Made by a program: the position numbers and the translations under genes. Shown piece by piece: positions 1 to 64,000 of a stretch of DNA of 64,000 nt (position 1 is the first letter of the stretch; each line of letters starts with the position of its first letter). Location of the stretch: contig OY970260.1 in NCBI GenBank assembly GCA_963715625.1, positions 2,439,520-2,503,519 on the forward strand. The letters run 5' to 3'. This DNA comes from an uncultured Solirubrobacterales bacterium. Lineage in GTDB: Bacteria > Actinomycetota > Thermoleophilia > Solirubrobacterales > 70-9. The notes beneath the pieces are model-generated. The model searched no databases, was not told where the DNA came from, and saw nothing but the letters and a program-made list of their open reading frames with translations.

Positions 1-1791
1 ATGCGGATCGTCGCCGACCACTCGCGCGGCGCCTCCTTCCTGATCGCCGACGGAGTCGTGCCCTCCAACGAGGACCGCGGCTACATCCTGCGCCGGATCA
101 TGCGCCGGGCGATCCAGCAGGGCCGTACCCTCGGCCTCGAGGCGCCCTGGCTGGGCCGCTTCGCCGAGCGGACGATCGAGATCATGGGCGAGGCCTACCC
201 GGAGCTGGCGGCCGAGCGCGAGACGATCGCGCGCTGGGTCGGCGATGAGGAGGAGAGTTTCGGCCGCACCCTCGAGCGGGGCAGCGAGCTGCTGGAGCGC
301 CTGGTGGCCGATGCGAAGGAGTCCGAGACCTCCTGGATCGACGCGGCGGACGCCTTCAAGCTCCACGACACCTTCGGCTTCCCTTACGACCTGACCAAGG
401 AGCTGGTCGCCGAGCAGGGGCTCTCGGTCGACGACGGCGGCTTCGAGGAGCTGATGGAGGAGCAGCGCCAGCGCGCCCGCACCGGCGCCGCCACCGCGCA
501 CGGCTCCGAGGATCGCCACGAGCGGGTGATCGCCTTTGCCGGCGAGACGCCGCCCACCCGCTTCGTCGGCTACGAGACGCTGCGCGCGACGACCGGCCTC
601 GCTGGCGTCGAGAGCGACGACGGCCGGGCCCTGGTCAAGCTCGAGGAGAGCCCCTTCTACGCCGAGGGCGGCGGCCAGGTCGCCGACTCCGGCGTGCTGC
701 GCTGGGAGGGGGGCGAGGCGAAGGTCCTCGACGTCTACAGGGTGGGTGAAGACCAAGCGCTCGAGGTGGAGCCCGGGGAGATCGACCCCGGGGCCGCGGT
801 TGAGGCTGTGGTTGACAGGGAGACCCGCCACGCGACGATGCGCAACCACACCGCCACGCACCTGCTCCACGCCGCACTGCGCGAGCGACTCGGCACCCAC
901 GTCCGCCAGGCAGGGTCTGCGGTCCGCCCCGACAAGCTGCGCTTCGACTTCACCCACGGCCAGGCGCTCGGCGCCGAGGAGCTGCGCGCGGTCGAGGACC
1001 GGGTCAACGAGTGGGTCAAGGCGAGCCGGCCGGTGCGCTGGCTGGAGATGGAGCGGGCGGAGGCCGAGCGCCTCGGCGCGATGGCGCTCTTCGGCGAGAA
1101 GTACGGGGAGTGGGTGCGCGTCGTCGAGGTCGACGGGGTCTCGCGCGAGCTCTGCGGCGGCACCCACGTCGCCAACACCGCCGAGGTCGGCATCTTCAAG
1201 ATCGCCTCGGAGGGGTCAAGCGCCGCCAACGTGCGCCGGATCGAGGCCCTCACCGGCCCCGCGGCGATTGACTGGTTCCGCGAGCGCGAGGATCGGCTGC
1301 GCGAGGTCGGCGACGTGCTCGGCTCGCCTCAGGACCCGGTGGCCGGCGCCCGCCGCGCCGCCGAGCGCTTGCGCGAGGCCGGAGCGGGCGCGCAGCAGGC
1401 CCAGAAGCAGGTCCTCGGCGAGGAGGCGGAGCGGCTGGTCGGCGAGGCGGCCGAGGTGGGCGCGGTCAAGGCGGTCGTCGCGCGCGTCCCGCTGGCCGAC
1501 CAGAAGCAGCTGCTCGAGCTCGCCAACCGGGTCCAGTCGAAGCTCGGCGGCGACTCCGCGGTCGCCCTCGGCGGGGCGGAGGGCGACAAGGTCGCCCTCG
1601 TCGTCCTGGTTTCCAAGGGCGCCGTCGAGAAGGGACTCTCCGCAGCCGAGATCGTCCGCGAGGCAGCCGCGGTCGCCGGCGGCGGCGGCGGCGGCCGCGA
1701 CGACATGGCCCAGGCCGGCGGCATGGATGTCGCCAAGCTCGACCAGGCGCTTGAGACTGCCCGCGGCGCGATCGAGCGGAAGGCCAGGTAG
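1..1791 (+). CDS. alaS: alanine--tRNA ligase, C-terminal ~596 aa (5' end outside window)
   Basis: ORF open from base 1; editing-domain motifs HTATHLLH and CGGTHV; Gly-rich C-terminal domain; followed by ruvX-mltG as in many bacteria. Confidence 0.9.
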   Translation: MRIVADHSRGASFLIADGVVPSNEDRGYILRRIMRRAIQQGRTLGLEAPWLGRFAERTIEIMGEAYPELAAERETIARWVGDEEESFGRTLERGSELLERLVADAKESETSWIDAADAFKLHDTFGFPYDLTKELVAEQGLSVDDGGFEELMEEQRQRARTGAATAHGSEDRHERVIAFAGETPPTRFVGYETLRATTGLAGVESDDGRALVKLEESPFYAEGGGQVADSGVLRWEGGEAKVLDVYRVGEDQALEVEPGEIDPGAAVEAVVDRETRHATMRNHTATHLLHAALRERLGTHVRQAGSAVRPDKLRFDFTHGQALGAEELRAVEDRVNEWVKASRPVRWLEMERAEAERLGAMALFGEKYGEWVRVVEVDGVSRELCGGTHVANTAEVGIFKIASEGSSAANVRRIEALTGPAAIDWFREREDRLREVGDVLGSPQDPVAGARRAAERLREAGAGAQQAQKQVLGEEAERLVGEAAEVGAVKAVVARVPLADQKQLLELANRVQSKLGGDSAVALGGAEGDKVALVVLVSKGAVEKGLSAAEIVREAAAVAGGGGGGRDDMAQAGGMDVAKLDQALETARGAIERKAR

Positions 1792-1799
1792 CGGCAGCG

Positions 1800-2204
1800 G
1801 TGCGCGTGCTCGCGCTGGACCACGGCACGGCGCGGATCGGCTGCGCGATCTCCGACCCGAGCGGGACCCTGGCGACGCCGATGGCGACGATCGAACCGCC
1901 CGAGGCGCGCGCGGTCGCCGAGCTCGTCGCGAAGTACCAGGTCGAGCGCGTCGTGGTCGGGCTGCCGCTGCACCTGAGCGGCGAGGAAGGCAGCCAGGCG
2001 GCCCTGACTCGGACCTTCTGCGGCGAACTGGAGGCGATCCTCGACGTCCCGGTCGAGACCTACGACGAGCGGCTGACGACCCGGATGGCCGAGGCGAGCA
2101 GGCGCGAAGGGGCGACGGCAGCACCGGACTCGATCGCCGCAGCCCACCTGCTCCAGGCCTACCTCGCCGGTCGCGCCGCGATGGAGGGGGGCGACGATGA
2201 GTGA
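1800..2204 (+). CDS. ruvX: Holliday junction resolvase-like protein RuvX/YqgF
   Basis: N-terminus VLALDHGTARIGCAISD typical of YqgF family; position directly after alaS. Confidence 0.85.
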   Translation: MRVLALDHGTARIGCAISDPSGTLATPMATIEPPEARAVAELVAKYQVERVVVGLPLHLSGEEGSQAALTRTFCGELEAILDVPVETYDERLTTRMAEASRREGATAAPDSIAAAHLLQAYLAGRAAMEGGDDE

Positions 2205-3198
2205 CGACCGCGCTGCCGCCGAACGCGAGCAGCGGCGTCGCGAGCGCGAAGCGCGTCGCGCCGAGCGCGGCGGCGATCCGCCGCCGCCGGTCGATCCGCC
2301 CCCCTCGCCCCCAAAGCCACCCAAGGTGAAGAAGGAGAGGTCACCGCGCTCGCCCGGCCGCCGCCTCGGCATCGCCGTCGGCGTCGCCGCGATCGTCCTC
2401 GGCGTCGCCGCGATCGCCGCCTTCGCCTACCGCCACTTCACCCGCGATGCGCCGCCCCCGGTCGTGATCAGGACGATCACGGTGACGGTCCCCGAGGGCT
2501 ACACCCGGGCCCAGACCGCCGAGCTCGCCAGGGCCGAAGGGCTGCGCGGCAGCTACGAGCGGGCGAGCGTCCGCTCCCCGTACCTGAGCCCGGCCAAGTA
2601 CGGGGGGAAGGAGGCCAAGAACCTCGAGGGCTTCCTCTTCCCCGACACCTTCGAGCTGGAAAGGCACGCCGGCGCCGCGGCGCTGGTCCAGCTGCAGCTC
2701 GAAGACTTCAAGCGGCGCATCAAGGGCGTCAACATGAGCTACGCGCGCTCGAAGAACCTCACCACCTACGACGTGGTGACGATCGCCTCCCTGGTCGAGG
2801 AGGAGGCGCAGCTCGAAAGCGAGCGCCCGCTGGTCGCGGCCGTGATCTACAACCGGCTGCGCGAAGGCATGCCCCTCGGCATCGACGCGACGGTCCGCTT
2901 CGCGACCGGCAACTACACCGAGCCGCTGACCGAATCCGAGCTCGCCGTCGACTCGCCATACAACACGCGGCTCAAGGCCGGCCTGCCGCCGGGGCCGATC
3001 GGCAGCCCGGGCCTCGCATCGATCGAGGCCGCGGCGCATCCGGCCAAGGTCGACTACCTCTTCTACGTGGTCGATCCCGGCAGCTGTGGCAAGCACGCCT
3101 TCTCCGCGACCGAAGCCGAGTTCCAGCGCGACGTCGAAAGCTACGAATCGGCGCGAGCCGCGGCCGGCGGCAACTCGCCCGACAGCTGCGGGGAATAG
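2197..3198 (+). CDS. mltG: endolytic transglycosylase MltG (YceG-like)
   Basis: N-terminal TM segment, YceG-type core (EGFLFPDTF, ASLVEEE, PPGPIGSPG); overlaps the ruvX stop. Confidence 0.85.
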   Translation: MSDDRAAAEREQRRREREARRAERGGDPPPPVDPPPSPPKPPKVKKERSPRSPGRRLGIAVGVAAIVLGVAAIAAFAYRHFTRDAPPPVVIRTITVTVPEGYTRAQTAELARAEGLRGSYERASVRSPYLSPAKYGGKEAKNLEGFLFPDTFELERHAGAAALVQLQLEDFKRRIKGVNMSYARSKNLTTYDVVTIASLVEEEAQLESERPLVAAVIYNRLREGMPLGIDATVRFATGNYTEPLTESELAVDSPYNTRLKAGLPPGPIGSPGLASIEAAAHPAKVDYLFYVVDPGSCGKHAFSATEAEFQRDVESYESARAAAGGNSPDSCGE

Positions 3199-3200
3199 AA

Positions 3201-3992
3201 GTGCCGCGGCTCGCCGTCCTCGGGCACCCCGTCGGCCACTCCCGCTCGCCGGCGATGCAGGGCGCGGCGCTGGCCGAGCTGGGGCTGGGGAGCGAGTGGA
3301 GCTACGAGGCGATCGACGTCGCCCCCGATGCCTTCGAGGCGCGGGTGCGGTCGATGCCGGAGGAAGGGTTCGCCGGCGCCAACGTCACCGTGCCCCACAA
3401 GGGGGCCGCGCTCACCCTCGCCGACGATCTCTCCGAGGCAGCCCGTGAGATCGGCGCCGCCAACACACTGGTCTTCGCGCAGGGTGAGATCCGCGCCGAG
3501 AACACCGATGCGGACGGTCTGCTCAACGCGCTGCCGGCTTCCCCGGCAGGCAGGCGGGCACTCGTGCTCGGCGCCGGCGGCGCCGCCCGCGCCGTCGTCT
3601 GGGCCCTGTTGCGCGAGGGTGCCGAGGTGGCCGTCTGGAACCGGACCGAGTTGCGCTCGCGCAACCTCTGCGAGGAACTGGGGGGCGATCCCGTCGCCGA
3701 GCCGGGCCAGAGCACGTTCGACCTGATCGTCAACTCGACCGCGGTCGGCCTGGGCGGCGAGGACCCGTTCGCGGAGCTGCCCCTGAATCCGGCCAGCTTC
3801 GCGTCTGGACAGACCGTGGTGGACATGGTCTACGGCCCGAAGCCAACCGGCTTGCTGCGCGCTGCCGGGGCCGCAGGCGCCACCACCGTTGACGGCCTGG
3901 AGGTTCTCGTCCAGCAGGGCGCCCTCTCGCTCGAGATCTGGACGGGATGCAAGCCACCACTCGACGTCATGCGTGCTGCAGCTCGGACATAG
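3201..3992 (+). CDS. aroE: shikimate dehydrogenase
   Basis: GHPVGHSRSP and NVTVPHK motifs, GAGGAARAV Rossmann motif; in aro cluster. Confidence 0.87.
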   Translation: MPRLAVLGHPVGHSRSPAMQGAALAELGLGSEWSYEAIDVAPDAFEARVRSMPEEGFAGANVTVPHKGAALTLADDLSEAAREIGAANTLVFAQGEIRAENTDADGLLNALPASPAGRRALVLGAGGAARAVVWALLREGAEVAVWNRTELRSRNLCEELGGDPVAEPGQSTFDLIVNSTAVGLGGEDPFAELPLNPASFASGQTVVDMVYGPKPTGLLRAAGAAGATTVDGLEVLVQQGALSLEIWTGCKPPLDVMRAAART

Positions 3993-4108
3993 GGCATACC
4001 CCGGCAGGGGTGGAACGTCTTGTACTTTTTCGCGGGAGCACGCCCGGGGCGCCAGCGATCCAGCGATCCACGAAAAAGTTAAGTGGAACCCCTGCCGGGG
4101 TATGCCCT
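3992..4108. repeat. 117-bp palindromic intergenic element, family 1, copy 1
   Basis: Outer perfect 20-bp stem GGGCATACCCCGGCAGGGGT / ACCCCTGCCGGGGTATGCCC; inner stem ACTTTTTCG / CGAAAAAGT; homologous in reverse orientation to 36080..36197 and 41181..41296; begins at the G of the aroE TAG stop. Confidence 0.85.
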
Positions 4109-4137
4109 CCCACACCTGCCGCCTATAGCCTTGCGCC

Positions 4138-5307
4138 ATGAGCACGCGCTTTCGATTCACGACTGCGGGCGAGTCGCACGGGCCGGGGCTCGTCGCGATC
4201 GTCGAGGGTATGCCGGCCGGCCTCGTGCTCGACCGCGAGGCGCTCGACCGCGACATGGCCCGGCGCCAGCTCGGCCACGGCCGCGGCGGGCGGATGAAGA
4301 TCGAGACCGACACGGTCGAGGTCCGCTCGGGCCTGCGTCACGGCCGCACGCTCGGCAGCCCGATCGCCGTCCTCGTCGCCAACCGCGACTACGCCAACTG
4401 GGAGGAGCGGATGAACCCCTGGCCGGTCGAGGCCGAGGTGGACGAGGTCCACCTGCCGCGCCCCGGCCACGCCGACCTGGTCGGCGCCCAGAAGTACGGG
4501 CACGACGACATCCGCAACGTGCTCGAGCGGGCCAGCGCCCGCGAGACCGCGGCCCGGGTGGCGGCCGGCTCGATCGCCCGCGGCTTCCTCACGGACCTTG
4601 GCGCCAGCGTCCACAGCCATGTCACCCAGATCGCCTCGGTGACGGCGCCCGAGCGGCCCGACCTGGGCCCCGAGGACTTCGCAGGGGTCGACGACGATCC
4701 GGTCCGCTGCCTCGACCCCGAGGCCGGCGCGGCGATGGTCGAGGAGATCAACCGGCTGCGCAAGGCCAACGAGAGCCTCGGCGGCGCCTTCGAGGTGCTC
4801 GCCTTCGGCCTCGTCCCCGGCCTCGGCTCCCACGTCTCCTGGGAAGACCGCCTCGACGGCCGCCTCGCCGGCGCCGTCGCCTCGATCCAGTCGGTCAAGG
4901 GGATCGCGATTGGGGAAGCGTGGGACGTCGCCGGCCGGCCCGGCTCCGAGGCCCACGACGAGATCTTCTGGTCGCAGGAGCGGGGCTACTTCCGCGAGAC
5001 CAACCACGCCGGCGGCGTCGAGGGGGGGATGACCAACGGGCTGCCGCTGTCGGTGCGCGCCGCGATCAAGCCGATCTCGACCCTGACCAAGCCGCTGCGC
5101 TCGGTCGATACCGAGACCAAGGAGCCCGCGCAGGCGCTCCGCGAGCGCACCGACTCGACCGTGGTGCCCGCGGCCGCGGTCGTCGCCGAGGCGATGGTCT
5201 GCCTCGTCCTGGCCCGTGCCTACCGCGAGAAGTTCGGCGGCGATCACATCGACGACGTGCTCTCCGCGGTCGAGGCGTACAAGCAGCGAATCGACTTCCG
5301 AGGGTGA
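4138..5307 (+). CDS. aroC: chorismate synthase
   Basis: MSTRFRFTTAGESHGPG N-terminus and full-length collinear chorismate synthase motifs. Confidence 0.93.
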   Translation: MSTRFRFTTAGESHGPGLVAIVEGMPAGLVLDREALDRDMARRQLGHGRGGRMKIETDTVEVRSGLRHGRTLGSPIAVLVANRDYANWEERMNPWPVEAEVDEVHLPRPGHADLVGAQKYGHDDIRNVLERASARETAARVAAGSIARGFLTDLGASVHSHVTQIASVTAPERPDLGPEDFAGVDDDPVRCLDPEAGAAMVEEINRLRKANESLGGAFEVLAFGLVPGLGSHVSWEDRLDGRLAGAVASIQSVKGIAIGEAWDVAGRPGSEAHDEIFWSQERGYFRETNHAGGVEGGMTNGLPLSVRAAIKPISTLTKPLRSVDTETKEPAQALRERTDSTVVPAAAVVAEAMVCLVLARAYREKFGGDHIDDVLSAVEAYKQRIDFRG

Positions 5308-5353
5308 GTCCCGTATTGACCGTGTTATCGACGGCGAATGCGGGGCGCGTCCG

Positions 5354-6886
5354 GTGAGGCAGCCTGCCCTCGTCTTCATCGGCTTCATGGGCGCGGGGAA
5401 GTCAACGGCACTCGCCGCGGCTCGCGAGGCGGGCCTCGAGGCCACCGAGAGCGACGAGCTGATGGAGGAGGCGCTCGGCAAGCCGATCCGCGACGCCTTC
5501 GAGGAGGGCGGCGAGGCCGCGTTCCGCGAGCGCGAGGCCGAGGTGGTCGGATCGCTGCTCGAGCAGGCCGACGGCGGGGCGATCGCTCTCGGCGGCGGCA
5601 GCGTCCTCTCCGAGCGGGTGCGAGCGGCGCTGGAGCGCCACGTCGTCGTCTGGCTCCAGGTCGGTGCCGATCAGGCCTGGGAGCGGATCGCCCGCAGCGA
5701 CCGCCCGCTGGCGACGAGCGCCGAGGACGTCGCGCGCCTCCTGGAGGAACGCCTGCCGCACTACGAGGCTCTCGCCGCCGCGATCGTGCCGCCGGGCGAC
5801 CGCGAGGTGCTCGCACGCGCGATGCCCTCGCTGCTGGCGCTTGCCGGCATGCCCTCCGGGACGAAGATGCTCTGGGCGGCGAGCGCTTCGGGGGAGTACC
5901 CGGTGTTCGTCGGTGCCGGTTTGCTTGGCGTGTCCTGGTGGCCCTTGGAGGGCCGGCGCTTCTGCGTTACCCACCCGGCTGTTGCTCCCCTCTATGCCGA
6001 GGAAATCGGTCCGCTGGAGGTCCAGGTTGAGGTCGAGCCAGGGGAGGCGTCCAAGTCGATGTCCGAGGCTGAGGACGTACTCCGCCGGCTGGCTCGGGCA
6101 GGGATGACCCGCGAGGACCACGTGGTCGCCCTCGGCGGCGGGGTCGTCGGCGATCTGGCTGGTCTCTGCGCGCACCTTTACCAGCGGGGCGTTCCGATTG
6201 TGCACGTGCCTACGACACTCGTCTCGCAGGTCGATTCCGCCTACGGGGGCAAGACCGGTGTCGATCTCCCCGAGGGCAAGAACTACGCCGGCGCCTACCA
6301 CCTGCCTGCGGCTGTAATCGCCGACACCACGACGTTGGCAACGTTGCCCCCGGTCGAGTTGAGCGCCGGTTTCGTCGAGGCGTTGAAGACCGGCCTCTTG
6401 GCGGGCGGGAGGGTGTGGGAGAGGATTCGCGCTATCGAATCGCTGGACCCGGGAGATCTCGGCGACGTCGTCTTCGCCTGCGCGCGCTTCAAGTGCGAGG
6501 TCGTCGCTGCCGACGAGCGGGACGCCGGCCGGCGCCAGGTGCTCAACCTCGGCCACACCGTCGGCCACGCGATCGAGGCGGCGAGCGGGTACGAGCGCTA
6601 CCGCCATGGCGAGGCGATCGGCCTGGGCTTGCTGGCGGCACTGCGCCTCTCCGATGCGCCCGCGCTGCGCGGGGAGGTCGAGTCGATCCTGCGCCGCCAT
6701 GGCCTTCCGGTGGCGCTCGATCCCGCCGTCGACGTCGACGCCACGCTCGCTGCGTTGGAACGCGACAAGAAGCGCACCGCTGCGGGAGTCGGCTTCGTGC
6801 TGCTCTCCGAGCCGGGCGAGCCCCGCACGGGCGAGCTGGTCGATCCGGCTAAGGTCCGCGCAGCCGTGGAGGAGTTGATCCAGTGA
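5354..6886 (+). CDS. aroKB: bifunctional shikimate kinase / 3-dehydroquinate synthase (fused AroK-AroB)
   Basis: GTG at 5354; Walker A GFMGAGKST (kinase), then DHQS motifs (GGGVVGDLAG, GHTVGHAIE) in the same ORF with no intervening stop. Confidence 0.82.
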   Translation: MRQPALVFIGFMGAGKSTALAAAREAGLEATESDELMEEALGKPIRDAFEEGGEAAFREREAEVVGSLLEQADGGAIALGGGSVLSERVRAALERHVVVWLQVGADQAWERIARSDRPLATSAEDVARLLEERLPHYEALAAAIVPPGDREVLARAMPSLLALAGMPSGTKMLWAASASGEYPVFVGAGLLGVSWWPLEGRRFCVTHPAVAPLYAEEIGPLEVQVEVEPGEASKSMSEAEDVLRRLARAGMTREDHVVALGGGVVGDLAGLCAHLYQRGVPIVHVPTTLVSQVDSAYGGKTGVDLPEGKNYAGAYHLPAAVIADTTTLATLPPVELSAGFVEALKTGLLAGGRVWERIRAIESLDPGDLGDVVFACARFKCEVVAADERDAGRRQVLNLGHTVGHAIEAASGYERYRHGEAIGLGLLAALRLSDAPALRGEVESILRRHGLPVALDPAVDVDATLAALERDKKRTAAGVGFVLLSEPGEPRTGELVDPAKVRAAVEELIQ

Positions 6887-7341
6887 CCACCGCCCACAAC
6901 CGCGTCGCCGTCCTGCACGGCGTCAACTTCGACATCCTCGAGCGCCGCGACCCCGAGGTCTACGGGGGCCTCTCGCTCTATGAGCTCGAGGCCAGGATCC
7001 AGGCCTGGGCCCGGGAGCTCGGCCTGGAAGCGATCTTCTTCCAGACCAACGCCGAGGGGGAGTTCTGCGAATACCTGCACCGCGTCCCCGAGCTGGCCGA
7101 CGCGGCGGTCGTCAACGCCGGCGCCTGGGCCCACTACAGCCGGGCGATCGCCGACGCGCTCGCGGTGGCCGCCGTCCCGTCGGTCGAGGTCCACCTCTCC
7201 GACGTCGAGGCGCGCGACGAGTGGCGCAGGCTCTCGGTCTTCGACGGGCTGGTGCTGGCGAAGATCTCGGGCAAGGGGCCCGACGGCTACCGCGACGCGC
7301 TCGAGCTGCTTTCGGCCGAGCTCGGCGCGAGCGCCCTTTGA
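6883..7341 (+). CDS. aroQ: type II 3-dehydroquinate dehydratase
   Basis: VAVLHGVNFDILERRDPEVYG, HLSDV motifs; overlaps the aroB stop. Confidence 0.9.
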   Translation: MTTAHNRVAVLHGVNFDILERRDPEVYGGLSLYELEARIQAWARELGLEAIFFQTNAEGEFCEYLHRVPELADAAVVNAGAWAHYSRAIADALAVAAVPSVEVHLSDVEARDEWRRLSVFDGLVLAKISGKGPDGYRDALELLSAELGASAL

Positions 7342-8399
7342 CCGGGTCGCGCGGAGACCGGCTCGCGGCCCTCGTCGCCGAGCGCGGGCTCGACCGCCTG
7401 CTCGTCACCGACCTGGTCAACGTCCGCTACCTGACCGGCTTCGGCGGCACCAACGGGGCCTGCGTCTGCGGCGGCGAGGCGCGCGTCTTCTTCACCGACT
7501 TCCGCTACACCGAGCGCGCCGAGGCCGAGGTCGAGGGCTGGGAGGTGGTCACCGTCAAGGACGACTGGCTCGGCGGAATCGCCGCCCACCTGGCCGGGCG
7601 GACCGGCTTCGAGGACCAGCACATGGCCGTCCGCACGTTGCGGAAACTGGAGGAGAAGCTCCCCGAGGGCGTCGCCCTGGAGGGGGCGGGAGGCACGGTC
7701 GAGAAGCTGCGCCGGGTCAAGGACGAGGCCGAGCTGGCGGCGATCGCCGCGGCCTCCGAGCTCGCCGACGAGACCTGGCGCCGGGCGCTGGAGGATGGGC
7801 TCGCCGGGCGCAGCGAGCTCGACGTCGCCCGGGCCGCGGAAGCGCGGATGCGGGAGCACGGGGCCGAGCCCTCCTTCCCCGCGATCGTCGCCGCCGGGCC
7901 GAACGGGGCCCTGCCCCACGCCGAGCCGGGCGAGCGCGAGATCGGCCGCGGCGAGCTGGTCGTCTTCGACATGGGGGCGAAGCTCGACGGCTACTGCTCC
8001 GACGGCACCCGCACCTTCGCGACGGGCGAGCCCGGCGAGCATGCCCGCGAGGCCTACGAGATCGTGCGCGAAGCGCAGGAGGCGGCGCTTGGCGCGGTTG
8101 CCGCCGGGGCGCGAGCCGAGGCGGTGGACGCGGTTGCTCGCGACCTGATCGGCGCCGCCGGGCACGGCGAGCGGTTCGGCCACGGGCTGGGTCACGGCGT
8201 CGGCCTCGAGGTGCACGAGGAGCCGCGCCTGTCGCAGCGCTCCGAGGACGTGCTCGAGCCAGGTGAGGTGGTGACGATCGAGCCCGGGATCTACCTGCCC
8301 GGCGAGTTCGGTGTGCGCATCGAGGACCTGGTGGTCGTTACGCCGGAGGGCTGCCGCAACCTCAGCGGCCTGCCCAAGGAGCTCCAGCTGGTCGAGTGA
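7338..8399 (+). CDS. pepP: Xaa-Pro aminopeptidase / M24 family peptidase
   Basis: TTG at 7338 overlaps the aroQ stop; creatinase-like N-domain plus M24 metal-ligand motifs (VFDMGA, HGLGHGVGLEVHE, EPGIY, IED). Confidence 0.8.
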   Translation: MTGSRGDRLAALVAERGLDRLLVTDLVNVRYLTGFGGTNGACVCGGEARVFFTDFRYTERAEAEVEGWEVVTVKDDWLGGIAAHLAGRTGFEDQHMAVRTLRKLEEKLPEGVALEGAGGTVEKLRRVKDEAELAAIAAASELADETWRRALEDGLAGRSELDVARAAEARMREHGAEPSFPAIVAAGPNGALPHAEPGEREIGRGELVVFDMGAKLDGYCSDGTRTFATGEPGEHAREAYEIVREAQEAALGAVAAGARAEAVDAVARDLIGAAGHGERFGHGLGHGVGLEVHEEPRLSQRSEDVLEPGEVVTIEPGIYLPGEFGVRIEDLVVVTPEGCRNLSGLPKELQLVE

Positions 8400-8476
8400 G
8401 CTCGCGCAGACAAGACGTTTAGCCGGGAGACACGCTGCAGTTTCAAGTTGAGCCGCCAAGCGGCCGATGTCATTGC

Positions 8477-9565
8477 GTGGCAGAAAGCACCCAGATCGCG
8501 AGCAGCATGCGCGGCACCGCCGTCGCTGCCGATCCGATGCGACAGCCGGACTCGCTGGCGGACATCCGCGACGACGCGCGCCGAGAGCGCCTGCTCGACA
8601 TGCAGGTCCGGCTGCGTCCCTACCGGATCGCCTGCTTTGCGATCCTCGCCCTCGCCCTCGCCTCGGTCTCCTCAGAGGTCGGCTGGTGGTGGATCGTGCC
8701 GCTCGCGGTCGGTTTCGCCGGCTTCGCGGTCGCCGACCGCTTCATGCAGCACAGTCGCCATCCCGGTCTCTGGGCGGCCACGGCCTGGGGGATCCTGCCG
8801 CTGCTGCTCGGCGACGCGGTCGTCATCACCGGCGGCGCGACCAGCCCGGTCCTGATGTGGTTCGCGCTGCCCGCGGTGACGCTGGGGGCGCGGTTCGCGA
8901 CGCGCGGGATCGCCATCGGGACCGCCTACATCCTGGCGCTGCTGTACATCAGCACCTACGGCCTCGACCAGGCGACCGCGATCGAGCACCACCAGGAGGT
9001 GATCGCCGCCGCCGCCCTCGTCCTCTGCACCGTGATCCTCTCCGGCGCCCTCGTCGAGTCCGACCGGGCCCATCGCCGCCGCGCGACCCTGGACCCGCTG
9101 ACCGGGCTCTTCAACCGCAACGCGCTCGAGCAGCGCCTGGCCGAGCTCGACGGCCAGCCGTCGAACCAGGAGGAGGGCCTGTCTCACGCCCTGCTGCTCT
9201 GCGACCTCGACCACTTCAAGCGGGTCAACGACCTGCTCGGCCACGCCGCGGGCGACGCGGTCCTCCAGGACGTCGCCTACACGATGCGGGCGGCCCTGCG
9301 CGCCGGCGACTCGATCTATCGCGTCGGCGGCGAGGAGATCCTGGTCATCCTGCCGGGAGCCGACGAAGAGGGGGCCGTGGAGATCGCCGAGCGCCTGCGG
9401 CAGGCCGTTCGCCGCCGCCGGCCGGTCGGCGTCGCGGTGACCGTGAGCGTCGGCGTCGCCGTCTCGCAGTCGGACGCCGTCAACACCGACGATCTCGTCG
9501 CCCGCGCCGACGCCGCCCTCTACTCGGCAAAGGCCGGCGGCCGCGACACCGTAGTCGTGGGCTGA
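8477..9565 (+). CDS. membrane-anchored diguanylate cyclase (GGDEF domain)
   Basis: Several hydrophobic helices followed by DPLTGLFNR ... RVGGEEILVILPG (GGEEF-type active site). Confidence 0.8.
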   Translation: MAESTQIASSMRGTAVAADPMRQPDSLADIRDDARRERLLDMQVRLRPYRIACFAILALALASVSSEVGWWWIVPLAVGFAGFAVADRFMQHSRHPGLWAATAWGILPLLLGDAVVITGGATSPVLMWFALPAVTLGARFATRGIAIGTAYILALLYISTYGLDQATAIEHHQEVIAAAALVLCTVILSGALVESDRAHRRRATLDPLTGLFNRNALEQRLAELDGQPSNQEEGLSHALLLCDLDHFKRVNDLLGHAAGDAVLQDVAYTMRAALRAGDSIYRVGGEEILVILPGADEEGAVEIAERLRQAVRRRRPVGVAVTVSVGVAVSQSDAVNTDDLVARADAALYSAKAGGRDTVVVG

Positions 9566-9575
9566 TCTTCCCCGG

Positions 9576-10628
9576 TCAGCGGGATAGGTCGATCTCGCGA
9601 TCCAGCCTTGCCGCGAAGGCCGCGATCAGCTCGACCGTGGCCTCGACGTCTGCCAGGTCAACCATCTCGACCGGGGAGTGCATGTAGCGCAGGGGAACGC
9701 AGACAAGGCCGGTGGGGATGCCCGAGCGGGCGAACTGGACGGCGTCGGCATCGGTGCCGGTCGAGCTGCCGGTGGCGCCGAGCGTGTGCTCGATCCCGGC
9801 CTCCTCGGCGGTCTCGACCAGCAGCTCGAAGACCTTGGGCGAGAGGGTGGCGCCGCGGAAGAGCACCGGCCCGGAGCCGAGCGCGTGGGCGCCCAGCTCC
9901 TTCTCGTCGATGCCGGGCGCGTCGGTGGCGTGGGTGACGTCGACGACGATTGCGAGATCCGGTTCGACGGCGAAGGCGGAGGTGCGGGCGCCGAAGAGGC
10001 CGATCTCCTCCTGCACGGCGGCGATCGCCGCGAAGCTGGCGCCGAGCGAGCCGCGCTCGTGGCAGCGGCGCAGCGCCTCCAGCGCGACGTAGGCGCCGAG
10101 CCGGTTGTCCATCGAGCGGGAGATCGCGCGCTCCCCGGCGAGGCGCAGCGGCTCGCTGGCGATCACGGCCGAGTCGCCGACGCGGACCAGCTCGGCGGCC
10201 TCGTCGCGGTCGGCCGCGCCGACATCGATGTGCATGCCTTTCATCTCGACCACCTTTTTGCGCGCCTCGGCGTCGAGCAGGTGCAGCGGACGGCGTCCGA
10301 CGACGCCCGGCACCGGCCCGTTCCGCCCTTCGATTACGACCCGCTGGCCGACCAGGATCTGGGGGTCCCAGCCCCCTATCGGCGCGAACCAGAGGAAGCC
10401 CTTCTCGTCGATGTGGCGGACGACCAGGCCGATCTCGTCGATGTGGCCGATCACGGCCAGGAGCGGCGCACTCTTGGCGCCGATGCGGGCGACGGAGGAG
10501 CCGATGCCGTCGGTCGAGAGCGACGCGAAAGAGGCTTCCTCGCGCCAGAGGGCGGCCGCGGGCGCCTCGTAGCCCGACGGGGCGGGGACGCGGAGGAGCT
10601 TGTCGAGCAGTTCGGGAGTTTGGCTCAC
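9576..10628 (-). CDS. M42 family metallopeptidase (glutamyl aminopeptidase/FrvX-like)
   Basis: LLRVPAPSGYE, IGHIDEIGLVV, AVQEEIGLFGA motifs. Confidence 0.8.
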   Translation of the reverse strand: MSQTPELLDKLLRVPAPSGYEAPAAALWREEASFASLSTDGIGSSVARIGAKSAPLLAVIGHIDEIGLVVRHIDEKGFLWFAPIGGWDPQILVGQRVVIEGRNGPVPGVVGRRPLHLLDAEARKKVVEMKGMHIDVGAADRDEAAELVRVGDSAVIASEPLRLAGERAISRSMDNRLGAYVALEALRRCHERGSLGASFAAIAAVQEEIGLFGARTSAFAVEPDLAIVVDVTHATDAPGIDEKELGAHALGSGPVLFRGATLSPKVFELLVETAEEAGIEHTLGATGSSTGTDADAVQFARSGIPTGLVCVPLRYMHSPVEMVDLADVEATVELIAAFAARLDREIDLSR

Positions 10629-10675
10629 GCCGGCGGCAGTATGTCGATTCGAACAGACGTCCGCGTTAAGCGAAT

Positions 10676-11518
10676 TTGAATAGCGTTGCGGGCGTGAGCG
10701 CGAGAGCCACCGTCGCCCTGATCACCGGAGCCTCGAGCGGCATCGGGGAGGCCGCGGCGCGGCGGCTCGCCCGCGAGCCCGGCATGGAGCTGATCCTCGT
10801 CGCGCGGCGCGAGGAGCGCCTGCGCGCGCTGGCCGAGTCGCTGCCCTGCACGGCGACCCATGTCGCGGTGGACCTGACCGATTCCGATGCGCCCGAGCGC
10901 GTCAGCGCCCATGTGGCCGAGCGGGGCGGCCGGCTGACGCTGCTGGTCAACAACGCCGGCGCCGCCTGGCGCGGCAACTTCGGCGAGGGCGGCTACGCGA
11001 ACGTCCACCGCCACATGGAGCTCAACTTCGATGCCGTCGTCCGCCTCACCGAGGCGCTGCTGCCGGCGCTGCGCGCCTCAGCCCCCAGCTCGATCGTCAA
11101 CATCGCCAGCACCGCCGGCCGCGTCGCCCGTGCTGGGACAGGCTCCTACTCGGCCAGCAAGTTCGCGCTGGTCGGCTGGACCGACTCGCTCTACGCCGAG
11201 GAGCGCTCCAGCGGGGTCCACGTCGGCCTCGTCCTACCCGGATTCATCGCCACCGAGGGCTTTCCGGCGACCGAGCTGCGGGAGAAAGCGCTGACCCGCT
11301 GGATCGTCTCCAAGCCCGAGCGGGTCGCCGAGGCGATCGTCGAGACCGGCCTGCGGGGCAGGGCCGAGCGCTACGTGCCGCGCGGCTACGTGATCGCGGC
11401 AGCGCTCCGCATCCTCGCGCCGCGACTCGTCCGCCGTGTGCTCGCCGGCGGCTCGGCTGCGCGGCTCACAACCTCTACCGCGGAGGAAGCCGACGGTTTC
11501 GGAGCAGACCGACAATAG
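10676..11518 (+). CDS. short-chain dehydrogenase/reductase (SDR)
   Basis: TGASSGIG cofactor motif, NNAG, YSASK catalytic motif; start uncertain (TTG 10676 or GTG 10694); the TAG stop lies in the IS target duplication. Confidence 0.8.
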   Translation: MNSVAGVSARATVALITGASSGIGEAAARRLAREPGMELILVARREERLRALAESLPCTATHVAVDLTDSDAPERVSAHVAERGGRLTLLVNNAGAAWRGNFGEGGYANVHRHMELNFDAVVRLTEALLPALRASAPSSIVNIASTAGRVARAGTGSYSASKFALVGWTDSLYAEERSSGVHVGLVLPGFIATEGFPATELREKALTRWIVSKPERVAEAIVETGLRGRAERYVPRGYVIAAALRILAPRLVRRVLAGGSAARLTTSTAEEADGFGADRQ

Positions 11519-13008
11519 TCTCGACTTTCGTGACCTCCAGCTGACTTGAAGGAGATCGGCCCTCGATGTCGAGACCGAGGTAGGGCAGGGAGCACCGGCG
11601 GCTCGCTCGAACGAAGGGTGTGTCCAAACATCCTCGAGGAGGTCACCGCCGATGCCCGCCCTGCCATCTTCGCTTGCCGCGATCCTGTCCCTGCTCCAGC
11701 CCGCCTTCACCGCGCCGACCTTCCAGATCTTCGAGGCGCTCGTGGCGGGGTTCATCGGTCGCGTCGGCGAGCACACCGTCACCGGGATGTGGCAGGCGGC
11801 GCGACTCGCCGGCCGCCTGCATCACAGCCGCGCCCACGACTTCTTCGCCCGCGCCGCCTGGTGCCCTGACCGCCTCGGCCTGCTCGTGCTCGACTTCCTC
11901 GTGGAGCGCTTCTTGGACCCGGGCGCTCCGATCGGGCTAGCCGTGGACGGCTCGGTCTTTCGCCGCTCGGGCCGCAAGGTGCACGGGACGAGCTGGCACC
12001 ACGACTCATCCGCCGCCCCCGGCGGCGGCTTCAAGTTCGGCAACTGCTTCGTCGTCGTCGGCTTGGTGGTGAGGATCGCCGCGCTGGGCGAGCGCGCCTG
12101 GTGCCTGCCCGTGCTCTTCCGGCTCTGGCTGCCCACGCCAAAGCCCACGGAGGCGAGGCCGAACCCGTCAAAGCGGCCCTCCCAGCAGGAGCTGGCGGCC
12201 GGGCTTGTCGCCAAGGTGGCAGAGCGCTATCCCGAGCGGCGGATCGACGTCCTCGGCGACTCGGCCTTTGCCTGCAAGGCGATGGCGCCCGCCTCCGATC
12301 GCCTCACCTTGACTTCGCGGCTTCGCTCCAACGCCGTGATCCACGCGCCCAAGCCGCCGCTGACGGGGAAGCGCGGGCGACCGCGGGTCAAGGGCCGCCG
12401 GCTCGGCACCCCGGCCGAGATCGCCGCGCGGGCCAAGCCCAGCGAGTGGCGGCGCCTGCAGGTGCCCGGCCGGGGCGAGGCCTGCGCGCTCGTCGTCGAG
12501 GGCCTGTGGTACTCGGTCTTCGGCCCGCGGGCGGTGCGGGTCGTGATCGTCCGCGAGCCCTCCGACACCGAGGGCTACCGGATCGCGTTGATCAGCACCG
12601 ACCTCGAGGCGGGGGTGGCCGAGATCATCGCCCGCTACGCCGATCGCTGGTCGATCGAGGTCGCCTTCCAGGACGCCAAGCAGACAGTCGGGGTCGGCGA
12701 GGCGCGCAACCGGGTCCGCCCGGCGGTCGAGCGCACCGTGCCCTTCGGCCTGCTCTGCCAGAGCGTGGCGATCGCCTGGTACGCGCTCAACGCCGATCCC
12801 GCCGCCGACGTCGATCGCCGCCGGCGAGAGGCGCCCTGGTACTCCCAGAAGCGCGATCCCTCGATGCTCGACATTCTCGCCGCGCTGCGCCGCGAGCTGA
12901 TCCGGGCTGAATTTCGCCAAGGAGCGGGGCGAGCGCCGTCATCGCGACAAATAACCGCTCGCCCACCGTCACGCCTTCGAGCGGCGGCGTAGGTCACGAA
13001 AGTCGAGA
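11519..13008 (+). mobile_element. IS701-like insertion sequence (~1.49 kb)
   Basis: 18-bp perfect terminal inverted repeats TCTCGACTTTCGTGACCT (11519..11536) and AGGTCACGAAAGTCGAGA (12991..13008), flanked by direct repeat CAATAG (11513..11518 and 13009..13014); single DDE transposase ORF. Confidence 0.78.
11652..12992 (+). CDS. IS701-family DDE transposase
   Basis: 446-aa ORF filling the IR-bounded element; N-terminus and RWSIEVAFQDAKQ motif typical of IS701/IS4-like DDE transposases. Confidence 0.82.
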   Translation: MPALPSSLAAILSLLQPAFTAPTFQIFEALVAGFIGRVGEHTVTGMWQAARLAGRLHHSRAHDFFARAAWCPDRLGLLVLDFLVERFLDPGAPIGLAVDGSVFRRSGRKVHGTSWHHDSSAAPGGGFKFGNCFVVVGLVVRIAALGERAWCLPVLFRLWLPTPKPTEARPNPSKRPSQQELAAGLVAKVAERYPERRIDVLGDSAFACKAMAPASDRLTLTSRLRSNAVIHAPKPPLTGKRGRPRVKGRRLGTPAEIAARAKPSEWRRLQVPGRGEACALVVEGLWYSVFGPRAVRVVIVREPSDTEGYRIALISTDLEAGVAEIIARYADRWSIEVAFQDAKQTVGVGEARNRVRPAVERTVPFGLLCQSVAIAWYALNADPAADVDRRRREAPWYSQKRDPSMLDILAALRRELIRAEFRQGAGRAPSSRQITARPPSRLRAAA

Positions 13009-13060
13009 CAATAGTCGTTTACTGGATTTAAAGGCAATTCGATATAGGGTCCTGATTACG

Positions 13061-15265
13061 TTGAGACGCGCGAAGGTGAGATCGGCGGCTGGCGGGCTGG
13101 GCCCGCGCAGGCTCGCTGCCTGTGTCGTCGTCGTGCTGGCGTTCCTTGTCGGCCCGGCCAGGTCCGCTGCAGCCGACGCGATCAGGGTGATTGGGGGCGA
13201 GGGCACGCGGACGGTGACTCTTGCACCGTGCTCGCCGCCTGAACGCATCGCGGGACAGGCTCCCGGCTTCGCGGTAGGCGGCGCTTGCGCAGGCGCAAAC
13301 CGGAACTCGCCCCGGTTCATCGGCGGCGAGGTGACGCTCCTGGTTCGAAACGGGACGGCGAAGAAAGCGAAGCTGCGGATCAGCTACGCCCCGGACGGCG
13401 CGGCTGTGCCGATAGCCATTCCCGGCAGGTCCCGCCGGGCCTACCTGGCCGCCGACGAGAGGCGGAGCAACGGGTACTTCAACCGGCTCATGGACCGCGC
13501 AGCAGGCTCGACATCGCGCGAAGGGCTGAGGCGCTTGTTCCGCCGCGTATTGAGGGCCGCGGCCAGGCGCACGCTCTGGATCGGCCCGGGTTCGGTTCGT
13601 GCGGTCTCGGTTGGCTTCCGGCTCCGGCCGGGCGAGCCTGCCGCTGCGGTCGACGGCAACCTGATCCTGCGCCTGGCGGGCGGGGACGCGGTCGTGCCAC
13701 TCGAGGGCCGGTTCCGCAGCTTTGACGGGGTGAGCGTGGACCCGGCGACGGTGAAGCTCCACTCGGATGACGATGAGGCGACCGTCGCGCTGGTTGGGCC
13801 CGAAGTGGTGCAGTTCCTGCGCTTCGGCAGCATCGGCAGGCGGCACGCGGCGACGCTGCGCGACGATTCGAACGAGACGGTCGAGGCGGTGGCGGTCTTC
13901 CCGCGGCCGGGCAAGGTGGCCGCCCAGGAAAACCCCAACCGGGCGGTTGGAACCCTGACCCTGAGCGACTCCGATCCCCCGCCCGGCGAGTACAAGGGCA
14001 AGGTGGAGCTCTCGGACTACGCCCCGGGCCCGCCCGCGGTAGAGGTTGAGCTGCTCGCGGGCCGCTCGTTCTGGTGCCTCGTCCTGTTCGCCCTCCTGGG
14101 GGTCGTCACCGTCGGGCTGGCCAGCCGGATGACGGCCTTTGCCCTCAGGCGCAGGCTGCTGTTGAAAGTGCTCAAACAGAGCTGGGACGCCTGCGAACTC
14201 ATCAATGGCATGAACGAAGCAACGGCCTCGTGGGACCTGGGCGATCTTCTCGGAGCTCAGGTAGAGGGGCGGCGCGCCGACGAATACAGGCTGCAGGGCG
14301 CCCAGGGGCTGCAGGTCAGCATCGAAACCGCTCGCTCCAGAAAGGACCTCGACGAGGACACAGAGAGAACCCTCAAGCTGGTCGCCCGCATCCAGCGCTG
14401 GCTCAGGGTCGAGCCCGCCGCGCGGCGCCTGCGGAAAGTTGACCAGCGCCGCCCGTCCACCGAAGTGGCGGGAAAGACCTGGCTCGCATCCCGAGCATGG
14501 CGCGACATGCAACTGCTACGCGAGGCGGCCCGACGTGAGCTCCCTTCCCCTGAGGCCGCCGACGCCTTGGTCGAACGCCTCTTGCGCCAGGCCTCGTGGC
14601 ACCACAAGTTCGCTGAGGTCTGGGAGGGGGCGAGCATCTCAACCGGGAAGAGCAAGCTGAAGGCGGAGAGAGCCGTGCGCAAGCTCGAGGGTGCGCTGGG
14701 CGAGAAGCCGACGGTTCTGAGCCGGACACCCGAGGCGCAGGATGCGTTGGACCAGCAGCTCGACGGGGTACTCGAGGAGCTGGGCATCGCGGCCGGTCCG
14801 ATGCCCGACATAGAAAAACCGAGGGAAGAGCACGGCGTGACCAGTGTGGATTGGGACGCCAGCCCATTCACGTTCACCGGCTGGGCCACCCTGGACGGCG
14901 AAAGCTACGGGCAGCTGGCGCGCGGTGCCGCGCGCGGCGCCAGGCGGCTTGGCTACGAGGACGTGAAGATCGAGCTTCGCTCGATCACCCTGGGCGACGT
15001 CTTCTGGAGCGGCGTGTCGCTTGGCCTCGTCTGCATTGTCTACGGAACCCAGAAATACGACGAAACGTGGGGTTCGAACGGGGACCCCCTCGCCGCATTC
15101 GTCGCCGGTGCGACTGGGGTGATCGTCATCCAGTGGGCAGCGTTGCCTATTTTCCAGTCGATTCGGCTGCGGCTCGCCAAGGCCGGCACCCCGTCGGCGA
15201 AAGACAAAGATGCCTCCGGGGTGAAAAAAGATCCGGTCCCGGCCGCCTCCCCGAGCGGCTCCTAG
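13061..15265 (+). CDS. hypothetical membrane protein, 734 aa (signal/anchor, central TM, coiled-coil-like middle, C-terminal TM pair)
   Basis: Long ORF with coding-like composition; hydrophobic segments LAACVVVVLAFLV, FWCLVLFALLGVVTVGLA, VFWSGVSLGLVCIVYG, AAFVAGATGVIVIQWAALPIF; no domain recognised. Confidence 0.55.
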   Translation: MRRAKVRSAAGGLGPRRLAACVVVVLAFLVGPARSAAADAIRVIGGEGTRTVTLAPCSPPERIAGQAPGFAVGGACAGANRNSPRFIGGEVTLLVRNGTAKKAKLRISYAPDGAAVPIAIPGRSRRAYLAADERRSNGYFNRLMDRAAGSTSREGLRRLFRRVLRAAARRTLWIGPGSVRAVSVGFRLRPGEPAAAVDGNLILRLAGGDAVVPLEGRFRSFDGVSVDPATVKLHSDDDEATVALVGPEVVQFLRFGSIGRRHAATLRDDSNETVEAVAVFPRPGKVAAQENPNRAVGTLTLSDSDPPPGEYKGKVELSDYAPGPPAVEVELLAGRSFWCLVLFALLGVVTVGLASRMTAFALRRRLLLKVLKQSWDACELINGMNEATASWDLGDLLGAQVEGRRADEYRLQGAQGLQVSIETARSRKDLDEDTERTLKLVARIQRWLRVEPAARRLRKVDQRRPSTEVAGKTWLASRAWRDMQLLREAARRELPSPEAADALVERLLRQASWHHKFAEVWEGASISTGKSKLKAERAVRKLEGALGEKPTVLSRTPEAQDALDQQLDGVLEELGIAAGPMPDIEKPREEHGVTSVDWDASPFTFTGWATLDGESYGQLARGAARGARRLGYEDVKIELRSITLGDVFWSGVSLGLVCIVYGTQKYDETWGSNGDPLAAFVAGATGVIVIQWAALPIFQSIRLRLAKAGTPSAKDKDASGVKKDPVPAASPSGS

Positions 15266-15295
15266 TAGTAGTGCCGCCGGCTCCCGACCTTTCGC

Positions 15296-15784
15296 TCAGG
15301 TGAAGCGGGAGGGCGTGATCCGGCAGTAGTGGAATTCGAAGACGAAGCTGACGTTGTTGGCTGCGTTGGCGCTGCGTTCGACCCGAATCCGTTCGTGCGC
15401 GGCGCGGATCTTGTCCTCCGCCTTCAGCGCCTTGCCGACGTTGCGCAGGTTCGTCTGCACGATTCGCAGCTGGTCGAGCCACCTCGACAGGCGGGCGTCG
15501 TCTTCGGGAGGCCGGGGGACGGCGGAGAGCTTGTTGACGGTCGAGCCGAACGCGGCCGAGGCGTGGATGAACTGCGCCCCGGCCTCTTTCAGCCTGCCGT
15601 TCCGCGCCTTGGCCTGGACGTTCCTGAGGATCCGCTCGTTGGCGAGGGTGTTCGCTTCGCAGATCGGCTCGACCTGGGAGACGTATTCCGCCCGGCTCAG
15701 CCCGGTTTCCTCCGCGCCGGCGCCCGCGACGAGCAGCAGCGTCGCGGCAGCGGCCAGCAAGAAGATCCGAGCAGTCCCCCTCAT
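15296..15784 (-). CDS. hypothetical secreted helical protein, 162 aa
   Basis: Signal-peptide-like N-terminus MRGTARIFLLAAAATLLLVAGAGA; convergent with the 734-aa gene; no domain recognised. Confidence 0.5.
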   Translation of the reverse strand: MRGTARIFLLAAAATLLLVAGAGAEETGLSRAEYVSQVEPICEANTLANERILRNVQAKARNGRLKEAGAQFIHASAAFGSTVNKLSAVPRPPEDDARLSRWLDQLRIVQTNLRNVGKALKAEDKIRAAHERIRVERSANAANNVSFVFEFHYCRITPSRFT

Positions 15785-16174
15785 TCCCAGGCGGTCAAGC
15801 TTACGGCCTCCCGACCCTGCTCAGCGAGCCCAAGTCGATGTCTCGAAGCGTCGCGTCGCCGGACTGTTCCTCGAATGCGAGCCCCAATCCCCATGCTGGC
15901 GAGCCCATGGATCAGGCCGTCATCCCGGTAAGGACGATAGTGCTGCCATGGCATTAAAGGCCGAGTGGAGCATTGCCCATGGTGACCAATCGCCTACGAA
16001 AAGCGTTACGGTATATCGCCCAGTGCGGTCCAGCGCCCTGCGACTTAAAAGAGTCACATATCTAACTTTTTTGCAACATTTTGTAAGCCCCAGTCGTGTG
16101 ATAGCGTGCCTTCCCGATTGACGGATCTCGCCTCAATGTGCGGGGAAACACTGGATGACGTAGAGGGAGGCAGG

Positions 16175-18853
16175 ATGCGGCAAGCCGATAGTGGGCTGGG
16201 ACTCTTGAAGCGACCGGGCGTGGGCGGCCGCTCCCGTGGCCGGAATCTGATCAGCCTGGCGACGGCAATCGCTGCTATTGCGACGGTCTTCTGCTTGGTT
16301 ATGCCCGTCCTTGCCAGCGCTGCGCCTTTTGAGACGCTCAAAGTCAACACCGGCGGCCACGGCCAGGGATACGCCTACAGCACCAACCTGAGCGGGATCG
16401 TCTGCGGCCACGGCAGCGAATACAGCTCCTTCACAGAATGCGAAGCGGCCTATGCCACCGGCGCCACCGTCGAACTGCGCGCCTCGTGGACCGGCAGCGT
16501 CAACGTCGATTGGAGCGGCTGCGACGAACTCACCGAAGACAACTACTGCCTCGTGACGATGAACGCGGACAGGGAAGTCACCGCCACCTTCGGCACTCGC
16601 CTGCTGACCGTCAACACCGGCGGCCACGGCCAGGGATACGCCTACAGCACCAACCTGAGCGGGATCGTCTGCGGCCACGGCAGCGAATACAGCTCCTTCA
16701 CAGAATGCGAAGCGGCCTATGCCACCGGCGCCACCGTCGAACTGCGCGCCTCGTGGACCGGCAGCGTCAACGTCGATTGGAGCGGCTGCGACGAACTCAC
16801 CGAAGACAACTACTGCCTCGTGACGATGAACGCGGACAGGGAAGTCACCGCCACCTTCGGCACTCGCCTGCTGACCGTCAACACCGGCGGCCACGGCCAG
16901 GGATACGCCTACAGCACCAACCTGAGCGGGATCGTCTGCGGCCACGGCAGCGAATACAGCTCCTTCACAGAATGCGAAGCGGCCTATGCCACCGGCGCCA
17001 CCGTCGAACTGCGCGCCTCGTGGACCGGCAGCGTCAACGTCGATTGGAGCGGCTGCGACGAACTCACCGAAGACAACTACTGCCTCGTGACGATGAACGC
17101 GGACAGGGAAGTCACCGCCACCTTCGGCACTCGCCTGCTGACCGTCAACACCGGCGGCCACGGCCAGGGATACGCCTACAGCACCAACCTGAGCGGGATC
17201 GTCTGCGGCCACGGCAGCGAATACAGCTCCTTCACAGAATGCGAAGCGGCCTATGCCACCGGCGCCACCGTCGAACTGCGCGCCTCGTGGACCGGCAGCG
17301 TCAACGTCGATTGGAGCGGCTGCGACGAACTCACCGAAGACAACTACTGCCTCGTGACGATGAACGCGGACAGGGAAGTCACCGCCACCTTCGGCACTCG
17401 CCTGCTGACCGTCAACACCGGCGGCCACGGCCAGGGATACGCCTACAGCACCAACCTGAGCGGGATCGTCTGCGGCCACGGCAGCGAATACAGCTCCTTC
17501 ACAGAATGCGAAGCGGCCTATGCCACCGGCGCCACCGTCGAACTGCGCGCCTCGTGGACCGGCAGCGTCAACGTCGATTGGAGCGGCTGCGACGAACTCA
17601 CCGAAGACAACTACTGCCTCGTGACGATGAACGCGGACAGGGAAGTCACCGCCCTCTTCTGCCTCGAAGGGGAAGCCCTCGAAGAATGTACGGCGGAAGG
17701 CCCCACCAACCGCCGCACCCTGACCGTCACCAAGGAAGCCGGCGGCACTGAAGGCATCGGCACGGTCAAGTCCAAACCGAAGGGGATCAACTGCGCCACG
17801 GCCTGTGACGAAGCCGTCGGCTCCTTCTACAAAGAAGGCCCGGTCACCCTGACCGCCAAACCGTCGGCCACCTCGACCTTCGTCAAATGGGTCAACCCGG
17901 GTGGGGCCTGCGACGAAAGCGCCTCGCTGGCCTGCGTGATGCCGATCGCAGAAGACGAATCGCTGGAAGCGCTCTTCACCGGCACCTCCAAAGCGATCGC
18001 CTCGCCGACGGCACTGATCGTCTCCAAGGGCGAAAGCCCCAAAAACCTCGGCTTCGGCACGGTCAAAGCAACCGGCCTGTACTGCGAAGCCGAATGCACC
18101 ACGACCACCGTCCTCTACCAGGGCACGATCACCGAACCCAAACCCAAAGCGGCGAAAACCGTCGTCCTCAGCCAGACCCCGCTCTACGGCTCCGAATTCA
18201 CCGGCTGGTCGGGCTGCGACTCAGAAGCCGAAGGCAAATGCACGGTGGCGATGTCTGAAGCCAAAGAAGTCACCGCCGAATACACGGCCAAGCCCAACGT
18301 CGCCCTGACCCTCGAAAAGGCAGGCACCGGCACCGGCACGGTCACCTCCAAACCCAAAGGCGTCAAATGCGCGGTCACCTGCACCGTGCAGACGATGTCC
18401 GTCCCCTCCGGGGAAGCAGTCGTCCTCACCGCCAAAGCGGCCACCGGGATGACCTTCACCGGCTGGTCGGGTGGCGGCTGCTCGGGCACGGGTACCTGCA
18501 CGGCCAACCCGACAGAAGCGACCACGGTGACGGCGACCTTTTCGGGCTCGCCCAAACCGATCCTGAGCCCGACGGCTCTGACCGTCTCCAAGGGCGAAGG
18601 AACGGGCTACGGCACGGTCAAAGCCGCGGGGATCGCCTGCGAAGCGCTTTGCACCTCGGCGACCTCGCTCTACCAGGGCACGATCACCGAACCGAAACCC
18701 AAAGAAGCCAAAACGGTCACGCTCGAAGCCTTCTCGGCCCCGGGCTCCCAGACCGTCGTCTGGAGCGGTTGCGACTCCGAAACCGAAGGCAAATGCGTCG
18801 TGCAGATGTCCTCGGCCAAAGAAGTCACGGCCACGTTCGACGAACTGGAATAG
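16175..18853 (+). CDS. secreted repeat protein with ~10 divergent InlB B-repeat-like modules
   Basis: ATG 16175 preceded by GGAGG; signal peptide ending VLASA-AP; recurrent module W(S)GC..(E)..C.V.M...(K/R)EVTA.F resembling the divergent InlB B-repeat / Listeria-Bacteroides repeat. Confidence 0.72.
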   Translation: MRQADSGLGLLKRPGVGGRSRGRNLISLATAIAAIATVFCLVMPVLASAAPFETLKVNTGGHGQGYAYSTNLSGIVCGHGSEYSSFTECEAAYATGATVELRASWTGSVNVDWSGCDELTEDNYCLVTMNADREVTATFGTRLLTVNTGGHGQGYAYSTNLSGIVCGHGSEYSSFTECEAAYATGATVELRASWTGSVNVDWSGCDELTEDNYCLVTMNADREVTATFGTRLLTVNTGGHGQGYAYSTNLSGIVCGHGSEYSSFTECEAAYATGATVELRASWTGSVNVDWSGCDELTEDNYCLVTMNADREVTATFGTRLLTVNTGGHGQGYAYSTNLSGIVCGHGSEYSSFTECEAAYATGATVELRASWTGSVNVDWSGCDELTEDNYCLVTMNADREVTATFGTRLLTVNTGGHGQGYAYSTNLSGIVCGHGSEYSSFTECEAAYATGATVELRASWTGSVNVDWSGCDELTEDNYCLVTMNADREVTALFCLEGEALEECTAEGPTNRRTLTVTKEAGGTEGIGTVKSKPKGINCATACDEAVGSFYKEGPVTLTAKPSATSTFVKWVNPGGACDESASLACVMPIAEDESLEALFTGTSKAIASPTALIVSKGESPKNLGFGTVKATGLYCEAECTTTTVLYQGTITEPKPKAAKTVVLSQTPLYGSEFTGWSGCDSEAEGKCTVAMSEAKEVTAEYTAKPNVALTLEKAGTGTGTVTSKPKGVKCAVTCTVQTMSVPSGEAVVLTAKAATGMTFTGWSGGGCSGTGTCTANPTEATTVTATFSGSPKPILSPTALTVSKGEGTGYGTVKAAGIACEALCTSATSLYQGTITEPKPKEAKTVTLEAFSAPGSQTVVWSGCDSETEGKCVVQMSSAKEVTATFDELE
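16343..17653 (+). repeat. tandem array, 267-bp unit x ~4.9 (89-aa unit), in-frame within the repeat protein; units read as identical
   Basis: Units start at 16343, 16610, 16877, 17144, 17411; nucleotide sequence reads as identical across units by eye; identity decays after 17653. Confidence 0.95.
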
Positions 18854-19027
18854 CGATCGACAAGCAATGCCCCTGACCTGGGGACCGATCAGCTCGCAGA
18901 ACGATCACAAAAGAGCTGGGCGTTCGGTTGGTCGAGGACGCGCGTTTGTTAGCCATATTCGGAGAGATCGTCCGAACCGGCGCCTTCGTCCCTCCCTGAA
19001 TTGTTCTTGGCATGATTGAGCCTCCAT

Positions 19028-19591
19028 ATGTCCATTAGCACGAATCAGTTCAAGAACGGCTCGCACATCGAGATCGACGGGACGATCTTCCGCATCCTCG
19101 AGTTCCAGCACGTCAAGCCCGGCAAGGGCGGGGCCTTCGTGCGGACCAAGCTGCGCAAGATCGAGGACGGCTCGGTGCAGGACAAGACCTTCCGCGCCGG
19201 GGAGAAGTTCCGGCCGGTGCGAACCGAATCGCGCAAGATGCAGTACCTCTACGACTCCGGCGACGCCGCGGTCTTCATGGACAGCCGCGACTTCGAGCAG
19301 ATCGAGATCCCGCGCGCGCTCGCCGGCGACTCGATGCAGTGGGTGCTGCCCAACGCCGAGGTCGACGTGCTCTTCGTCGACGAGCGCCCCAGCGACGTGC
19401 AGGTGGCGAGCGCGATCGAGATGAAGGTGACCCAGACCGAGCCCGGCGTCAAGGGCGACACCGCTTCGGGAGGCGGCAACAAGTCGGCCACCCTGGAGTC
19501 CGGCGTCGTCGTCCAGGTCCCCCTCTTCATCGAGGAGGGCGAGACGGTCCGCGTCGACACTCGCAGCGGCGAGTACGTTTCGCGCGCGTAG
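19028..19591 (+). CDS. efp: elongation factor P
   Basis: MSISTNQFKNGSHIEIDG...FQHVKPGKGGAFVRTKLR typical EF-P; ATG 19028 preferred over TTG 19016. Confidence 0.93.
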   Translation: MSISTNQFKNGSHIEIDGTIFRILEFQHVKPGKGGAFVRTKLRKIEDGSVQDKTFRAGEKFRPVRTESRKMQYLYDSGDAAVFMDSRDFEQIEIPRALAGDSMQWVLPNAEVDVLFVDERPSDVQVASAIEMKVTQTEPGVKGDTASGGGNKSATLESGVVVQVPLFIEEGETVRVDTRSGEYVSRA

Positions 19592-19630
19592 CGCTCGGCC
19601 GACCGGCGGAAGCGCGAGAATAAGAAACCC

Positions 19631-20011
19631 ATGCGTAGGTCCGACCAGCGCCGCGACGCCGTCTTCGCCTGCTACCAGCGTGACGTGACCGGGCGCCCGC
19701 TGGAGGAGCTGGTGGCAGAGTCGCGTCCCTTCACGCGCGAGCTGGCGGCCGGGGTCGAGGCGCACCGCGACGAGCTCGACGCGGCGATCGCCGCCCACGC
19801 CAAGGGCTGGGAGCTGGAGCGGATCGCGCCGCTGGAGCGCAACGCGATGCGGGTGGCGCTGTATGAGATCGAGCACTCCGGCGACGTGCCGACCGAGGTG
19901 GCGATCGACGAGGCGGTCGAGATCGCCAAGGAGTACTGCGGCGCCGACGCGCCGGGCTTCGTCAACGGCGTGCTCGGCGCGATCGCGCGGGAGCGGGAGG
20001 GCGTCCGGTGA
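19631..20011 (+). CDS. nusB: transcription antitermination factor NusB
   Basis: NusB fold motifs (ERIAPLERNAMRVALYE, VAIDEAVEIAKEY, FVNGVLG); follows efp. Confidence 0.88.
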   Translation: MRRSDQRRDAVFACYQRDVTGRPLEELVAESRPFTRELAAGVEAHRDELDAAIAAHAKGWELERIAPLERNAMRVALYEIEHSGDVPTEVAIDEAVEIAKEYCGADAPGFVNGVLGAIAREREGVR

Positions 20012-20208
20012 GCGCGGAGCGAGCAGGCGCGCAGGTGAGCCGGCTGCGCGAGATCTCCGAGCGGCTGCGCGCGATCGCCGCCGAGCTCGAGGGCGGTGAG
20101 GCCGGCGACGCCCGGGCCGCCGAGCTGGCGAACGAGGCGGCCGAGCTCTCGGCCGAGGCGGTCGAGGAGGCGAACCGGCGCATCCGCGAGAGCGAGGCCT
20201 CGGCGTGA
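20008..20208 (+). CDS. small helical protein, possibly exodeoxyribonuclease VII small subunit-like
   Basis: 66 aa; LREISERLRAIAAELEGGE pattern resembles XseB; sits immediately upstream of ispA-dxs where xseB lies in Bacillus; no xseA present. Confidence 0.4.
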   Translation: MSAERAGAQVSRLREISERLRAIAAELEGGEAGDARAAELANEAAELSAEAVEEANRRIRESEASA

Positions 20209-20216
20209 CCGGCCCG

Positions 20217-20263
20217 TTCCGGTGCGCCTTTTCCCCGAATAGCCCGGATAAGGCGCACCGGAA
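20217..20263. repeat. hairpin repeat, family 2, copy A
   Basis: TTCCGGTGCGCCTT (20217..20230) pairs with AAGGCGCACCGGAA (20250..20263), 19-nt loop; related to 37636..37684 and 60861..60909. Confidence 0.8.
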
Positions 20264-20266
20264 GCC

Positions 20267-21130
20267 GTGAGCTACCCGGAAGACCTGCGCTCCTTGGTCG
20301 ACGCTGAGCTGGAGCGGCTTCGCTTCGCCGGGGCCGGCCCGACCGCCGGCCTGGAGGAGGCGATGCGCTACTCGCTGCTGGCCGGCGGCAAGCGCGTGCG
20401 GCCCGTCCTGACGCTGGCGACGGCGCGGGCGCTCGGGGCGGATCCCGCACGCTTCCTGCCGGTCGCCTGCGCGATCGAGCTGATCCACACCTACTCGCTG
20501 ATCCACGACGACCTGCCGGCGATGGACGACGACGAGCTGCGACGCGGCCAGCCCACCTCCCACGTCAAGTTCGGCGAGGACGTGGCGATCCTCGCTGGCG
20601 ATGGGCTCTTCGCCGAGGCGGTGCGACTCTTCTGCGAGCAGCCGGGCGAGCCGGCCCGGGTGCTGGCGGCCCTGCGCGAGCTGAGCTCTGCGACTGGCGT
20701 CAAGGGGATGGTCGGCGGCCAGTACGTCGACGTCGTCGGCGGCCGGCGCGACGCGGAGGAGCTGCGGGCGCTGCACGCGCTGAAGACCGGCAGCCTGATC
20801 GCCGCCGGGGTCGGCGTCGTGCTCGCCATCGAGGGGCTGGGCGAACCTGAGACAATCCCCTATCGCCGGTTCGCCAGCGAGCTGGGCGTTCTCTTCCAGA
20901 TCGTCGACGACATCCTCGACGTGACCGGGAGCGACGAGCGGCTCGGCAAGCCGCGCGGAAGCGACGAGCGACATGGCAAACTCACATACGTCAGCCACTT
21001 CGGCCTCGAGCGGGCGCGCCAGCTCGCTGCCGAGTCCCACGCGAAAGCGGTCGAATCCCTTGACGAAGCCGCCGGCGACACCTCCGACCTGCGGCGGGTA
21101 GCCGACTACATCTTCACCAGGAACGAATGA
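20267..21130 (+). CDS. ispA: polyprenyl (farnesyl/geranylgeranyl) diphosphate synthase
   Basis: First and second Asp-rich motifs IHDDLPAMDDDELRRG and FQIVDDILD. Confidence 0.87.
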   Translation: MSYPEDLRSLVDAELERLRFAGAGPTAGLEEAMRYSLLAGGKRVRPVLTLATARALGADPARFLPVACAIELIHTYSLIHDDLPAMDDDELRRGQPTSHVKFGEDVAILAGDGLFAEAVRLFCEQPGEPARVLAALRELSSATGVKGMVGGQYVDVVGGRRDAEELRALHALKTGSLIAAGVGVVLAIEGLGEPETIPYRRFASELGVLFQIVDDILDVTGSDERLGKPRGSDERHGKLTYVSHFGLERARQLAAESHAKAVESLDEAAGDTSDLRRVADYIFTRNE

Positions 21131-23217
21131 GCGACAACGGAAACGCAGCAGATCGCCAGGGGGGCGCGCCGCGCCTGCTCGAGGGCATCGACGGGCCCGC
21201 AGACCTGCACGGCCTCGACGAGGCCCAGCTGCAGCAGGTGGCGCAGGAGATGCGCGGCTACATCATCGACACGATCGGGGAGATCGGCGGTCACTTCGGC
21301 GCCAACCTCGGTACCTGCGAGCTGGCCGTGGCGCTGCACAGCCTGCTCGACTCCCCGCGCGACAAGGTGCTCTGGGACGTCGGCCACCAAGCATACCCGC
21401 ACAAGATCCTCACCGGCCGCCACGAGGGGCTGCCGACGATCCGCCAGTACGGCGGCCTCGCCCCGTTCTGCTCGGTCTTCGAGTCCGAGCACGACATCAT
21501 GGGCGCCGGGCACGCCTCGACCTCGATCGGCTACGCGGTCGGCTTGAAGGAGGCGATGCGCAAGGGCATCGGCGAGGACGGAAAGGTGGCCGCCGTAATC
21601 GGCGATGGGGCGCTGACCGGCGGCGTCGCCTACGAGGCGCTGCACGCGGCCGGCGGCCTGCAGACGCCGGTCGTGATCGTGCTCAACGACAACGGCATGT
21701 CGATCTCGCCGAACGTCGGGGCGCTCTCGCGCTACTTCAACCGGGTGCGGCTCAACCCCCGCCTCTACCACGCCCGCGAGGGGGTCGAGGACCGGCTCAC
21801 CAAGCTGCCGCTCGGCCTCGGCCGGCGGATTGAACGGCTCGGGCCTGAGATCAAGTCGGCGATCAAGGCCTACTGGGCGCCCGGCCTCTTCTTCGAGGAG
21901 CTCGACCTCGCCTATATAGGCGTGATCGACGGGCACGACGTGCGCGCGCTGCGCAACGCCCTGCGCGAGGCCTTCGAGGCCGACCGCCCGGTGATCGTCC
22001 ACATCCACACGGTCAAGGGCAAGGGCTTCTCCCCGGCCGAGGAGGGCGGCCTCGAGGGCATGGAGAAATGGCACGCCGCCAAGCCCAAATCCATCGTCAA
22101 CGGCGCCCCCGCCCCCCAACAGCCCGCCGACGGGCCTCAAAGGAGACATATAGGCGTATCTGAGGCCCATCGGCGGGTGGTTGGGGTGCAGGAGTCGGAT
22201 TCGCCGGAGGGGATTGCGCCAGAGCGGCTGGAGGTGCCGCCGGCGCCGAGCGCGCCGCCCCAGTACACGCAGGTCTTCGGCGACGCGATCGTCGCCGAAG
22301 CGCGGCGCGACCCGCGGGTGATCGGAATCACCGCGGCGATGGCGGGGGGGACGGGCCTGCAGAAGCTCGCCGACGAGGTGCCCGGGCAGTACTACGACGT
22401 CGGCATCGCCGAGCAGAACGCGGTGCTGCTCGCCTCGGGCCTGGCGATCCAGGGCGCGAAGCCCGTATGCGCGATCTACTCGACCTTCCTCCAGCGCGCC
22501 TACGACCAGATCATCCACGACGTCTGCCTGCAGGAGCTCGACGTGACCTTCGCGATGGACCGCGCCGGCCTGGTCGGCGACGACGGGCCGACCCACCACG
22601 GCGCCTTCGACGTTTCCTACTTCCGCCCGATCCCCAACGTCGTCGTGATGGCGCCGCGCGACGAGGCGATGCTGGTCCACATGCTGCGCACGGCGATCGC
22701 CCACGACGGGCCGGCGGCGCTGCGCTACCCGCGCGGCGCGGCCGAGGGGGCGGAGCTGCCGGCGGAAGCGCAGGCGATCCCGATCGGCAGCGGCGAGCTG
22801 CTGGCGAGCGGCGAGCGGGTGGCGCTGCTCGGCTACGGCTACGGGGTGGCGGTGGCGCTCGAGGCCGCCGCGATCCTCGCCGAGCACGGGCTCGAGGCGA
22901 CGGTGGCCGACGCCCGCTTCGCCAAGCCGCTCGACGGCGAGCTGGCCGAGCGGCTCGCGCGCGAGCACGAGCTGGTCGTGACGATCGAGGAGAACGTCCT
23001 GCCGGGCGGCTTCGGCTCGGCGGTGCTGGAGCACCTGGAGGACGCCTTCGCCGAGCACCAGGGCGACCGCGCCCAGGTCATGCGCGCCGGCCTCCCAGAC
23101 CGCTACGTGACCCACGGCAAGCCGGCTCTGCTGCGCGAGGAGGCAGGTCTGACCGGCGAGGCGGTTGCCCAGCGGGTCCTCGCATCGCTGCGCTCCGGCG
23201 AGCCCGCCCTGAGCTGA
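21127..23217 (+). CDS. dxs: 1-deoxy-D-xylulose-5-phosphate synthase (with extended inter-domain linker)
   Basis: GGHFGANLG, GHQAYPHKILTGR, GDGALTGG, IAEQNAV motifs; 696 aa, longer than usual owing to an insert around 22090..22260. Confidence 0.92.
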   Translation: MSDNGNAADRQGGAPRLLEGIDGPADLHGLDEAQLQQVAQEMRGYIIDTIGEIGGHFGANLGTCELAVALHSLLDSPRDKVLWDVGHQAYPHKILTGRHEGLPTIRQYGGLAPFCSVFESEHDIMGAGHASTSIGYAVGLKEAMRKGIGEDGKVAAVIGDGALTGGVAYEALHAAGGLQTPVVIVLNDNGMSISPNVGALSRYFNRVRLNPRLYHAREGVEDRLTKLPLGLGRRIERLGPEIKSAIKAYWAPGLFFEELDLAYIGVIDGHDVRALRNALREAFEADRPVIVHIHTVKGKGFSPAEEGGLEGMEKWHAAKPKSIVNGAPAPQQPADGPQRRHIGVSEAHRRVVGVQESDSPEGIAPERLEVPPAPSAPPQYTQVFGDAIVAEARRDPRVIGITAAMAGGTGLQKLADEVPGQYYDVGIAEQNAVLLASGLAIQGAKPVCAIYSTFLQRAYDQIIHDVCLQELDVTFAMDRAGLVGDDGPTHHGAFDVSYFRPIPNVVVMAPRDEAMLVHMLRTAIAHDGPAALRYPRGAAEGAELPAEAQAIPIGSGELLASGERVALLGYGYGVAVALEAAAILAEHGLEATVADARFAKPLDGELAERLAREHELVVTIEENVLPGGFGSAVLEHLEDAFAEHQGDRAQVMRAGLPDRYVTHGKPALLREEAGLTGEAVAQRVLASLRSGEPALS

Positions 23218-23280
23218 TCCGCCCAGCGTGCGGCCGAGCTTGCGTCAATTCGCTCAATCGGCTAGTCTCCCGGCGTCTCT

Positions 23281-23330
23281 TCTGGGGTTGCTAGAGGGAG
23301 GAGAGACATCTCTATGCATGTGGCTCCGCA
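23281..23330 (+). repeat. imperfect direct repeat DR-A (partner 27654..27705)
   Basis: About 42 matching positions, 4 mismatches and 2 short indels against DR-B; contains AGGGAGGAGAGA plus a small palindrome AGAGA..TCTCT. Confidence 0.6.
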
Positions 23331-23429
23331 CGTAAGGGAGCGTCGTGGATCCACTGCTTTGACCGCGCCGGCGCCGAGAGCGCCGCGTCGCGGTGCCAGA
23401 TCCGCCCGGCGCCGACCTATCCTCCAAGG

Positions 23430-23837
23430 ATGGCTCGAGCCGAATCTCCCGGACCGTCGACGGACGTGCTCTCCCGCGCCGAGCTCTCCGATGCCGAGCG
23501 GCGGACGGTGCTCCGGTTCGTCGATTCGCTTCGCGAAGACCTCGGCGTTGACTTGCGCGCTGTCTGGCTCTACGGCTCTCGTGCCCGCGGCGAACGAGCC
23601 CATCCCGAGTCCGACGTCAACTTGATCGTGATCGCGGATGGGGGGGAGAGGCGCTACGGCGCCAAGGTCAACGACCTCCGCTACGAGGTCGCCGAGGCCG
23701 AGGGCGCAAACCCGGTTGGCTTTTCGGTCCACGTCCACGATCTCGATTGGCTGCGCGGGCGCCGGGAGATTCGCTCCTTCTTCATCCAGGAGGTCGACCG
23801 CGACAAGCTCGTCCTCGCCGGAAGCGCGCTGGAATGA
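23430..23837 (+). CDS. nucleotidyltransferase-domain protein (MNT-type antitoxin-like)
   Basis: Minimal NTase motif LYGSRARGE...SDVNLIVI; ATGA overlap with downstream HEPN gene. Confidence 0.75.
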   Translation: MARAESPGPSTDVLSRAELSDAERRTVLRFVDSLREDLGVDLRAVWLYGSRARGERAHPESDVNLIVIADGGERRYGAKVNDLRYEVAEAEGANPVGFSVHVHDLDWLRGRREIRSFFIQEVDRDKLVLAGSALE

Positions 23838-24208
23838 GCCCCCGCTCGAAAGAGTTCATGGACGAAGCGCGTGATCGAGCGAAGGCCGCCCGGGAGCTGG
23901 TCGCGTCCGGTCATGCCGGCGCGGCGATAAGCACCGCCTACTACGCGATGCTCTACGCGGCGCGCGCCGCCCTCTCCGAGCGCGATGAGTACGCGAAGAC
24001 CCACAGCGGAACATGGACCCTGTTCAGCGAGCGGTTCGTGGCGACAGGCGCCTTCGACCGGGATCTCTACAAGTTCACCGGCCGCGCCCAGGAGGCGCGC
24101 CAGAAAGGCGACTACGAGGCCGCACCGCTCTCGGGCGAGCTCGCCACTGAGCTCATCGATGTGGCTGAGCGGTTCATTGCTGCCGTCGAGCACATGCTCG
24201 ACGTTTAG
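23834..24208 (+). CDS. HEPN-domain protein (toxin-like partner of MNT)
   Basis: AISTAYYAMLYAARA ... EARQKGDYE, typical HEPN helices and R..(G/A)DY motif; start ATG 23834 overlaps MNT stop. Confidence 0.75.
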   Translation: MSPRSKEFMDEARDRAKAARELVASGHAGAAISTAYYAMLYAARAALSERDEYAKTHSGTWTLFSERFVATGAFDRDLYKFTGRAQEARQKGDYEAAPLSGELATELIDVAERFIAAVEHMLDV

Positions 24209-24211
24209 TCC

Positions 24212-24655
24212 TCACTGTGGGGCGCTGCGAGGCTGGCGAAGGCGGATCGCAAGTCCGGCAAGCAGGTAGGCGATTGCCACCGCTAGGAAGAGGAACTTGA
24301 GGGAGGCGAAGATCGTCGCCAGAAGGGGAAACGCGGCCCCGGCGCCGTCGAGCGTCAGCAGCAGGCAGATGTTCTCGAGCGCGTCGAAGGCGGCTCCCAG
24401 CGCGCCGAAGGAGACCACGACCCGGCCGATTGCACCGAGCCGTTGCCAGCCCCGCCGGATCGCGAGGTCCCGAGTCGCCGCCAGGGCCAGGGTGAGGAAG
24501 GTCCCGTAGGCGGGCAGGAAGCCGAAGTCGATCCAGAGCGACTCGCGAGCCGCGTCCTTGCCGTCCTCGCCCCATTCGGCGAGGATCTCGTCGGCCCGGT
24601 CCTGACCGCCGGTCAGCTCGAAGGGGATCATCCCCGGGCCGCCGGTGTCCTTCAT
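24212..24655 (-). CDS. hypothetical membrane protein (~148 aa)
   Basis: ATG at 24655; 3-4 hydrophobic helices; the upstream part of the 288-aa ORF looks non-coding. Confidence 0.45.
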   Translation of the reverse strand: MKDTGGPGMIPFELTGGQDRADEILAEWGEDGKDAARESLWIDFGFLPAYGTFLTLALAATRDLAIRRGWQRLGAIGRVVVSFGALGAAFDALENICLLLTLDGAGAAFPLLATIFASLKFLFLAVAIAYLLAGLAIRLRQPRSAPQ

Positions 24656-24796
24656 CCGGCCTCGGCAGGCGACATCGCCAGGAGCAGGAGCAGGCTCGCG
24701 ATTCCCGACACGACCAGCCCCCGCCTGCGAGTCATGCGCGGCATTATCGCCGCCGGTTCGGCGCCTCGGCGCACCGAGCATTGCGATACTGCCGGC

Positions 24797-25226
24797 TTGA
24801 CTGGCGAGGGAGTCGAAATACGTCGCTGCCGGCATGAGGACGCGCCGGCGGTCTTGGAGCTCTGGGCCCAGGCCAGGAGCGAGCACGCATCGACGGCCGA
24901 CCGCCTGGACGACGTTCGAGCGCCTGGTCGACGACTCCCCGGCTGCCCTCCTCGTCGCGGAGCGCGACGGCGAGGTCGTCGGTGCGCTGATCGCCGGCTG
25001 GGACGGTTGGCGAGGGAACATGTACCGGCTTGCCGTCCGTGAGGGGCTGAGACGGCAGGGCATCGGGATCGCGCTCACGCGTGCCGGAGAGGACTATCTG
25101 CGGACTTGCGGCGTTCGCCGGGTAACCGCCCTGGTCGCCTTCGACGACGACGCGGCCGGAGCGTTCTGGGAAGCCGCCGGCTACCCCCAGGACCGGGAGA
25201 TCGGCCGCCGGGTTCGCAACCTGTAG
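24797..25226 (+). pseudogene. GNAT family N-acetyltransferase with an apparent frameshift near 24915..24920
   Basis: N-terminal part (VEIRRCRHEDAPAVLELWAQARSEHASTADRLDDV) is in the 24443 frame; the rest (ERLVDDSPAALLVAERDGEVVGALI..LAVREGLRRQGIG) is in the 24834 frame. Confidence 0.55.
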
Positions 25227-25855
25227 GCCAAGACACAACAAAAGCGCCCCGTCGGGGGCGCGGAGCATCTTCTCGAAGCCGAAGCTACGCGCTCAGGGCG
25301 GGTGTCAGCTCGGCAGCAGGTACAGCGCTCGGTACCGGCACGGTGATCCGCAACTCGCCCTCTCGCTCCAGCAGCCGTTTGGGTCGGACCAGGGTCAGGC
25401 CGACCAGCTCGCCATTGCTGTCGAAGCGGACCGCGTGGCCCTCCGGCGTCTCGTCGTAGTCGACGGCCCGCGAGGGGTCGCCGACGTGGAGGTAGAGCAC
25501 ATCGGCGTCGGCGTCGTACTCGACGCGATCGAAAGTGATGTCCGCGATCGTCACGCTCATGGCTTCCTTCGCCGGGCGAACGCCGGGCGAATGCAGTGAT
25601 GATACGCCCGCGCTCCGCGCTGTCGAAGACCACGACGACCTTCAGCCACCGGCTCGGGCCAGCTCCCTCCAGATAGAGCCACTCTTCGTCGGGCTCGCGG
25701 CCTGGTAGAGCCGCCGTCGGCGGCTCTACCGCGCGGTGGATCTCCTTCGCGTAGATCTCGATCTCGGGATGGCCACTGACGATGTGCTGCCAGCGCTCGG
25801 GGTTGAGCAGAACGTCACGGCCCTGGCGGTCTCGGATTTTCTGGGGCTTGTCCAT
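25181..25855 (-). CDS. small toxin-like protein upstream of DUF2283; 3' end frameshifted by an 11-bp tandem duplication
   Basis: First ~95 aa look native (LLNPERWQHIVSGHPEIE...KVVVVFD...RIITAFARR); thereafter an Arg-rich read-through overlaps the DUF2283 gene; duplication CGCCGGGCGAA x2 at 25570..25591. Confidence 0.5.
   Translation of the reverse strand: MDKPQKIRDRQGRDVLLNPERWQHIVSGHPEIEIYAKEIHRAVEPPTAALPGREPDEEWLYLEGAGPSRWLKVVVVFDSAERGRIITAFARRSPGEGSHERDDRGHHFRSRRVRRRRRCALPPRRRPLAGRRLRRDAGGPRGPLRQQWRAGRPDPGPTQTAAGARGRVADHRAGTERCTCCRADTRPERVASASRRCSAPPTGRFCCVLAYRLRTRRPISRSWG
25285..25560 (-). CDS. DUF2283-family small protein
   Basis: VEYDADADVLYLHV...DSNGELVGLTL pattern typical of DUF2283. 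Confidence 0.7.
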   Translation of the reverse strand: MSVTIADITFDRVEYDADADVLYLHVGDPSRAVDYDETPEGHAVRFDSNGELVGLTLVRPKRLLEREGELRITVPVPSAVPAAELTPALSA

Positions 25856-25894
25856 TGCGCGGGGTGGACCATCCCGAGTTCCACGGAGACCGGT

Positions 25895-26878
25895 TTATGT
25901 GGCTTCGGTGTCCTGCAACGTGACGCTATCCGGTAGAGGCTCGGGTTGCTCGCCCGCTGCCCGGCGGAGCGAGCCCGTAGGGCGAGTGGAGCCGGGCAGC
26001 GGCGCGGCGGCTACCCGCTCGGCGTAGTCCTGCTCGAACTCGACTGGCGGGATGTCACCGATCGAGGAGTGAAGGCGGTCGTGGTTGAACCAGCTCACCC
26101 ACTCGACGATCGCCAGCTCGGCCTGCTCGACCGAGCGCCAGGTGCGCTCGGCGATTAGCTCGGTCTTGAAGGAGTCGACGAAGCTCTCGGCGAGGGCGTT
26201 GTCGTATGCGTCCCCGGTCGACCCCAGGGAGCCGAGCACGTCGTTGTCGTCGAGCTCCTGGGTGAACTCGGCCGAGGTGTACTGCGAGCCGCGATCGGAG
26301 TGGTGCACGAGGGCGACGTCGGCGCCGGGGGAGCGCAGCCCCAGAGCCATCCGCAGCGCGTCGAGGACGAGGTCGGTACGCATGTTGGTGGCCAGTTGCC
26401 AGCCGACGACCATGCGGGAGAAGACGTCGATCACGAAGCTGAAGAAGACCACCCCCTCCCAGGTGCGCAGGTGGGTGAAGTCCGCGACCCAAAGGCGGTT
26501 CGGGGCCTCGGCGGTGAAGTCGCGATCGACCAGGTCGGGCTTTCGCTTGCCCTCGGGAACCGGCGTTGTGGTGCGCCACGGCTTGCCGCGGCGCTTGGCC
26601 CCCTGGATGCCGTTTCGCGCCATCAGCCGCTCCACGGCGCAGCGGGCGCACTCGATGCCCTGCCGGCGCAGCTCCTTCCAGGTGCGCCGCGATCCGTAGG
26701 CCTCGTAGTTGGCAGCGTGGACCCGCTTGATCTCGGCGAGCAGGCGCTCGTCGGAGACCTCGCGCGCCGAGCGCTCGCCCTTCGCCCGCTCGTAGTAGGC
26801 GGAGGCCGACACCTCGAGGACGCTGCAGATCGGCTCGACCCCGAAGTCAGAGCGGCGCTCTTGGATGAACGCGCTCAC
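25895..26878 (-). CDS. IS3 transposase OrfB (integrase/rve catalytic core)
   Basis: DDE/rve motifs (WVADFTHL, HHSDRGSQYTS, DNALAESF); GTG overlaps orfA stop in -1 frame. Confidence 0.88.
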   Translation of the reverse strand: MSAFIQERRSDFGVEPICSVLEVSASAYYERAKGERSAREVSDERLLAEIKRVHAANYEAYGSRRTWKELRRQGIECARCAVERLMARNGIQGAKRRGKPWRTTTPVPEGKRKPDLVDRDFTAEAPNRLWVADFTHLRTWEGVVFFSFVIDVFSRMVVGWQLATNMRTDLVLDALRMALGLRSPGADVALVHHSDRGSQYTSAEFTQELDDNDVLGSLGSTGDAYDNALAESFVDSFKTELIAERTWRSVEQAELAIVEWVSWFNHDRLHSSIGDIPPVEFEQDYAERVAAAPLPGSTRPTGSLRRAAGEQPEPLPDSVTLQDTEAT

Positions 26879-27177
26879 TTCGGCCGGTGCGGGTCGAGCT
26901 CCTTGGCGAAAAAAACCGAGGCGGCCTTGAGGATCTCGTTGGCGCGCCGCAGCTCCTCGACCTCGCGGTCCAGTTCCTTCAGGCGTTCTCGCTCGTCGCT
27001 GGTGAGCAGGTCGGCCCTCTTGCCCTCGTCGGCTTCTGCCTGGCGGACCCAGCGGCGCAGCGACTCGCGCTGGATGCCGAGGTCCTTGGCGACCTGGGAG
27101 ATCGGGCGGTTGGATTCAAGCGCGAGGCGGACGCCTCGCTCTCGCAACTCGTCGGGGTATTTCCTTTTGGCTGGCAT
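26875..27177 (-). CDS. IS3 transposase OrfA (HTH)
   Basis: MPAKRKYPDELRERGVRL...ISQVAKDLGI...LRRWV plus leucine-zipper-like tail. Confidence 0.85.
   Translation of the reverse strand: MPAKRKYPDELRERGVRLALESNRPISQVAKDLGIQRESLRRWVRQAEADEGKRADLLTSDERERLKELDREVEELRRANEILKAASVFFAKELDPHRPK
26909..26915 (-). promoter_or_regulatory. candidate -1 programmed ribosomal frameshift heptamer (U UUU UUC) for the OrfAB fusion
   Basis: A7 run on + strand; in orfA frame reads gtT TTT TTC; the -1 frame continues open into orfB (FFRQGARPAPAEVSAFIQ). Confidence 0.5.
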
Positions 27178-27451
27178 TCGCGGAGGTTCTCCTCTCGCGA
27201 GGACGCAAAATCCTCGCTTCGAGGTCTCCGTGAAAGTCGGGACGGCTCGCCCGCTCGCTGAGATCGCTGCGCCCAGCGGTGAACGCTCCTATCAACGAGA
27301 ACGGAGGCTGCGGCTCCTCGCCGCCCAGCTCATGCTCAAGAGCCTCTTGGACGATCTGGGGGAGGGCCACGCCACGCTGATCCGCAACCCTGCGGGCACG
27401 CTCCAGCAGCTTGGCGTCCACTTCGACGGTTCTTGTCGGCGATGCAGCCAT
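27116..27451 (-). pseudogene. ribbon-helix-helix (CopG/VapB-like) antitoxin gene truncated by the IS3 insertion
   Basis: Native-looking N-terminus TVEVDAKLLERARRVADQRGVALPQIVQEALEHEL...LIGAFTAGRSDLSERA; the ORF then runs into the IS3 right IR at about 27249 and continues as junk. Confidence 0.5.
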
Positions 27452-27627
27452 GCCTAGATTCTACCGCCGCGATTCCCGGCACCCCGGGGGAGCGTGCGTG
27501 CCTGCCCAATCGCGTGCGGGGTGGGTGTCGGACTGGCGCATTGCCGGTCTCGCGGGATTGGAGGGCTACCGGAGCCAGCACCCGCGATGCCCCGCAAACC
27601 GCTCTAACAAGCCCCCACAACAGAAAA

Positions 27628-27650
27628 CGCCCCTCCGGGGAGGAGGGGCG
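27628..27650 (-). terminator. intrinsic-terminator-like hairpin (minus-strand orientation)
   Basis: 9-bp GC stem CGCCCCTCC / GGAGGGGCG with a 5-nt loop; on the minus strand followed by TTTTCTGTTG. Confidence 0.5.
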
Positions 27651-27653
27651 CTA

Positions 27654-27705
27654 TCTGGGGTTACTACAGGGAGGAGAGATATTTATCTCTATATGTGGAT
27701 CCGTG
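27654..27705 (+). repeat. imperfect direct repeat DR-B (partner 23281..23330)
   Basis: See DR-A; contains AGGGAGGAGAGA and palindrome AGAGATA..TATCTCT. Confidence 0.6.
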
Positions 27706-28006
27706 GGAGGTAGGTGGGCCCTTTGATGTGCCGCTGGAACGTCATCGTGGGAGGCGATGGCGCCATATGGGCGGCGCCGGACCCAGCCAGGAAGTTTGTT
27801 TCGTGCTCCTTATCGGTTGTCCTCTATGAATCCTTGAGCAGCATACGAACATACGTGCGATTCGTATGTGAGTGGGATCACAGACTGCTCGCACGCGGCT
27901 GGACCGCTGCTGGGCATGAGACCAGGCCAAGCCTAAGCGCGGTTAAAAAGCTGTAGGAGCATCGAACAAACGGCTGTTTGCCCGGGGCGGCTGTAGCGTT
28001 TCGGGG

Positions 28007-28789
28007 ATGGCGAAGGCGCGGATAGATGCCGTCCTGGCCGAGCGCGGGCTGTTCCCCTCGCGCACGGCTGCCGCGGTCGCGGTGCGCGCGGGCGCGGTGC
28101 GGGTCGGCGCCGACGGGCCGGTCGCCCTGCGTCCCAGCCAGCTGGTCGAGCCGGAGGCTGCGTTCGTCGTCAACTCGGGCCCCCGTTTTGCCTCCCGGGG
28201 CGGGATCAAGCTGGAGAACGCGCTGGAGGCGCTCGGGATCGAGGTCGCCGGGCGTGACTGCCTCGACGTGGGCGCCTCGACCGGTGGCTTCACCGATTGC
28301 ATGCTGCAGCGGGGGGCGGCACGGGTCGCCGCCGTCGACGTCGCCTACGGGCAGATCGACCAGGGCCTGCGGGGGGACCCGCGGGTGACGGTGATCGAGC
28401 GGCTCAACGCGCGCGAGCTGGTGCCCGCGGACCTGCCCTTCGTCCCCGCCCTGGCGACGATCGACGTCTCCTTCATCTCCCTGGCGAAGGTGCTGCCGGC
28501 GGTCGCTCGCTGCCTGGCGCCCGGGGGCGAGGTGCTCGCCATGGTCAAGCCCCAGTTCGAGCTGGGCCGGGAGCGGGTGCGCAAGGGGGTCGTCCGCGAC
28601 GCGGCAGACCGGCGCGAGGCGATCCTCGGAGTCGCGCTCGCCGCACGCGAGCTCGGCCTCGCGGTGCGCGGGTTCGCCTCCTCGGGCCTGCCCGGCCCGA
28701 AGGGCAACCGCGAGACCTTCGTCTGGTGTGGCCGCGGCGGCGAGGAGGTCGCCGACCTGGAGCAGGCGATCGCCGGGGTGGACGGGTGA
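28007..28789 (+). CDS. tlyA: TlyA-family rRNA 2'-O-methyltransferase (hemolysin A-like)
   Basis: S4-like N-terminus (RIDAVLAERGLFPSR), FtsJ-type SAM motif LDVGASTGGFTDC. Confidence 0.88.
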   Translation: MAKARIDAVLAERGLFPSRTAAAVAVRAGAVRVGADGPVALRPSQLVEPEAAFVVNSGPRFASRGGIKLENALEALGIEVAGRDCLDVGASTGGFTDCMLQRGAARVAAVDVAYGQIDQGLRGDPRVTVIERLNARELVPADLPFVPALATIDVSFISLAKVLPAVARCLAPGGEVLAMVKPQFELGRERVRKGVVRDAADRREAILGVALAARELGLAVRGFASSGLPGPKGNRETFVWCGRGGEEVADLEQAIAGVDG

Positions 28790-29631
28790 AGACCGCCGCC
28801 CTGATAACCCACTCCCACCCTCCGGCCGCGACCGAAGCGGTCACCGTTGCCGCCGCCGCCGCGCGCGATGCCGGCTGGCGCCTCGTCGCCACCGCGGAGG
28901 AGATCTCCAAGCACGACCAGGCCGCCGCGGGCGTCGAGCGGGTCGACTCGCTCCCCGGCGATTCCGACCTCTGCCTGGTGCTCGGCGGCGACGGCTCGAT
29001 CCTCTACGCGCTGCGCCGCTTCGCCCACACCGGCGTGTCCGTCTTCGGCGTCAACTTCGGCACGGTGGGCTTCCTCGCCGCGGTCGAGCGCGACGATGCC
29101 GAGGCAGGGATCCGCCGGGCCCTCGCCGGGGAGACCGAGGCGATCGACCTGCCCGCGCTGGCGATCGAGGTCGAGGGCGAGGAGCGGTTCGCCTTCAACG
29201 ACGTCAGCTTCAGCCGGCGCCCGCACGACCGCGTCGCCGAGCTCAGCTACCGGATCGCCGGCGAGGAGGTCGGCAACGTGCGCTGCGACGGCCTCGTCGC
29301 CGCCACGCCCGCCGGCTCGACCGGCTACAACCTCGCCAACCAGGGCCCGATCCTCGCCTGGGGGGTGAAGGGGTACGTGGTCAGCTACATCTCGCCCCAC
29401 TCGCTGACCGCGCGGGCGCTGGTGGTCGCCCCGGGCGACGTGCTCGGCGTTGGCAACGCCCCGGGCCGGGAGCCGGTCAACGTCGCCATCGACGGCGCCC
29501 AGGCCGGCGCGCTCGCCCCCGGCGCCGCCCTCGACGTGCGTTTCGCCGACGCCGTCGGCAAGCTCGCCCAGCTCCCCGGCACCAGCTTCTACCACCGCAT
29601 TCGCGAGAAGTTCGGCCACCTGGCGGTATAG
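28786..29631 (+). CDS. nadK: NAD kinase
   Basis: GTG 28786 overlaps tlyA stop; GGDGSILYALR, NDV, GSTGYNLA motifs. Confidence 0.88.
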   Translation: MKTAALITHSHPPAATEAVTVAAAAARDAGWRLVATAEEISKHDQAAAGVERVDSLPGDSDLCLVLGGDGSILYALRRFAHTGVSVFGVNFGTVGFLAAVERDDAEAGIRRALAGETEAIDLPALAIEVEGEERFAFNDVSFSRRPHDRVAELSYRIAGEEVGNVRCDGLVAATPAGSTGYNLANQGPILAWGVKGYVVSYISPHSLTARALVVAPGDVLGVGNAPGREPVNVAIDGAQAGALAPGAALDVRFADAVGKLAQLPGTSFYHRIREKFGHLAV

Positions 29632-29689
29632 GCAACGGCCGGTCGCGACGCCCGGGGCTTCGGTCCGTGGCGATTGCTAGACAGGGGAC

Positions 29690-31372
29690 GTGCTGCGAGA
29701 GCTTCGCATCGAGAACCTGCTCTTGATCGAGCAGGCCGAAATGCGGCTGGGAGAGGGCCTCAACGCGATCACCGGGGAGACGGGAGCGGGCAAGACCGTC
29801 CTGGCGCACTCGCTCGACCTGCTGATGGGCGGCAAGGCCCGGCCGCAGATCGTGCGGCCCGGGGCCGAGGAGGCCTGGGTCGAGGGCGTCTTCGACCTGC
29901 CCGAGGGGCTGTTGGCCGAGCCTGAGATGGCCGAGATCGCCGAGCGGCTGCCCGACGGCGCGGAGGAGATCGTGCTCGGGCGCCGTGTCGCGGCGAGCGG
30001 GCGGACCAGCGCCTTCGTTGCTGGACGCGCTGCCTCGGCCTCGGACCTGAAGCTGCTGGGCGGGCGGCTGTTTGCCTTCTACGGCCAGCACGAGCATCGC
30101 AAGCTGACGATCTCATCGGCGCAGATGGAGGTGCTGGACGGGTTCGCCGGGGCCGGGCACCTGGAGCTGCGGGAGCGCTACCGGGGAGCCCACCGCGAGT
30201 GCCTGGGGCTCGAAGCGGAGCTGGCCGAGCTGCGCGAGCGCGACGGCTCGCGGGAGCGCGACCTCGACCTCCACCGCTACGAGCTCTCCGAGATCGAGGA
30301 GGTCGCCCCCGACCCGGCCGAGAAGGCCGAGCTCGGAGCGGAGCGCGAGCGCCTGCGCCACGCCGAGGGTTTGCGCGAGGCGGCGGCGGGGGCGCACGCG
30401 GCGGCGCTCGGCGCCGAGGAGGGCGGCGGGGGCGCGGCCGAGCTGCTCGCCCAGGCCGAGGCCCTCCTGCAGGGCGCCGGCGGGGTCGACCCCGATCTCG
30501 ATGCGCTCTCCACACGGCTCAGCTCCCTCGCGATCGAGCTGGGCGACGTGGCCGGCGAGCTGCGCGACTACCTCGAGGGAGTGGAGGCCGATCCCGGGCG
30601 CCTCGCCGCAGTTGAGGAGCGCCTCGACGCCCTCGACCGGCTCGAGCGCAAGCACGGCGGCAGCGTCGAGGCGGTCCTCGAGCACGCCGGGCGCTGCCGC
30701 TCGGAGATCGCCCGCCTGGAGAACGCCGAGGAGCGGGACGCCGAGGCCGAGGCGGCGCTGGCGGAGGCCGAGGCGAGCCGGGCCAAGCTGGCGGGCAAGC
30801 TCGGCAAGGCGCGGGCGAAGGCGGCGGCCCCGCTGGAGCGCGAGGTCGCGCAGGAGTTGGAGCGATTGGCTATGCCCGGCGCGCGGCTGGAGGTGGTGCT
30901 GGAGCCGCATCCCGACGGGTTCGGCCCCAACGGAGCCGAGTCGGTCGAGCTGCGCCTGGCCCCGAATCCCGGGCTGGAGCCGGCGCCGTTGCGCGACGCC
31001 GCCTCCGGCGGCGAGCTCTCGCGGGTGATGCTCGCGCTCAGCGGCTTCGGCGGCTCGGGGGGCGCGGGGACGCTCGTCTTCGACGAGATCGATGCGGGCG
31101 TCGGCGGCAAGACCGCCCGCGCGGTCGGCGAGCGCCTGCGGGCCCTCGGCGAGGGCCGCCAGGTGCTCTGCATCACTCATCTTCCCCAGGTCGCCTCCCG
31201 GGCCCAGGCTCACTTCACGCTGGAGAAGGACGTCTCCGGCGAGCGGGCCAGCGCCACCGTGCGGCGGCTGGAGGGCGAAGGCGTCGTCGCGGAGATCCGC
31301 CGCATGCTCGGTGGCGAGCAGTCCGACGAGGCGGCGACCCAGCACGCCAGGGAGCTGCTGGCCGCGGCCTGA
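29690..31372 (+). CDS. recN: DNA repair protein RecN
   Basis: N-terminal Walker A GETGAGKT, long coiled coil, C-terminal SGGELSRVMLAL signature and VFDEIDAG Walker B. Confidence 0.92.
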   Translation: MLRELRIENLLLIEQAEMRLGEGLNAITGETGAGKTVLAHSLDLLMGGKARPQIVRPGAEEAWVEGVFDLPEGLLAEPEMAEIAERLPDGAEEIVLGRRVAASGRTSAFVAGRAASASDLKLLGGRLFAFYGQHEHRKLTISSAQMEVLDGFAGAGHLELRERYRGAHRECLGLEAELAELRERDGSRERDLDLHRYELSEIEEVAPDPAEKAELGAERERLRHAEGLREAAAGAHAAALGAEEGGGGAAELLAQAEALLQGAGGVDPDLDALSTRLSSLAIELGDVAGELRDYLEGVEADPGRLAAVEERLDALDRLERKHGGSVEAVLEHAGRCRSEIARLENAEERDAEAEAALAEAEASRAKLAGKLGKARAKAAAPLEREVAQELERLAMPGARLEVVLEPHPDGFGPNGAESVELRLAPNPGLEPAPLRDAASGGELSRVMLALSGFGGSGGAGTLVFDEIDAGVGGKTARAVGERLRALGEGRQVLCITHLPQVASRAQAHFTLEKDVSGERASATVRRLEGEGVVAEIRRMLGGEQSDEAATQHARELLAAA

Positions 31373-31412
31373 AGCGGATTGCGACCCGGCGCAGAGCGGC
31401 TAACCTGCTCCG

Positions 31413-32600
31413 ATGGCAACCGCAAGTCGCCGTCGTCTCCCTGCTCTCTTCTCCCGCCGTAACGGCGGGTCCCCGGGCGAGGCGATCGAGGGGACGGTGC
31501 GGCTCGGCCGTCGCACCAAGCACCTGGTCAAGCGGCTCGTTCCAGGCGACATCGCCGTCATAGACCACGTCAACATCGACCGGATCGCTGCCGAGGAGCT
31601 GATCGCCACCGGCGTGGGGGCGGTGCTCAATGCCTCGCCCTCCTCCAACGGCCGCTACCCGAACGCCGGGCCGCTGCTGCTCGCCCGCGCCGGGGTGACC
31701 CTGCTCGACGCCGATGGCGCCGACCCCTTCGAGCTGCTCGGCGAGGGCGACCGGGTGACGATCTCCGGCGGCGCCGTGCTCGCCCGCGGCCACGAGGTCC
31801 TGCGCGGCCGCGTGCTCGGGGTCGAGGAGCTGGAGCTCCAGCTCGACCGCCAGCGCCAGCGGGTCGACGAGGCGCTGGCCGAGTTCGCCGAGAACACCGT
31901 CGCCCACGTGCGCCAGGAGACCGACCTGCTGACCGGCGCCGTCGAGTTCCCGCCCACCCGCGCCTCCTTCCGCGACCGCCACGTCCTGATCGTCGTTCGC
32001 GGCGAGCACCACCGCCGCGACCTGCAGGCGCTGCGCGCCTACATCCGCAACGTGCGCCCGCTGGTCGTCGCCGTCGACGGCGGCGCCGACGGCGTGCTGG
32101 AAGCCGGGTTGAAACCGGACGTGATCCTCGGCGACATGGACTCGGCCGGGGACGAGGCGCTGCGCTGCGGCGCCGAGCTGGTCGTCCACGCCTATCCCGA
32201 CGGGCGCGCCCCGGGGCGCCAGCGCCTGCTCGACCTCGACCTCGGGCACACCGTGCTCCCCGCCGCCGGCACCAGCGAGGACGTGGCGATGCTGATGGCC
32301 TACGAGAAGGGGGCCGCGCTGATCGTCAGCGTCGGCGCCCACTTCAACCTGATCGAGTTCCTCGACCGCAAGCGCGGCGGCATGTCCTCGACCTTCCTCA
32401 CCCGGCTGCGGATCGGCGAGAAGCTGGTCGACGCGAAGGGCGTCAGCCGCCTCTACAACCCGAGCTCGCCCTTCGGCCCCCTGGTGCTCTTCGGGGCGGT
32501 GTTCGCGATCCTGCTGGCGATCGTCGTGATCACCTCGCCGGCCCTCAGCGACCTCTTCGACCTGGTCTGGCTGAAGGTCAAGATCTGGCTGGGGCTGTAG
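31413..32600 (+). CDS. steA: putative cytokinetic ring protein SteA
   Basis: TKHLVKRLVPGDIAVIDHVNIDR N-terminal pattern and C-terminal TM; follows recN as in Actinobacteria. Confidence 0.72.
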   Translation: MATASRRRLPALFSRRNGGSPGEAIEGTVRLGRRTKHLVKRLVPGDIAVIDHVNIDRIAAEELIATGVGAVLNASPSSNGRYPNAGPLLLARAGVTLLDADGADPFELLGEGDRVTISGGAVLARGHEVLRGRVLGVEELELQLDRQRQRVDEALAEFAENTVAHVRQETDLLTGAVEFPPTRASFRDRHVLIVVRGEHHRRDLQALRAYIRNVRPLVVAVDGGADGVLEAGLKPDVILGDMDSAGDEALRCGAELVVHAYPDGRAPGRQRLLDLDLGHTVLPAAGTSEDVAMLMAYEKGAALIVSVGAHFNLIEFLDRKRGGMSSTFLTRLRIGEKLVDAKGVSRLYNPSSPFGPLVLFGAVFAILLAIVVITSPALSDLFDLVWLKVKIWLGL

Positions 32601-32637
32601 CGGCCCGTCGGGGTCGCCATTAGCCTTCCCCGCGTCG

Positions 32638-33510
32638 ATGGGCTACAGCGCCAAATACCACGCGACCTCCCTGGTTGCCGTCTTCCTCGCCCTCGCGATC
32701 GGGATCCTGATCGGCGCCGAGTTCGGCGGCGACGCGCTGACCAACACGCGCCGGGACCTCGAGCACAGCCTCACCGGCAACCTGCAGGACGCGCGCGACC
32801 GGGCCGACGAGCTGAACGCCGAGCTGGCGCGTGCCGACGAGTTCGCCAGCCGCGTCTACCCGGCGCTGGTGCGCGACCGGCTCGCCGGGCGGCGGGTCGG
32901 GGTCCTCGCCCTCGGCGACCTTCCCGGCGACACCTCCTCGGCGATCGAGGACGCCCTCGGGCCGACCGGGGCGCGGCTGGTCGGCATCGGCGTGGTGCGC
33001 GAGCCGGTCGACCTGCGCGGCCTGGCCGGGGACCTCTCGAAGACGCGCTTTGCGGCCCTGCGCCGGGATCCCGACACGCTCACCGCCTTCGGCGTCGGGC
33101 TGGGACGGCAGGTCGTCCGCAGGGGGGCCCTGCCCGAGCTCGTGCGCGGCCATCTCTTCTCCCGCGCCAGCGGCAACTTCGGCGCCCTCGACGGGGTCAT
33201 CGTGGTGCGCGACGTGCCCGAGGAGATGGGGCCGGTGCAGCGCTCCAACGCGAGCCGGCTCGAATCGGCGCTGATGGCGGGAATCGCCGGGACCCGCACG
33301 CCCGCGGTCGGGGTCGAGACGTCCAGCACGGAACCCTCCTCGGTCTCCTTCTTCAACGGCAACGACCTGACCAGCGTCGACGACGCCGAGCTCGCGGCGG
33401 GGCGGGTTGCGACCGTCTTCGCCCTGCTCGGCGCCGAGGGCAGCTTCGGGGTCAAGGGGTCGGCCGACCGCCTGCTGCCGGATCTGCTGCCGCCGGTGGA
33501 GTCCCGGTGA
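32638..33510 (+). CDS. membrane-anchored protein of the family often annotated copper transporter (MctB/DUF3186-like)
   Basis: N-terminal YHATSLVAVFLALAIGILIG anchor followed by a coiled-coil segment; synteny after steA. Confidence 0.5.
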   Translation: MGYSAKYHATSLVAVFLALAIGILIGAEFGGDALTNTRRDLEHSLTGNLQDARDRADELNAELARADEFASRVYPALVRDRLAGRRVGVLALGDLPGDTSSAIEDALGPTGARLVGIGVVREPVDLRGLAGDLSKTRFAALRRDPDTLTAFGVGLGRQVVRRGALPELVRGHLFSRASGNFGALDGVIVVRDVPEEMGPVQRSNASRLESALMAGIAGTRTPAVGVETSSTEPSSVSFFNGNDLTSVDDAELAAGRVATVFALLGAEGSFGVKGSADRLLPDLLPPVESR

Positions 33511-33531
33511 GCGCCCCGACCGTCTCGGTGA

Positions 33532-36197
<2,666 letters not shown>

Positions 36198-36231
36198 GGT
36201 CGCGCCGTATCCCGGCTAGCCTGTCCCGGTT

Positions 36232-37341
36232 GTGAAGAGGCTGTACGAGACTTTCATAAGGCTGTGTGAGATTCGCAGCCCGACCGGAGAGGAGCGCGAG
36301 GTCGCGGACACGATCGCCGCCGAGCTGCGCGCGCTGGGGCTCGAGGTGAGCGAGGACGGCGCCGCGGGGCCGGCCGAAGCGGGGGCGGGCAACATCCTCG
36401 CCCGGCTGCCGGGGGCGAGCGCGGAGTGGGTGATGTTCTGCGCCCACGTCGACACCGTCCCGCACAAGGGCCAGATCGAGGTGGTCGAGTCCGAGGGGGT
36501 CTTCCGCAGCGCCGGGGAGACGATCCTCGGCGCCGACAACAAGGCGGCGGTGGCGGTCTTCATCGAGCTGGCGGCGCGCCATGCCGCCGAGCCGCCCCCG
36601 GTCGGGATCGAGCTGGTCCTGACCGTCGCCGAGGAGCAGGGCCTGCGCGGCGCCAAGGCCTTCGACGCCTCGACCCTGCGGTCGAGATGCGGCTTCGTCC
36701 TCGATCACGCAAGCGCGATCGGCGAGGTGATCGTCAGCTCGCCTACTCAGCAGCGGGTCCTGGTCGATTTCCACGGAGTCGAGGCACACGCCGGCATCCG
36801 GCCAGAGGACGGCAGCAACGCGATCGCCGCCGCCGCGGCTGCGATCTCGCGCATGGAGCTGGGCCGCCTCGACGAGGAGACGACCGCCAACGTGGGCGTG
36901 ATCTCGGGCGGGACCTCGGGCAACGTCGTCCCGGGGCATTGCGCGATCGTCGCCGAGGCGCGCAGTCTCGACGCCGGCCGGGCGGCGGAGGTCGCGGGGG
37001 CGCTCAGCGACGCCTGCACGTGGGGTGCCAGCGAGCACGGCTGCGACGCCGACGTGCGGATCGAGGAGCTCTTCCGCGGTTACCGCATCCCGCCCTCCTC
37101 GCCGGCGCTGGCCCTGGCCGAGGCCGGGCTGCGACGAGCCGGCTTCGAGCCCGAGCGCACTGCGACCGGCGGCGGCAGCGACGCCAACGCGCTGATCGTC
37201 AACGGCTTCGACTGCGTCCTCCTCGCCAACGGCACCGAGGCCAACCACACGCCGGATGAGACGGTGAGCGCCCGCAACCTCGACGCGATGCTCGAGGTCT
37301 GCGAGGGGGTCGTCTCCGCTGCGGCGGCGGGCTCGGAGTGA
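36232..37341 (+). CDS. M20 family metallopeptidase (peptidase T/dipeptidase-like)
   Basis: LCEIRSPTGEERE, HVDTV, GADNKAAVA, EEQGLRGAK motifs. Confidence 0.8.
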   Translation: MKRLYETFIRLCEIRSPTGEEREVADTIAAELRALGLEVSEDGAAGPAEAGAGNILARLPGASAEWVMFCAHVDTVPHKGQIEVVESEGVFRSAGETILGADNKAAVAVFIELAARHAAEPPPVGIELVLTVAEEQGLRGAKAFDASTLRSRCGFVLDHASAIGEVIVSSPTQQRVLVDFHGVEAHAGIRPEDGSNAIAAAAAAISRMELGRLDEETTANVGVISGGTSGNVVPGHCAIVAEARSLDAGRAAEVAGALSDACTWGASEHGCDADVRIEELFRGYRIPPSSPALALAEAGLRRAGFEPERTATGGGSDANALIVNGFDCVLLANGTEANHTPDETVSARNLDAMLEVCEGVVSAAAAGSE

Positions 37342-38403
37342 GCGGCCGGCTGAAGCTGCGCCGCGGCGTCGTCGTCGGTGAGGAGCCGCTGACGGTCGAG
37401 ATCGACGGCGAGCGCCGCGCCGCCTGGGCCGATACGGCCCTGCTAGGCGAGATGCGCGAGGGCGACGAGGTCGTCGTCAACGTCGAGGCCGTGGACCTGG
37501 GCCTCGGCTCGGGGGGGTTCGACGTGGTCCACGTCAACCTCACCCGCGGGCTTGAAGGGGGTGGGCCGCCGGGCGACGAGCACGCGATGAAGCTGAACTA
37601 CAGCCCCCTCCAGCACGCCGTTGACCCCGTTCGAGCTTCCGGTGCGCTTTATGCCACCCATGACTACAAAAGGCGCACCGGAAGGGGGGAGGGCGACGAT
37701 GCCGGTGCTGGTCCTGCCGCTGCACGGGCACCTGGCGCCGGCGGCCTGGGCGGCGGCGCAGGAGGCTCCGGGGCTGAAGGTGGGCTACGTGCAGACGGGG
37801 GGAGGGGCGCTGCCGGGCTCGCTCAGCCGCGACGTCGCTGAGCTGCGTGAGCGGGGCCTGCTCTGCGGCCACGTCACCGCTGCACCGGCCTACGGAGGCG
37901 AGCACGAGGCAGTCTCGGTCGCGGGTGCGCTCGACGCCGCGGCGCAGTCCCTCGGCTGGGACGCGGCGATCGCCGGCCCCGGCCCCGGCATCATCGGCTC
38001 CGACACCCGCCTCGGCCACGGCGGCATCGCCGCCCTCGACACCGCCCACGCCTCTCTAGCCCTCGGCCTCCCGACCCTGCTCTCCCCGCGCCTCTCTAGC
38101 GCCGACCCCCGCGAGCGCCACCGCCCAGTCAGCCACCACACCCTCACAGTCCTCCAAATGCTCCTAGCCCCCGTAGAGATCCCAGTCCCGGCCAGCGACC
38201 CAATCCCGATCGCGATCCTCGCCACCGCCGCAGGCTGGCGCCACCGCCTCACCGAGGCACAAGCAAATCTCCCCGGCTACACAAGCTCAAACCTCCCAGC
38301 CCGGACGATGGGCAGGTCCATAGAAGAGGACCCACTCTTCTTCGCAGCAGCTCTCGCTTCCGGCCAGGCCCTGGCCGCTTCGACCGCGGGTGGCGTGGGG
38401 TGA
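37338..38403 (+). pseudogene. DUF3866-family gene split by a 49-bp hairpin repeat (N part 37338..37635, C part 37685..38403)
   Basis: N part ends ...MKLNYSPLQHAVDPVR; C part ...MPVLVLPLHGHLAPAAW... is in the +1 frame; removing 37636..37684 gives one 338-aa ORF. Confidence 0.6.
37636..37684. repeat. hairpin repeat, family 2, copy B (inside DUF3866 coding sequence)
   Basis: CTTCCGGTGCGC (37636..37647) pairs with GCGCACCGGAAG (37673..37684). Confidence 0.8.
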
Positions 38404-38529
38404 GGGGGGTCGAGGACGGACCGCGGCCCGCCCGCAGCGCCCCCCTCACCCCGCGACAGGACCCGCGGCCAACGCGCATGGTCCCTTGCCAACCAAGGGC
38501 TTCGGCAACCCAGCGAGAACCACCTCGCC

Positions 38530-39474
38530 ATGGCAGTCGCAACCCCATCGCCTCCCCGCACCGAGTCCCGCTTCGAGGGCCTCGTCCTCGACTTCCTCTC
38601 CTACCTCGAGCTCGAGCGCGGCCTCTCGCGCAACACGCTCGACGCCTACCGCACCGACCTTCACCAGTACGGCGAGTTCCTCGCCGCCCGCGACATCGAT
38701 GCCCTCGCCGCGGGGCCAGCCGACATCAGCGATTTCCTCGCCGGGCTGGCGACGGGTGAGGGGCGGCCCGCCTGTTCCTCTTCCACCGTGCACCGCAAGG
38801 CCGCCTGCCTGCGCTCCTTCTACAAGCAGTTGCGCCGCGACGAGCTGATCGGCGACGACCCGACCGCGGCGCTGAGCGCCCCGCGCCGGGCGAAGAAGCT
38901 GCCCCAGGTCCTCAACTACGCCGAGGTTCAGAAGCTTCTCGCGGCCCCGCAGGGCAACGAGCCGGCGGCATTGCGCGACCGGGCGCTGCTGGAGGTGATG
39001 TACGCCTGCGGGCTGCGCGCCTCGGAGACGATCGGGCTGGAGCTCGGTGACGTCGACCTGCACGAGGGGTTCCTCCGTGCCCGCGGCAAGGGCAGCAAGG
39101 AACGGCTGGTGCCGCTCGGCCGCAAGGCGATCGCGGCGATCTCCGCCTACCTGCGCGGCGGGCGGCCGAAGCTGATCGGCGAACGCCACGAGACGAAGCT
39201 CTTCGTCAACTTTCGCGGCGGACCGCTCAGCCGCCAGGGCCTCTACAAGATCGTCCAGCGCAACGCCCGCGCCGCCGGCCTGGCCGGCCAGATGAGCCCG
39301 CACACGCTGCGCCACAGCTTCGCCACCCACCTGCTGGCGGGGGGCTGCGACCTACGCGCCGTCCAGGAGATGCTCGGCCACGCCGACATCGCGACCACCC
39401 AGCTCTACACCCACCTCTCCGGCGAGCACCTCAAGGACGCCTACTTCAAGGCCCACCCCCGCGCGACCGCATGA
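38530..39474 (+). CDS. xerD: site-specific tyrosine recombinase XerD
   Basis: SAM-like N-domain (FLSYLELERGLSRNTLDAYRTDL), catalytic RHSFATHLL...LGHADIATTQLYTH. Confidence 0.9.
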   Translation: MAVATPSPPRTESRFEGLVLDFLSYLELERGLSRNTLDAYRTDLHQYGEFLAARDIDALAAGPADISDFLAGLATGEGRPACSSSTVHRKAACLRSFYKQLRRDELIGDDPTAALSAPRRAKKLPQVLNYAEVQKLLAAPQGNEPAALRDRALLEVMYACGLRASETIGLELGDVDLHEGFLRARGKGSKERLVPLGRKAIAAISAYLRGGRPKLIGERHETKLFVNFRGGPLSRQGLYKIVQRNARAAGLAGQMSPHTLRHSFATHLLAGGCDLRAVQEMLGHADIATTQLYTHLSGEHLKDAYFKAHPRATA

Positions 39475-39489
39475 GGTAGAAATGGGGGG

Positions 39490-40398
39490 GTGCCCGAGCT
39501 GCCGGAGGTGGAGACCGTCTGCAGGCAGCTCGATCCGGAGCTGGCGGGCCAGAGGGTCGAGGCGCTGGAGGTGTTGGATGCGCGCTGGTGCCGGCCGACC
39601 CCGCCGAAGAAGCTCGAAGCCGCGATCCGCGGGGCGACGATCGAGGGGCTCCGGCGGCGCGGCAAGTACCTGCTGCTGGGACTGGACGGCGCCCGGACGC
39701 TGGTCATGCACCTGCGGATGACCGGCAATCTGATCCTGGTCGAGGGAGCGGGCAAGATCGATCCCTCCGAGGGGCGACGCCTCTACGAGGGGGAGCGCTC
39801 GGCTTCCGAGCGCCATCTGCGCGCTCGCTTTCAGCTCGGCGACCGGCGCGAGCTCTGGTTCACCGACCCGCGCCGCTTCGGCGAGGCATTCCTGATCGAG
39901 GACGCCGGCCTCGACGAGCGCTTTGCCCGGCTCGGCGTTGAGCCGCTCTCCGGCGACTTCACGCCCGAGGCTCTGGGGAGGATGGCCGTCGGGCGCACCG
40001 CGCCGCTGAAGTCTTTCCTGCTCGACCAGAAGCACGTCGCCGGCGTGGGCAACATCTACGCCGACGAGGCGCTCTTCCGTGCCCGCCTACACCCGCTCTC
40101 GCCGGCTGGCTCGATGAAGCCGGAGCACCTGAAGGCGCTGCGCGACGCGGTCGTTACCGCGCTGGAAGCCGGGATCGACGGCGGCGGCGCCTCGATCGAC
40201 GACTACCGCGACGGCCGCGGCGAGAAGGGCACGATGCAGGACGAGTTCCTCGTCCACACTCGTGAGGGCCAGCCCTGCCCGCGATGCGACGGGCCGATCT
40301 CCCGCATCGTCGTCTCCGGCCGCTCGACCTACTGCTGCCCGAGCTGCCAGGTCAGGCTGCGGCGCAAACCGCGCCGCGGTCGCAGTTCCCACCGCTAA
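39490..40398 (+). CDS. mutM: formamidopyrimidine-DNA glycosylase
   Basis: N-terminal PELPEVE, H2TH region, C-terminal zinc finger CPRCDGPI...CPSCQ. Confidence 0.9.
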   Translation: MPELPEVETVCRQLDPELAGQRVEALEVLDARWCRPTPPKKLEAAIRGATIEGLRRRGKYLLLGLDGARTLVMHLRMTGNLILVEGAGKIDPSEGRRLYEGERSASERHLRARFQLGDRRELWFTDPRRFGEAFLIEDAGLDERFARLGVEPLSGDFTPEALGRMAVGRTAPLKSFLLDQKHVAGVGNIYADEALFRARLHPLSPAGSMKPEHLKALRDAVVTALEAGIDGGGASIDDYRDGRGEKGTMQDEFLVHTREGQPCPRCDGPISRIVVSGRSTYCCPSCQVRLRRKPRRGRSSHR

Positions 40399-40455
40399 GC
40401 GGCGGAAAAGGCGACCGCGGCCCGTCGTCCGGCCCGTCGTTCACCGTAGGCCACT

Positions 40456-41181
40456 ATGGCCGGAACGACGCTGAAGACCGAGGCGGTGGTGCTGCGCGGC
40501 ATCCGCTACGGCGAGGCCGACCGGATCCTCCACCTCTACTCGCAGACGCGCGGCAGGATCGGCGCGATCGCCAAGGGGGCACGGAAGCCCAGGTCGCGCT
40601 TCGGCGGCCGCCTGGAGCCCTTCTTCCGCCTCGACCTGGTCCTGCACGAAGGGCGGGGCGAGCTGCTCACGGTCACCAATGTCTCCACCGTCAACGGCTA
40701 CCCCCGGCTGCGCGCCTCCGGCCCGGCGCTGAACGCGGGCGCCCGCGCCTGCGACGCGGTGCTGCGGTTGCTCGACTCGGCTGAGCCGAATCCGCCCGCC
40801 TACAACCTGCTCTGCCGCTACCTGGCGCTGCTAGATGACCCCGGCGCGGAGCGGGCAAGCGGCCTCGAGACGGCGCTCTCCTTCCGCCTCAAGCTTGCGC
40901 TCGCGGCCGGCTTCGCGCCCGAGCTCGCCTCCTGCGCACACTGCGGCGAGGCCGAGCACCTGAGCGGCTTCTCCGGCGCGGCCGGGGGCGTCGTCTGCAC
41001 GAGCTGCGAAGCGGGCGCCTTCCCGCTCTCCGAGGAAGCGCACCGCTTCATGGTCGAGGCGATCGGCAGCCCGCTCGCCGAGGCGCCGGAGGCCGAGGAG
41101 CTGGCGCTGCGCCAGGTCGAGCGGGCTGTGGGCGAGACCCTCGAGCACCATGCGCACGTGCAACTGCGGAGCGCAGCGTAG
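40456..41181 (+). CDS. recO: DNA repair protein RecO
   Basis: OB-fold N-terminus (EAVVLRGIRYGEADRILHLYS), zinc motif CAHCG...CTSC. Confidence 0.88.
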   Translation: MAGTTLKTEAVVLRGIRYGEADRILHLYSQTRGRIGAIAKGARKPRSRFGGRLEPFFRLDLVLHEGRGELLTVTNVSTVNGYPRLRASGPALNAGARACDAVLRLLDSAEPNPPAYNLLCRYLALLDDPGAERASGLETALSFRLKLALAAGFAPELASCAHCGEAEHLSGFSGAAGGVVCTSCEAGAFPLSEEAHRFMVEAIGSPLAEAPEAEELALRQVERAVGETLEHHAHVQLRSAA

Positions 41182-41296
41182 GGGTCGGTCCCGGCAGGGG
41201 TTCCGCTTAACTTTTTGGGTGGGGCGGGGAACGGCTGGCGCCCCGAGCGGGTTGACCAAAAAGTACAAGACGCTCCACCCCTGCCGGGACCGACCC
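41181..41296. repeat. 117-bp palindromic intergenic element, family 1, copy 3 (same orientation as copy 2)
   Basis: Outer stem GGGGTCGGTCCCGGCAGGGG / CCCCTGCCGGGACCGACCC; begins at the G of the recO TAG. Confidence 0.85.
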
Positions 41297-41309
41297 TTAG
41301 GATCGACGG

Positions 41310-42320
41310 GTGGACGCAACCATGACGTTTGAGGATCGGGTGTGCGCCTGGGAGGAGGAGTTCCTCGTTCCGGGGGCGACGCGCTCCTACCCGGCGCGCC
41401 GGGAGGTCGAGGAGGCTGACAGCCCGGTCCGCACGCCGTTTCAGCGCGACCGCGACCGCATCGTCCACTCCAAGCCCTTCCGGCGGCTCAAGCACAAGAC
41501 GCAGGTCTTTGTCGCGCCCGAGGGCGACCACTACCGCACCCGGCTCACGCACACGCTGGAGGCCTGCGGGATCGCCCGCACCGTTGCCCGCGCGCTCGGC
41601 CTCAACGAGGACCTGACCGAGGCGATCGGGCTCGGCCACGACCTCGGCCACCCGCCCTTCGGGCATGCCGGCGAGGAGGCGCTCGACGCGGCTCTGCGCG
41701 AGCGCTGCGGCGCCCACTTCAAGCACAACGAGCACTCCCTGCGCGTGGTCGAGGTGCTGGAGCGCGACGGGCGCGGCCTCAACCTGACCGAGCAGGTGCG
41801 CGACGGCATCCTCAACCACACCGGCTCGCCCAAGCCGGCGACGCTGGAGGGGCGGATAGTCAAGCTGGTCGACCGCGTCGCCTACATCAACCACGACATC
41901 GACGACGCGCTGCGGGCCGGGATCCTGCGCCCCGAGGACCTCCCGGCGGCGGAGATAGGGCTGCTCGGCGAGACCGGCTCGGCCCGGATCGACACACTCG
42001 TCCGCGACATCGTCGAGCGCTCGCGGGCCGCCGGCGACATCGTCCAGAGCGAGGAGATCGGCGGCGCGATGCTGCGCCTGCGCAAGTTCATGTTCGACCG
42101 CGTCTACCTCGGACCGCTGGCGCGCAGCGAGCACGACCGGGTCCACCGGGTGGTGCAGGTCCTCTTCGACCACTACATGGAGAGCCCGGACGAGGCGCCG
42201 TCGCCCGCGCGTGACGCAAGCGACTGCCAGCGCGTCGCCGACTACCTCGCCGGGATGACCGACCGCTACTGCATCGCCAAGTTCGCCCAATTGACGATCC
42301 CGGAGGAGGCGCGCTTCTGA
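41310..42320 (+). CDS. dgt: dGTP triphosphohydrolase-like HD-domain protein
   Basis: FQRDRDRIVHSKPFRRLKHKTQVF, RLTHTLE, GLGHDLGHPPFGHAGE. Confidence 0.88.
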   Translation: MDATMTFEDRVCAWEEEFLVPGATRSYPARREVEEADSPVRTPFQRDRDRIVHSKPFRRLKHKTQVFVAPEGDHYRTRLTHTLEACGIARTVARALGLNEDLTEAIGLGHDLGHPPFGHAGEEALDAALRERCGAHFKHNEHSLRVVEVLERDGRGLNLTEQVRDGILNHTGSPKPATLEGRIVKLVDRVAYINHDIDDALRAGILRPEDLPAAEIGLLGETGSARIDTLVRDIVERSRAAGDIVQSEEIGGAMLRLRKFMFDRVYLGPLARSEHDRVHRVVQVLFDHYMESPDEAPSPARDASDCQRVADYLAGMTDRYCIAKFAQLTIPEEARF

Positions 42321-42348
42321 GCCGCGCCGGGGGCGTTACGGTGGCCGT

Positions 42349-44128
42349 ATGGCGCTGATATCGACCGAGAGCCTGGAGCGGGTCAAGCAGGCGGTTGACA
42401 TCGTCGAGGTGATCTCGGCCCACACCGACCTGCGCCGCCAGGGCACGCGCTGGGTCGGTCTCTGCCCGTTCCACGAGGAGCGCACGCCCTCGTTCTCGGT
42501 CGAACGCGCAGGAGAAGCTCTACCACTGCTTCGGCTGCGGGGTCGGCGGCGACACGATCAAGTTCGTCGAGGAGAAGGAGGGGCTGGGCTTCGCCGAGGC
42601 GGTCGAGCTGCTCGCCGACCGCTACGGGGTCGAGCTGGAGCGCGAGAGGGAGGATCCGCGGGCCGAGGCCAGGCGTCAGCAGCGGCGCCGGCTCGGCGAC
42701 CTGCTTGACCGCACTGCGTCCTTCTACGCCGCCTACCTCTGGGACTCCGACGAGGCGGGTAGGGCGCGCGAGTACCTGGCGCAGCGCGGCCTCGGCGAGG
42801 AGGTGCTGCGGGCCTTCGGCGTCGGCTACGCGCCGAGCGCCTGGGACAAGGTGCTTCTGCGCGGGCAGCGCGCCGGGTTCAAGGTCGAGGAGCTGCGCGG
42901 GGTCGGGCTGGTCCAGCGCGGCCGGGGCGGGGGGGAGTACGACCGCTTCCGCTCGCGGATCATGTTCCCGATCCGCGACCGCCGCGGCCGCACGCTCGGA
43001 TTCGGCGGCAGGGCGATGCGCTCCGACCAGGGGGCGAAGTACGTCAACACGGCCGAGACCGACTTCTTCCACAAGAGCACGATGCTCTACGGGATCGACC
43101 TGGCCAAGGCGGCGATCGCGAGGGCCGGCCGGGCGGTCGTGGTCGAGGGCTACACCGACGTCCTCGCCCTGCACCAGGCCGGGATTGAGGAGGCCGTCGG
43201 CGTGATGGGCACGGCGATCACCGAGGAGCAGGTGGCCTCGCTCTCGGGGATGGTCGACGAGGTCGTGCTGGCGCTCGACGCCGACGCGGCCGGGCAGGAG
43301 GCGATGCTGCGGGCGCAGCGGGTGGCGGCGGGACGCAAGATGCGGCTGCGGGTGGCGGCGATGCCGGCCGGAGAGGACCCGGCGGAGATGATGGCCGCCG
43401 AGGGCGGGGCGGAACGCTTCCGGGCGCTTCTCGACGATGCGGTCGAGCTGACCGCCTTCCAGGTCGGGCTGGTCCTCGACCGCACGGACACGGCCTCGCC
43501 CGCCGAGCGCGACCGGGCTCTGGCCGAGGTCGCGCCGATCCTGGCCGGACTGGGGGAGAGCGCCAGCCGCGACGACCTGGTGCGGCAGGTCGCCGAGCGC
43601 CTCGACCTGGAGCCGGCGATGGTGATGGGGAGGGTGGTGGCGTCGCAGCCGCTCAGCGGCGGGCCCGGCGAAGCGCAGGCGCGCGGTGCCGCCGCCGCGC
43701 CCGCCCCGAGGCGGACCGCCGAGCTGACCTCGCGCGAGCGCCGCGAGCGCGCCCTGCTGGCGATGTGCATCGCGATGCCGGCCGAGGGCAGGGATTACCT
43801 GGCCCGCCTCGGCGAGGAGCACCTCTCGCCGATGGGCATGCGCGCCTTGGCCTGGCTGCGCGAGCACCCCGAGGACCCGGCCTCCAACCTCCCCCACGAC
43901 GACCCCGAGCTGTCCGGCCTGATCGCCGAGCTGGTCATCATCGCCCACGACGAGCCCGCCTCCCCGGAGGCGATGGAGCTCAACTACCTCCTCCTCGAGC
44001 AGCGCCGCATCGAGGCCGAGATCGCCGCCGCCGGCGAGCAGGGCGACTACGAGCGCCGCGCCGCCCTCAGCCGCGACCGCGCCGCCCTGGTCGAACGAAT
44101 AGCCCACACCGAGCGGGTCGGGGGGTAG
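42349..44128 (+). CDS. dnaG: DNA primase with an apparent +1 frameshift near 42496..42503
   Basis: Zn-finger first half GLCPFHEERTPSFSV is in the 42349 frame; second half EKLYHCFGCGVGGDTIKF, the TOPRIM region (VVVEGYTDVLALHQAG, LALDADAAGQ) and the remainder are in the 42803 frame. Confidence 0.85.
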
Positions 44129-44182
44129 GAACACAGACAAGACATTGCGGTTTCCGTCCGAGGCGTTTGGCAAGCTTTCCCC

Positions 44183-44902
44183 ATGGACAAGCGGTTTCTG
44201 GAGGATTGCTTGGCGAAAGGGATGTCGCTGGAGACAATCGGCAAGGCGACAGGGAAGCACCCGTCAACGGTCGGCTACTGGATGCAGAAGCACGGCCTCA
44301 GGGCCAACGGGGCGAAGAAGTACGCGCGCCGAGGCGCTGTTGCGTGCGATGAGCTCGAAGCGCTCGTAGACGGTGGTGCGAGCCTGGTCGAAATCGCGGA
44401 AGCTCTCGATCGCAGCGTGTCGACGGTCAGATACTGGCTCGCGCGATACGAGATCGAGACGACTCGACCCCGCGGGCCACGGCGGCGGATTGGCGATGGG
44501 TCGAAGACCGCGACTTTCGATTGCAGACGGCATGGTCGCACCGAGTTCATCCTTGAGGGGTGCGGCTATTACAGGTGTAAGCAGTGTCGGTCTGCGGCGG
44601 TCGCCAGGCGGCGAAGAACCGTGAAGAAGAGGCTTGTCGCCGAGGCTGGAGGCGCCTGCGTTCTATGCGGTTACGCCCGTTGCCTGAATGCGCTGCAATT
44701 CCATCACGTTGAGCCTGGCTCGAAGAAGTTCTACCTGGCTTACCGCGGCCACTCGCGGTCAATCGCAAGAAGTCGGGCGGAGATGCGGAAGTGCGTCCTG
44801 CTTTGCGCCAATTGCCACGCCGAGGTCGAGGGCGGGTTCGCTACCCTGCCAGTGGATTCAAGTGGCCACGTCGATGAGTCTTGTCGGCAAATAACCACTT
44901 AA
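44183..44902 (+). CDS. free-standing HNH endonuclease with two N-terminal HTH repeats and a zinc ribbon
   Basis: Duplicated SLE(T/V)I..A....STV.YW...(H/Y) HTH units; CRRHG...CKQC; HNH core CVLCGY...LQFHHVEP...CANCHAEVE; visibly lower GC than neighbours. Confidence 0.7.
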   Translation: MDKRFLEDCLAKGMSLETIGKATGKHPSTVGYWMQKHGLRANGAKKYARRGAVACDELEALVDGGASLVEIAEALDRSVSTVRYWLARYEIETTRPRGPRRRIGDGSKTATFDCRRHGRTEFILEGCGYYRCKQCRSAAVARRRRTVKKRLVAEAGGACVLCGYARCLNALQFHHVEPGSKKFYLAYRGHSRSIARSRAEMRKCVLLCANCHAEVEGGFATLPVDSSGHVDESCRQITT

Positions 44903-44916
44903 TTTGTAGTGATTGA

Positions 44917-44990
44917 TCGGGGGTAGCTCAATTAGGCAGAGCGCCGTCCTGTTAAGTCGGTGGTTGGCGGTTCGAGTCCGCCCCCCCGAG
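44917..44990 (+). tRNA. tRNA-Asn (anticodon GTT)
   Basis: Manual cloverleaf: acceptor TCGGGGG/CCCCCGA, D stem GCTC/GAGC, anticodon loop CTGTTAA, T arm GGCGG-TTCGAGT-CCGCC; one U:U mismatch at 30:40; position after dnaG matches my recollection of Mycobacterium. Confidence 0.88.
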
Positions 44991-44994
44991 CCTC

Positions 44995-45024
44995 ACGAAG
45001 GGCCGCGATCTCGCGGCCCTTCGT
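44995..45024. terminator. bidirectional terminator-like GC hairpin between tRNA-Asn and the convergent glycosyltransferase
   Basis: ACGAAGGGCCGCGA TC TCGCGGCCCTTCGT, 13-14-bp perfect palindrome; weak U-tracts. Confidence 0.5.
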
Positions 45025-45025
45025 C

Positions 45026-46243
45026 TTACATAAGCGCGCGGGTGCGCGCCAGCCGCTCGACCAGCTCGGCGCCGCGCTCGGCGCCGTCGTTCTCGGCGGC
45101 CCAGGCGGCCAGCTCGCCGGCGCGCTCGGCGAAGGAGCGCTCGGCGAGCATGCGCCGGGCGGCCCAGCGCAACGGCGCCGGGCGGCAAAGACGCCAGGGG
45201 AGGGAGAGGCCGCACCCCGCCCAGGCGACCCGCATCGCGGTCTCGCTCATGTCGCCGATGATCGGGCAGGTCAGCACCGGCGTGCCGGCGCACAGCGCGC
45301 GGGCCACCGTGCCGTGGCCACCGTGGGAGATCACCAGCGAGGAGGCGGGCATCAGCTGGCTGTAGCTGAGCCACTCGACCAGGACCGCGTTGGCGGGGAC
45401 CTCGATCGGCCGCTGGGGGACGACGCGGTTGGTCGTCGCCACCACCCGCACCGGCTCCTCGGCGAGCGCCGCGAGCGCGGTGCGGACGAGGTGGTTCTCG
45501 GAGTCGTGGGCGGTGCTGGGTGCGACCAGGACCAGCGGCTCGTCCCCGGGCGGCAGCTCGATCTCCGGATGCGGGATCTCGAACGTCATCGGCCCGGTGA
45601 TCTGCACCCCGGCCGGCCAGCGCCGTGGGTACTCGAGCTGGGGGAAGGTCCCGACCAGCGCCAGGTCCGGGCTGATGCCGCCGTGGAAGCGATTCACGGG
45701 CGGCAGGCCGAGCCGCGCCCGCTGGCGGTTGAGGTCGTCGCGACCCTGCTCCAAGCCGATGTTCAGCGCCCGCTGCCCCGCCCGCCAGACCGCTCGCCCG
45801 ACCGGCGTGCGCGGCGGCTGCAGCCCCACCGCGAAGAAGGGCAGCCCGGGCTCGACCACCGGGTAGATGTGTGGGATCAGCGTCGCCAGCGGCACGCCGG
45901 CCTTCTCGGCCGCCAGGGTAGGCGCCAGGGTGAGGATGTCACTGACGACCGCGTGCGGACGCGTCTCCTCGAGCAGCGGCAGCAGCGCCTTGGCCGCTTC
46001 GGCCGCATGGGCGCCCTCGGGCGAGTCGGGGTCCGGGGGCGGGAACATGCGGTATTCCTCGGCTGCGGCGAAGCCGAGCCCGGCGCCCTTTACCGCCTCG
46101 CGACGCTCCTCCCAGGTCTCGATCGTCACCTCGTGGCCGCGCCCTCGCAGCGCCCGCCCCAGCGAGATCGCCGGGAAGACGTGCCCGGGATCTCCGAACG
46201 CCGCAACGAGGAAGCGAAGGCGCTTGCCGTCCCCGGTGACCAC
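45026..46243 (-). CDS. GT1-family (MGT/UDP-glycosyltransferase-like) glycosyltransferase
   Basis: N-terminal FLVAAFGDPGHVFPAISLGRAL, C-terminal ISHGGHGTVARAL donor-binding motif. Confidence 0.8.
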   Translation of the reverse strand: MVTGDGKRLRFLVAAFGDPGHVFPAISLGRALRGRGHEVTIETWEERREAVKGAGLGFAAAEEYRMFPPPDPDSPEGAHAAEAAKALLPLLEETRPHAVVSDILTLAPTLAAEKAGVPLATLIPHIYPVVEPGLPFFAVGLQPPRTPVGRAVWRAGQRALNIGLEQGRDDLNRQRARLGLPPVNRFHGGISPDLALVGTFPQLEYPRRWPAGVQITGPMTFEIPHPEIELPPGDEPLVLVAPSTAHDSENHLVRTALAALAEEPVRVVATTNRVVPQRPIEVPANAVLVEWLSYSQLMPASSLVISHGGHGTVARALCAGTPVLTCPIIGDMSETAMRVAWAGCGLSLPWRLCRPAPLRWAARRMLAERSFAERAGELAAWAAENDGAERGAELVERLARTRALM

Positions 46244-46256
46244 CGTGCTGCCGCTG

Positions 46257-46988
46257 CTAGGGCGTATCGAGGCCCTCGCCCGGCCGCGTGAACACGATCT
46301 CGGGTACGTGGCAGTTCTTCGACGTGCGCAGTAGGAACCGCACCGCCTCGCCGAGGTCCTCCGGCCGGATCATCTCCTCGCCGGGTATCTGTCCCTGGAC
46401 GAACTCGGTCATCGGCGTCTCGACGAAGCCCGGCGCCAGCGCCGTGCACTGGATCCCGGCGCCGCCCACCTCGCGGTGCGTCAACTGGGTGAAGTTGATC
46501 ACCGCCGCCTTGGTCGCGGCGTAGATCGAGAGCCAGGCCTGGCCGCCCTTGCCGGCGATCGATGCGGTGTTGACGATCAGCGCCTTGCCGTGCTCGCCGC
46601 CGGCCTGTTTGAGCATCGGCAGGCCCTCGCGGGTACCGATGATCAGGGCTCGCAGGTTGACGGCGAGCTGCATGTCGAGGTGCTTGGTCTGGATCTCCTC
46701 CATCGGCGCCCCGATGCCGACGCCGGCGTTGTTGACGAGCACGTCGAGGCGCCCGTAGGTCTCGCGGTGCTTGGCGAAGACGCCGACCAGTCCCTCCTCG
46801 TCGGCCATGTTGGCGGCGACGCTCTGCACCTCGATCCCGTCGGCCCGCAGCGCCTCCGCGGCGCTCTCGAGCTTCTCCGGGCGCCGCGCGGCGACCGTCA
46901 GCGCGTAGCCCTCCCCGCCGAGCACCCTGGCGATCGCCAGGCCGATGCCGCTCGACGCCCCGGTGATAAGTGCCGCTCGCTCCGCCAA
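46257..46988 (-). CDS. SDR family oxidoreductase (3-oxoacyl-ACP reductase-like)
   Basis: TGASSGIG, NNAG, YAATKAA catalytic motif. Confidence 0.85.
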   Translation of the reverse strand: MAERAALITGASSGIGLAIARVLGGEGYALTVAARRPEKLESAAEALRADGIEVQSVAANMADEEGLVGVFAKHRETYGRLDVLVNNAGVGIGAPMEEIQTKHLDMQLAVNLRALIIGTREGLPMLKQAGGEHGKALIVNTASIAGKGGQAWLSIYAATKAAVINFTQLTHREVGGAGIQCTALAPGFVETPMTEFVQGQIPGEEMIRPEDLGEAVRFLLRTSKNCHVPEIVFTRPGEGLDTP

Positions 46989-47089
46989 CTTCCTCTCCTT
47001 CCGCTTGCCCGTCTGCGCTGCGGACCCTATCTCCAGCCCGGCGAGGGCGTCTTCGGGGGCGCAGCTCCCGGCTCCCGACGCTCAATAAC

Positions 47090-48163
47090 ATGCCGCCGAT
47101 GCGTCGCAGCCGAGCCCTTGCCGCCCTCACCTTCGTGGCGGCGCTCGCGATGGCTGCGCTCACCGGCTGCGGCGGTGGCTCGGACAGCTCGGCCGACTCC
47201 TCTCAGAGCACGGCAGAGAGCCGCCCGGCGCCGCCGAAGAGCGACTTCCCCAGCGCCGCCGGCAAGACCCTGGCGCAGGTGGTCGAAGCCGCCGTCGGCC
47301 CCTCGACCCTGGTCGTCTCGCCTGCGGCGAAGGTCTTCTACGAAGGCACCAACCGTTACCCGTTCGGGGTCTTCGAACGCGACGGCAGCCAGGTCGGCGA
47401 CGCCAAGGTCGCGCTCTACTTCGCGCGGGTTCCGCTGAAGAAAGGCACGGCGGCCGGCACCGACCGCGAGAAAGAGGCGCTGGACGAAGCTCTCGACCAG
47501 CCCGCGATCGGCCCCTATCCCGCGGCCGTGGAAAGCGTCGCGACCCAACCCGCCTTCCGGGCGATGACGACGACCGACGACCCCGACGCCGCCACTGCCG
47601 TCTACAGCACGACAGTCAACTTCCCAGAAAGCGGGGAGTGGCGGATCGTCGCCCTGCTCGAGGAAGGTGGAGGGCTGAAGTCCTCGCTGCTGCCCAGCGC
47701 CTCGGTGGGCGCCTTCGCCAGGGTCCCGCAGCCGGGCCAGAAGGCGCCGCGCATCCACACGCCCACGCCCGAGGACGTCGGTGGTGACCTCAGCAAGATC
47801 ACCACGCGCATCCCGCCCGACACGCAGAACGAAGTCGACTACGCCGACGTGCTCGGCAAGGAGCCGATCGTGCTCCTGTTCGCGACGCCCCAGTTCTGCC
47901 AGAGCCGGGTCTGCGGGCCGATCGCCGACGTCACCGAGCAGGTCAAGCAGCTGTACGGGGACCGGGCGAGGTTCATCCACATGGAGATCTACAAGGACAA
48001 CGATCCCAGCAAGGGAGTGCGCCCGCAGGTGCGAGCCTTCCACCTCCCGAGCGAGCCATGGTTGTTCGCGATCGACCAAAGTGGAAGGATCGAGGCTGAG
48101 ATCGAGGGCGCCTTCGGCGTCGAAGAGCTGACCAGCGTTGTGAAGGGACTAATCGGAGAATGA
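47090..48163 (+). CDS. lipoprotein with C-terminal thioredoxin-like fold
   Basis: Lipobox LTGC after signal peptide (ATG 47090); PIVLLFATPQFCQSRVCGP redoxin-like motif. Confidence 0.55.
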   Translation: MPPMRRSRALAALTFVAALAMAALTGCGGGSDSSADSSQSTAESRPAPPKSDFPSAAGKTLAQVVEAAVGPSTLVVSPAAKVFYEGTNRYPFGVFERDGSQVGDAKVALYFARVPLKKGTAAGTDREKEALDEALDQPAIGPYPAAVESVATQPAFRAMTTTDDPDAATAVYSTTVNFPESGEWRIVALLEEGGGLKSSLLPSASVGAFARVPQPGQKAPRIHTPTPEDVGGDLSKITTRIPPDTQNEVDYADVLGKEPIVLLFATPQFCQSRVCGPIADVTEQVKQLYGDRARFIHMEIYKDNDPSKGVRPQVRAFHLPSEPWLFAIDQSGRIEAEIEGAFGVEELTSVVKGLIGE

Positions 48164-48525
48164 GCGAGAAGACGAGCCCCGACGGCGAGCTGCTGGCCTC
48201 CTTTGCCGAAGAGGCCAAACGCCGCTGCGATGTGATCGCCGCCGGCCTGGCCACCGAGACGACCGACTTCGAGACGATGCGGATGGAGGCGCACGCCCTC
48301 AAGGGCGCCGCCGGCGCCGTCGGCCTGCGCCGCCTCGCCGAGCTGGCCGGCCTGATGGAATCCGACCTCGACGAAGCGAAGAAAACCGGCACGATCCGCG
48401 GCGGCCGCACCCACCAGATCGCCGACGCCGCCAAGGCCATAGCCGAAGGCGCCACAGCAGCGGCCAACGGCGAAGAAGAGCCCCCCGACGTCGGCCGCTC
48501 CCTCGCCCAGCTCTTCAGCGCCTAG
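48160..48525 (+). CDS. HPt (histidine phosphotransfer) domain protein
   Basis: EAHALKGAAGAVGL motif characteristic of HPt domains. Confidence 0.65.
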   Translation: MSEKTSPDGELLASFAEEAKRRCDVIAAGLATETTDFETMRMEAHALKGAAGAVGLRRLAELAGLMESDLDEAKKTGTIRGGRTHQIADAAKAIAEGATAAANGEEEPPDVGRSLAQLFSA

Positions 48526-48544
48526 CGTTACGCTCCCAACCACT

Positions 48545-48618
48545 GGGGCGGTAGCTCAGCTGGTCAGAGCAGCGGACTCATAATCCGTCGGTCGAAGGTT
48601 CGAGTCCTTCCCGCCCCA
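48545..48618 (+). tRNA. tRNA with CAT anticodon (elongator Met or Ile2; not initiator type)
   Basis: Manual cloverleaf: GGGGCGG/CCGCCCC acceptor with 1:72 G-C, GCTC-AGCTGGTCA-GAGC, GCGGA-CTCATAA-TCCGT, GAAGG-TTCGAGT-CCTTC. Confidence 0.92.
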
Positions 48619-48626
48619 CTAGAGCG

Positions 48627-49043
48627 TTACGCGCTAAACGAGTCGAGCGCGTTGTTCGTCCAGCCGTCGACTTCGTTGACGAGTTTCACGGCAACCTCCC
48701 GGTCGAGGGGAACCGCGTCCAGCAGCTCGTCGTAGCGCAGGGGGACGGCGTACTCGGTAAGCCGAACCACGGCTGGCGTGTCGAAGGGGAAGTCGATACC
48801 TGCGCCTTCGATCAGGGCGATGAGGTGGCGAAGATCGTGCGTGTACTCGAAGTTCACTGCGTGACGAGCGAGGACTGCCTTGAGCCACTTCTCGATGGCC
48901 TGTTGGGCGTGAAAACCGAGAACGGTGTCTGCGATTTCGGTGTTGGCTGCGAACTCTCGCAGGGCAACCGCATCCTCCGCGGCCTTGCGAGCCAGGAGGG
49001 CCGCGAGCTCTCCCGGCTCAAGCTCCTGCGAGGACCCGGCCAT
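48627..49043 (-). CDS. HEPN-domain protein (second HEPN/MNT module)
   Basis: GFHAQQAIEKWLKAVL...YTHDLRHL helices typical of HEPN; overlaps the upstream MNT gene end. Confidence 0.7.
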   Translation of the reverse strand: MAGSSQELEPGELAALLARKAAEDAVALREFAANTEIADTVLGFHAQQAIEKWLKAVLARHAVNFEYTHDLRHLIALIEGAGIDFPFDTPAVVRLTEYAVPLRYDELLDAVPLDREVAVKLVNEVDGWTNNALDSFSA

Positions 49044-49350
49044 CTTTGAGCGCTTCGTGCATCAACGTGCCCTGGACAGAGCCCCATCGCCGAGCGTGCT
49101 CGGCGCTGACCACGATCAGGTCGATCGGAACGCCCATTGCTCCGAGGGCTTCCCGAAGTCGCACGAACTCGTCTGCGCGACTACTGAGCCCCGGCTCGAC
49201 TACGAGAAGATCGAGATCTGAGCCCGGCCGGGCATTGCCACGAGCATGGGAGCCGAACAGGATTACCTTTGCGTCGGGGGCCGCCTCGGCAAGGCGTCGG
49301 CCCGCCTCGGCAATCAAGTGCTCGCTGGTCATTGCGCCAAGGTAGCTCAT
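49018..49350 (-). CDS. nucleotidyltransferase (MNT-type antitoxin-like)
   Basis: ILFGSHARGNARPGSDLDLLVV minimal NTase motif; start ATG 49350 or 49332; the N-terminal extension of the 151-aa ORF lies in repeat DNA. Confidence 0.75.
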   Translation of the reverse strand: MSYLGAMTSEHLIAEAGRRLAEAAPDAKVILFGSHARGNARPGSDLDLLVVEPGLSSRADEFVRLREALGAMGVPIDLIVVSAEHARRWGSVQGTLMHEALKDGRVLAGA

Positions 49351-49399
49351 GGCCGTGACGGCTCGGCCCGTTGATCGCGCTAACCGCCTCATTCCGCGC

Positions 49400-49552
49400 T
49401 GAAACTTGGTCCCGAAATTGGTCCCCGACTCCACCGAACTCAGCCGAACTCCCTGGACGCAGTTCGCTGTCACAGGCCAGATTCGGCTCTATAGACGGGT
49501 TCCGGCGCGACTCATAATCCGTCGGTCGAAGGTTCGAGTCCTTCCCGCCCCA
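49400..49552 (+). repeat. island-end repeat plus att core copy 2 (tRNA 3' half)
   Basis: 49509..49552 is 44/44 identical to tRNA positions 48575..48618; the preceding ~105 bp is about 90% identical to 50493..50602. Confidence 0.88.
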
Positions 49553-49714
49553 TCAAGAAACGGCTCTGGAATGCGAAGTGTCGAGATCGCGAAGGAGATT
49601 TGGTCCCGAAATTGGTCCCGAACTCCCCCGGACCGCTCCGGACCGTGCCCTACCGCTTCGCGCCGGGGGGGGGCATGACAAGGCGGCACCCGGTTAGGCA
49701 GAGTGCCGGGCCAG

Positions 49715-50353
49715 ATGCAGCGCGCGAACGTCTACATCGACGGCTTCAATCTCTTCTACGGGGCGCTCAAAGGCCGGGCGCCACTCAAGTGGCTTGACCT
49801 CGCGGCCTTCGGTCGCGCCCTGCTGCTCCCCGATCAGGAACTGCATCGGCTCCGCTACTTCACAGCCCGGGTAGGTGGGCGAGCGGTCGATCCTCACCTC
49901 CCACAGCGCCAGGACACCTACCTGCGCGCCGTGGCGACACTGCCGGAGGTTTCGGTTCACGAAGGCTACTTCCAGACCAAACCGGCCCGGTTGCCTCTGG
50001 CGTCCTCGCCGACCGACGCGCCGGAGATCGTCGAGGTCCTGCGAACGGAGGAGAAGGGCTCCGACGTGAACCTTGCTACTCACCTGCTGCTCGACGCCTT
50101 CCGCCAGGACGCCGAGGTCGCCGTCGTCGTCTCCGACGACTACGACCTCAAGGAGCCGTTGCGGGTCGTCGTCAGCGCACTCGGTCGGACGCTCGGCGTC
50201 GCAAGCCCACGGTGCAGCCCGCGACTCGGCCGCGCCGTGGAGGCGAGCTTCTACCGGCCCCTTCACGAGGCGACACTGCGCGAATGCCAGCTCCCGGCGA
50301 CGGTGGAGACGGACGGCGGTGCGATCAGCCGACCCGCCAGCTGGTCGCCCTAG
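49715..50353 (+). CDS. NYN-domain (LabA/DUF88-like) protein
   Basis: ANVYIDGFNLFYG N-terminus and EEKGSDVNLATHLLLDA...VVVSDDYDL, typical NYN/PIN-like acidic motifs. Confidence 0.7.
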   Translation: MQRANVYIDGFNLFYGALKGRAPLKWLDLAAFGRALLLPDQELHRLRYFTARVGGRAVDPHLPQRQDTYLRAVATLPEVSVHEGYFQTKPARLPLASSPTDAPEIVEVLRTEEKGSDVNLATHLLLDAFRQDAEVAVVVSDDYDLKEPLRVVVSALGRTLGVASPRCSPRLGRAVEASFYRPLHEATLRECQLPATVETDGGAISRPASWSP

Positions 50354-50362
50354 AAAAAGTGA

Positions 50363-50380
50363 GGCCGCCTTGCGGCGGCC
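50363..50380 (+). terminator. short GC hairpin after the NYN gene
   Basis: GGCCGCC TTGC GGCGGCC 10 nt after the stop; no U-tract. Confidence 0.3.
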
Positions 50381-50492
50381 CCCCTCCGGCTCCCGAAGCA
50401 ACCGGAGTACGTGCTTGCAGGGTAGCAGGGCGTCCGGCCCCCGGCGCCGGAAGAGGCTGAAAAAGCAGCCGTCCAAGCTTGTCCGATGGCCT

Positions 50493-50646
50493 CGAAAACT
50501 TGGTTCCGAAATTGGTCCCCGACTCCACCGAGCTCAGCCGAACTCCTTGGACGCGATTCGCTCTATTGGGCCAAATTCGGCTCTATAGACGGGTTCCGGC
50601 GCGACTCATAATCCGTGGAGCGCAGGTTCGAGTCCTGCCCGCCCCA
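50493..50646 (+). repeat. island-end repeat plus att core copy 3 (diverged tRNA 3' half)
   Basis: 50603..50646 matches the tRNA 3' half at 39/44; T stem GCAGG/CCTGC versus GAAGG/CCTTC is a compensatory pair. Confidence 0.85.
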
Positions 50647-50657
50647 TAGTCGAGCGG

Positions 50658-50976
50658 TCAACCAGTTGCGTGCGCGGGCTCGCGAATCGTCCGCCGGGCG
50701 ATGCGCGCTCCGGACGCCGGCTCGAAACGGCCGTAGAGAACCTCCGGATTGTTGACGGCTCGCTCCCAGTTGGCCTCGAGTTCGTCACGATGCTGCTCGA
50801 CCCATTCTCGCACGAGCCGTAGCGCCCGGCTGGAAAGAGATCCTGCGAGAACTGCCCCCGTCGCGATCTCGATCTTGGCCGAATTCGCCGCTGTAGCGGG
50901 CATGAAGATGTGGCGGTGGATGATCGCCGAAGTACATCTCGATCACGATTCCGAAGAAGCTGTTGATGCGGGGCCT
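50658..50976 (-). pseudogene. DUF4160-family gene remnant (start lost, 1-nt frameshift)
   Basis: RPRINSFFGIVIEMYFGDHPPPHLHARYSGEF in one frame, AKIEIATGAVLAGSLSSRALRLVREWVEQHRDELEANWE in another; AGG where ATG is expected. Confidence 0.55.
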
Positions 50977-51142
50977 TCGCCTCGTGCTGCTTCGCCTGCG
51001 CCACGCGCTCGCCCACCTGGTCGCCGGTCAGGGTGGAGAGCGGCGGGTCGATCGCGTCGCCGTCGAGATTGGCCTAAGACCGAGACCGAGACCGCCCTGG
51101 CGGCGCACCGTGAGCGCGCCTTGAGGCGCGATCTCCGGGGAG

Positions 51143-52330
51143 CTACGGCCGGTTGCGGCCGTAGCGGTCGTGTGCTTTGACCCATTCCGAGGCCATGATC
51201 GCCCAGCCCAGCGACAGCTCGCCGCAGAGCACCGTTGCCGCGACGATCTCGGCGAGCTTGCGGACCTTCCCGCTGCCGTAGCAGCCGAGCAGCTCCAGGC
51301 ATTCGCGCTGGGTGGCGAGCCCGGTGCCGCCGCCGTAGGTGGCGACGATCAGCGAGGGAAGCGTGATCGAGGCGTAGTAGTCGCCGTTTGGGAGCAGCTC
51401 GCTGAAGCCGAGGGCCGCCGAGGACTCGGCGACGTTGGCCGCGTCCTGGCCGGTGGCGATGAACAGGGCGGCGGTTCCGTTGGCCGACTGGAGGCCGTTG
51501 TTGTTGACCCCGGACATAAAGCCGCCGAGGTTCGCCACGTGCCGTATCCGCAGCAGCTTCTCGCCGCTCGTGTGCATCTGCTCCGCGATCAGGGCGGCTG
51601 GAATCGTCGCCTCCGCGACGACGCGCTTGCCCCGCGTGCGCAGCACGTTGATCTGGGAACTCTTCTTGTCGGTGGCGAAGTTCGACTCTAGATAGAAGTC
51701 GGTTATGCCCTCGTAGTTGGAGGTGATCCAGGCGCACGCCGCCGCGGTCGCCTTGCTCGAGAGGTTCTGACCCGCGGCGTCGCCGGTCGTGTAGTCAAAG
51801 CGCGTGAATAGGATCCGGCTGGCGGAATACTGCTCGATGCCGCGCAGCCGGCCGCTGCTGGTGGTGGCCTCGGCCGCTTGCCTGATCTCCTCGAAGTGCT
51901 CGGTTAGCCATTCCCCGAACGCTCGTGCCTCGCGGGCGCTCTCGAACACGAAGGCGGGGGCGCGCTGCATGGCGTCGTCGAGGATCGTGGTCTTCACGCC
52001 GCCGGCCTCGCGCAGCGTCTTCATCCCGCGGTTGTAGCTGGCCACCAGCGTGCCCTCGCTGGTGGCCAAGGGAACGTAGAACTCACCCTGCGCGTACTCC
52101 CCGTCGACGAGTAGCGGGCCGGCGACGCCGATCGGCACCTGCGCCACCCCGGTGAAGTGCTCGATGTTGCCGGACAGAACCGACGGATCGAAGGAGTAGT
52201 GGGAGACGTGCTCCAGCCCGACGCCCGTCTGCTCGCGCAGAAAGGCGCGACGCGCCTCTGCGGCCTCGGGCGTGTAGTCGTTCTCGCGATCACGCGGGAT
52301 CTTCTTGCGTTTCGACCGGGTGGGCGTCAT
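51143..52330 (-). CDS. hmgA: class I-type HMG-CoA reductase (catalytic domain only)
   Basis: ATG 52330 with AGGAG 8 nt upstream; motifs EGTLVAS, TGDAAGQN, ATDKK, YGGGTG. Confidence 0.87.
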   Translation of the reverse strand: MTPTRSKRKKIPRDRENDYTPEAAEARRAFLREQTGVGLEHVSHYSFDPSVLSGNIEHFTGVAQVPIGVAGPLLVDGEYAQGEFYVPLATSEGTLVASYNRGMKTLREAGGVKTTILDDAMQRAPAFVFESAREARAFGEWLTEHFEEIRQAAEATTSSGRLRGIEQYSASRILFTRFDYTTGDAAGQNLSSKATAAACAWITSNYEGITDFYLESNFATDKKSSQINVLRTRGKRVVAEATIPAALIAEQMHTSGEKLLRIRHVANLGGFMSGVNNNGLQSANGTAALFIATGQDAANVAESSAALGFSELLPNGDYYASITLPSLIVATYGGGTGLATQRECLELLGCYGSGKVRKLAEIVAATVLCGELSLGWAIMASEWVKAHDRYGRNRP

Positions 52331-52555
52331 CTGGTCTGCTCCTGCCGGAACCACGATGCTCATGCATGAATCTACAAGCTCGCCTTCTGCCCGGTACAGG
52401 CTCGTTTTGGCTGGCTGTCCAGCACGCAAATGATCCGTAGCTTTTCCGGATGCGGGCTGTCGCGATGCAGGCAAGGATTTGAGCTGCAACTCTTGCCAAG
52501 CGCCCCGATGGGGCGACGAACGGCTAACCCGACGGGGAAGCGGAAGGAAGTGCAA

Positions 52556-52831
52556 ATGGGACTCGCAGACAAATCGGTGGAGCTGTCCGAAGAAGTGTTG
52601 GAGGAGATCAAAGACGGACAGGAGGCGGCAATCGGCGCGGTTCGCAGCTTCGTCGGCAGCGTCAACAAGACCCTCGCTGGATCGGCGAGCCCCTCGCAGG
52701 TCGAGGAAATCGTCAACTCGGCCCTGAAGATGGCCGACAAGCTGGTCGAAACCCAGTACGACTTCCTGAAGAAAGTCGTGCACAGCGCCGGCGAGTCGGT
52801 TGCGGCCGGCGAGGAGGCAAAGTCGGAATGA
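52556..52831 (+). CDS. small helical protein (phasin-like?), 91 aa
   Basis: ATG 52556 after GGAAGGAAG; helical, no domain recognised; overlaps the start of the next small ORF. Confidence 0.5.
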   Translation: MGLADKSVELSEEVLEEIKDGQEAAIGAVRSFVGSVNKTLAGSASPSQVEEIVNSALKMADKLVETQYDFLKKVVHSAGESVAAGEEAKSE

Positions 52832-53142
52832 CCGCGCCCAAAGCGGAAGTCGCCAAAGCCGCAGACAAGGAGACCAAGGAGCTCTCCGAGCAGTGGCTCG
52901 AGCTGATCAGGACCGGCCAGGGGGCGTTGGCCGAGACGCTGTCGGAGTTCGTCGAGACCGTGCGGAGGGTGGTGCCGAGCGCCGGCGTCGCCAAGCAGCG
53001 GGAGATCATCAACTCCGGCCTGGAGATGGCGCAGGCGATCGCCCGGGCTCAGCACAACGCCGTGCGGAGCATCGCGCGCAGCGTCGTGGTGGTCAACGTG
53101 GAGGTCGATACGGACGTCAACGTAGACGTAGACGTGGCCTGA
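52828..53142 (+). CDS. small helical protein, 104 aa, with V/D-alternating C-terminal tail
   Basis: Translationally coupled to the previous ORF; tail VVVVNVEVDTDVNVDVDVA. Confidence 0.5.
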   Translation: MTAPKAEVAKAADKETKELSEQWLELIRTGQGALAETLSEFVETVRRVVPSAGVAKQREIINSGLEMAQAIARAQHNAVRSIARSVVVVNVEVDTDVNVDVDVA

Positions 53143-53317
53143 CCGCGAGGCGAAACGCAGCGCGTCGCCTAGATCCGCTTGCGGAGGATCTCGCCGGAGG
53201 CGAGATCGAGGGAGAACATGTGGGTTTGGTTCGCGTGGAGGTCGAGGCCACGCGCGGCATAGTGTCGGTCATGGTCGGCACCTCCCAAAGTTGGGGTTGA
53301 ACTGAACCGCCCATAGA

Positions 53318-54655
53318 GTGTCATCTGTGGTCTCGCTAGAGGCAATCCCGATCCCGCCGATCCCGCGCCCTCCTCTGGTGCCCGACCCGTTGCGGCGCAT
53401 TCGGGCGCCCCGCGACCTCGGGGCGGTCAGCGCGCGCGCTGACGAGGTGGCCGATGTCGAGGCGCTGGGCATGGCGGCCACCGGCATCGAGCGGATCTGG
53501 GCCGGAGTGGAGCGCCTGTACCGCAGTGGCTTCTATCCGGCGATCGCTCTCTGCGTGCGTCGCCACGGTCAGGTCGTGCTCGACCGCGCGATTGGTCATG
53601 CGTGCGGCAACGGGCCGTCCGACCGACAGGACGCGGCGCGCACGCTGGCCACGCCCGAGACGCCGTTCGTCATCTTCTCCGCATCCAAGGCGATGACGGC
53701 CGTCGTGGCCCACCTGCTCGACGAGCGCGGGCTGCTGCATGTAGACGACCGAGTGTGCGAGTACATCCCCGAGTACGCTGCCCACGGCAAGGAGGCCATC
53801 ACCATCGGGCAGGTGCTCTCCCACCGCGCGGGGGTGCCGAACCTGCCGGCCGACGCGTTCGATCTGGACCGCTTTGGAGACCGGGAGTTCCGGCTGGAGA
53901 CGTTGTGCGCGGCCAAACCCCGCTCGCGCCCTGGGAAGCTGCTCTCCTACCACGCGGTGTCGGGCGGCTTCATCATCGCTGAGATCGTGCAGCGGGTGAC
54001 CGGCAGGGACATTCGCACCGTGCTGGGGCAGGAGATCCTCGACCCGCTCGGTTTTCGCTGGGGAAACTACGGCGTCAGCCCGAAGGACGTCGAGCGTGTC
54101 GCCGTGAGCTACCCCACCGGCCCGCCGGCGCTGCCGCCGCTGTCCACCGTGCTCCAGCGTGCGCTGGGCCTCCCGCCGGATGAGATCACCGTCCGCTCCA
54201 ACGACCCGCGTTTCCTCACCGGCATCGTTCCGTCCGGCAATGTCGTCACAACCGCCAACGAGCTCTCGCGCTTCTTCGAGTTGCTGGGCGCCGGTGGCGA
54301 GCTCGACGGCGTGCGCATCCTCGAGCCGCGCACGATCCGCCGCGCCATATCCGAGCGGGCGTTTCGCGAGATCGACTTCTCCCTGGTGGCTCCCCTGCGC
54401 CACGCCAGTGGGTTCATGCTGGGCGCTAGGGCGGTCAGCCTGTTCGGTCCCGACACCGAGGAGGCATTCGGCCACCTCGGCTTCACCAACGTACTCGGCT
54501 GGGCCGACCCCGAGCGCGCGCTGTCGGTAGGCCTGATGACCAGCGGGAAGCCTATGCTTCACCCGGCTTTGGGGGACCTGTGGCTGCTCACGCGTGCGAT
54601 CGGCCAGGAGGCGCCCAAGGTGGCACGCACGGGAATCTGGTTCACGGAAACCTGA
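53318..54655 (+). CDS. serine hydrolase, beta-lactamase/esterase (class C-like) family
   Basis: S-x-x-K motif FSASKAM, downstream YHA(V) Tyr motif; start uncertain. Confidence 0.78.
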   Translation: MSSVVSLEAIPIPPIPRPPLVPDPLRRIRAPRDLGAVSARADEVADVEALGMAATGIERIWAGVERLYRSGFYPAIALCVRRHGQVVLDRAIGHACGNGPSDRQDAARTLATPETPFVIFSASKAMTAVVAHLLDERGLLHVDDRVCEYIPEYAAHGKEAITIGQVLSHRAGVPNLPADAFDLDRFGDREFRLETLCAAKPRSRPGKLLSYHAVSGGFIIAEIVQRVTGRDIRTVLGQEILDPLGFRWGNYGVSPKDVERVAVSYPTGPPALPPLSTVLQRALGLPPDEITVRSNDPRFLTGIVPSGNVVTTANELSRFFELLGAGGELDGVRILEPRTIRRAISERAFREIDFSLVAPLRHASGFMLGARAVSLFGPDTEEAFGHLGFTNVLGWADPERALSVGLMTSGKPMLHPALGDLWLLTRAIGQEAPKVARTGIWFTET

Positions 54656-55086
54656 GCTCGACCTCGGTTCGCCTGGCGGCACATTTGCTCGCAGTCGGAC
54701 ATGCGGACACCACGCAGACCCCAGCCTCGGTCCGTTCCTCGGGGAGTGAAATAGACGCGAATAGTTTCAATGATGGCCTCATTCAGATGGCCGATCCGCT
54801 CATAGCTCTCGGGAGTAACTACTCCTCTGGTCACCGGGAAGAAGAAGATGTTCTTGGCGCTCGCCTCCTTGAGTTCGGATCTCAAACGCCCCTCTTTTTC
54901 GAGCCGTTTGCAGAGCTTGTAGACCTTCTCGCGGTCTGCTCCGAGTTGGATGGCGAGCTCGCGCGTCGTCAAAGGCCCAATGGCTTCAAGGGTTTCAACA
55001 ATTTGTGTCTCCACACTCCGAGGGTAAGTGACTGGTCGGACAATCCTCCCGGGCGTCAGCTCAATTCCTATTCGCGGCAGCCGCAT
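54559..55086 (-). CDS. winged-helix DNA-binding protein (hypothetical)
   Basis: IVETLEAIGPLTTRELAIQLGADREKVYKLCKRLEKEGRL; lower GC; the 3' end overlaps the convergent hydrolase gene, so the true stop is uncertain. Confidence 0.4.
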   Translation of the reverse strand: MRLPRIGIELTPGRIVRPVTYPRSVETQIVETLEAIGPLTTRELAIQLGADREKVYKLCKRLEKEGRLRSELKEASAKNIFFFPVTRGVVTPESYERIGHLNEAIIETIRVYFTPRGTDRGWGLRGVRMSDCEQMCRQANRGRAQVSVNQIPVRATLGASWPIARVSSHRSPKAG

Positions 55087-55366
55087 CGGATTGCGCTTCA
55101 GCCCGGAAGCTATGCGGCTCGCCGTCGTTAGGAGCTGGCCTGGCCCGCGTTGGGCGACGATTCTTCTGCGATGCGGGCTAAAAGCGCAGCAAGCATGGAC
55201 CCTCAGGCGCGTGCAGCCGAAAAGCGGCGCTCGGCGCCTTGACGAACGCGCGATCTCCGGCGGCGGCAAGTCGGTTGCTCAGCTGAAGCGCGAGAACGAG
55301 GTTTTTGCCCCGCTGGCGACCGATGCCCGGATAGAGTTCGCTGCCTCCCGCTCCCTCGGCTGATCG

Positions 55367-55750
55367 ATGCCCGAGAAGCCTCCTCTCCGCCCCGAAGAGG
55401 TGCGGCGCATCCTGCGCGAGCTGGCACCGCTGTCGGAGGACCGACGGATCATCCTTGTCGGAGGGCAGGCTGTGGCCTTCTGGGCCGCCTTCTTCAAGCT
55501 GAAGCCGCGCTCAGCAGAGCAGGAGATCTTCACGAGCAAGGACATCGATTTCGAGGGCGCAGCGAGAACGGCGCGGAGGGCCGGCGAGCTTCTGGGCGGC
55601 GAGGTGCAAATTCCGACGATTGACGACCACACGCCAAACACCGGGATTGTCCTGTTTGAGGATTCCGAAGGGGAGACGCGGGAGATCGATTTTCTCGTGG
55701 CCCCCTACGGCTTGGACGGTCGGGATGTCCGCGACAGCGCGGTGCTTCTC
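55367..55750 (+). pseudogene. nucleotidyltransferase-like (AbiEii/DUF6036-like?) gene fragment
   Basis: RIILVGGQAVAFWA...TSKDIDFEG pattern; native-looking only for ~130 aa; the ORF then reads through unrelated DNA to 56224. Confidence 0.35.
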
Positions 55751-55751
55751 T

Positions 55752-55916
55752 GCCGCACGGATCAAGGCACGCGGCGGCCTCGCCTACGCGGACGCCTTTT
55801 GTGTCGCAACCGCGGAGCGCCTGCAGGCAGCGCTTTTTTGGACGGGCGATCCAGAGATCGTGGCCGTGTCCGGAAGCGTGAGCTGCGAGGTCGTGGATCT
55901 GCGCGGCGGAGGCTGA
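55752..55916 (+). pseudogene. C-terminal remnant of a PIN-domain (VapC-like) toxin gene
   Basis: ARGGLAYADAFCVATAERLQAALFWTGDPEI resembles a VapC C-terminus; no N-terminal part present. Confidence 0.45.
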
Positions 55917-56028
55917 CTCACATCGAAGGGCTCGGGTTACGTCGCCACCGCTGCAGCGAAGGCCGCGGGTGGCGCGTAGAGGCCCCGCCCGCGGCCTTGT
56001 TGCATCGAGAGGATCGAGTGCTTGGCGG

Positions 56029-57063
56029 CTACCTACCCACTGTGACGCTCACCTTCGAGCCTGACTTGAGGACCTTGCCGGGCTTTGGGGTTTGCTTGAG
56101 CACCTTGCCCGACTTTCCCTCGCTGCGCTTGACCTTGCCGAGCTTGCAGTCGGCTCGGCGCAGGGACTTCTTGGCGGTCTTCAGGGTCTTGCCCTTCAGC
56201 TTCGGGACCGTGCAGCCTTCGTAGTAGAAGCGGTCGGCCTTGACCGTGGGGCTGGTCCCGGCCAGCGTGGTCACTGTTACGTCGACCGCGCCGACCTTGG
56301 TGCTGCGGGGGGCGATCGCGGTGATCTGTGTGTCCGATTCCACGGTGAAGCCGGTGGCGGGGACCGCGCCGAACTTGACCGCGCTCGCGGCGTTGAAGTC
56401 GGTGCCCGTGATCTTCATCGTGGTTCCACCGGCGACCGGGCCGAAGTCGGGCTCGAGCGAGCTGACCGCGGGGGTCGGCTGGACTTCGGCGCTGAGCTCG
56501 ACCTCCTTGCCCGAGACGGTGCCGCTGGGCGCCACCGTCGCCCCGTCGAAGGGCGGCGGGAAGACGAAGCCGTAGCTCGCCCCGGCGACGTCGGCGACCC
56601 CGATCGTGTCGGTGCCGTTGCTCGGGTCGACCCCGATCAGGTCTCCGGCTCGGATCGGGAGGTTCGTGCTGAAGGTCTGCAGCCCGGTGCCGGACGGGGT
56701 GGCCGGGTTGCTCGTGCCCATCGCGCTGTAGGCGCCTGAGCCGTTGGGCCGGAGCACCCGCAGGAAGAACGGGCCCCCTTTGGCGCCCTGCACGCGCCAG
56801 CGCACGATCGCACCGTTCACCGGCGAGACCAGGTTGGCGCCTTTCTCGGGAAGGGCGGTGTTGAAGAGGGTCTGCACCTGCCCGAATTCCGTGGGCGTGG
56901 ACCCAAGCGGGAGGACGCTCCCGATGGTGATGGTGGATGCCTGCGCGCCCCCTGCGCCGACGAGGGCGACCGCGATCGCCGTTGCGAGCGCCGACGTGAG
57001 AAGCCGTTTGGCCAGCCTGGTTTGCGCAGCCGTGTTCGCACGGCCACGATGTGGTCGAAACAT
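56029..57063 (-). CDS. secreted protein with IPT/TIG-like and C-terminal PASTA-like domains
   Basis: ATG 57063 after AAGGAGG; signal peptide; GPVAGGTTMKITGTDF...VTV (IPT/TIG-like); CTVPKLKGKTLKTAKKSL...GKVLKQTPKPG (PASTA-like). Confidence 0.65.
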   Translation of the reverse strand: MFRPHRGRANTAAQTRLAKRLLTSALATAIAVALVGAGGAQASTITIGSVLPLGSTPTEFGQVQTLFNTALPEKGANLVSPVNGAIVRWRVQGAKGGPFFLRVLRPNGSGAYSAMGTSNPATPSGTGLQTFSTNLPIRAGDLIGVDPSNGTDTIGVADVAGASYGFVFPPPFDGATVAPSGTVSGKEVELSAEVQPTPAVSSLEPDFGPVAGGTTMKITGTDFNAASAVKFGAVPATGFTVESDTQITAIAPRSTKVGAVDVTVTTLAGTSPTVKADRFYYEGCTVPKLKGKTLKTAKKSLRRADCKLGKVKRSEGKSGKVLKQTPKPGKVLKSGSKVSVTVGR

Positions 57064-57220
57064 TCCCCATGCCTCCTTAGGTTGTGACACCCGGGCTCCC
57101 GGTGGAGCGTCCGGACGAGTTCGGATGCAGAAACCGCTACACCGATGAATGTTGCGGTGGGCGCCCGGCATATACTCGCGCCCGTCGTTCCAATCCACGT
57201 CGTTCCGAGGGGGAGAGCAA

Positions 57221-57613
57221 GTGAGCGCACCTAACGAACCCGAGCGGCTGAACCAGGAAGGGTTCGCCGTGTTCTCGCAGCGGGCCGGCGACGATGCCCC
57301 GGTGGTGATGCTGAACCTCCTCGCCTTCAAGCCCGACGGAGGGCAGAAGCGCTATGAGGAATACGGCGCCGCCGTCGCCCCGCTGCTCGAGAAGGTGGGA
57401 GGGCGCATCGTCTTCGTCGGGGCGCCCGCGACGGCGCTGCTGGGCGACGACTCCTGGGACCTCGTCGCGCTCGTCGAGTATCCGACCCGGCAGGCCTTCC
57501 TCGACATGATCGCCTCGACCGAGTACCAGGCGATCGGGCACCTGCGCACCGAGGCGCTGGCCAAGGGCGAGCTGCACCCGATGGATGCGGGCGAGATGCC
57601 GACCTTCAGCTAG
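57221..57613 (+). CDS. DUF1330-domain protein
   Basis: VVMLNLLAFK...WDLVALVEYPTRQAFLDM pattern; GTG 57221. Confidence 0.65.
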   Translation: MSAPNEPERLNQEGFAVFSQRAGDDAPVVMLNLLAFKPDGGQKRYEEYGAAVAPLLEKVGGRIVFVGAPATALLGDDSWDLVALVEYPTRQAFLDMIASTEYQAIGHLRTEALAKGELHPMDAGEMPTFS

Positions 57614-57637
57614 GGTGAGTCTGCCGGCGAGCCCGGC

Positions 57638-58108
57638 GTGCCCGCACCACGCGACGGAAGGAGCGAAGTGAACGGCGAAGCGCTCGACGAGATGGGCCCG
57701 ATCGACTACCTGATAGTCGAGTGGCCCGACCGCCAGCCGACCGGCGAGGCAGCGCCCCACCTGATCAACCTGGTCGACCGCGGCCTGATCCGCATCCTCG
57801 ACCTCGCCTTCATCGCCAGGGCCGAGGACGGCTCCGTCGCGGCGCTGGAGATCTCCGACCTCGGCGAGGAGGTGGAGGCCTTCGCCGCCTTCGAGGGCGC
57901 GTCGTCCGGGCTGCTCTCGGACGACGACGTCGCGGCTGCCGGCGAGGCGCTCGAGCCGGGGACGTCGGCGGCCCTTCTGGTCTACGAGAACCGCTGGGCC
58001 GCGCCCTTCGCCGCCGCCCTGCGCCGCACCGGCGCCCAGCTCGTCGCCAGCGGGCGCATCCCGATCCAAGACCTGCTCGCCGCGCTCGACGCGGCCGAGG
58101 AATCCTGA
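57638..58108 (+). CDS. DUF6325/DUF1269-like protein
   Basis: IDYLIVEWPD...IRILDLAFI...ALLVYENRWA pattern; start uncertain. Confidence 0.45.
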   Translation: MPAPRDGRSEVNGEALDEMGPIDYLIVEWPDRQPTGEAAPHLINLVDRGLIRILDLAFIARAEDGSVAALEISDLGEEVEAFAAFEGASSGLLSDDDVAAAGEALEPGTSAALLVYENRWAAPFAAALRRTGAQLVASGRIPIQDLLAALDAAEES

Positions 58109-58121
58109 AGGAGGAAGACCC

Positions 58122-58391
58122 ATGCCGGGACTGCTCAGAGGAGTTGCACGGACTGCCGTCGTCGCCGGGACCGCCACCGCGGTCAGCAATCGCGTCTCCA
58201 AACGCCAGGGCGAGCGCTGGGCCCAGCAGGAAGCCGCCCAGGCGCCCGCGCCCGCGGCACCCGCTCCGGCTCCCGAAGCCGGAGGCCAGTCGACGATCGA
58301 CCAGCTCAAGGAGCTCGGTGAGCTGAAGGCCCAGGGCATCCTCACCGAGGAGGAGTTCGCCGCCCAGAAGGCCAAGCTGCTCGGCTCCTGA
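58122..58391 (+). CDS. SHOCT-domain protein
   Basis: C-terminal LKELGELKAQGILTEEEFAAQKAKLL. Confidence 0.7.
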   Translation: MPGLLRGVARTAVVAGTATAVSNRVSKRQGERWAQQEAAQAPAPAAPAPAPEAGGQSTIDQLKELGELKAQGILTEEEFAAQKAKLLGS

Positions 58392-58431
58392 GCCTTCGCA
58401 CCGGGTCATTCCGTGTAGAGCTGGCTTCGCG

Positions 58432-59670
58432 CTACCCGTTCAACCGCACCGGCAGCGTCTTCAGCTGGTTGAGGAAGGCCGACTCGACGAACTTGGGCTC
58501 GCCGTCGATCGCGATGTCCGGGTAGCGCGCCAGCGTCTCCTCGAGGAGGATCTTCAGCTCGAGCCGGGCCAGCGCGGTGCCGAGGCAGAAGTGGCGGCCG
58601 CCGGCGCCGAAGGCCTGGTGCTCGGGGTTGCGCAGGACGTCGAAGCGGCCCGGGTCCTCGTAGCGCGTCTCGTCGCGGTTGGAGGACGCGTACCACATCA
58701 CCACCTTCTCGCCCTCCTTGATCTCCTGCCCGTTCAGCACGGTGTCCTTCGTCGCGGTGCGGCGGAAGTGGGCGAAGGCCGGGAACATGCGCAGCGCCTC
58801 CTCGACCGCGCCCGGGATCAGGTTCGGGTCGTCGAGCAGAAGCTGCATCTGCTCGCGGTCTTCCATCAGCGCCCGCATGGCGCTGGCGTAGGTCGACCGT
58901 GTGCTGTCGTTGCCGGCGGCGACGAGCAGGAAGAACCCCATCACGATCTCGTGCTCCTCGAGCATCTGGCCTTCCACCTCGGAGTGGATGAGGACGCTGG
59001 TCAGGTCGTCGGTCGGGTTCTCGCGCCGCTCGGCGATCAGCGTGCTGCAGCGGGCGAAGATCAGCTTGATCGCTTCCTGGATCGTCTCTTCCACGTTGTC
59101 GGACGAGGGGCTGTAGTCGGGGTCGCTGGCCGCGAGCGCCATGTTCATCAGCTCCGCCCATGCCCGGTCGTCCTCCGCGGGGATCCCCATGAAGCTGCCG
59201 ATCACGCGCGAGACGGCCGGCTGGGCGACGTCGGTCACCAGGTCGCAGGCCTTCCGACCCTCGAGCCGGTCGAGCGTCCCGGTCACGATCTCGCGGATCG
59301 CCGGCTCGTGCGCCGCGATCCGCTTCGGCGTGAAGCCCGCCTGGAAGAGCGCCTTGAGCCGGTCGTGCTTGGGCGGGTCCATGCCGATGAACATCGCTCG
59401 CGCGAGCTCGATCGGGAAGACCTCGTCGATCGCGACCACGCCGCCGAGTTCGGAGGAGTAGGTCTGCCAGTCGCGGCTGACGGCGTGCACGTCGTCAGCG
59501 GTCGTCACCGACCAGAAGCCCCTGGCCTCCGGCAGCTCCGTCACCTTCGAGGTCCAGTGAACGGGGCATTCGCTCCGCATCTGCCTGAACAGCTCGTGGG
59601 GCGGGCCCTTGACCCAGTGCTCGCGCTCGAGCACCAGCTCGTCCTCGATCTTGCGGGTTCCTTGACTCAT
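58432..59670 (-). CDS. cytochrome P450
   Basis: Heme-binding FGAGGRHFCLGTALAR, EEALR (ExxR) motif, AGNDST I-helix. Confidence 0.92.
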   Translation of the reverse strand: MSQGTRKIEDELVLEREHWVKGPPHELFRQMRSECPVHWTSKVTELPEARGFWSVTTADDVHAVSRDWQTYSSELGGVVAIDEVFPIELARAMFIGMDPPKHDRLKALFQAGFTPKRIAAHEPAIREIVTGTLDRLEGRKACDLVTDVAQPAVSRVIGSFMGIPAEDDRAWAELMNMALAASDPDYSPSSDNVEETIQEAIKLIFARCSTLIAERRENPTDDLTSVLIHSEVEGQMLEEHEIVMGFFLLVAAGNDSTRSTYASAMRALMEDREQMQLLLDDPNLIPGAVEEALRMFPAFAHFRRTATKDTVLNGQEIKEGEKVVMWYASSNRDETRYEDPGRFDVLRNPEHQAFGAGGRHFCLGTALARLELKILLEETLARYPDIAIDGEPKFVESAFLNQLKTLPVRLNG

Positions 59671-59748
59671 TCGATGCTCCTCGTCGGGGTCGGGTGCCGG
59701 ATGCTACCGGGCGACTGGCTGACTGGCCAGTTTGTCAGGAGATGAACC

Positions 59749-60834
59749 CTATCCGGTCTGCCGGCGCGCCTTGCGACTCTCGCGGACCTCGCGGCTGCGC
59801 TCCTTCGCCTCGGTGTAGGAGGACTCGACCAGCTGCCTGCCGCCCGACCAGCCGAAGACCCAGGAGACGAGGGCGATCGCGAAGATCACGTCCCAGGCGG
59901 AGACGATCAGCTGCTGGCCGATCGAGTACGCGGTCGCGTCCTTGGCCGAGGCTTCGCCCGCGAGCGCGGCCGAGTTCATCGCCTGGGTGACGCCGACGCC
60001 GCCCGGGGTCGCCGAGACGCTGTTGGAGATCGAGTTGGAGGCGGTCACGGTGGCGACGTTCTGGAAGGTCACGGGGATCCCGTAGGCGCCGAGGAAGACC
60101 CCGACGATCGCGAGGCGGGCCAGGTAGCTGCCGAGCACGGGCAGGAAGAGCCGCGTCAGCGCCCGCCGCGGCGAGCGCAGGATCGCGCCGCCGGCGAGCA
60201 GCTGGGCGCGGACCTTCGCCAGCCGCTCCCAGAAGGCGCGCGCGAGCAGGGCCAGGAGGACGGCGGCGCCGGCGATCAGGATGACGACCAGGGCGACGTG
60301 GTCGGCGAGGAAGCCGAGCTTGATCGAGAACGAGCCGCCGATCGTCAGAAACAGGTAGAGGTAGAGGCCGACGTTGAAGACCGTGAAGGGGATCTTCTCC
60401 ACGATCAGCCCGGAGAAGACGAGCGCGAAGGTCGCCCCCGTGATCAGCGTCGTGAACATCGCCAGCATCACGAAGGTGCCGAGGTTGGCCGGCAGGAAGC
60501 CGTTGAGGGCGACGGCGACCGCGTAGGAGGCGAGGACGAGGCGGAAGGGGATCGCGGAGCGGGGGAGGGCCGCCCGCAGGATGCCGTACCAGGCGAGCGC
60601 GGCGAGGCTCGTCTGCGCGCTCTCCAGCGCGACCCCGGCGGCGATCGCCCAGGCCGGCACCTCGGCGACCTTGTCGAGGAGGTCCCCGATCCAGGAGAGG
60701 ACCGGGACGCCGGCCACCTCGAGTACGGCCAGAGCCAGGGCGACGCCGCCGATCCAGGCGGCGATGCGCAGCAGCCTGCGGGTCAGCGCGCCGCTTCCGG
60801 CTGGCGCTGGCGCTGTCGCTCCGGCGGTCTCCAC
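59749..60834 (-). CDS. polytopic membrane protein, lysylphosphatidylglycerol synthase TM-region (UPF0104)-like
   Basis: About 8 predicted TM helices with family-like layout; weak recognition. Confidence 0.5.
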   Translation of the reverse strand: METAGATAPAPAGSGALTRRLLRIAAWIGGVALALAVLEVAGVPVLSWIGDLLDKVAEVPAWAIAAGVALESAQTSLAALAWYGILRAALPRSAIPFRLVLASYAVAVALNGFLPANLGTFVMLAMFTTLITGATFALVFSGLIVEKIPFTVFNVGLYLYLFLTIGGSFSIKLGFLADHVALVVILIAGAAVLLALLARAFWERLAKVRAQLLAGGAILRSPRRALTRLFLPVLGSYLARLAIVGVFLGAYGIPVTFQNVATVTASNSISNSVSATPGGVGVTQAMNSAALAGEASAKDATAYSIGQQLIVSAWDVIFAIALVSWVFGWSGGRQLVESSYTEAKERSREVRESRKARRQTG

Positions 60835-60860
60835 GGCGGCACCCTAGCCGTGGCAAGGTC

Positions 60861-60909
60861 CTTCCGGTGCGCTTTATGTGCCCATAGGTGGCATAAAGCG
60901 CACCGGAAG
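60861..60909. repeat. hairpin repeat, family 2, copy C
   Basis: CTTCCGGTGCGCTTTATG (60861..60878) pairs perfectly with CATAAAGCGCACCGGAAG (60892..60909); lies in a divergent intergenic region. Confidence 0.8.
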
Positions 60910-61031
60910 CTGGGGTGGGGAAGCACGCCCACTGGCCAGGCGCCGCGTTCGGTGCAAAGATCGCGTCTCAACCCTGCGACCCGAGAGGAGCGACCGTGTC
61001 GAGTAGAGACCTGAGTTGGTGGAGGGGGCGG

Positions 61032-61412
61032 ATGGCCCGCCTGGCGGTGCTGGTGGTGGCGGTCGGCGCCTTTGGCGCGATCGCGGCCGGATGCGGGGGC
61101 GACAGCGACAGCGACAGCGTCTCGGAGGCCGAAGAGCGGCTCGAACGCGGTCTCGAAGAAGCTAAGAAGGGGCTCGAAAAAGCCAAGGGCGAAGTGAAGA
61201 AGGGCTTCAACGAAGCGGAAAAGGCCACCAAGCAGGGTGTCGAAAAGGGCAAGGAAGAAGCCAAGAAGGGCATCGAAGGCGGCAAGGGCCAGACCGAAAA
61301 GACGATCGAACAGGCCGAAAAGGAAGCCAAGCAGGGCATCGAAAAGGGCAAGGAAGAAGCCAACGAGGCCATAGAGGAAGCCGAAAAGCAGGCCGAAAGG
61401 TACGGCTACTGA
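61032..61412 (+). CDS. K/E-rich repeat lipoprotein (LEA-like)
   Basis: ATG 61032 after GGAGGGGG; lipobox AAGC; repeated AKQG(V/I)EKGKEEA(K/N) units. Confidence 0.6.
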   Translation: MARLAVLVVAVGAFGAIAAGCGGDSDSDSVSEAEERLERGLEEAKKGLEKAKGEVKKGFNEAEKATKQGVEKGKEEAKKGIEGGKGQTEKTIEQAEKEAKQGIEKGKEEANEAIEEAEKQAERYGY

Positions 61413-61439
61413 TACTGGTGGCAAGCCGCTCCGGCGGCG

Positions 61440-62678
61440 TTACGCCATCGCCGGAGCGGGTTGCCGGCTCGACCCCGAGTCCTCGGCTATTTCCGCCGCC
61501 AGCACCTCGACGACCCGCGGGTCGAACTGGGTCCCGGCGCAGCGCCGCAGCTCGGCCAGGGCCTCCTCGACGCTCAGCGCGGCCCGGTAGGGGCGCTGGG
61601 AGGTGAGCGCGGCAAAGGCGACGGCGACAGCGATGACCCGGGCGCCGAGCGGGATCGCCTCGCCGGCGAGCCCGTCCGGCTGGCCGCTGCCGTCGAAGCG
61701 CTCCGAGCCAGCCCGGACCAGGCGTGCGACCGATGCCAGCCCCGGGGCGGCGGAGATGATGCGCTCGCCCGCGAGCGAGTGGCCGCGGATCGCCGCCGCC
61801 TCCTCCGCGCTGAGCGGCGTCTGCTTGCCGAGCACCGACTCGGGAACGGCGAGCATGCCGACGTCGTGGAGCTCTGCGGCGAGGGCGATGTCGTCGATCT
61901 CCTCGCGGGCGGCGCCGATGCGCCGCGCCAGGCTGATCGCGCGGTAGGCGACGACGCGCACCTGGTCGCGCAGATCGGGCTGGCGCGCGCTCATCGCCGC
62001 CATCAGCACCGCGTGGGCCTGGCGGCGCGCCGAGCTCTGCTGGCTCTGCTTCTGCACGGTGAGCCGCTTGCTCGCGAGCTGCAGGGCGCCCGCCGCATCG
62101 GATGCCTCGTCGGGGATCGCAACCTCCCCGTAGGCCTTCGAGATCGGCAGGCCGTGGTCGCTGTCGCGCAGGGAAGCCGTCGTGGCGAGGAAGAGCTCGG
62201 CGGTCTGGCGATCGCCCGAGGGGACCAGCGCGGCCAGCTTGCTTCCCTCGCCGCGGTATGCCCAGCCGCCCAGCGGCGTGACCGCATCGACGAGCGCCTG
62301 GGCGTTGCTTCGCAGCAGCTCGTCGCCCGCGGCGTAGCCGAAGCTGTCGTTGTAGGAGCGCAGGCCCTCGAGCTCGACCAGCATCAGCATGTGCCTCTGC
62401 CCCGGCGCGGCCAGCACCGCTTCGATGTCGGCCTGCAGCTGGCGGCTGTCGGAGAGGCCGGTGACCCGGTCGCAGAGCTCGTCGCGGGTTTGCTGCTCCA
62501 GCTCGTCCGACTGCTTGCGAATCGTGTCGAGCGCTCGTGCGAAGACGCTGACGATCAGCGCCAGGGTGAGCCAGAAGAGGACCTCGGTCACCCGGCGGTT
62601 GAGGTGGTCGTAGATCAGCAGCACGACCGCGACGAGGGCGAAGGCAACGGGGCCGGCTACGGATCTCCACCGAAGCAT
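61440..62678 (-). CDS. membrane protein with degenerate GGDEF domain and HD-GYP-type phosphodiesterase domain
   Basis: ATG 62678; DRVTGLSDSR...YRGEGSKLAALV (degenerate GGDEF); ELHDVGM...GSGQPDGL (HD-GYP with Y to Q). Confidence 0.72.
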   Translation of the reverse strand: MLRWRSVAGPVAFALVAVVLLIYDHLNRRVTEVLFWLTLALIVSVFARALDTIRKQSDELEQQTRDELCDRVTGLSDSRQLQADIEAVLAAPGQRHMLMLVELEGLRSYNDSFGYAAGDELLRSNAQALVDAVTPLGGWAYRGEGSKLAALVPSGDRQTAELFLATTASLRDSDHGLPISKAYGEVAIPDEASDAAGALQLASKRLTVQKQSQQSSARRQAHAVLMAAMSARQPDLRDQVRVVAYRAISLARRIGAAREEIDDIALAAELHDVGMLAVPESVLGKQTPLSAEEAAAIRGHSLAGERIISAAPGLASVARLVRAGSERFDGSGQPDGLAGEAIPLGARVIAVAVAFAALTSQRPYRAALSVEEALAELRRCAGTQFDPRVVEVLAAEIAEDSGSSRQPAPAMA

Positions 62679-62777
62679 CGCTCTCTTTATCGGTCGAATT
62701 GACGATATTCCCAAGCCCCTGGGACGATTGATCAAAATCCACCGTGAAAGCTCGCGAGGCGACTGCTCGGGCATCCT

Positions 62778-63116
62778 GTGGAGGCGATGACGGATTCCGA
62801 GAGCCTGGACGAGTTCGAAGCGCTGGTCGCCGACGCGATCGACGCGCTGCCGGAGGAATTCCAGCGAGTGCTGGAGAGCGTCGCGGTCGTCGTCTCCGAC
62901 CGCGGCGCGGAGGACCGCGCCTACGGGCAGTACTTCGGAGACGGCGTCGCCCGCGATCGCTACGAGGACCGGATCGTGATCTACCGCGACACGCTGGAGC
63001 GCGACTTCGGCCACGACCGGAAGCTGCTGGCGAGGCAGGTGGAGCGCACGCTGCGCCACGAGCTCGCCCACCACCTCGGCTGGGACGAGCGCGGCGTCGG
63101 CGGTCTCGGGCTTTGA
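62778..63116 (+). CDS. zinicin-like metallopeptidase family protein (DUF1025)
   Basis: HELAHHLG zinc motif near C-terminus. Confidence 0.7.
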   Translation: MEAMTDSESLDEFEALVADAIDALPEEFQRVLESVAVVVSDRGAEDRAYGQYFGDGVARDRYEDRIVIYRDTLERDFGHDRKLLARQVERTLRHELAHHLGWDERGVGGLGL

Positions 63117-63820
63117 GCGGCGTCGTCCTGCACTGCGCTCCCCATCCCGACGACGAGCTGGTCGGGGCGCCGGCGACGCTGATGGCGCTGCGCGACGCAG
63201 GCTGGAGGGTGGTCAACCTGGCCTACGGGCTCGGCGCGCCCGAGCAGCGCCGGCGGCGCGAAGCCGAGTTGCGCGAGGCCTGCCGGCGCGCCGGTTTCGA
63301 GCTGCGCCTTCCCGAGGACCCCGACCCGCTCGCAGCGGTCCGCGAGGCGGTTGCGGAGCTGCAACCGGGGATCGTCGTCTCTCCTGGCCCCCATGAGCTC
63401 CATCCTGCCCACGTCCTCGTCGCCGGTGCCGTGCGCGACGCGCTGGCCGATCTCGGCGACCGGGCCCCCCCGCGCTGGTGGATGTGGGCGCTCTGGGGCT
63501 CGCTGCGTCAGCCGACCCTTGCAACCGGCTTCGGGCCACGGCGGATGCAGGAGATCCTCGCCGCGCTCGGCGCTCACGAGGGTGAGCTGGCGCGCAACGA
63601 TTACCGGCGCCTGGTGGAGGGCCGTGCCGCGATGAACGCGTCGCTGGCTCCCGAGCTCCTCTTCGGCTTCGGCGGCCCGGCCGACCGCGACACGGCCTAC
63701 GCGGAGCTGCTCACCGAGGCGATGTCGATGGCCGGTCGCTGGCGCCTCGGCCGGCCTCGCTGGCTGGATGCGGAGGCTCCGTTCGCAGCGCCGGACGTGA
63801 CCGAGGCTCTGGTCGAGTAG
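63113..63820 (+). CDS. PIG-L family deacetylase (LmbE-like)
   Basis: TTG 63113 overlaps upstream stop; VVLHCAPHPDDELVG motif. Confidence 0.72.
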   Translation: MSGVVLHCAPHPDDELVGAPATLMALRDAGWRVVNLAYGLGAPEQRRRREAELREACRRAGFELRLPEDPDPLAAVREAVAELQPGIVVSPGPHELHPAHVLVAGAVRDALADLGDRAPPRWWMWALWGSLRQPTLATGFGPRRMQEILAALGAHEGELARNDYRRLVEGRAAMNASLAPELLFGFGGPADRDTAYAELLTEAMSMAGRWRLGRPRWLDAEAPFAAPDVTEALVE

Positions 63821-64000
63821 CTACCGGACCCTGCAGTCGCCGGGAAGCTTGCTGGTCAGCTGCCTTCCTTCGGGGAAGGTGAAGGTCGCCTTCGCGAGCT
63901 GGTAGACGGCCCCGGGAAAGCCCACCGGGGCGGCGCAGCTGGCGCTGAGGAAGCTGCGGTGCCTGCCGGCGTAGCGGTACTGGCGGCCGATCGCCAGCTC
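63821..64000 (-). CDS. 3' end of an unidentified minus-strand gene (partial)
   Basis: Open frame on the minus strand ending ...PGDCRVR-TAG at 63821; too short to identify. Confidence 0.25.
   Translation of the reverse strand, partial: ELAIGRQYRYAGRHRSFLSASCAAPVGFPGAVYQLAKATFTFPEGRQLTSKLPGDCRVR

Follow-up and report, generated by a model that had tools for sequence, protein, structure and literature searches.

ERIC/IRU elements of enterobacteria and Correia elements of Neisseria are palindromic MITEs, imperfect palindromes of 100–150 bp that occupy transcribed intergenic regions of operons in both orientations, show insertion polymorphism between strains and form long RNA hairpins affecting mRNA processing and stability. 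REP/BIME elements bind gyrase and IHF, and attC sites of integrons are imperfect palindromes located after gene ends. Compensatory changes across the hairpins of REPINs are common (PMC3116915). In quasipalindrome correction, a mismatch between two arms is converted into a perfect pair with the other arm serving as template (PMC7202029). Here we analyze three palindromes in a window of 64,000 nt, the whole stretch of DNA studied, from an uncultured Solirubrobacterales bacterium. Like REPINs, they comprise two inverted arms and a spacer, about 100–120 nt in all, that form one long hairpin, and belong to a family that numbers tens to hundreds of copies located outside genes, lacks detectable target duplication and persists vertically over long periods. 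Compensatory changes keep the hairpin in this family too. The palindromes also resemble ERIC and Correia elements, as these are commonly characterized, in palindrome size class, operon intergenic location, occurrence in both orientations, folding into long RNA hairpins and insertion polymorphism. However, those families duplicate a TA target, whereas no such duplication is detected here, and they have no sequence similarity to the element; to our knowledge, hypervariable complementary termini are not a described feature of either. We consider it likely, with a probability of roughly 0.7, that the three palindromes are non-autonomous, hairpin-forming mobile repeats of REPIN/MITE-like kind, specific to Solirubrobacterales (class Thermoleophilia, Actinomycetota) and kept symmetric at the DNA level.

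An earlier note on this DNA had described three copies at or over the TAG stops of aroE, pyrG and recO, the first inverted relative to the other two and each 14–35 nt before the next gene. All three copies were recovered at these loci by a covariance model (111–121 bits, the next best match in the window scoring 19 bits), although the limits of the palindromes had to be recounted, giving a size of 118–121 bp (Table 1). Given these scores and the z-scores of the folds (below), the three palindromes are not chance occurrences. The minus-strand match of copy 1 bears out its inversion, and the association with the three TAG codons holds, the one of pyrG lying inside the element and the other two overlapping its stem. 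The copies are flanked by aroE and aroC, by pyrG and a gene for an M20 peptidase (PepT-like), and by recO and a dGTPase gene, respectively. The distance to the next gene is roughly as noted, although the measured gaps are ~29, ~33 and 10–22 nt. The right end of copy 3 additionally bears TTA, which is TAA on the minus strand. Across the family, copies are seen at junctions of housekeeping operons, e.g. hemA-hemC, secA-prfB, aroE-aroC and recO-dgt.

Table 1. Positions of the three palindromic copies, of the parts of copy 2 and of the associated stop codons in the 64,000-nt window
Feature	Position	Strand	Description
Copy 1	3991..4108	-	Complete, 118 nt; orientation opposite to that of copies 2 and 3; covariance model score 111.5 bits
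Copy 2	36079..36198	+	Complete, 120 nt; within the 3' end of pyrG; 118.7 bits
Copy 3	41179..41299	+	Complete; 121 bits; recO stop TAG overlaps the outer stem
Copy 2, left outer stem	36079..36094	+	CGGGGACTGTCCCGGT; pairs with 36183-36198
Copy 2, left inner arm	36095..36115	+	AGGGGTTCCGCTTAACTTTTT; conserved
Copy 2, centre	36116..36157	+	Variable, GC-rich, contains GGCGCC; exchangeable between copies
Copy 2, right inner arm	36158..36182	+	AAAAAGTACAAGACGCTCCACCCCT; conserved; asymmetric to the left arm; outside ascertainment
Copy 2, right outer stem	36183..36198	+	ACCGGGACAGTCCCCG
aroE stop, present	3990-3992		TAG; overlaps the stem of copy 1; element-terminal
pyrG stop, present	36094-36096	+	TAG inside copy 2, in CCGGTAGGGG; pyrG ORF 33577-36096 (CTP synthase)
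recO stop	41179-41181	+	TAG; overlaps the outer stem of copy 3
aroE stop, ancestral (relic)	4126..4128	+	TAG in GCCGCCTATAGCCTTG; 18 nt downstream of copy 1
pyrG stop, ancestral (relic)	36216..36218	+	TAG of the conserved TAGCCTGTCC

In element orientation, the outer stem of about 15 bp has the consensus ..A/G-G-R-G-S-C-N-R-T-C-C-C-G-G-Y and is hypervariable at 4–6 positions. Together with the hexamer pair AGGGGT/ACCCCT, which is invariant, it provides terminal inverted repeats whose arms pair over ~21 bp. An asymmetric conserved module consists of TTCC-R-CTTAAC on one arm and GTACAAGACG-Y-TCC on the other, with R pairing with Y; the conserved asymmetric arms are AGGGGTTCCRCTTAACTTTTT and AAAAAGTACAAGACGYTCCACCCCT. 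The inner stem is ACTTTTTSG/CSAAAAAGT, and the GC-rich centre of 35–42 nt comes in several types that can be exchanged. At the Y/R pair within the conserved body, copy 2 has T-A and copies 1 and 3 have C-G, on both arms, and it is the T variant that creates the pyrG stop TAG in copy 2; among the 116 copies collected below, the R-Y pair is GC in 61, AU in 54 and other in one. Most arms contain the tetranucleotide GTAG within CCGGTAGGGG (69 left and 78 right arms of the 116 copies, with GCAG or other variants in the remainder), which may correspond to the GTAG-type tetranucleotide conserved at the foot of REP hairpins. The element boundary is fuzzy: pairing fades gradually from position 13 to 16, terminal stop-like triplets occur in three registers, and a T-N-A-G motif is present at about a quarter of ends. 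Of the features of a MITE, the element has short length (118–121 nt), lack of coding sequence, multiple copies, insertion polymorphism and terminal inverted repeats, but no detectable direct target duplication.

Knowledge of Solirubrobacterales, which are abundant in soil, comes almost entirely from metagenome-assembled genomes. A loose scan with two 11-nt ends gave chance matches (11 matches in viral contigs, without internal similarity, were rejected as such), and therefore a longer pattern from one arm was used for the genome scan. It retrieved at least 117 stretches, from genomes titled almost all as Solirubrobacterales or other Thermoleophilia, and 116 distinct full copies were extracted from these. 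Because the left inner arm served as the search pattern, all 116 copies necessarily share it, and conservation can be judged without bias on the right arm alone. By rough extrapolation the copy density is ~25 per Mb, and a genome probably contains tens of copies. Decayed copies are few (~3/16 among the non-ascertained ones), and certain copies are nested in or abut each other. Further copies and strong covariation, both of which the earlier note had left to be looked for, are present. Its author had also not recognized the repeat as a named family; consistent with this, literature searches returned no description of the sequence or of any repeat family in Solirubrobacterales, and Rfam has nothing at the copies at the gathering threshold, the only matches in the window being two tRNAs. 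A permissive Rfam scan yielded chance hairpin matches far below threshold.

Counted outward from AGGGGT, the arms of the 116 copies pair in 86–98% at positions 1–13, in 77% at position 14 and in 64% at position 15, and from position 16 pairing is at the background of ~33%. In the 116-copy alignment, 628 cells are changed on both sides, compared with 197±16 in shuffles (0/500 reached the observed value), and the covariation score is 0.402 versus 0.123 for shuffled and 0.06–0.09 for slid partners. The variable positions of the distal stem display all four Watson-Crick pair types, and G·U pairs are almost absent, with at most 2–3 per stem pair among the 116 copies. In the window, the distal stems of copies 1, 2 and 3 are AGGGCATAC, CGGGGACTGT and TA[G/A]GGGTCGGT, each complementary to its own opposite arm. 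The earlier observation that these stems differ and yet are self-complementary thus stands for the three copies, and the complementarity is maintained across the family. Moreover, the distal stem has a family-wide positional consensus across the 116 copies: it is an integral part of the element and does not derive from the target.

Of 52 pairs of copies found at the same site in different species, 51 share their orientation, and the flanking genes of species sharing sites and orientation are only 75–90% identical. Repeated independent insertion as the main cause of same-site copies is rejected by this agreement in orientation and by several related centres; after insertion, copies have been inherited vertically for long periods. 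At the recO site, L012 and L014 carry orthologous copies whose stems differ from that of copy 3 but are complementary. Rates were derived from 13 same-site pairs with recognizably related centres. In this set, the centre differs at 34% of sites and the inner arms at 3.3%, and 31% of stem pairs are changed on both arms versus 8% on one arm. All both-arm changes (53/53) are Watson-Crick in both sequences, 30 being transition-type and 23 (~43%) transversion-type. In the distal stem, the two arms change in concert and about as fast as the centre does. Quasipalindrome correction predicts Watson-Crick-only pairs, double changes of transversion type and a pair rate near the single-site rate, and all three are seen here. 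Judging from the rates and pair types, complementarity of the arms would be maintained at the DNA level through templated correction of one arm by the other, by template switching in a hairpin or cruciform during replication or repair, and selection for the hairpin substrate may add to this. It is possible that strong selection for the hairpin with rapid compensation keeps the arms complementary instead. Of the options raised in the earlier note, regenerated palindromic ends are closest to the data, in the sense of one arm being corrected against the other. Some same-site copies are mosaics that share outer stems but carry unrelated centres, and near-identical centres occur in some copies at different sites. 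Centres are thus swapped between copies, with the inner arms remaining almost invariant.

Covariation of this strength could also be explained by RNA-level selection on the hairpin of a structured RNA, i.e. a terminator, processing site or stabilizer, and the folds are indeed very stable (-70 to -77 kcal/mol as RNA and -42 to -46 kcal/mol as single-stranded DNA, with z-scores of -6.6 to -8.5) and placed at the 3' ends of cistrons within operons. Nevertheless, we regard a structured RNA as a highly improbable primary identity of the element, and this part of the earlier note is not upheld. The 23 transversion-type changes among the 53 compensated ones cannot pass through G·U, which argues against an RNA-level identity, as does the near absence of G·U pairs. 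Furthermore, the operon context of copy 1 is of the same kind as that of copies 2 and 3 despite its inversion, and the family occurs in both orientations within operons; the gene-orientation bias of 63:49, obtained with a GC1>GC2 filter, is not robust, the strand caller miscalling recO. The asymmetric conserved blocks would read differently in the two orientations, and Rfam gave no match at either the gathering threshold or the permissive E-value. A GC-rich hairpin directly after a stop codon does recall an intrinsic terminator, but none of the three copies has a U-tract, the T and A runs lie inside the hairpin in the wrong arrangement, and neither the size of 118–121 nt nor the mobility fits. 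A canonical promoter was not found in or at the copies either. In the favoured reading of a mobile DNA repeat, the transcribed hairpin of about -70 kcal/mol within an operon would probably act as a 3' barrier or processing site, but this RNA role would be secondary and would not account for the covariation.

Empty sites in relatives show that aroE and pyrG received copies 1 and 2 by insertion within their 3' ends, and the element now supplies the stops of both genes. The pyrG junction is empty in L012, L013 and L014, which lack copy 2 and in which the pyrG stop is the TAG corresponding to the relic at 36216-36218; as read from the sequence, deletion of 36079-36198 brings this relic into the pyrG frame. 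Likewise, the aroE copy is absent in L135, where aroE ends with CCGCCGATAGCCTTGG, and is present at the same site and in the same orientation in L134 and L136, and deletion of 3991-4108 (118 nt), again as read from the sequence, places the relic TAG in the aroE frame. Other filled and empty pairs are L106 versus L046 and L124, L022 and L042 versus L117, and L025 versus L077. These empty sites bear on an option raised in the earlier note, insertion of a MITE-like element into pre-existing terminator palindromes; in the form considered here, the loop of a terminator hairpin would be the target and would supply the distal stems. Such an origin would account for distal stems that differ between copies and for copies located immediately behind stop codons, the expected place of terminators, and the empty site L124 does have a native hairpin after the stop codon. 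However, the sequence of that hairpin bears no relation to the filled-site stem, and the empty sites at pyrG and aroE and in L117, L046 and L077 have no matching palindrome. In addition, the distal stems share the family-wide consensus, copies 1 and 2 lie within former coding sequence, and stems change in place in vertically inherited copies. Insertion into terminators is thus already contradicted and hardly credible; what stands of that proposal is a MITE-like repeat that is not a named family.

Stop codons are enriched at the element boundary, where 61 and 66 of the 116 ends have one, compared with 5–20 in control windows, and ~60% of the genes reading into the element end at its boundary or inside it. 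The stop codon is provided by the element terminus, by the TAG in CCGGTAGGGG or by the TAA in CTTAAC. The element inserts at the 3' edge of genes, often within the last codons, without detectable target duplication. Direct repeats of at least 3 bp flanking the copies show no excess at any boundary offset; a 2-bp palindromic duplication would be compatible with the data. The element might instead be a classical MITE of the DDE-transposase type whose parental insertion sequence prefers TA- or TNA-like targets. The association with stop codons would then be explained, since such sites are rare in a genome of ~70% GC except in stops, and the T-N-A-G motif at about a quarter of ends and the terminal inverted repeats are in line with this origin. 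Yet we consider it improbable, not only for want of flanking direct repeats of 3 bp or more. No insertion sequence with the same termini, which could be the parent, is found in ~1 Mb of loci around the copies, and a transposase that binds each end separately leaves the complementary changes at variable positions unexplained. The TNA target model in particular is rejected: when both ends display T-N-A, the N is never the same (0/13), although a duplication would need it to match.

The near-invariance of the inner arms in long-resident copies is unexpected for a purely selfish repeat, and the element may have a host function. Taken further, each copy could be a domesticated DNA element under purifying selection as a protein-binding or recombination site, with mobility being ancestral or rare; in a variant of this explanation, it might be a cistron-boundary module giving a stop codon and an mRNA 3' hairpin. 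Sites and orientation kept across species with such diverged flanks, the low divergence of the inner arms relative to the centre, the small number of decayed copies and the location at housekeeping operon junctions would all fit. By contrast, presence/absence polymorphism at pyrG, aroE and other sites shows that the element is dispensable, both orientations occur, the conservation of the arms could stem from exchange between copies, and no candidate binding protein is known. Domestication therefore seems unlikely to us, if worth keeping in mind. For a mobile repeat, the near-invariant asymmetric inner arms are a putative recognition site of a transposase or recombinase acting in trans, and could double as homology anchors for the swapping of centres between copies.

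REPINs are REP doublets mobilized by RAYT/TnpA(REP), a Y1/HUH transposase with a cognate single-copy gene that usually has the repeats on its flanks. A search for the mobilizing protein among 9,379 ORFs from ~1 Mb of sequence (~8 kb around each copy) with a single distant query, E. coli RayT, gave no phmmer match at E≤10. Paired copies have no common transposase between them, only ordinary housekeeping genes or unrelated insertion sequences; nearby ISL3, IS1595 and IS1380 genes are unrelated insertions. An integron attC identity was considered and rejected, as the housekeeping neighbours are syntenic, GTTRRRY-type ends are absent and variable ends surround a conserved core.

The family matters for assembly, strain typing and gene calling, as illustrated by the rewritten C-termini and stops of aroE and pyrG. 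With 116 copies that have same-site relatives and a ratio of both-arm to one-arm changes of 4 to 1, the former arising at about the neutral rate and always giving Watson-Crick pairs, it is also an unusually clean data set for palindrome evolution, which makes selection for the hairpin versus templated self-correction directly testable. For the discovery of RNA motifs the family is a caution: covariation, though strong here, is no sign of a functional RNA. Quasipalindrome correction itself is a mutational mechanism rather than an element family, experimentally established in E. coli and yeast and suggested here by the pattern of changes. The closest elements are the REPINs, from which the family nevertheless differs in several respects. 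The REPIN-RAYT systems in the literature consulted are from Pseudomonas, E. coli and Nostoc, whereas the host here belongs to an actinobacterial order, and in the limited search of ORFs around the copies no RAYT was found. The ends of REPINs are their most conserved part, whereas in this family conservation resides in interior, asymmetric blocks and the ends are hypervariable; moreover, its copies frequently overlap, or fall within, the final codons of a gene and provide the stop. Tentatively, and with more doubt than confidence, one may picture a REPIN-like, vertically inherited partnership between repeat and host in an actinobacterial order, served by a non-RAYT protein, in which copies are cistron-boundary cassettes, each contributing a stop codon and a hairpin, and would stay functional because their arms are mutually corrected at the DNA level and their inner arms are refreshed by exchange. 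If true, this would be a natural system with templated compensatory evolution at a neutral rate. Overall, the palindromes are an undescribed family of a known kind of element, in soil Solirubrobacterales.

The three palindromic copies reported in the earlier note at the ends of aroE, pyrG and recO, the first inverted relative to the others, are real and lie at the places named there, and NCBIfam bore out their housekeeping neighbours (see table). A MAFFT alignment of the copies with their flanks has a mean column identity of 83% and places a variable centre between two long conserved arms. As had been claimed, the distal stems (AGGGCATAC, CGGGGACTGT and TA[G/A]GGGTCGGT) differ from copy to copy and yet are each complementary to the opposite arm of the same copy. 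The position over TAG stops holds as well: the outer stem overlaps the TAG of aroE and of recO, and that of pyrG lies inside the element in CCGGTAGGGG, where copy 2 has a T-A pair instead of the C-G pair of the other copies, both arms being changed. On both strands, the copies fold at -70 to -77 kcal/mol as RNA (z-scores -6.6 to -8.5) and at -42 to -46 kcal/mol as single-stranded DNA (z-scores -6.6 to -8.0). An Rfam search over the window returned two tRNAs only and no match at the copies, a permissive scan of copy 2 gave no meaningful match, and we found no description of the element family in the literature, in agreement with the initial failure to assign it to a named repeat family.

Repeats, inserts and stop motifs in the window and in loci of relatives' genomes (L-numbers); copy extents are by count of the palindrome
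Feature	Position	Orientation or identity	Neighbours or context
Copy 1	3991-4108	inverted relative to copies 2 and 3	shikimate dehydrogenase > chorismate synthase
Copy 2	36079-36198	as copy 3	CTP synthase > PepT-like M20 peptidase
Copy 3	41179-41299	as copy 2	RecO > dGTPase
pyrG TAG	36094-36096		within copy 2
TAGCCTGTCC motif	36216-36218		pyrG junction
CCGCCGATAGCCTTGG motif	4119-4134 (TAG 4126-4128)		aroE junction
Second palindromic repeat	37633-37686; 60861-60909	mutually inverted	
Five tandem 267-nt units	16336-17703	four 99-100% identical	ORF 16106-18853 (915 aa)
Further repeats, 555-nt spacing	17753-18832		
tRNA gene	48545-48618		
tRNA 3' 44 nt, recurrences	49509-49552; 50603-50646	100%; 89%	152-nt repeats 49402-49553; 50496-50647
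Two tandem 99-nt units	61155-61352	72% alike	
Different ~100-nt insert	L013 10727-10841		recO-dgt junction
ISL3-type insertion sequence	L056 about 1622-4473		within a copy
49-nt spacer	L134 4105-4153; L136 4107-4155		aroC-aroK/B junction

One genome per species was scanned with the left inner arm (AGGGGTTCCRCTTAACTTTTT), which returned at least 117 stretches, almost all titled Solirubrobacterales or Thermoleophilia; the invariance of this arm is by construction, because it was the search pattern. Homologues of the window's RecO and AroE likewise carry Solirubrobacterales names. From these, 116 complete distinct copies, including the three of the window and copies in RecO loci, were extracted, aligned (alignment A2) and used to build a covariance model (R1). 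On the window, R1 finds exactly three copies (111-121 bits), the next best match scoring 19 bits, and on ~0.96 Mb of loci it finds ~16 further copies missed by the arm pattern, most of them above 90 bits and three degraded. By rough extrapolation, this suggests ~25 copies per Mb, or tens to perhaps a hundred copies per 2.5-3 Mb genome. Both copies of a second, unrelated small palindromic repeat in the window (CTTCCGGTGCGC, ~25 nt, GCGCACCGGAAG; ~84% alike) are scored by R1 as weak generic hairpins. Among the other repeats of the window, the 267-nt units lie in an ORF whose product resembles a surface or secreted protein of repetitive type, the recurring tRNA ends are probably due to the tandem integration of one or two small elements into a tRNA attachment site, and the 99-nt units are A/G-rich with GAA, AAG and GGC triplets.

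The distal stem is part of the element. Counted outward from AGGGGT/ACCCCT, arm pairing is 86-98% at positions 1-13, 77% at position 14 and 64% at position 15, and falls to the background of about 33% from position 16 onward. The stem follows a positional consensus, ..A/G-G-R-G-S-C-N-R-T-C-C-C-G-G-Y, in which conserved and hypervariable positions alternate; position 9 is paired in 96% of copies, as A-T in 16, T-A in 28, G-C in 26 and C-G in 41. When the named structure is imposed on the 116 copies of A2, 92.4% of cells are paired (78.0% in shuffles), 628 cells are changed on both sides (197±16 in shuffles, with 0 of 500 reaching 628) and the covariation score reaches 0.402, whereas shuffles give 0.123 and slid partners 0.06-0.09. 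Further covariation links the R of TTCC-R-C with the Y of ACG-Y-TCC (GC 61, AU 54, other 1) and involves two basal pairs of the ACTTTTTSG/CSAAAAAGT stem, and hardly any G·U pairs occur, no stem pair having more than 2-3 of them. The arms of this family co-evolve unusually cleanly. At position 1, the Y/R pair beside AGGGGT, one-sided mismatches are strongly asymmetric family-wide, with left C opposite right A in 12 copies and T opposite G in 1, which could arise if mutation or repair were biased by strand, or from selection for TAG on one strand.

Filled and empty sites, the same gene junction with or without the element, show that it can move and that its insertions fall at gene ends. Three relatives with RecO 89-94% identical to that of the window (L012, L013, L014) lack the element at the pyrG junction, and their pyrG stops at the TAG of a conserved TAGCCTGTCC; this motif persists in the window, and excising copy 2 restores the pyrG frame into its TAG. 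At the aroE junction, an element in copy 1's place and orientation is present in L134 and L136, and L135 is empty, its aroE ending in CCGCCGATAGCCTTGG; that motif also persists in the window, where excising copy 1 brings its TAG in frame with aroE. The surviving stop motifs and restored frames imply that copies 1 and 2 inserted within the last codons and that the new stop codons of aroE and pyrG are supplied by the element. Other comparisons include L106 (filled) with L046 and L124 (empty), where the element's start coincides exactly with the stop codon; L022 and L042 (filled) with L117 (empty), where both stops of convergent genes lie in the element termini; and L025 (filled) with L077 (empty). 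Stop codons are enriched at the element boundary on both strands (61/116 and 66/116 ends versus 5-20 in control windows), and ~60% of genes whose frame enters a copy end at the boundary, the CCGGTAGGGG TAG or the CTTAAC TAA, from which we claim no orientation bias because the gene-strand caller is imperfect. A search of the family's copies for direct target duplications of at least 3 bp found none; T-N-A ends occur in about a quarter of the copies, N never being the same at both ends. The MITE idea of the earlier note was right in kind. Its variant of insertion into a pre-existing terminator is not supported, since no palindrome corresponding to the distal stem occurs at any empty site examined and the stem consensus is family-wide.

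Other inserts were seen at such junctions and within copies. Where the window has copy 3, L013 has a different insert with ends CTAGACGCCG and CGGCGTCTAG and an inner hairpin TGTGTGC/GCACACG, unique among the fetched loci, which may be another palindromic element family using the recO-dgt junction. The aroC-aroK/B spacer, with hairpin GATTTTCCAT...ATGGGAAATC, is absent from L135 and the window and may represent one more small insertion between genes. Besides the copy holding an ISL3-type insertion sequence, copies in two genomes (L019, L086) are broken at the same nucleotide, after AAAAAGT; the interrupting sequences are related (CACGTACCTTT..GCCTAGCCTT) and lead into a small ORF that may encode a DNA-binding protein. 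The repeat may serve an integrating element as attachment site. In L034, L093, L027 and L036, left-arm fragments ending in CTTA precede a complete copy, 0-13 nt from its left boundary; none was found beyond the right boundary or inverted, and the fragments may be traces of cleavage or joining between CTTA and A, or of copy replacement.

Same-site copies in different species, grouped by BLAST of flanks, occur at junctions including hemA-hemC, secA-prfB, thrC-side and recO-dgt. Orientation agrees in 51 of 52 same-site pairs, which favours common descent over repeated independent insertion. Rates were compared over 13 pairs with centres still recognisably related, pairs inside one group not being independent: 34% of centre sites and 3.3% of inner-arm sites differ, and outer-stem pairs are changed on both arms in 31% (53/169) and on one arm in 8% (13/169). 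All 53 two-arm changes are Watson-Crick in both sequences (30 transition-type, 23 transversion-type). Between L018 and L087, 4 of 35 centre sites and three stem pairs differ, each of the latter on both arms; between copy 1 and L136, the centre is ~12% different and 2 of 13 stem pairs differ. Slow two-step compensation in an RNA helix is disfavoured because pairs change at about the single-site rate of the free centre, one-arm intermediates as well as G·U pairs are near absent, and many double changes are of the transversion type. Nor was a canonical terminator or promoter found at the copies, and together with the pair changes this leaves the structured RNA or terminator proposed at first unsupported. 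The same features are those that arm-to-arm templated correction predicts, and we therefore prefer self-correction at the DNA level, to which we give a probability of roughly 55-60% as the main cause of arm complementarity. A mutation in one arm would be either reverted or copied to the other arm; template switching at quasipalindromes during replication is a known process of this type (PMC7202029). Selection for a hairpin substrate may act in addition to self-correction. A continuous conversion tract from another copy was considered and rejected because the two changed arms still enclose the original centre.

Such comparisons also show that each module of the element has a history of its own. 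Same outer stems enclose unrelated centres at one site (L074/L091, L018/L038, and L134 versus the window and L136), and near-identical centres occur in 90 copy pairs not placed in a common site group (e.g. the recO copy of L012 and L063), as would be expected if copies exchange their centres, the conserved inner arms serving as homology anchors. These asymmetric arms are most simply a putative recognition site of a trans-acting protein, and their long conservation could reflect a host function. No parent insertion sequence was found in loci around copies; lack of target duplication and the hairpin architecture lean towards a mobilising enzyme of HUH/Y1 or other non-DDE type. Transcribed copies probably form 3' hairpin barriers.

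ERIC and Correia elements resemble the element in size and operon context but duplicate a TA target. The closest known system is that of REPINs, which share with it size, copy number, a long hairpin and the absence of target duplication, persist vertically as it does and likewise show frequent compensatory changes (PMC3116915). In contrast to REPINs, no RAYT has so far been found among ORFs near copies, the element occurs in an actinobacterial order, its ends are hypervariable and its conserved blocks internal and asymmetric, and its copies, which overlap the ends of genes, contribute stop codons. The repeat family itself is new, whereas the kind of element is already known.

Follow-up and report, generated by a model that had tools for sequence, protein, structure and literature searches.

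A probable accreted array of integrase-less, att-bounded cassettes at a tRNA-Met(CAT) gene in Solirubrobacterales

Core copies and the cargo between them

Solirubrobacterales are an abundant, almost uncultured order of soil actinobacteria. In the 64-kb stretch of DNA from this order analysed here (the window), an intact tRNA-Met(CAT) gene is followed by two further copies of its own 3' half with small gene-bearing segments between them, which raises the question of what kind of element placed them there and how such segments might move. The gene, on the forward strand at 48545..48618, was called by ARAGORN (48545-48619) and by Rfam/Infernal (48545-48618, 74.9 bits); its G1-C72 pair speaks against an initiator tRNA. 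Its 3' 44 nt, equivalent to repeat family D2, form core copy 1, the attL core (48575-48618, forward strand), and this block of identity extends from 2 nt ahead of the anticodon loop to the discriminator, as in att sites of the anticodon-loop class. Copy 2 (49509..49552, forward strand) is identical to the tRNA 3' part at 44/44 positions and serves cassette 1 as attR core and cassette 2 as attL core. Copy 3 (50603..50646, forward strand), termed variant B, is identical at 39/44 positions, with the variable loop GTGGAGC and a T stem, GCAGG/CCTGC, that differs from GAAGG/CCTTC in a compensatory manner. A sequence-only reading of the locus had described these copies, and its coordinates, identities and compensatory T stem were all confirmed. 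The core starts at 48575, 49509 and 50603 give start-to-start spacings of 934 and 1094 nt. Core sub-patterns of 14-22 nt occurred three times, as compared with 0.00-0.13 expected from shuffles, and a scan of the 64-kb window found no cores or arms (see below) beyond those at this locus. When the tRNA status of all three copies was checked with ARAGORN and Infernal, copy 1 alone was called, with no tRNA call at copies 2 and 3.

Cassette 1 (48619..49401) carries, as had been proposed, a HEPN/MNT pair on the reverse strand, comprising a HEPN toxin gene (48627-49043; Pfam E 2e-13), whose stop codon is separated from the tRNA end by 8 nt, and an MNT nucleotidyltransferase antitoxin gene (49018-49350; Pfam NTP_transf_2 E 3.5e-13). 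The two genes adjoin with a 26-nt overlap, which is the type VII toxin-antitoxin arrangement, and the cassette matched PADLOC PDC-S09. The score against the NCBIfam MntA equivalog was 39.2 bits, below the curated cutoff of 60, and membership of the MntA subfamily is therefore not established. Cassette 2 (49553-50495) carries as cargo a gene on the forward strand (49703..50353), probably starting at the ATG at 49715, with a hairpin (inverted repeat I8, approximately 50364-50384) 3' of its stop codon. The product had been read as a NYN-domain protein; the Pfam NYN match remained below threshold (22.5 bits versus a cutoff of 24.2), whereas the match to PADLOC HEC-09, a candidate defence protein, was full length (E 1.4e-39, residues 5-215, profile positions 1-203 of 203), and we refer to it as NYN-like.

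Beyond copy 3, a truncated cassette 3 (50647..50974) contains a DUF4160/DhiT-like toxin fragment on the reverse strand (50658-50903), which matched Pfam DUF4160 at profile positions 24-65 of 65 only and NCBIfam DhiT below its cutoff. By blastn, the segment showed 83-96% identity to positions 2620-2763 and 3013-3237 of a related locus, L033, where the homologue is bounded by arm and core modules; homologues were also found in loci L021 and L076, and homology stops at 50974. A 250-bp internal deletion distinguishes cassette 3 from its L033 counterpart, and no arm or core of its own is left; we regard it as a dead fragment. Since it lies beyond copy 3, that copy is internal and the array comprises at least three units, rather than the two originally claimed. 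The variant B allele (GCAGG/CCTGC) was present in 18 modules, at any array position, and in four intact tRNA-Met genes of other species, and is thus a circulating allele. Copy 3, which had been taken for the displaced ancestral chromosomal end of the tRNA gene, is on its sequence context an internal att core, neither the end of the array nor the ancestral end.

No integrase, excisionase, relaxase, replication or transfer gene was found between 48.6 and 57.3 kb, in agreement with the description of the segments as integrase-less, and no backbone gene remnant was found in the window cassettes. When phage and plasmid collections were searched by blastn in distant mode, the only matches were to the tRNA itself and to one NYN gene, and IMG/VR contained no exact copy of the arm motif.

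The repeated right end and its integrase-bearing relatives

Cassettes 1 and 2 share a right end of 152 nt, core included, at 89% identity. The part preceding the core, earlier estimated at about 105 bp and 90% identity, was measured as a 107-nt arm at 49402..49508 (arm 1; nhmmer 112 bits, E 1e-32) and 50496..50602 (arm 2; nhmmer 114 bits), both on the forward strand and identical at 96/107 positions. Arm 1 contains TTGGTCCC octamers at 49406 and 49418, paired CCGAACTC repeats and paired GATTCG..CTCTAT repeats. The left end of cassette 2 carries a partial arm motif of P' type (49596..49643, forward strand), with TTGGTCCC octamers at 49600 and 49612 that start 48 nt past the core and about 100 nt before the NYN-like gene. 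The first reading had overlooked this motif, as it had the truncated cassette at 50647-50974. In the window, the P' motif occurs in cassette 2 only, and cassette 2 thus keeps both P and P' motifs.

The nature of the arm became apparent from related loci. Six of these (L121-L126) match the synteny of the window, with DUF3866, XerD, Fpg, RecO, dGTPase, DnaG, tRNA-Asn, GT, SDR, lipoprotein, Hpt and tRNA-Met, and in all six the tRNA-Met gene is followed by int, xis and relaxase genes. The elements there encode a tyrosine integrase of 386-388 aa with an N-terminal extension, an HTH_17 excisionase and a relaxase of the TrwC or Replic_Relax type, and their right end consists of the arm plus core. Full-length members of 5.6-9.5 kb show the order tRNA core, TTGGTCCC octamer pair (P'), integrase, excisionase, relaxase, cargo, 107-nt P arm and 44-nt core. 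L123 is a complete 5.6-kb element with identical 44-bp cores at both ends and the P arm at its right end; in L121, a 9.5-kb element ends in the P arm and a variant-B core, beyond which lies an integrase-less cassette; at tRNA-Arg, L120 is laid out in the same way. Arm homologues terminate all three of these integrase-bearing elements. Because the relatives' elements terminate in the same arm and core, the window repeats represent attR sites of a family of integrative mobilizable elements (IMEs), and the repeated end is, as far as its sequence tells, the P arm of an attP. In L120-L126, the same octamer pair lies about 58-60 nt past the tRNA and 25-45 nt upstream of int, so that the pair is present on either side of the core, and these pairs are likely candidates for arm-type sites of the integrase.

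These findings bear out the earlier suggestion of a recombinase encoded elsewhere, insofar as the cognate integrase family occurs at the orthologous tRNA-Met with the same 107-nt arm and 44-nt core. No cognate tyrosine integrase lies beside the att site in the window; since one is present in L121-L126 and L120, the window units are probably derivatives rather than autonomous members of the family. Integrase homologue searches gave about 128 largely overlapping clusters of close relatives among the matches listed, none of them on the 2,994,873-bp source contig or on any contig longer than 1 Mb, so that a resident helper is probably absent. This suggests that the source contig has no close integrase; a more distant one may be present. 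Two integrases considered as cognate were rejected: that in L076 (also L084) belongs to an unrelated insertion, a trio of recombinases within the HEPN gene, and that in L047 to a different element with a different arm and another CAT-type core.

The same architecture was found in more than 100 independent assemblies. Across 119 loci from Solirubrobacterales MAGs, 164 full modules of arm plus core were counted; the core was of the Met type in 93 and of the Arg type in 55. Modules lie downstream of and co-oriented with tRNA-Met(CAT) or tRNA-Arg(TCT) in 57/57 tRNA-module pairs. Cassettes bounded by modules have a median length of 1.36 kb, with cargo in mixed orientation and of diverse content (126 clusters among 232 ORFs). 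Cassette genes were taken from a GC3-filtered gene caller in place of stop-to-stop ORF clusters, which were dropped as mostly spurious antisense frames in this high-GC DNA. The P' octamer is absent from 80/93 cassettes (86%), cassette 1 included, and in these the cargo begins within a few nt of the core. Met and Arg cores have the anticodon stem (GGACT/AATCC) in common and differ in the anticodon, and integrases from Met and Arg sites are 85-91% identical, indicating at the sequence level one integrase family with two tRNA targets. A literature search found nothing on this system in Solirubrobacterales. The structure is of a known kind, and the element family itself is previously undescribed.

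Turnover of the array and its possible origin

The occupancy polymorphism anticipated among related genomes proved to be high. The tRNA 3' end is the exact point at which homology between the window and eight relatives breaks off, and one locus, L039, is nearly empty. All three window cassettes recur in other loci beside other neighbours. Cassette 1 as a whole showed 84% DNA identity to the third cassette of L052 and 87-89% to its counterpart in L076, which carries the inserted recombinase trio, and the NYN-like gene with its arm showed 88-89% identity to L013, where the neighbours differ. Shared cassettes are 6-14 percentage points more identical than the chromosomal flank and occupy different array positions; arms and modules are likewise 85-93% identical across species, as compared with 74-82% for the flank. 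Traces of decay were also found, namely an integrase fragment after a module in L003 and an integrase pseudogene in L017, and the backbone genes p118 and DUF7718 occur inside cassettes of other loci. Some cores are chimeric with mismatched T stems (e.g., GCTGG/TTCCC in L013), and L076 has lost a core, so that P-arm octamers are joined directly to a P'-type left end.

We consider it probable, at roughly 70%, that the locus is an accreted array of integrase-less, att-bounded cassettes that resemble cis-mobilizable elements (CIMEs) and belong to an undescribed IME family of Solirubrobacterales that targets tRNA-Met(CAT) and tRNA-Arg(TCT). The proposal of tandem, att-bounded, integrase-less elements at the tRNA 3' half is supported, and the units have the features of CIMEs: att-type flanks related to those of an IME, with integration and transfer genes absent. 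By analogy with other tRNA-integrating tyrosine recombinases, the octamers would be the arm-type and the anticodon stem the core-type binding sites of the integrase, and strand exchange would take place in the 7-nt anticodon loop. Since the element carries the 3' 44 nt of the tRNA, each insertion would restore a working tRNA and push the older copy downstream. Serial insertions followed by loss of the int-xis-mob backbone could then leave units of core, cargo, P arm and core, and the survivors may be those whose addictive or defensive cargo resists deletion (HEPN/MNT, HEC-09/NYN-like, DhiT-like). The units in this genome would be immobile alone, with excision or co-mobilization only once a relative bearing integrase and excisionase arrives; cassette 2, with both P and P' kept, may be the best candidate for such excision in trans. 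The 152-bp modules may also allow reshuffling by homologous recombination. Decay alone does not readily explain one feature: P' lies only about 58 nt from the core, so random backbone deletion should usually spare it, and a simple decay model needs survivorship bias or some other mechanism.

That feature favours an alternative which we regard as possible yet considerably less probable, namely an integron-like system in which each unit of core, cargo and P arm is a mobile mini-circle. Here, the P arm plus core (107 and 44 nt) would be a sufficient attP, the P' octamers would be merely operators of the int promoter, and an order-wide, IME-borne integrase would insert and excise single cassettes at the tRNA, so that arrays are built stepwise rather than by decay and arrays of defence and toxin-antitoxin genes outpace chromosome turnover. 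In accordance with this, cargo abuts the core precisely with P' so often missing, the octamers lie close upstream of the int start, cassettes are small and very diverse, modules are better conserved than the flank, and cassettes are more similar than the flank at differing positions. However, the integrase rides a mobile IME and lies beside the tRNA in 0/23 array loci with an intact tRNA-Met; the decay intermediates exist; cargo orientation is mixed; and cassettes are mosaic, as represented by the NYN cassette, which shares its gene and arm with L013 and not its left part.

It is rather doubtful that the units are inert fossils on which no integrase acts any more, with all shuffling due to homologous recombination at the 152-bp repeats and to gene conversion following ordinary DNA uptake. 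The chimeric cores, the fusion in L076, the truncation of cassette 3 and the lack of a close integrase from the source contig among the matches listed agree with this explanation. In contrast, arms are more conserved than flanks although unselected fossils would be expected to decay faster, cores 1 and 2 are identical at every position, and cassettes 1 and 2 have intact cargo ORFs.

Exploitation of the host XerC/D system, as by IMEX elements or pdif modules, appears highly improbable. XerD, 9 kb upstream at 38530-39474, is the sole tyrosine recombinase in the 64-kb window and the cassettes have no recombinase of their own, but relatives encode a dedicated integrase with matching P and P' arms, every relative has XerD in this housekeeping synteny irrespective of what its array contains, and the core is a tRNA segment from anticodon to 3' end without a dif-like XerD arm, which we take to count against IMEX/pdif. 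There is similarly very little to recommend the arm as a structured RNA, an attC-like folded site or a REP-type repeat, or the tandem copies as an assembly duplication: the arm is strongly conserved, non-coding (its indels are not multiples of 3) and partly copied upstream of genes, but it consists of direct repeat pairs rather than hairpins, folds no better than shuffles on either strand (z-scores -0.07 to -0.42) and has no Rfam match, and the window arms differ at 11/107 positions and flank different genes in an architecture shared by so many assemblies.

Implications and comparison with known systems

Under the preferred reading, a CIME-like array, the att site of a hitherto undescribed family of mobile elements is defined, as are its integrase, excisionase and relaxase. 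Much of the variation in gene content at two tRNA loci of Solirubrobacterales appears to stem from this family. A simple search pattern for such hotspots is the motif TTGGTCCCGAAATTGGTCCC with a tRNA 3' half about 80 nt further on. A single integrase family may use both tRNA genes as targets, their main difference being the anticodon, the presumed overlap region. Toxin-antitoxin genes and candidate anti-phage genes are concentrated in the cassettes, which makes the arrays a natural place to look for defence systems. If the precise core-to-cargo junctions do reflect recombination at the level of cassettes, integrons would have an independently evolved counterpart, a second cassette-array system.

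Like integrons, these arrays consist of small, diverse, mostly one- or two-gene cassettes, each with a conserved recombination site, at one fixed chromosomal site. Unlike integrons, the site is a double-stranded P arm plus tRNA core rather than a folded attC, the integrase is not a fixed neighbour and scores 67.7 bits as compared with the integron-integrase cutoff of 265, and cargo is in mixed orientation with no common promoter. Among actinobacterial elements and phages that integrate at tRNA genes, pSAM2-type AICEs and mycobacteriophage L5 have an N-terminally extended tyrosine integrase, arm-type sites, an identity segment from the anticodon loop to the 3' end and an excisionase gene beside int. 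The present integrases likewise have an N-terminal extension, by analogy presumably arm-binding, before SAM-like and catalytic domains, and by layout repeated arm motifs flank the core and the excisionase gene adjoins int; the differences are a relaxase in the backbone, no FtsK-like Tra or Rep seen, and one integrase family for two tRNAs sharing an anticodon stem.

The ssrA-specific islands of Dehalococcoides likewise follow one another in series, bounded by direct repeats, in tandem, of a small RNA gene's 3' end; the target there is a tmRNA and the islands are larger and catabolic (PMC3146451). Tycheposons of Prochlorococcus are tyrosine-integrase elements at tRNA genes, with partial tRNAs and degenerate remnants in islands (bioRxiv 10.1101/2020.12.28.424599). 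There, as proposed here, successive integrations displace older elements, and in both cargo is defensive or adaptive; the phylum and integrase family are different, the backbone here is int-xis-relaxase (IME) rather than replication/PICI-like modules, and a 107-nt arm beside every partial tRNA yields regular, cassette-like units. CIMEs have lost integration and transfer genes and kept attL and attR; with the tandem accretion of ICEs and IMEs, as in ICESt1/ICESt3 of Streptococcus thermophilus, they form an established model (reviewed in PMC5704250). Unlike these, the present arrays, known from sequence, reach at least four modules per 8 kb, are built from units of 0.5-2 kb, are found at two tRNA genes throughout an entire order and consist mostly of units without P'. 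As in CIMEs, tandem units stand at the 3' end of a target gene, beside or in place of integrase-bearing relatives, and the array would grow by site-specific accretion.

Structure and cargo of the tRNA-Met array

The 3' end of tRNA-Met(CAT) (48545-48618), a 44-nt core that begins 2 nt 5' of the anticodon loop and extends to the discriminator, recurs twice downstream, at 49509-49552 (44/44 identical) and 50603-50646 (39/44 identical), the starts of successive copies being 934 and 1094 nt apart. Core sub-patterns occurred three times in the window, against 0-0.13 expected from shuffles, and a tRNA was called at the first copy only, copies 2 and 3 being uncalled; another tRNA, tRNA-Asn(GTT), lies at 44917-44992. 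These repeats had been described in the sequence-only reading, together with similar right ends of the two intervening segments, which we found to be 107-nt arms (49402-49508 and 50496-50602) directly 5' of core copies 2 and 3, identical at 96 of 107 positions. Each arm is composed of three direct-repeat pairs, TTGGTCCC, CCGAACTC and GATTCG..CTCTAT. A partial arm copy, the octamer pair (49596-49643), begins 48 nt past core copy 2. Hereafter, arm plus core is termed a module, and the segment from a core to the next arm a cassette.

The first cassette carries the HEPN/MNT pair already recognized from the sequence, as overlapping minus-strand genes (48627-49043 and 49018-49350). The second encodes a 216-aa protein on the plus strand (49703-50353), whose previous assignment as NYN-domain cargo holds in part: the gene is present and matches PADLOC HEC-09 over its full length, and the Pfam NYN match is sub-threshold. 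A G9 run (49666-49674) lies 5' of this gene, and right after its stop codon a GC-rich, terminator-like hairpin, GCCGCC-TTGC-GGCGGC (50364-50384), forms inverted repeat I8 with the G-rich stretch further 5'. As proposed earlier, the array has no mobility genes of its own, as no integrase, excisionase, relaxase or replication gene was found in 48.6-57.3 kb.

In comparison with eight relatives, the left flank was 74-93% identical and homology ended exactly at the tRNA-Met 3' end; downstream, the modules alone matched (84-93%), exceeding flank identity in seven of the eight. In the related locus L039, about 0.9 kb and a partial arm are all that precede sequence matching the window from 57279, so that the variable region relative to L039 is approximately 48619-57278, and the anticipated occupancy polymorphism at the orthologous tRNA is observed. 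Cassette 1 was 84% identical, core to core and over its full length, to the third cassette of L052, 87-89% identical to L076, and had a 73% relative within a tRNA-Arg array (L051). The NYN-like gene and arm of cassette 2 shared 88-89% identity with the second cassette of L013, which has an unrelated left part and different neighbours. Cassette 3, the first 328 nt past core copy 3 (50647-50974), contains a DUF4160/DhiT-like fragment and showed 83-96% identity to a module-bounded cassette in L033, with homologues also in L021 and L076; the window copy has lost 250 bp internally, and its homology ends at 50974.

Since the homologue of cassette 3 is module-bounded, the array comprises at least three units rather than two, and core copy 3 is internal. 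This refutes the suggestion that copy 3 is the displaced ancestral chromosomal end, as does the presence of its core variant, B, in modules and intact tRNAs elsewhere. Each of the three T-stem/variable-loop variants of the Met core was seen among intact tRNAs, from different species (A 20, C 6, B 4), as well as among modules (A 38, B 18, C 4), where they follow no fixed order within an array; variant B is a circulating allele, not the ancestral end of the source genome. Chimeric cores (L013 4658, L068 5477 and others) combining T-stem halves of different variants, such as the unpairable GCTGG/TTCCC, imply crossovers or gene conversion within the core at the conserved GGTTCGAGTCC. Under an accretion model, every downstream core would formerly have been the working tRNA 3' half.

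The remaining 6.3 kb (50975-57278), variable relative to L039, lacks att modules. It holds genes for HMG-CoA reductase (51143-52300, minus strand), a beta-lactamase-fold protein (53318-54655) and an HTH protein of low GC, 0.56-0.57 (54559-55269, minus strand), as well as two small ORFs and two unknown proteins; for the latter two, and for the P450 gene, relatives occur at 1.5-4 kb from modules in L053, L089, L090, L081 and L109. Between dnaG and tRNA-Asn (44183-44902, plus strand), a lower-GC gene encodes a 239-aa HTH_38 protein with a Cys/His-rich, possibly HNH-like C-terminus, present in some relatives only (51-61% identity).

The module and its integrase-bearing relatives

An exact search for TTGGTYCCGAAATTGGTCCC, with one genome per species, yielded at least 119 stretches, nearly all from Solirubrobacterales MAGs, in which an arm profile gave 206 matches, 164 of them full length. 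The full copies adjoined a tRNA-Met-type 3' half in 93 cases and a tRNA-Arg(TCT)-type half in 55, and a few adjoined Lys, Thr or other CAT-type halves. Modules were co-oriented with and downstream of the intact tRNA-Met or tRNA-Arg in all 57 cases within the same 8-kb tile; tiles contained as many as four full modules. Indel lengths in the arm included no multiples of three, folding was no better than that of shuffled sequence on either strand, and Rfam gave no match, which rules out a gene or structured RNA and indicates a double-stranded DNA site. Divergent arms with the octamer pair alone occur 5' of Lys CTT, Lys TTT, Thr CGT-like and other CAT-type halves (L017, L028/L077, L031, L034, L057, L080); the element family has apparently radiated to additional tRNA targets. 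ARAGORN calls of tRNA-Asp(ATC) on a module (L094 5908) and tRNA-SeC within coding-looking sequence (L047 3808) are probably false, caused by partial tRNA sequence.

In all, 93 cassettes could be delimited; they measured 0.05-6.1 kb (median 1.36 kb), and their cargo was highly varied (232 ORFs in 126 similarity clusters), most commonly HEPN/MNT pairs, and also, among others, Mrr, GmrSD-like, DUF4160 and HicB-like proteins and IS481 transposases.

The recombinase predicted to be encoded elsewhere was found in related genomes, at the orthologous tRNA-Met. Loci L121, L122, L123 and L124-126 share the window's gene order (DUF3866, XerD, Fpg, RecO, dGTPase, DnaG, tRNA-Asn, GT, SDR, lipoprotein, Hpt, tRNA-Met), and in L121-L126 this is followed by the TTGGTCCC octamer pair about 58-60 nt past tRNA-Met, an integrase, an HTH_17 excisionase on the opposite strand, and a TrwC or Replic_Relax relaxase. 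L123 contains a whole 5.6-kb element whose right end consists of a 107-nt arm and a 44-nt core that matches the one in the tRNA exactly; in L121, a 9.5-kb element closes with an arm and a variant B core, after which comes a 1.1-kb cassette that lacks an integrase and carries an arm and core of its own; an equivalent layout is seen in L120 at tRNA-Arg(TCT). These elements end in arm plus core, and the window modules are therefore attR sites of this IME family, each a P arm with its core. Octamers lie on the P as well as the P' side, P' being the octamer pair past the core.

In L120-L126, the octamer pair lies 25-45 nt 5' of the integrase start codon, and may double as an integrase-controlled operator; if so, the NYN-like gene of the window, about 100 nt downstream of an octamer pair (49600-49619), may stand in the former place of int. 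Met and Arg cores have the anticodon stem in common and differ in the anticodon, and Met-site and Arg-site integrases are 85-91% identical, as close as Arg-site integrases among themselves, suggesting that target choice resides in the element's overlap sequence.

Tyrosine recombinases

An iterative profile run over all loci and the window detected only ten tyrosine-recombinase ORFs. The window's XerD (38530-39474) is in housekeeping synteny. Several others belong to a RIT-like three-gene trio, rejected as a candidate, that interrupts the HEPN gene of a HEPN/MNT cassette (L076 1693-4798) and has a second copy downstream of an array (L084 5271-5951). Also set aside was the integrase of a different, 2.6-kb element in L047 (5036-7831, oriented coordinates), between two cores of another CAT-anticodon tRNA type and with a distinct P arm bearing GCTCCCCA/TTTGCCCCAG repeats; it comes immediately after a cassette ending in a TTGGTCCC-type arm, so that two related att systems occupy one site.

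The 388-aa integrase encoded in L041 and L054, both Arg-type loci, carries an N-terminal extension, HVFKRKGKRG.VWYAKYRLPDGRQ, which we take to resemble arm-binding domains; no Pfam arm-binding domain was detected in it. Among the matches listed, it had about 128 close-relative clusters (80-100% identity), with named sources all in Solirubrobacterales; genomic context was retrieved for five of these relatives, described above for L120-L126. Two homologue searches (best 120 each) listed no relative from the source contig (2,994,873 bp), to which window proteins map, or from any contig above 1 Mb, and since the lists overlapped almost fully, the close family seems nearly exhausted, and a close resident integrase is probably absent from the source genome; a more distant one is possible.

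Decay, possible cassette mobility and known systems

Decay is documented at other loci: pieces of an integrase and of a backbone gene behind a module (L003), an integrase pseudogene after tRNA-Lys (L017), a P arm whose octamers are joined to a left end of P' type (L076), and the backbone genes p118 and DUF7718 within cassettes. Two points do not fit simple decay. First, both P' octamers were kept in only 3 of 93 cassettes (including window cassette 2), one in 10 and none in 80, and in most cassettes the cargo lies within a few nt of the core. Second, cassettes shared between loci resemble each other more closely than does the chromosomal flank, and their array positions differ, as in L032/L070 (96.9% versus 83.3%; first versus second position), window/L013 (89.1% versus 78.6%) and L068/L074 (90.2% versus 83.4%). 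Both observations would accommodate recombination at the level of single cassettes, with P arm plus core as a sufficient site, and with it the main rival, an integron-like system assembling arrays cassette by cassette, which, with the decay cases also in view, we consider rather unlikely. Our preferred reading, with a probability of roughly 0.7, is a CIME-like array built by accretion at this locus and belonging to an undescribed IME family of Solirubrobacterales. The structural reading made from the sequence alone was right, apart from copy 3 and the number of units. The decay cases at other loci are consistent with the published three-step CIME model (PMC5704250), and the Solirubrobacterales arrays with such cases are similar to tycheposon islands (bioRxiv 10.1101/2020.12.28.424599). 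The kind of structure is known; the element family and its scale are new.
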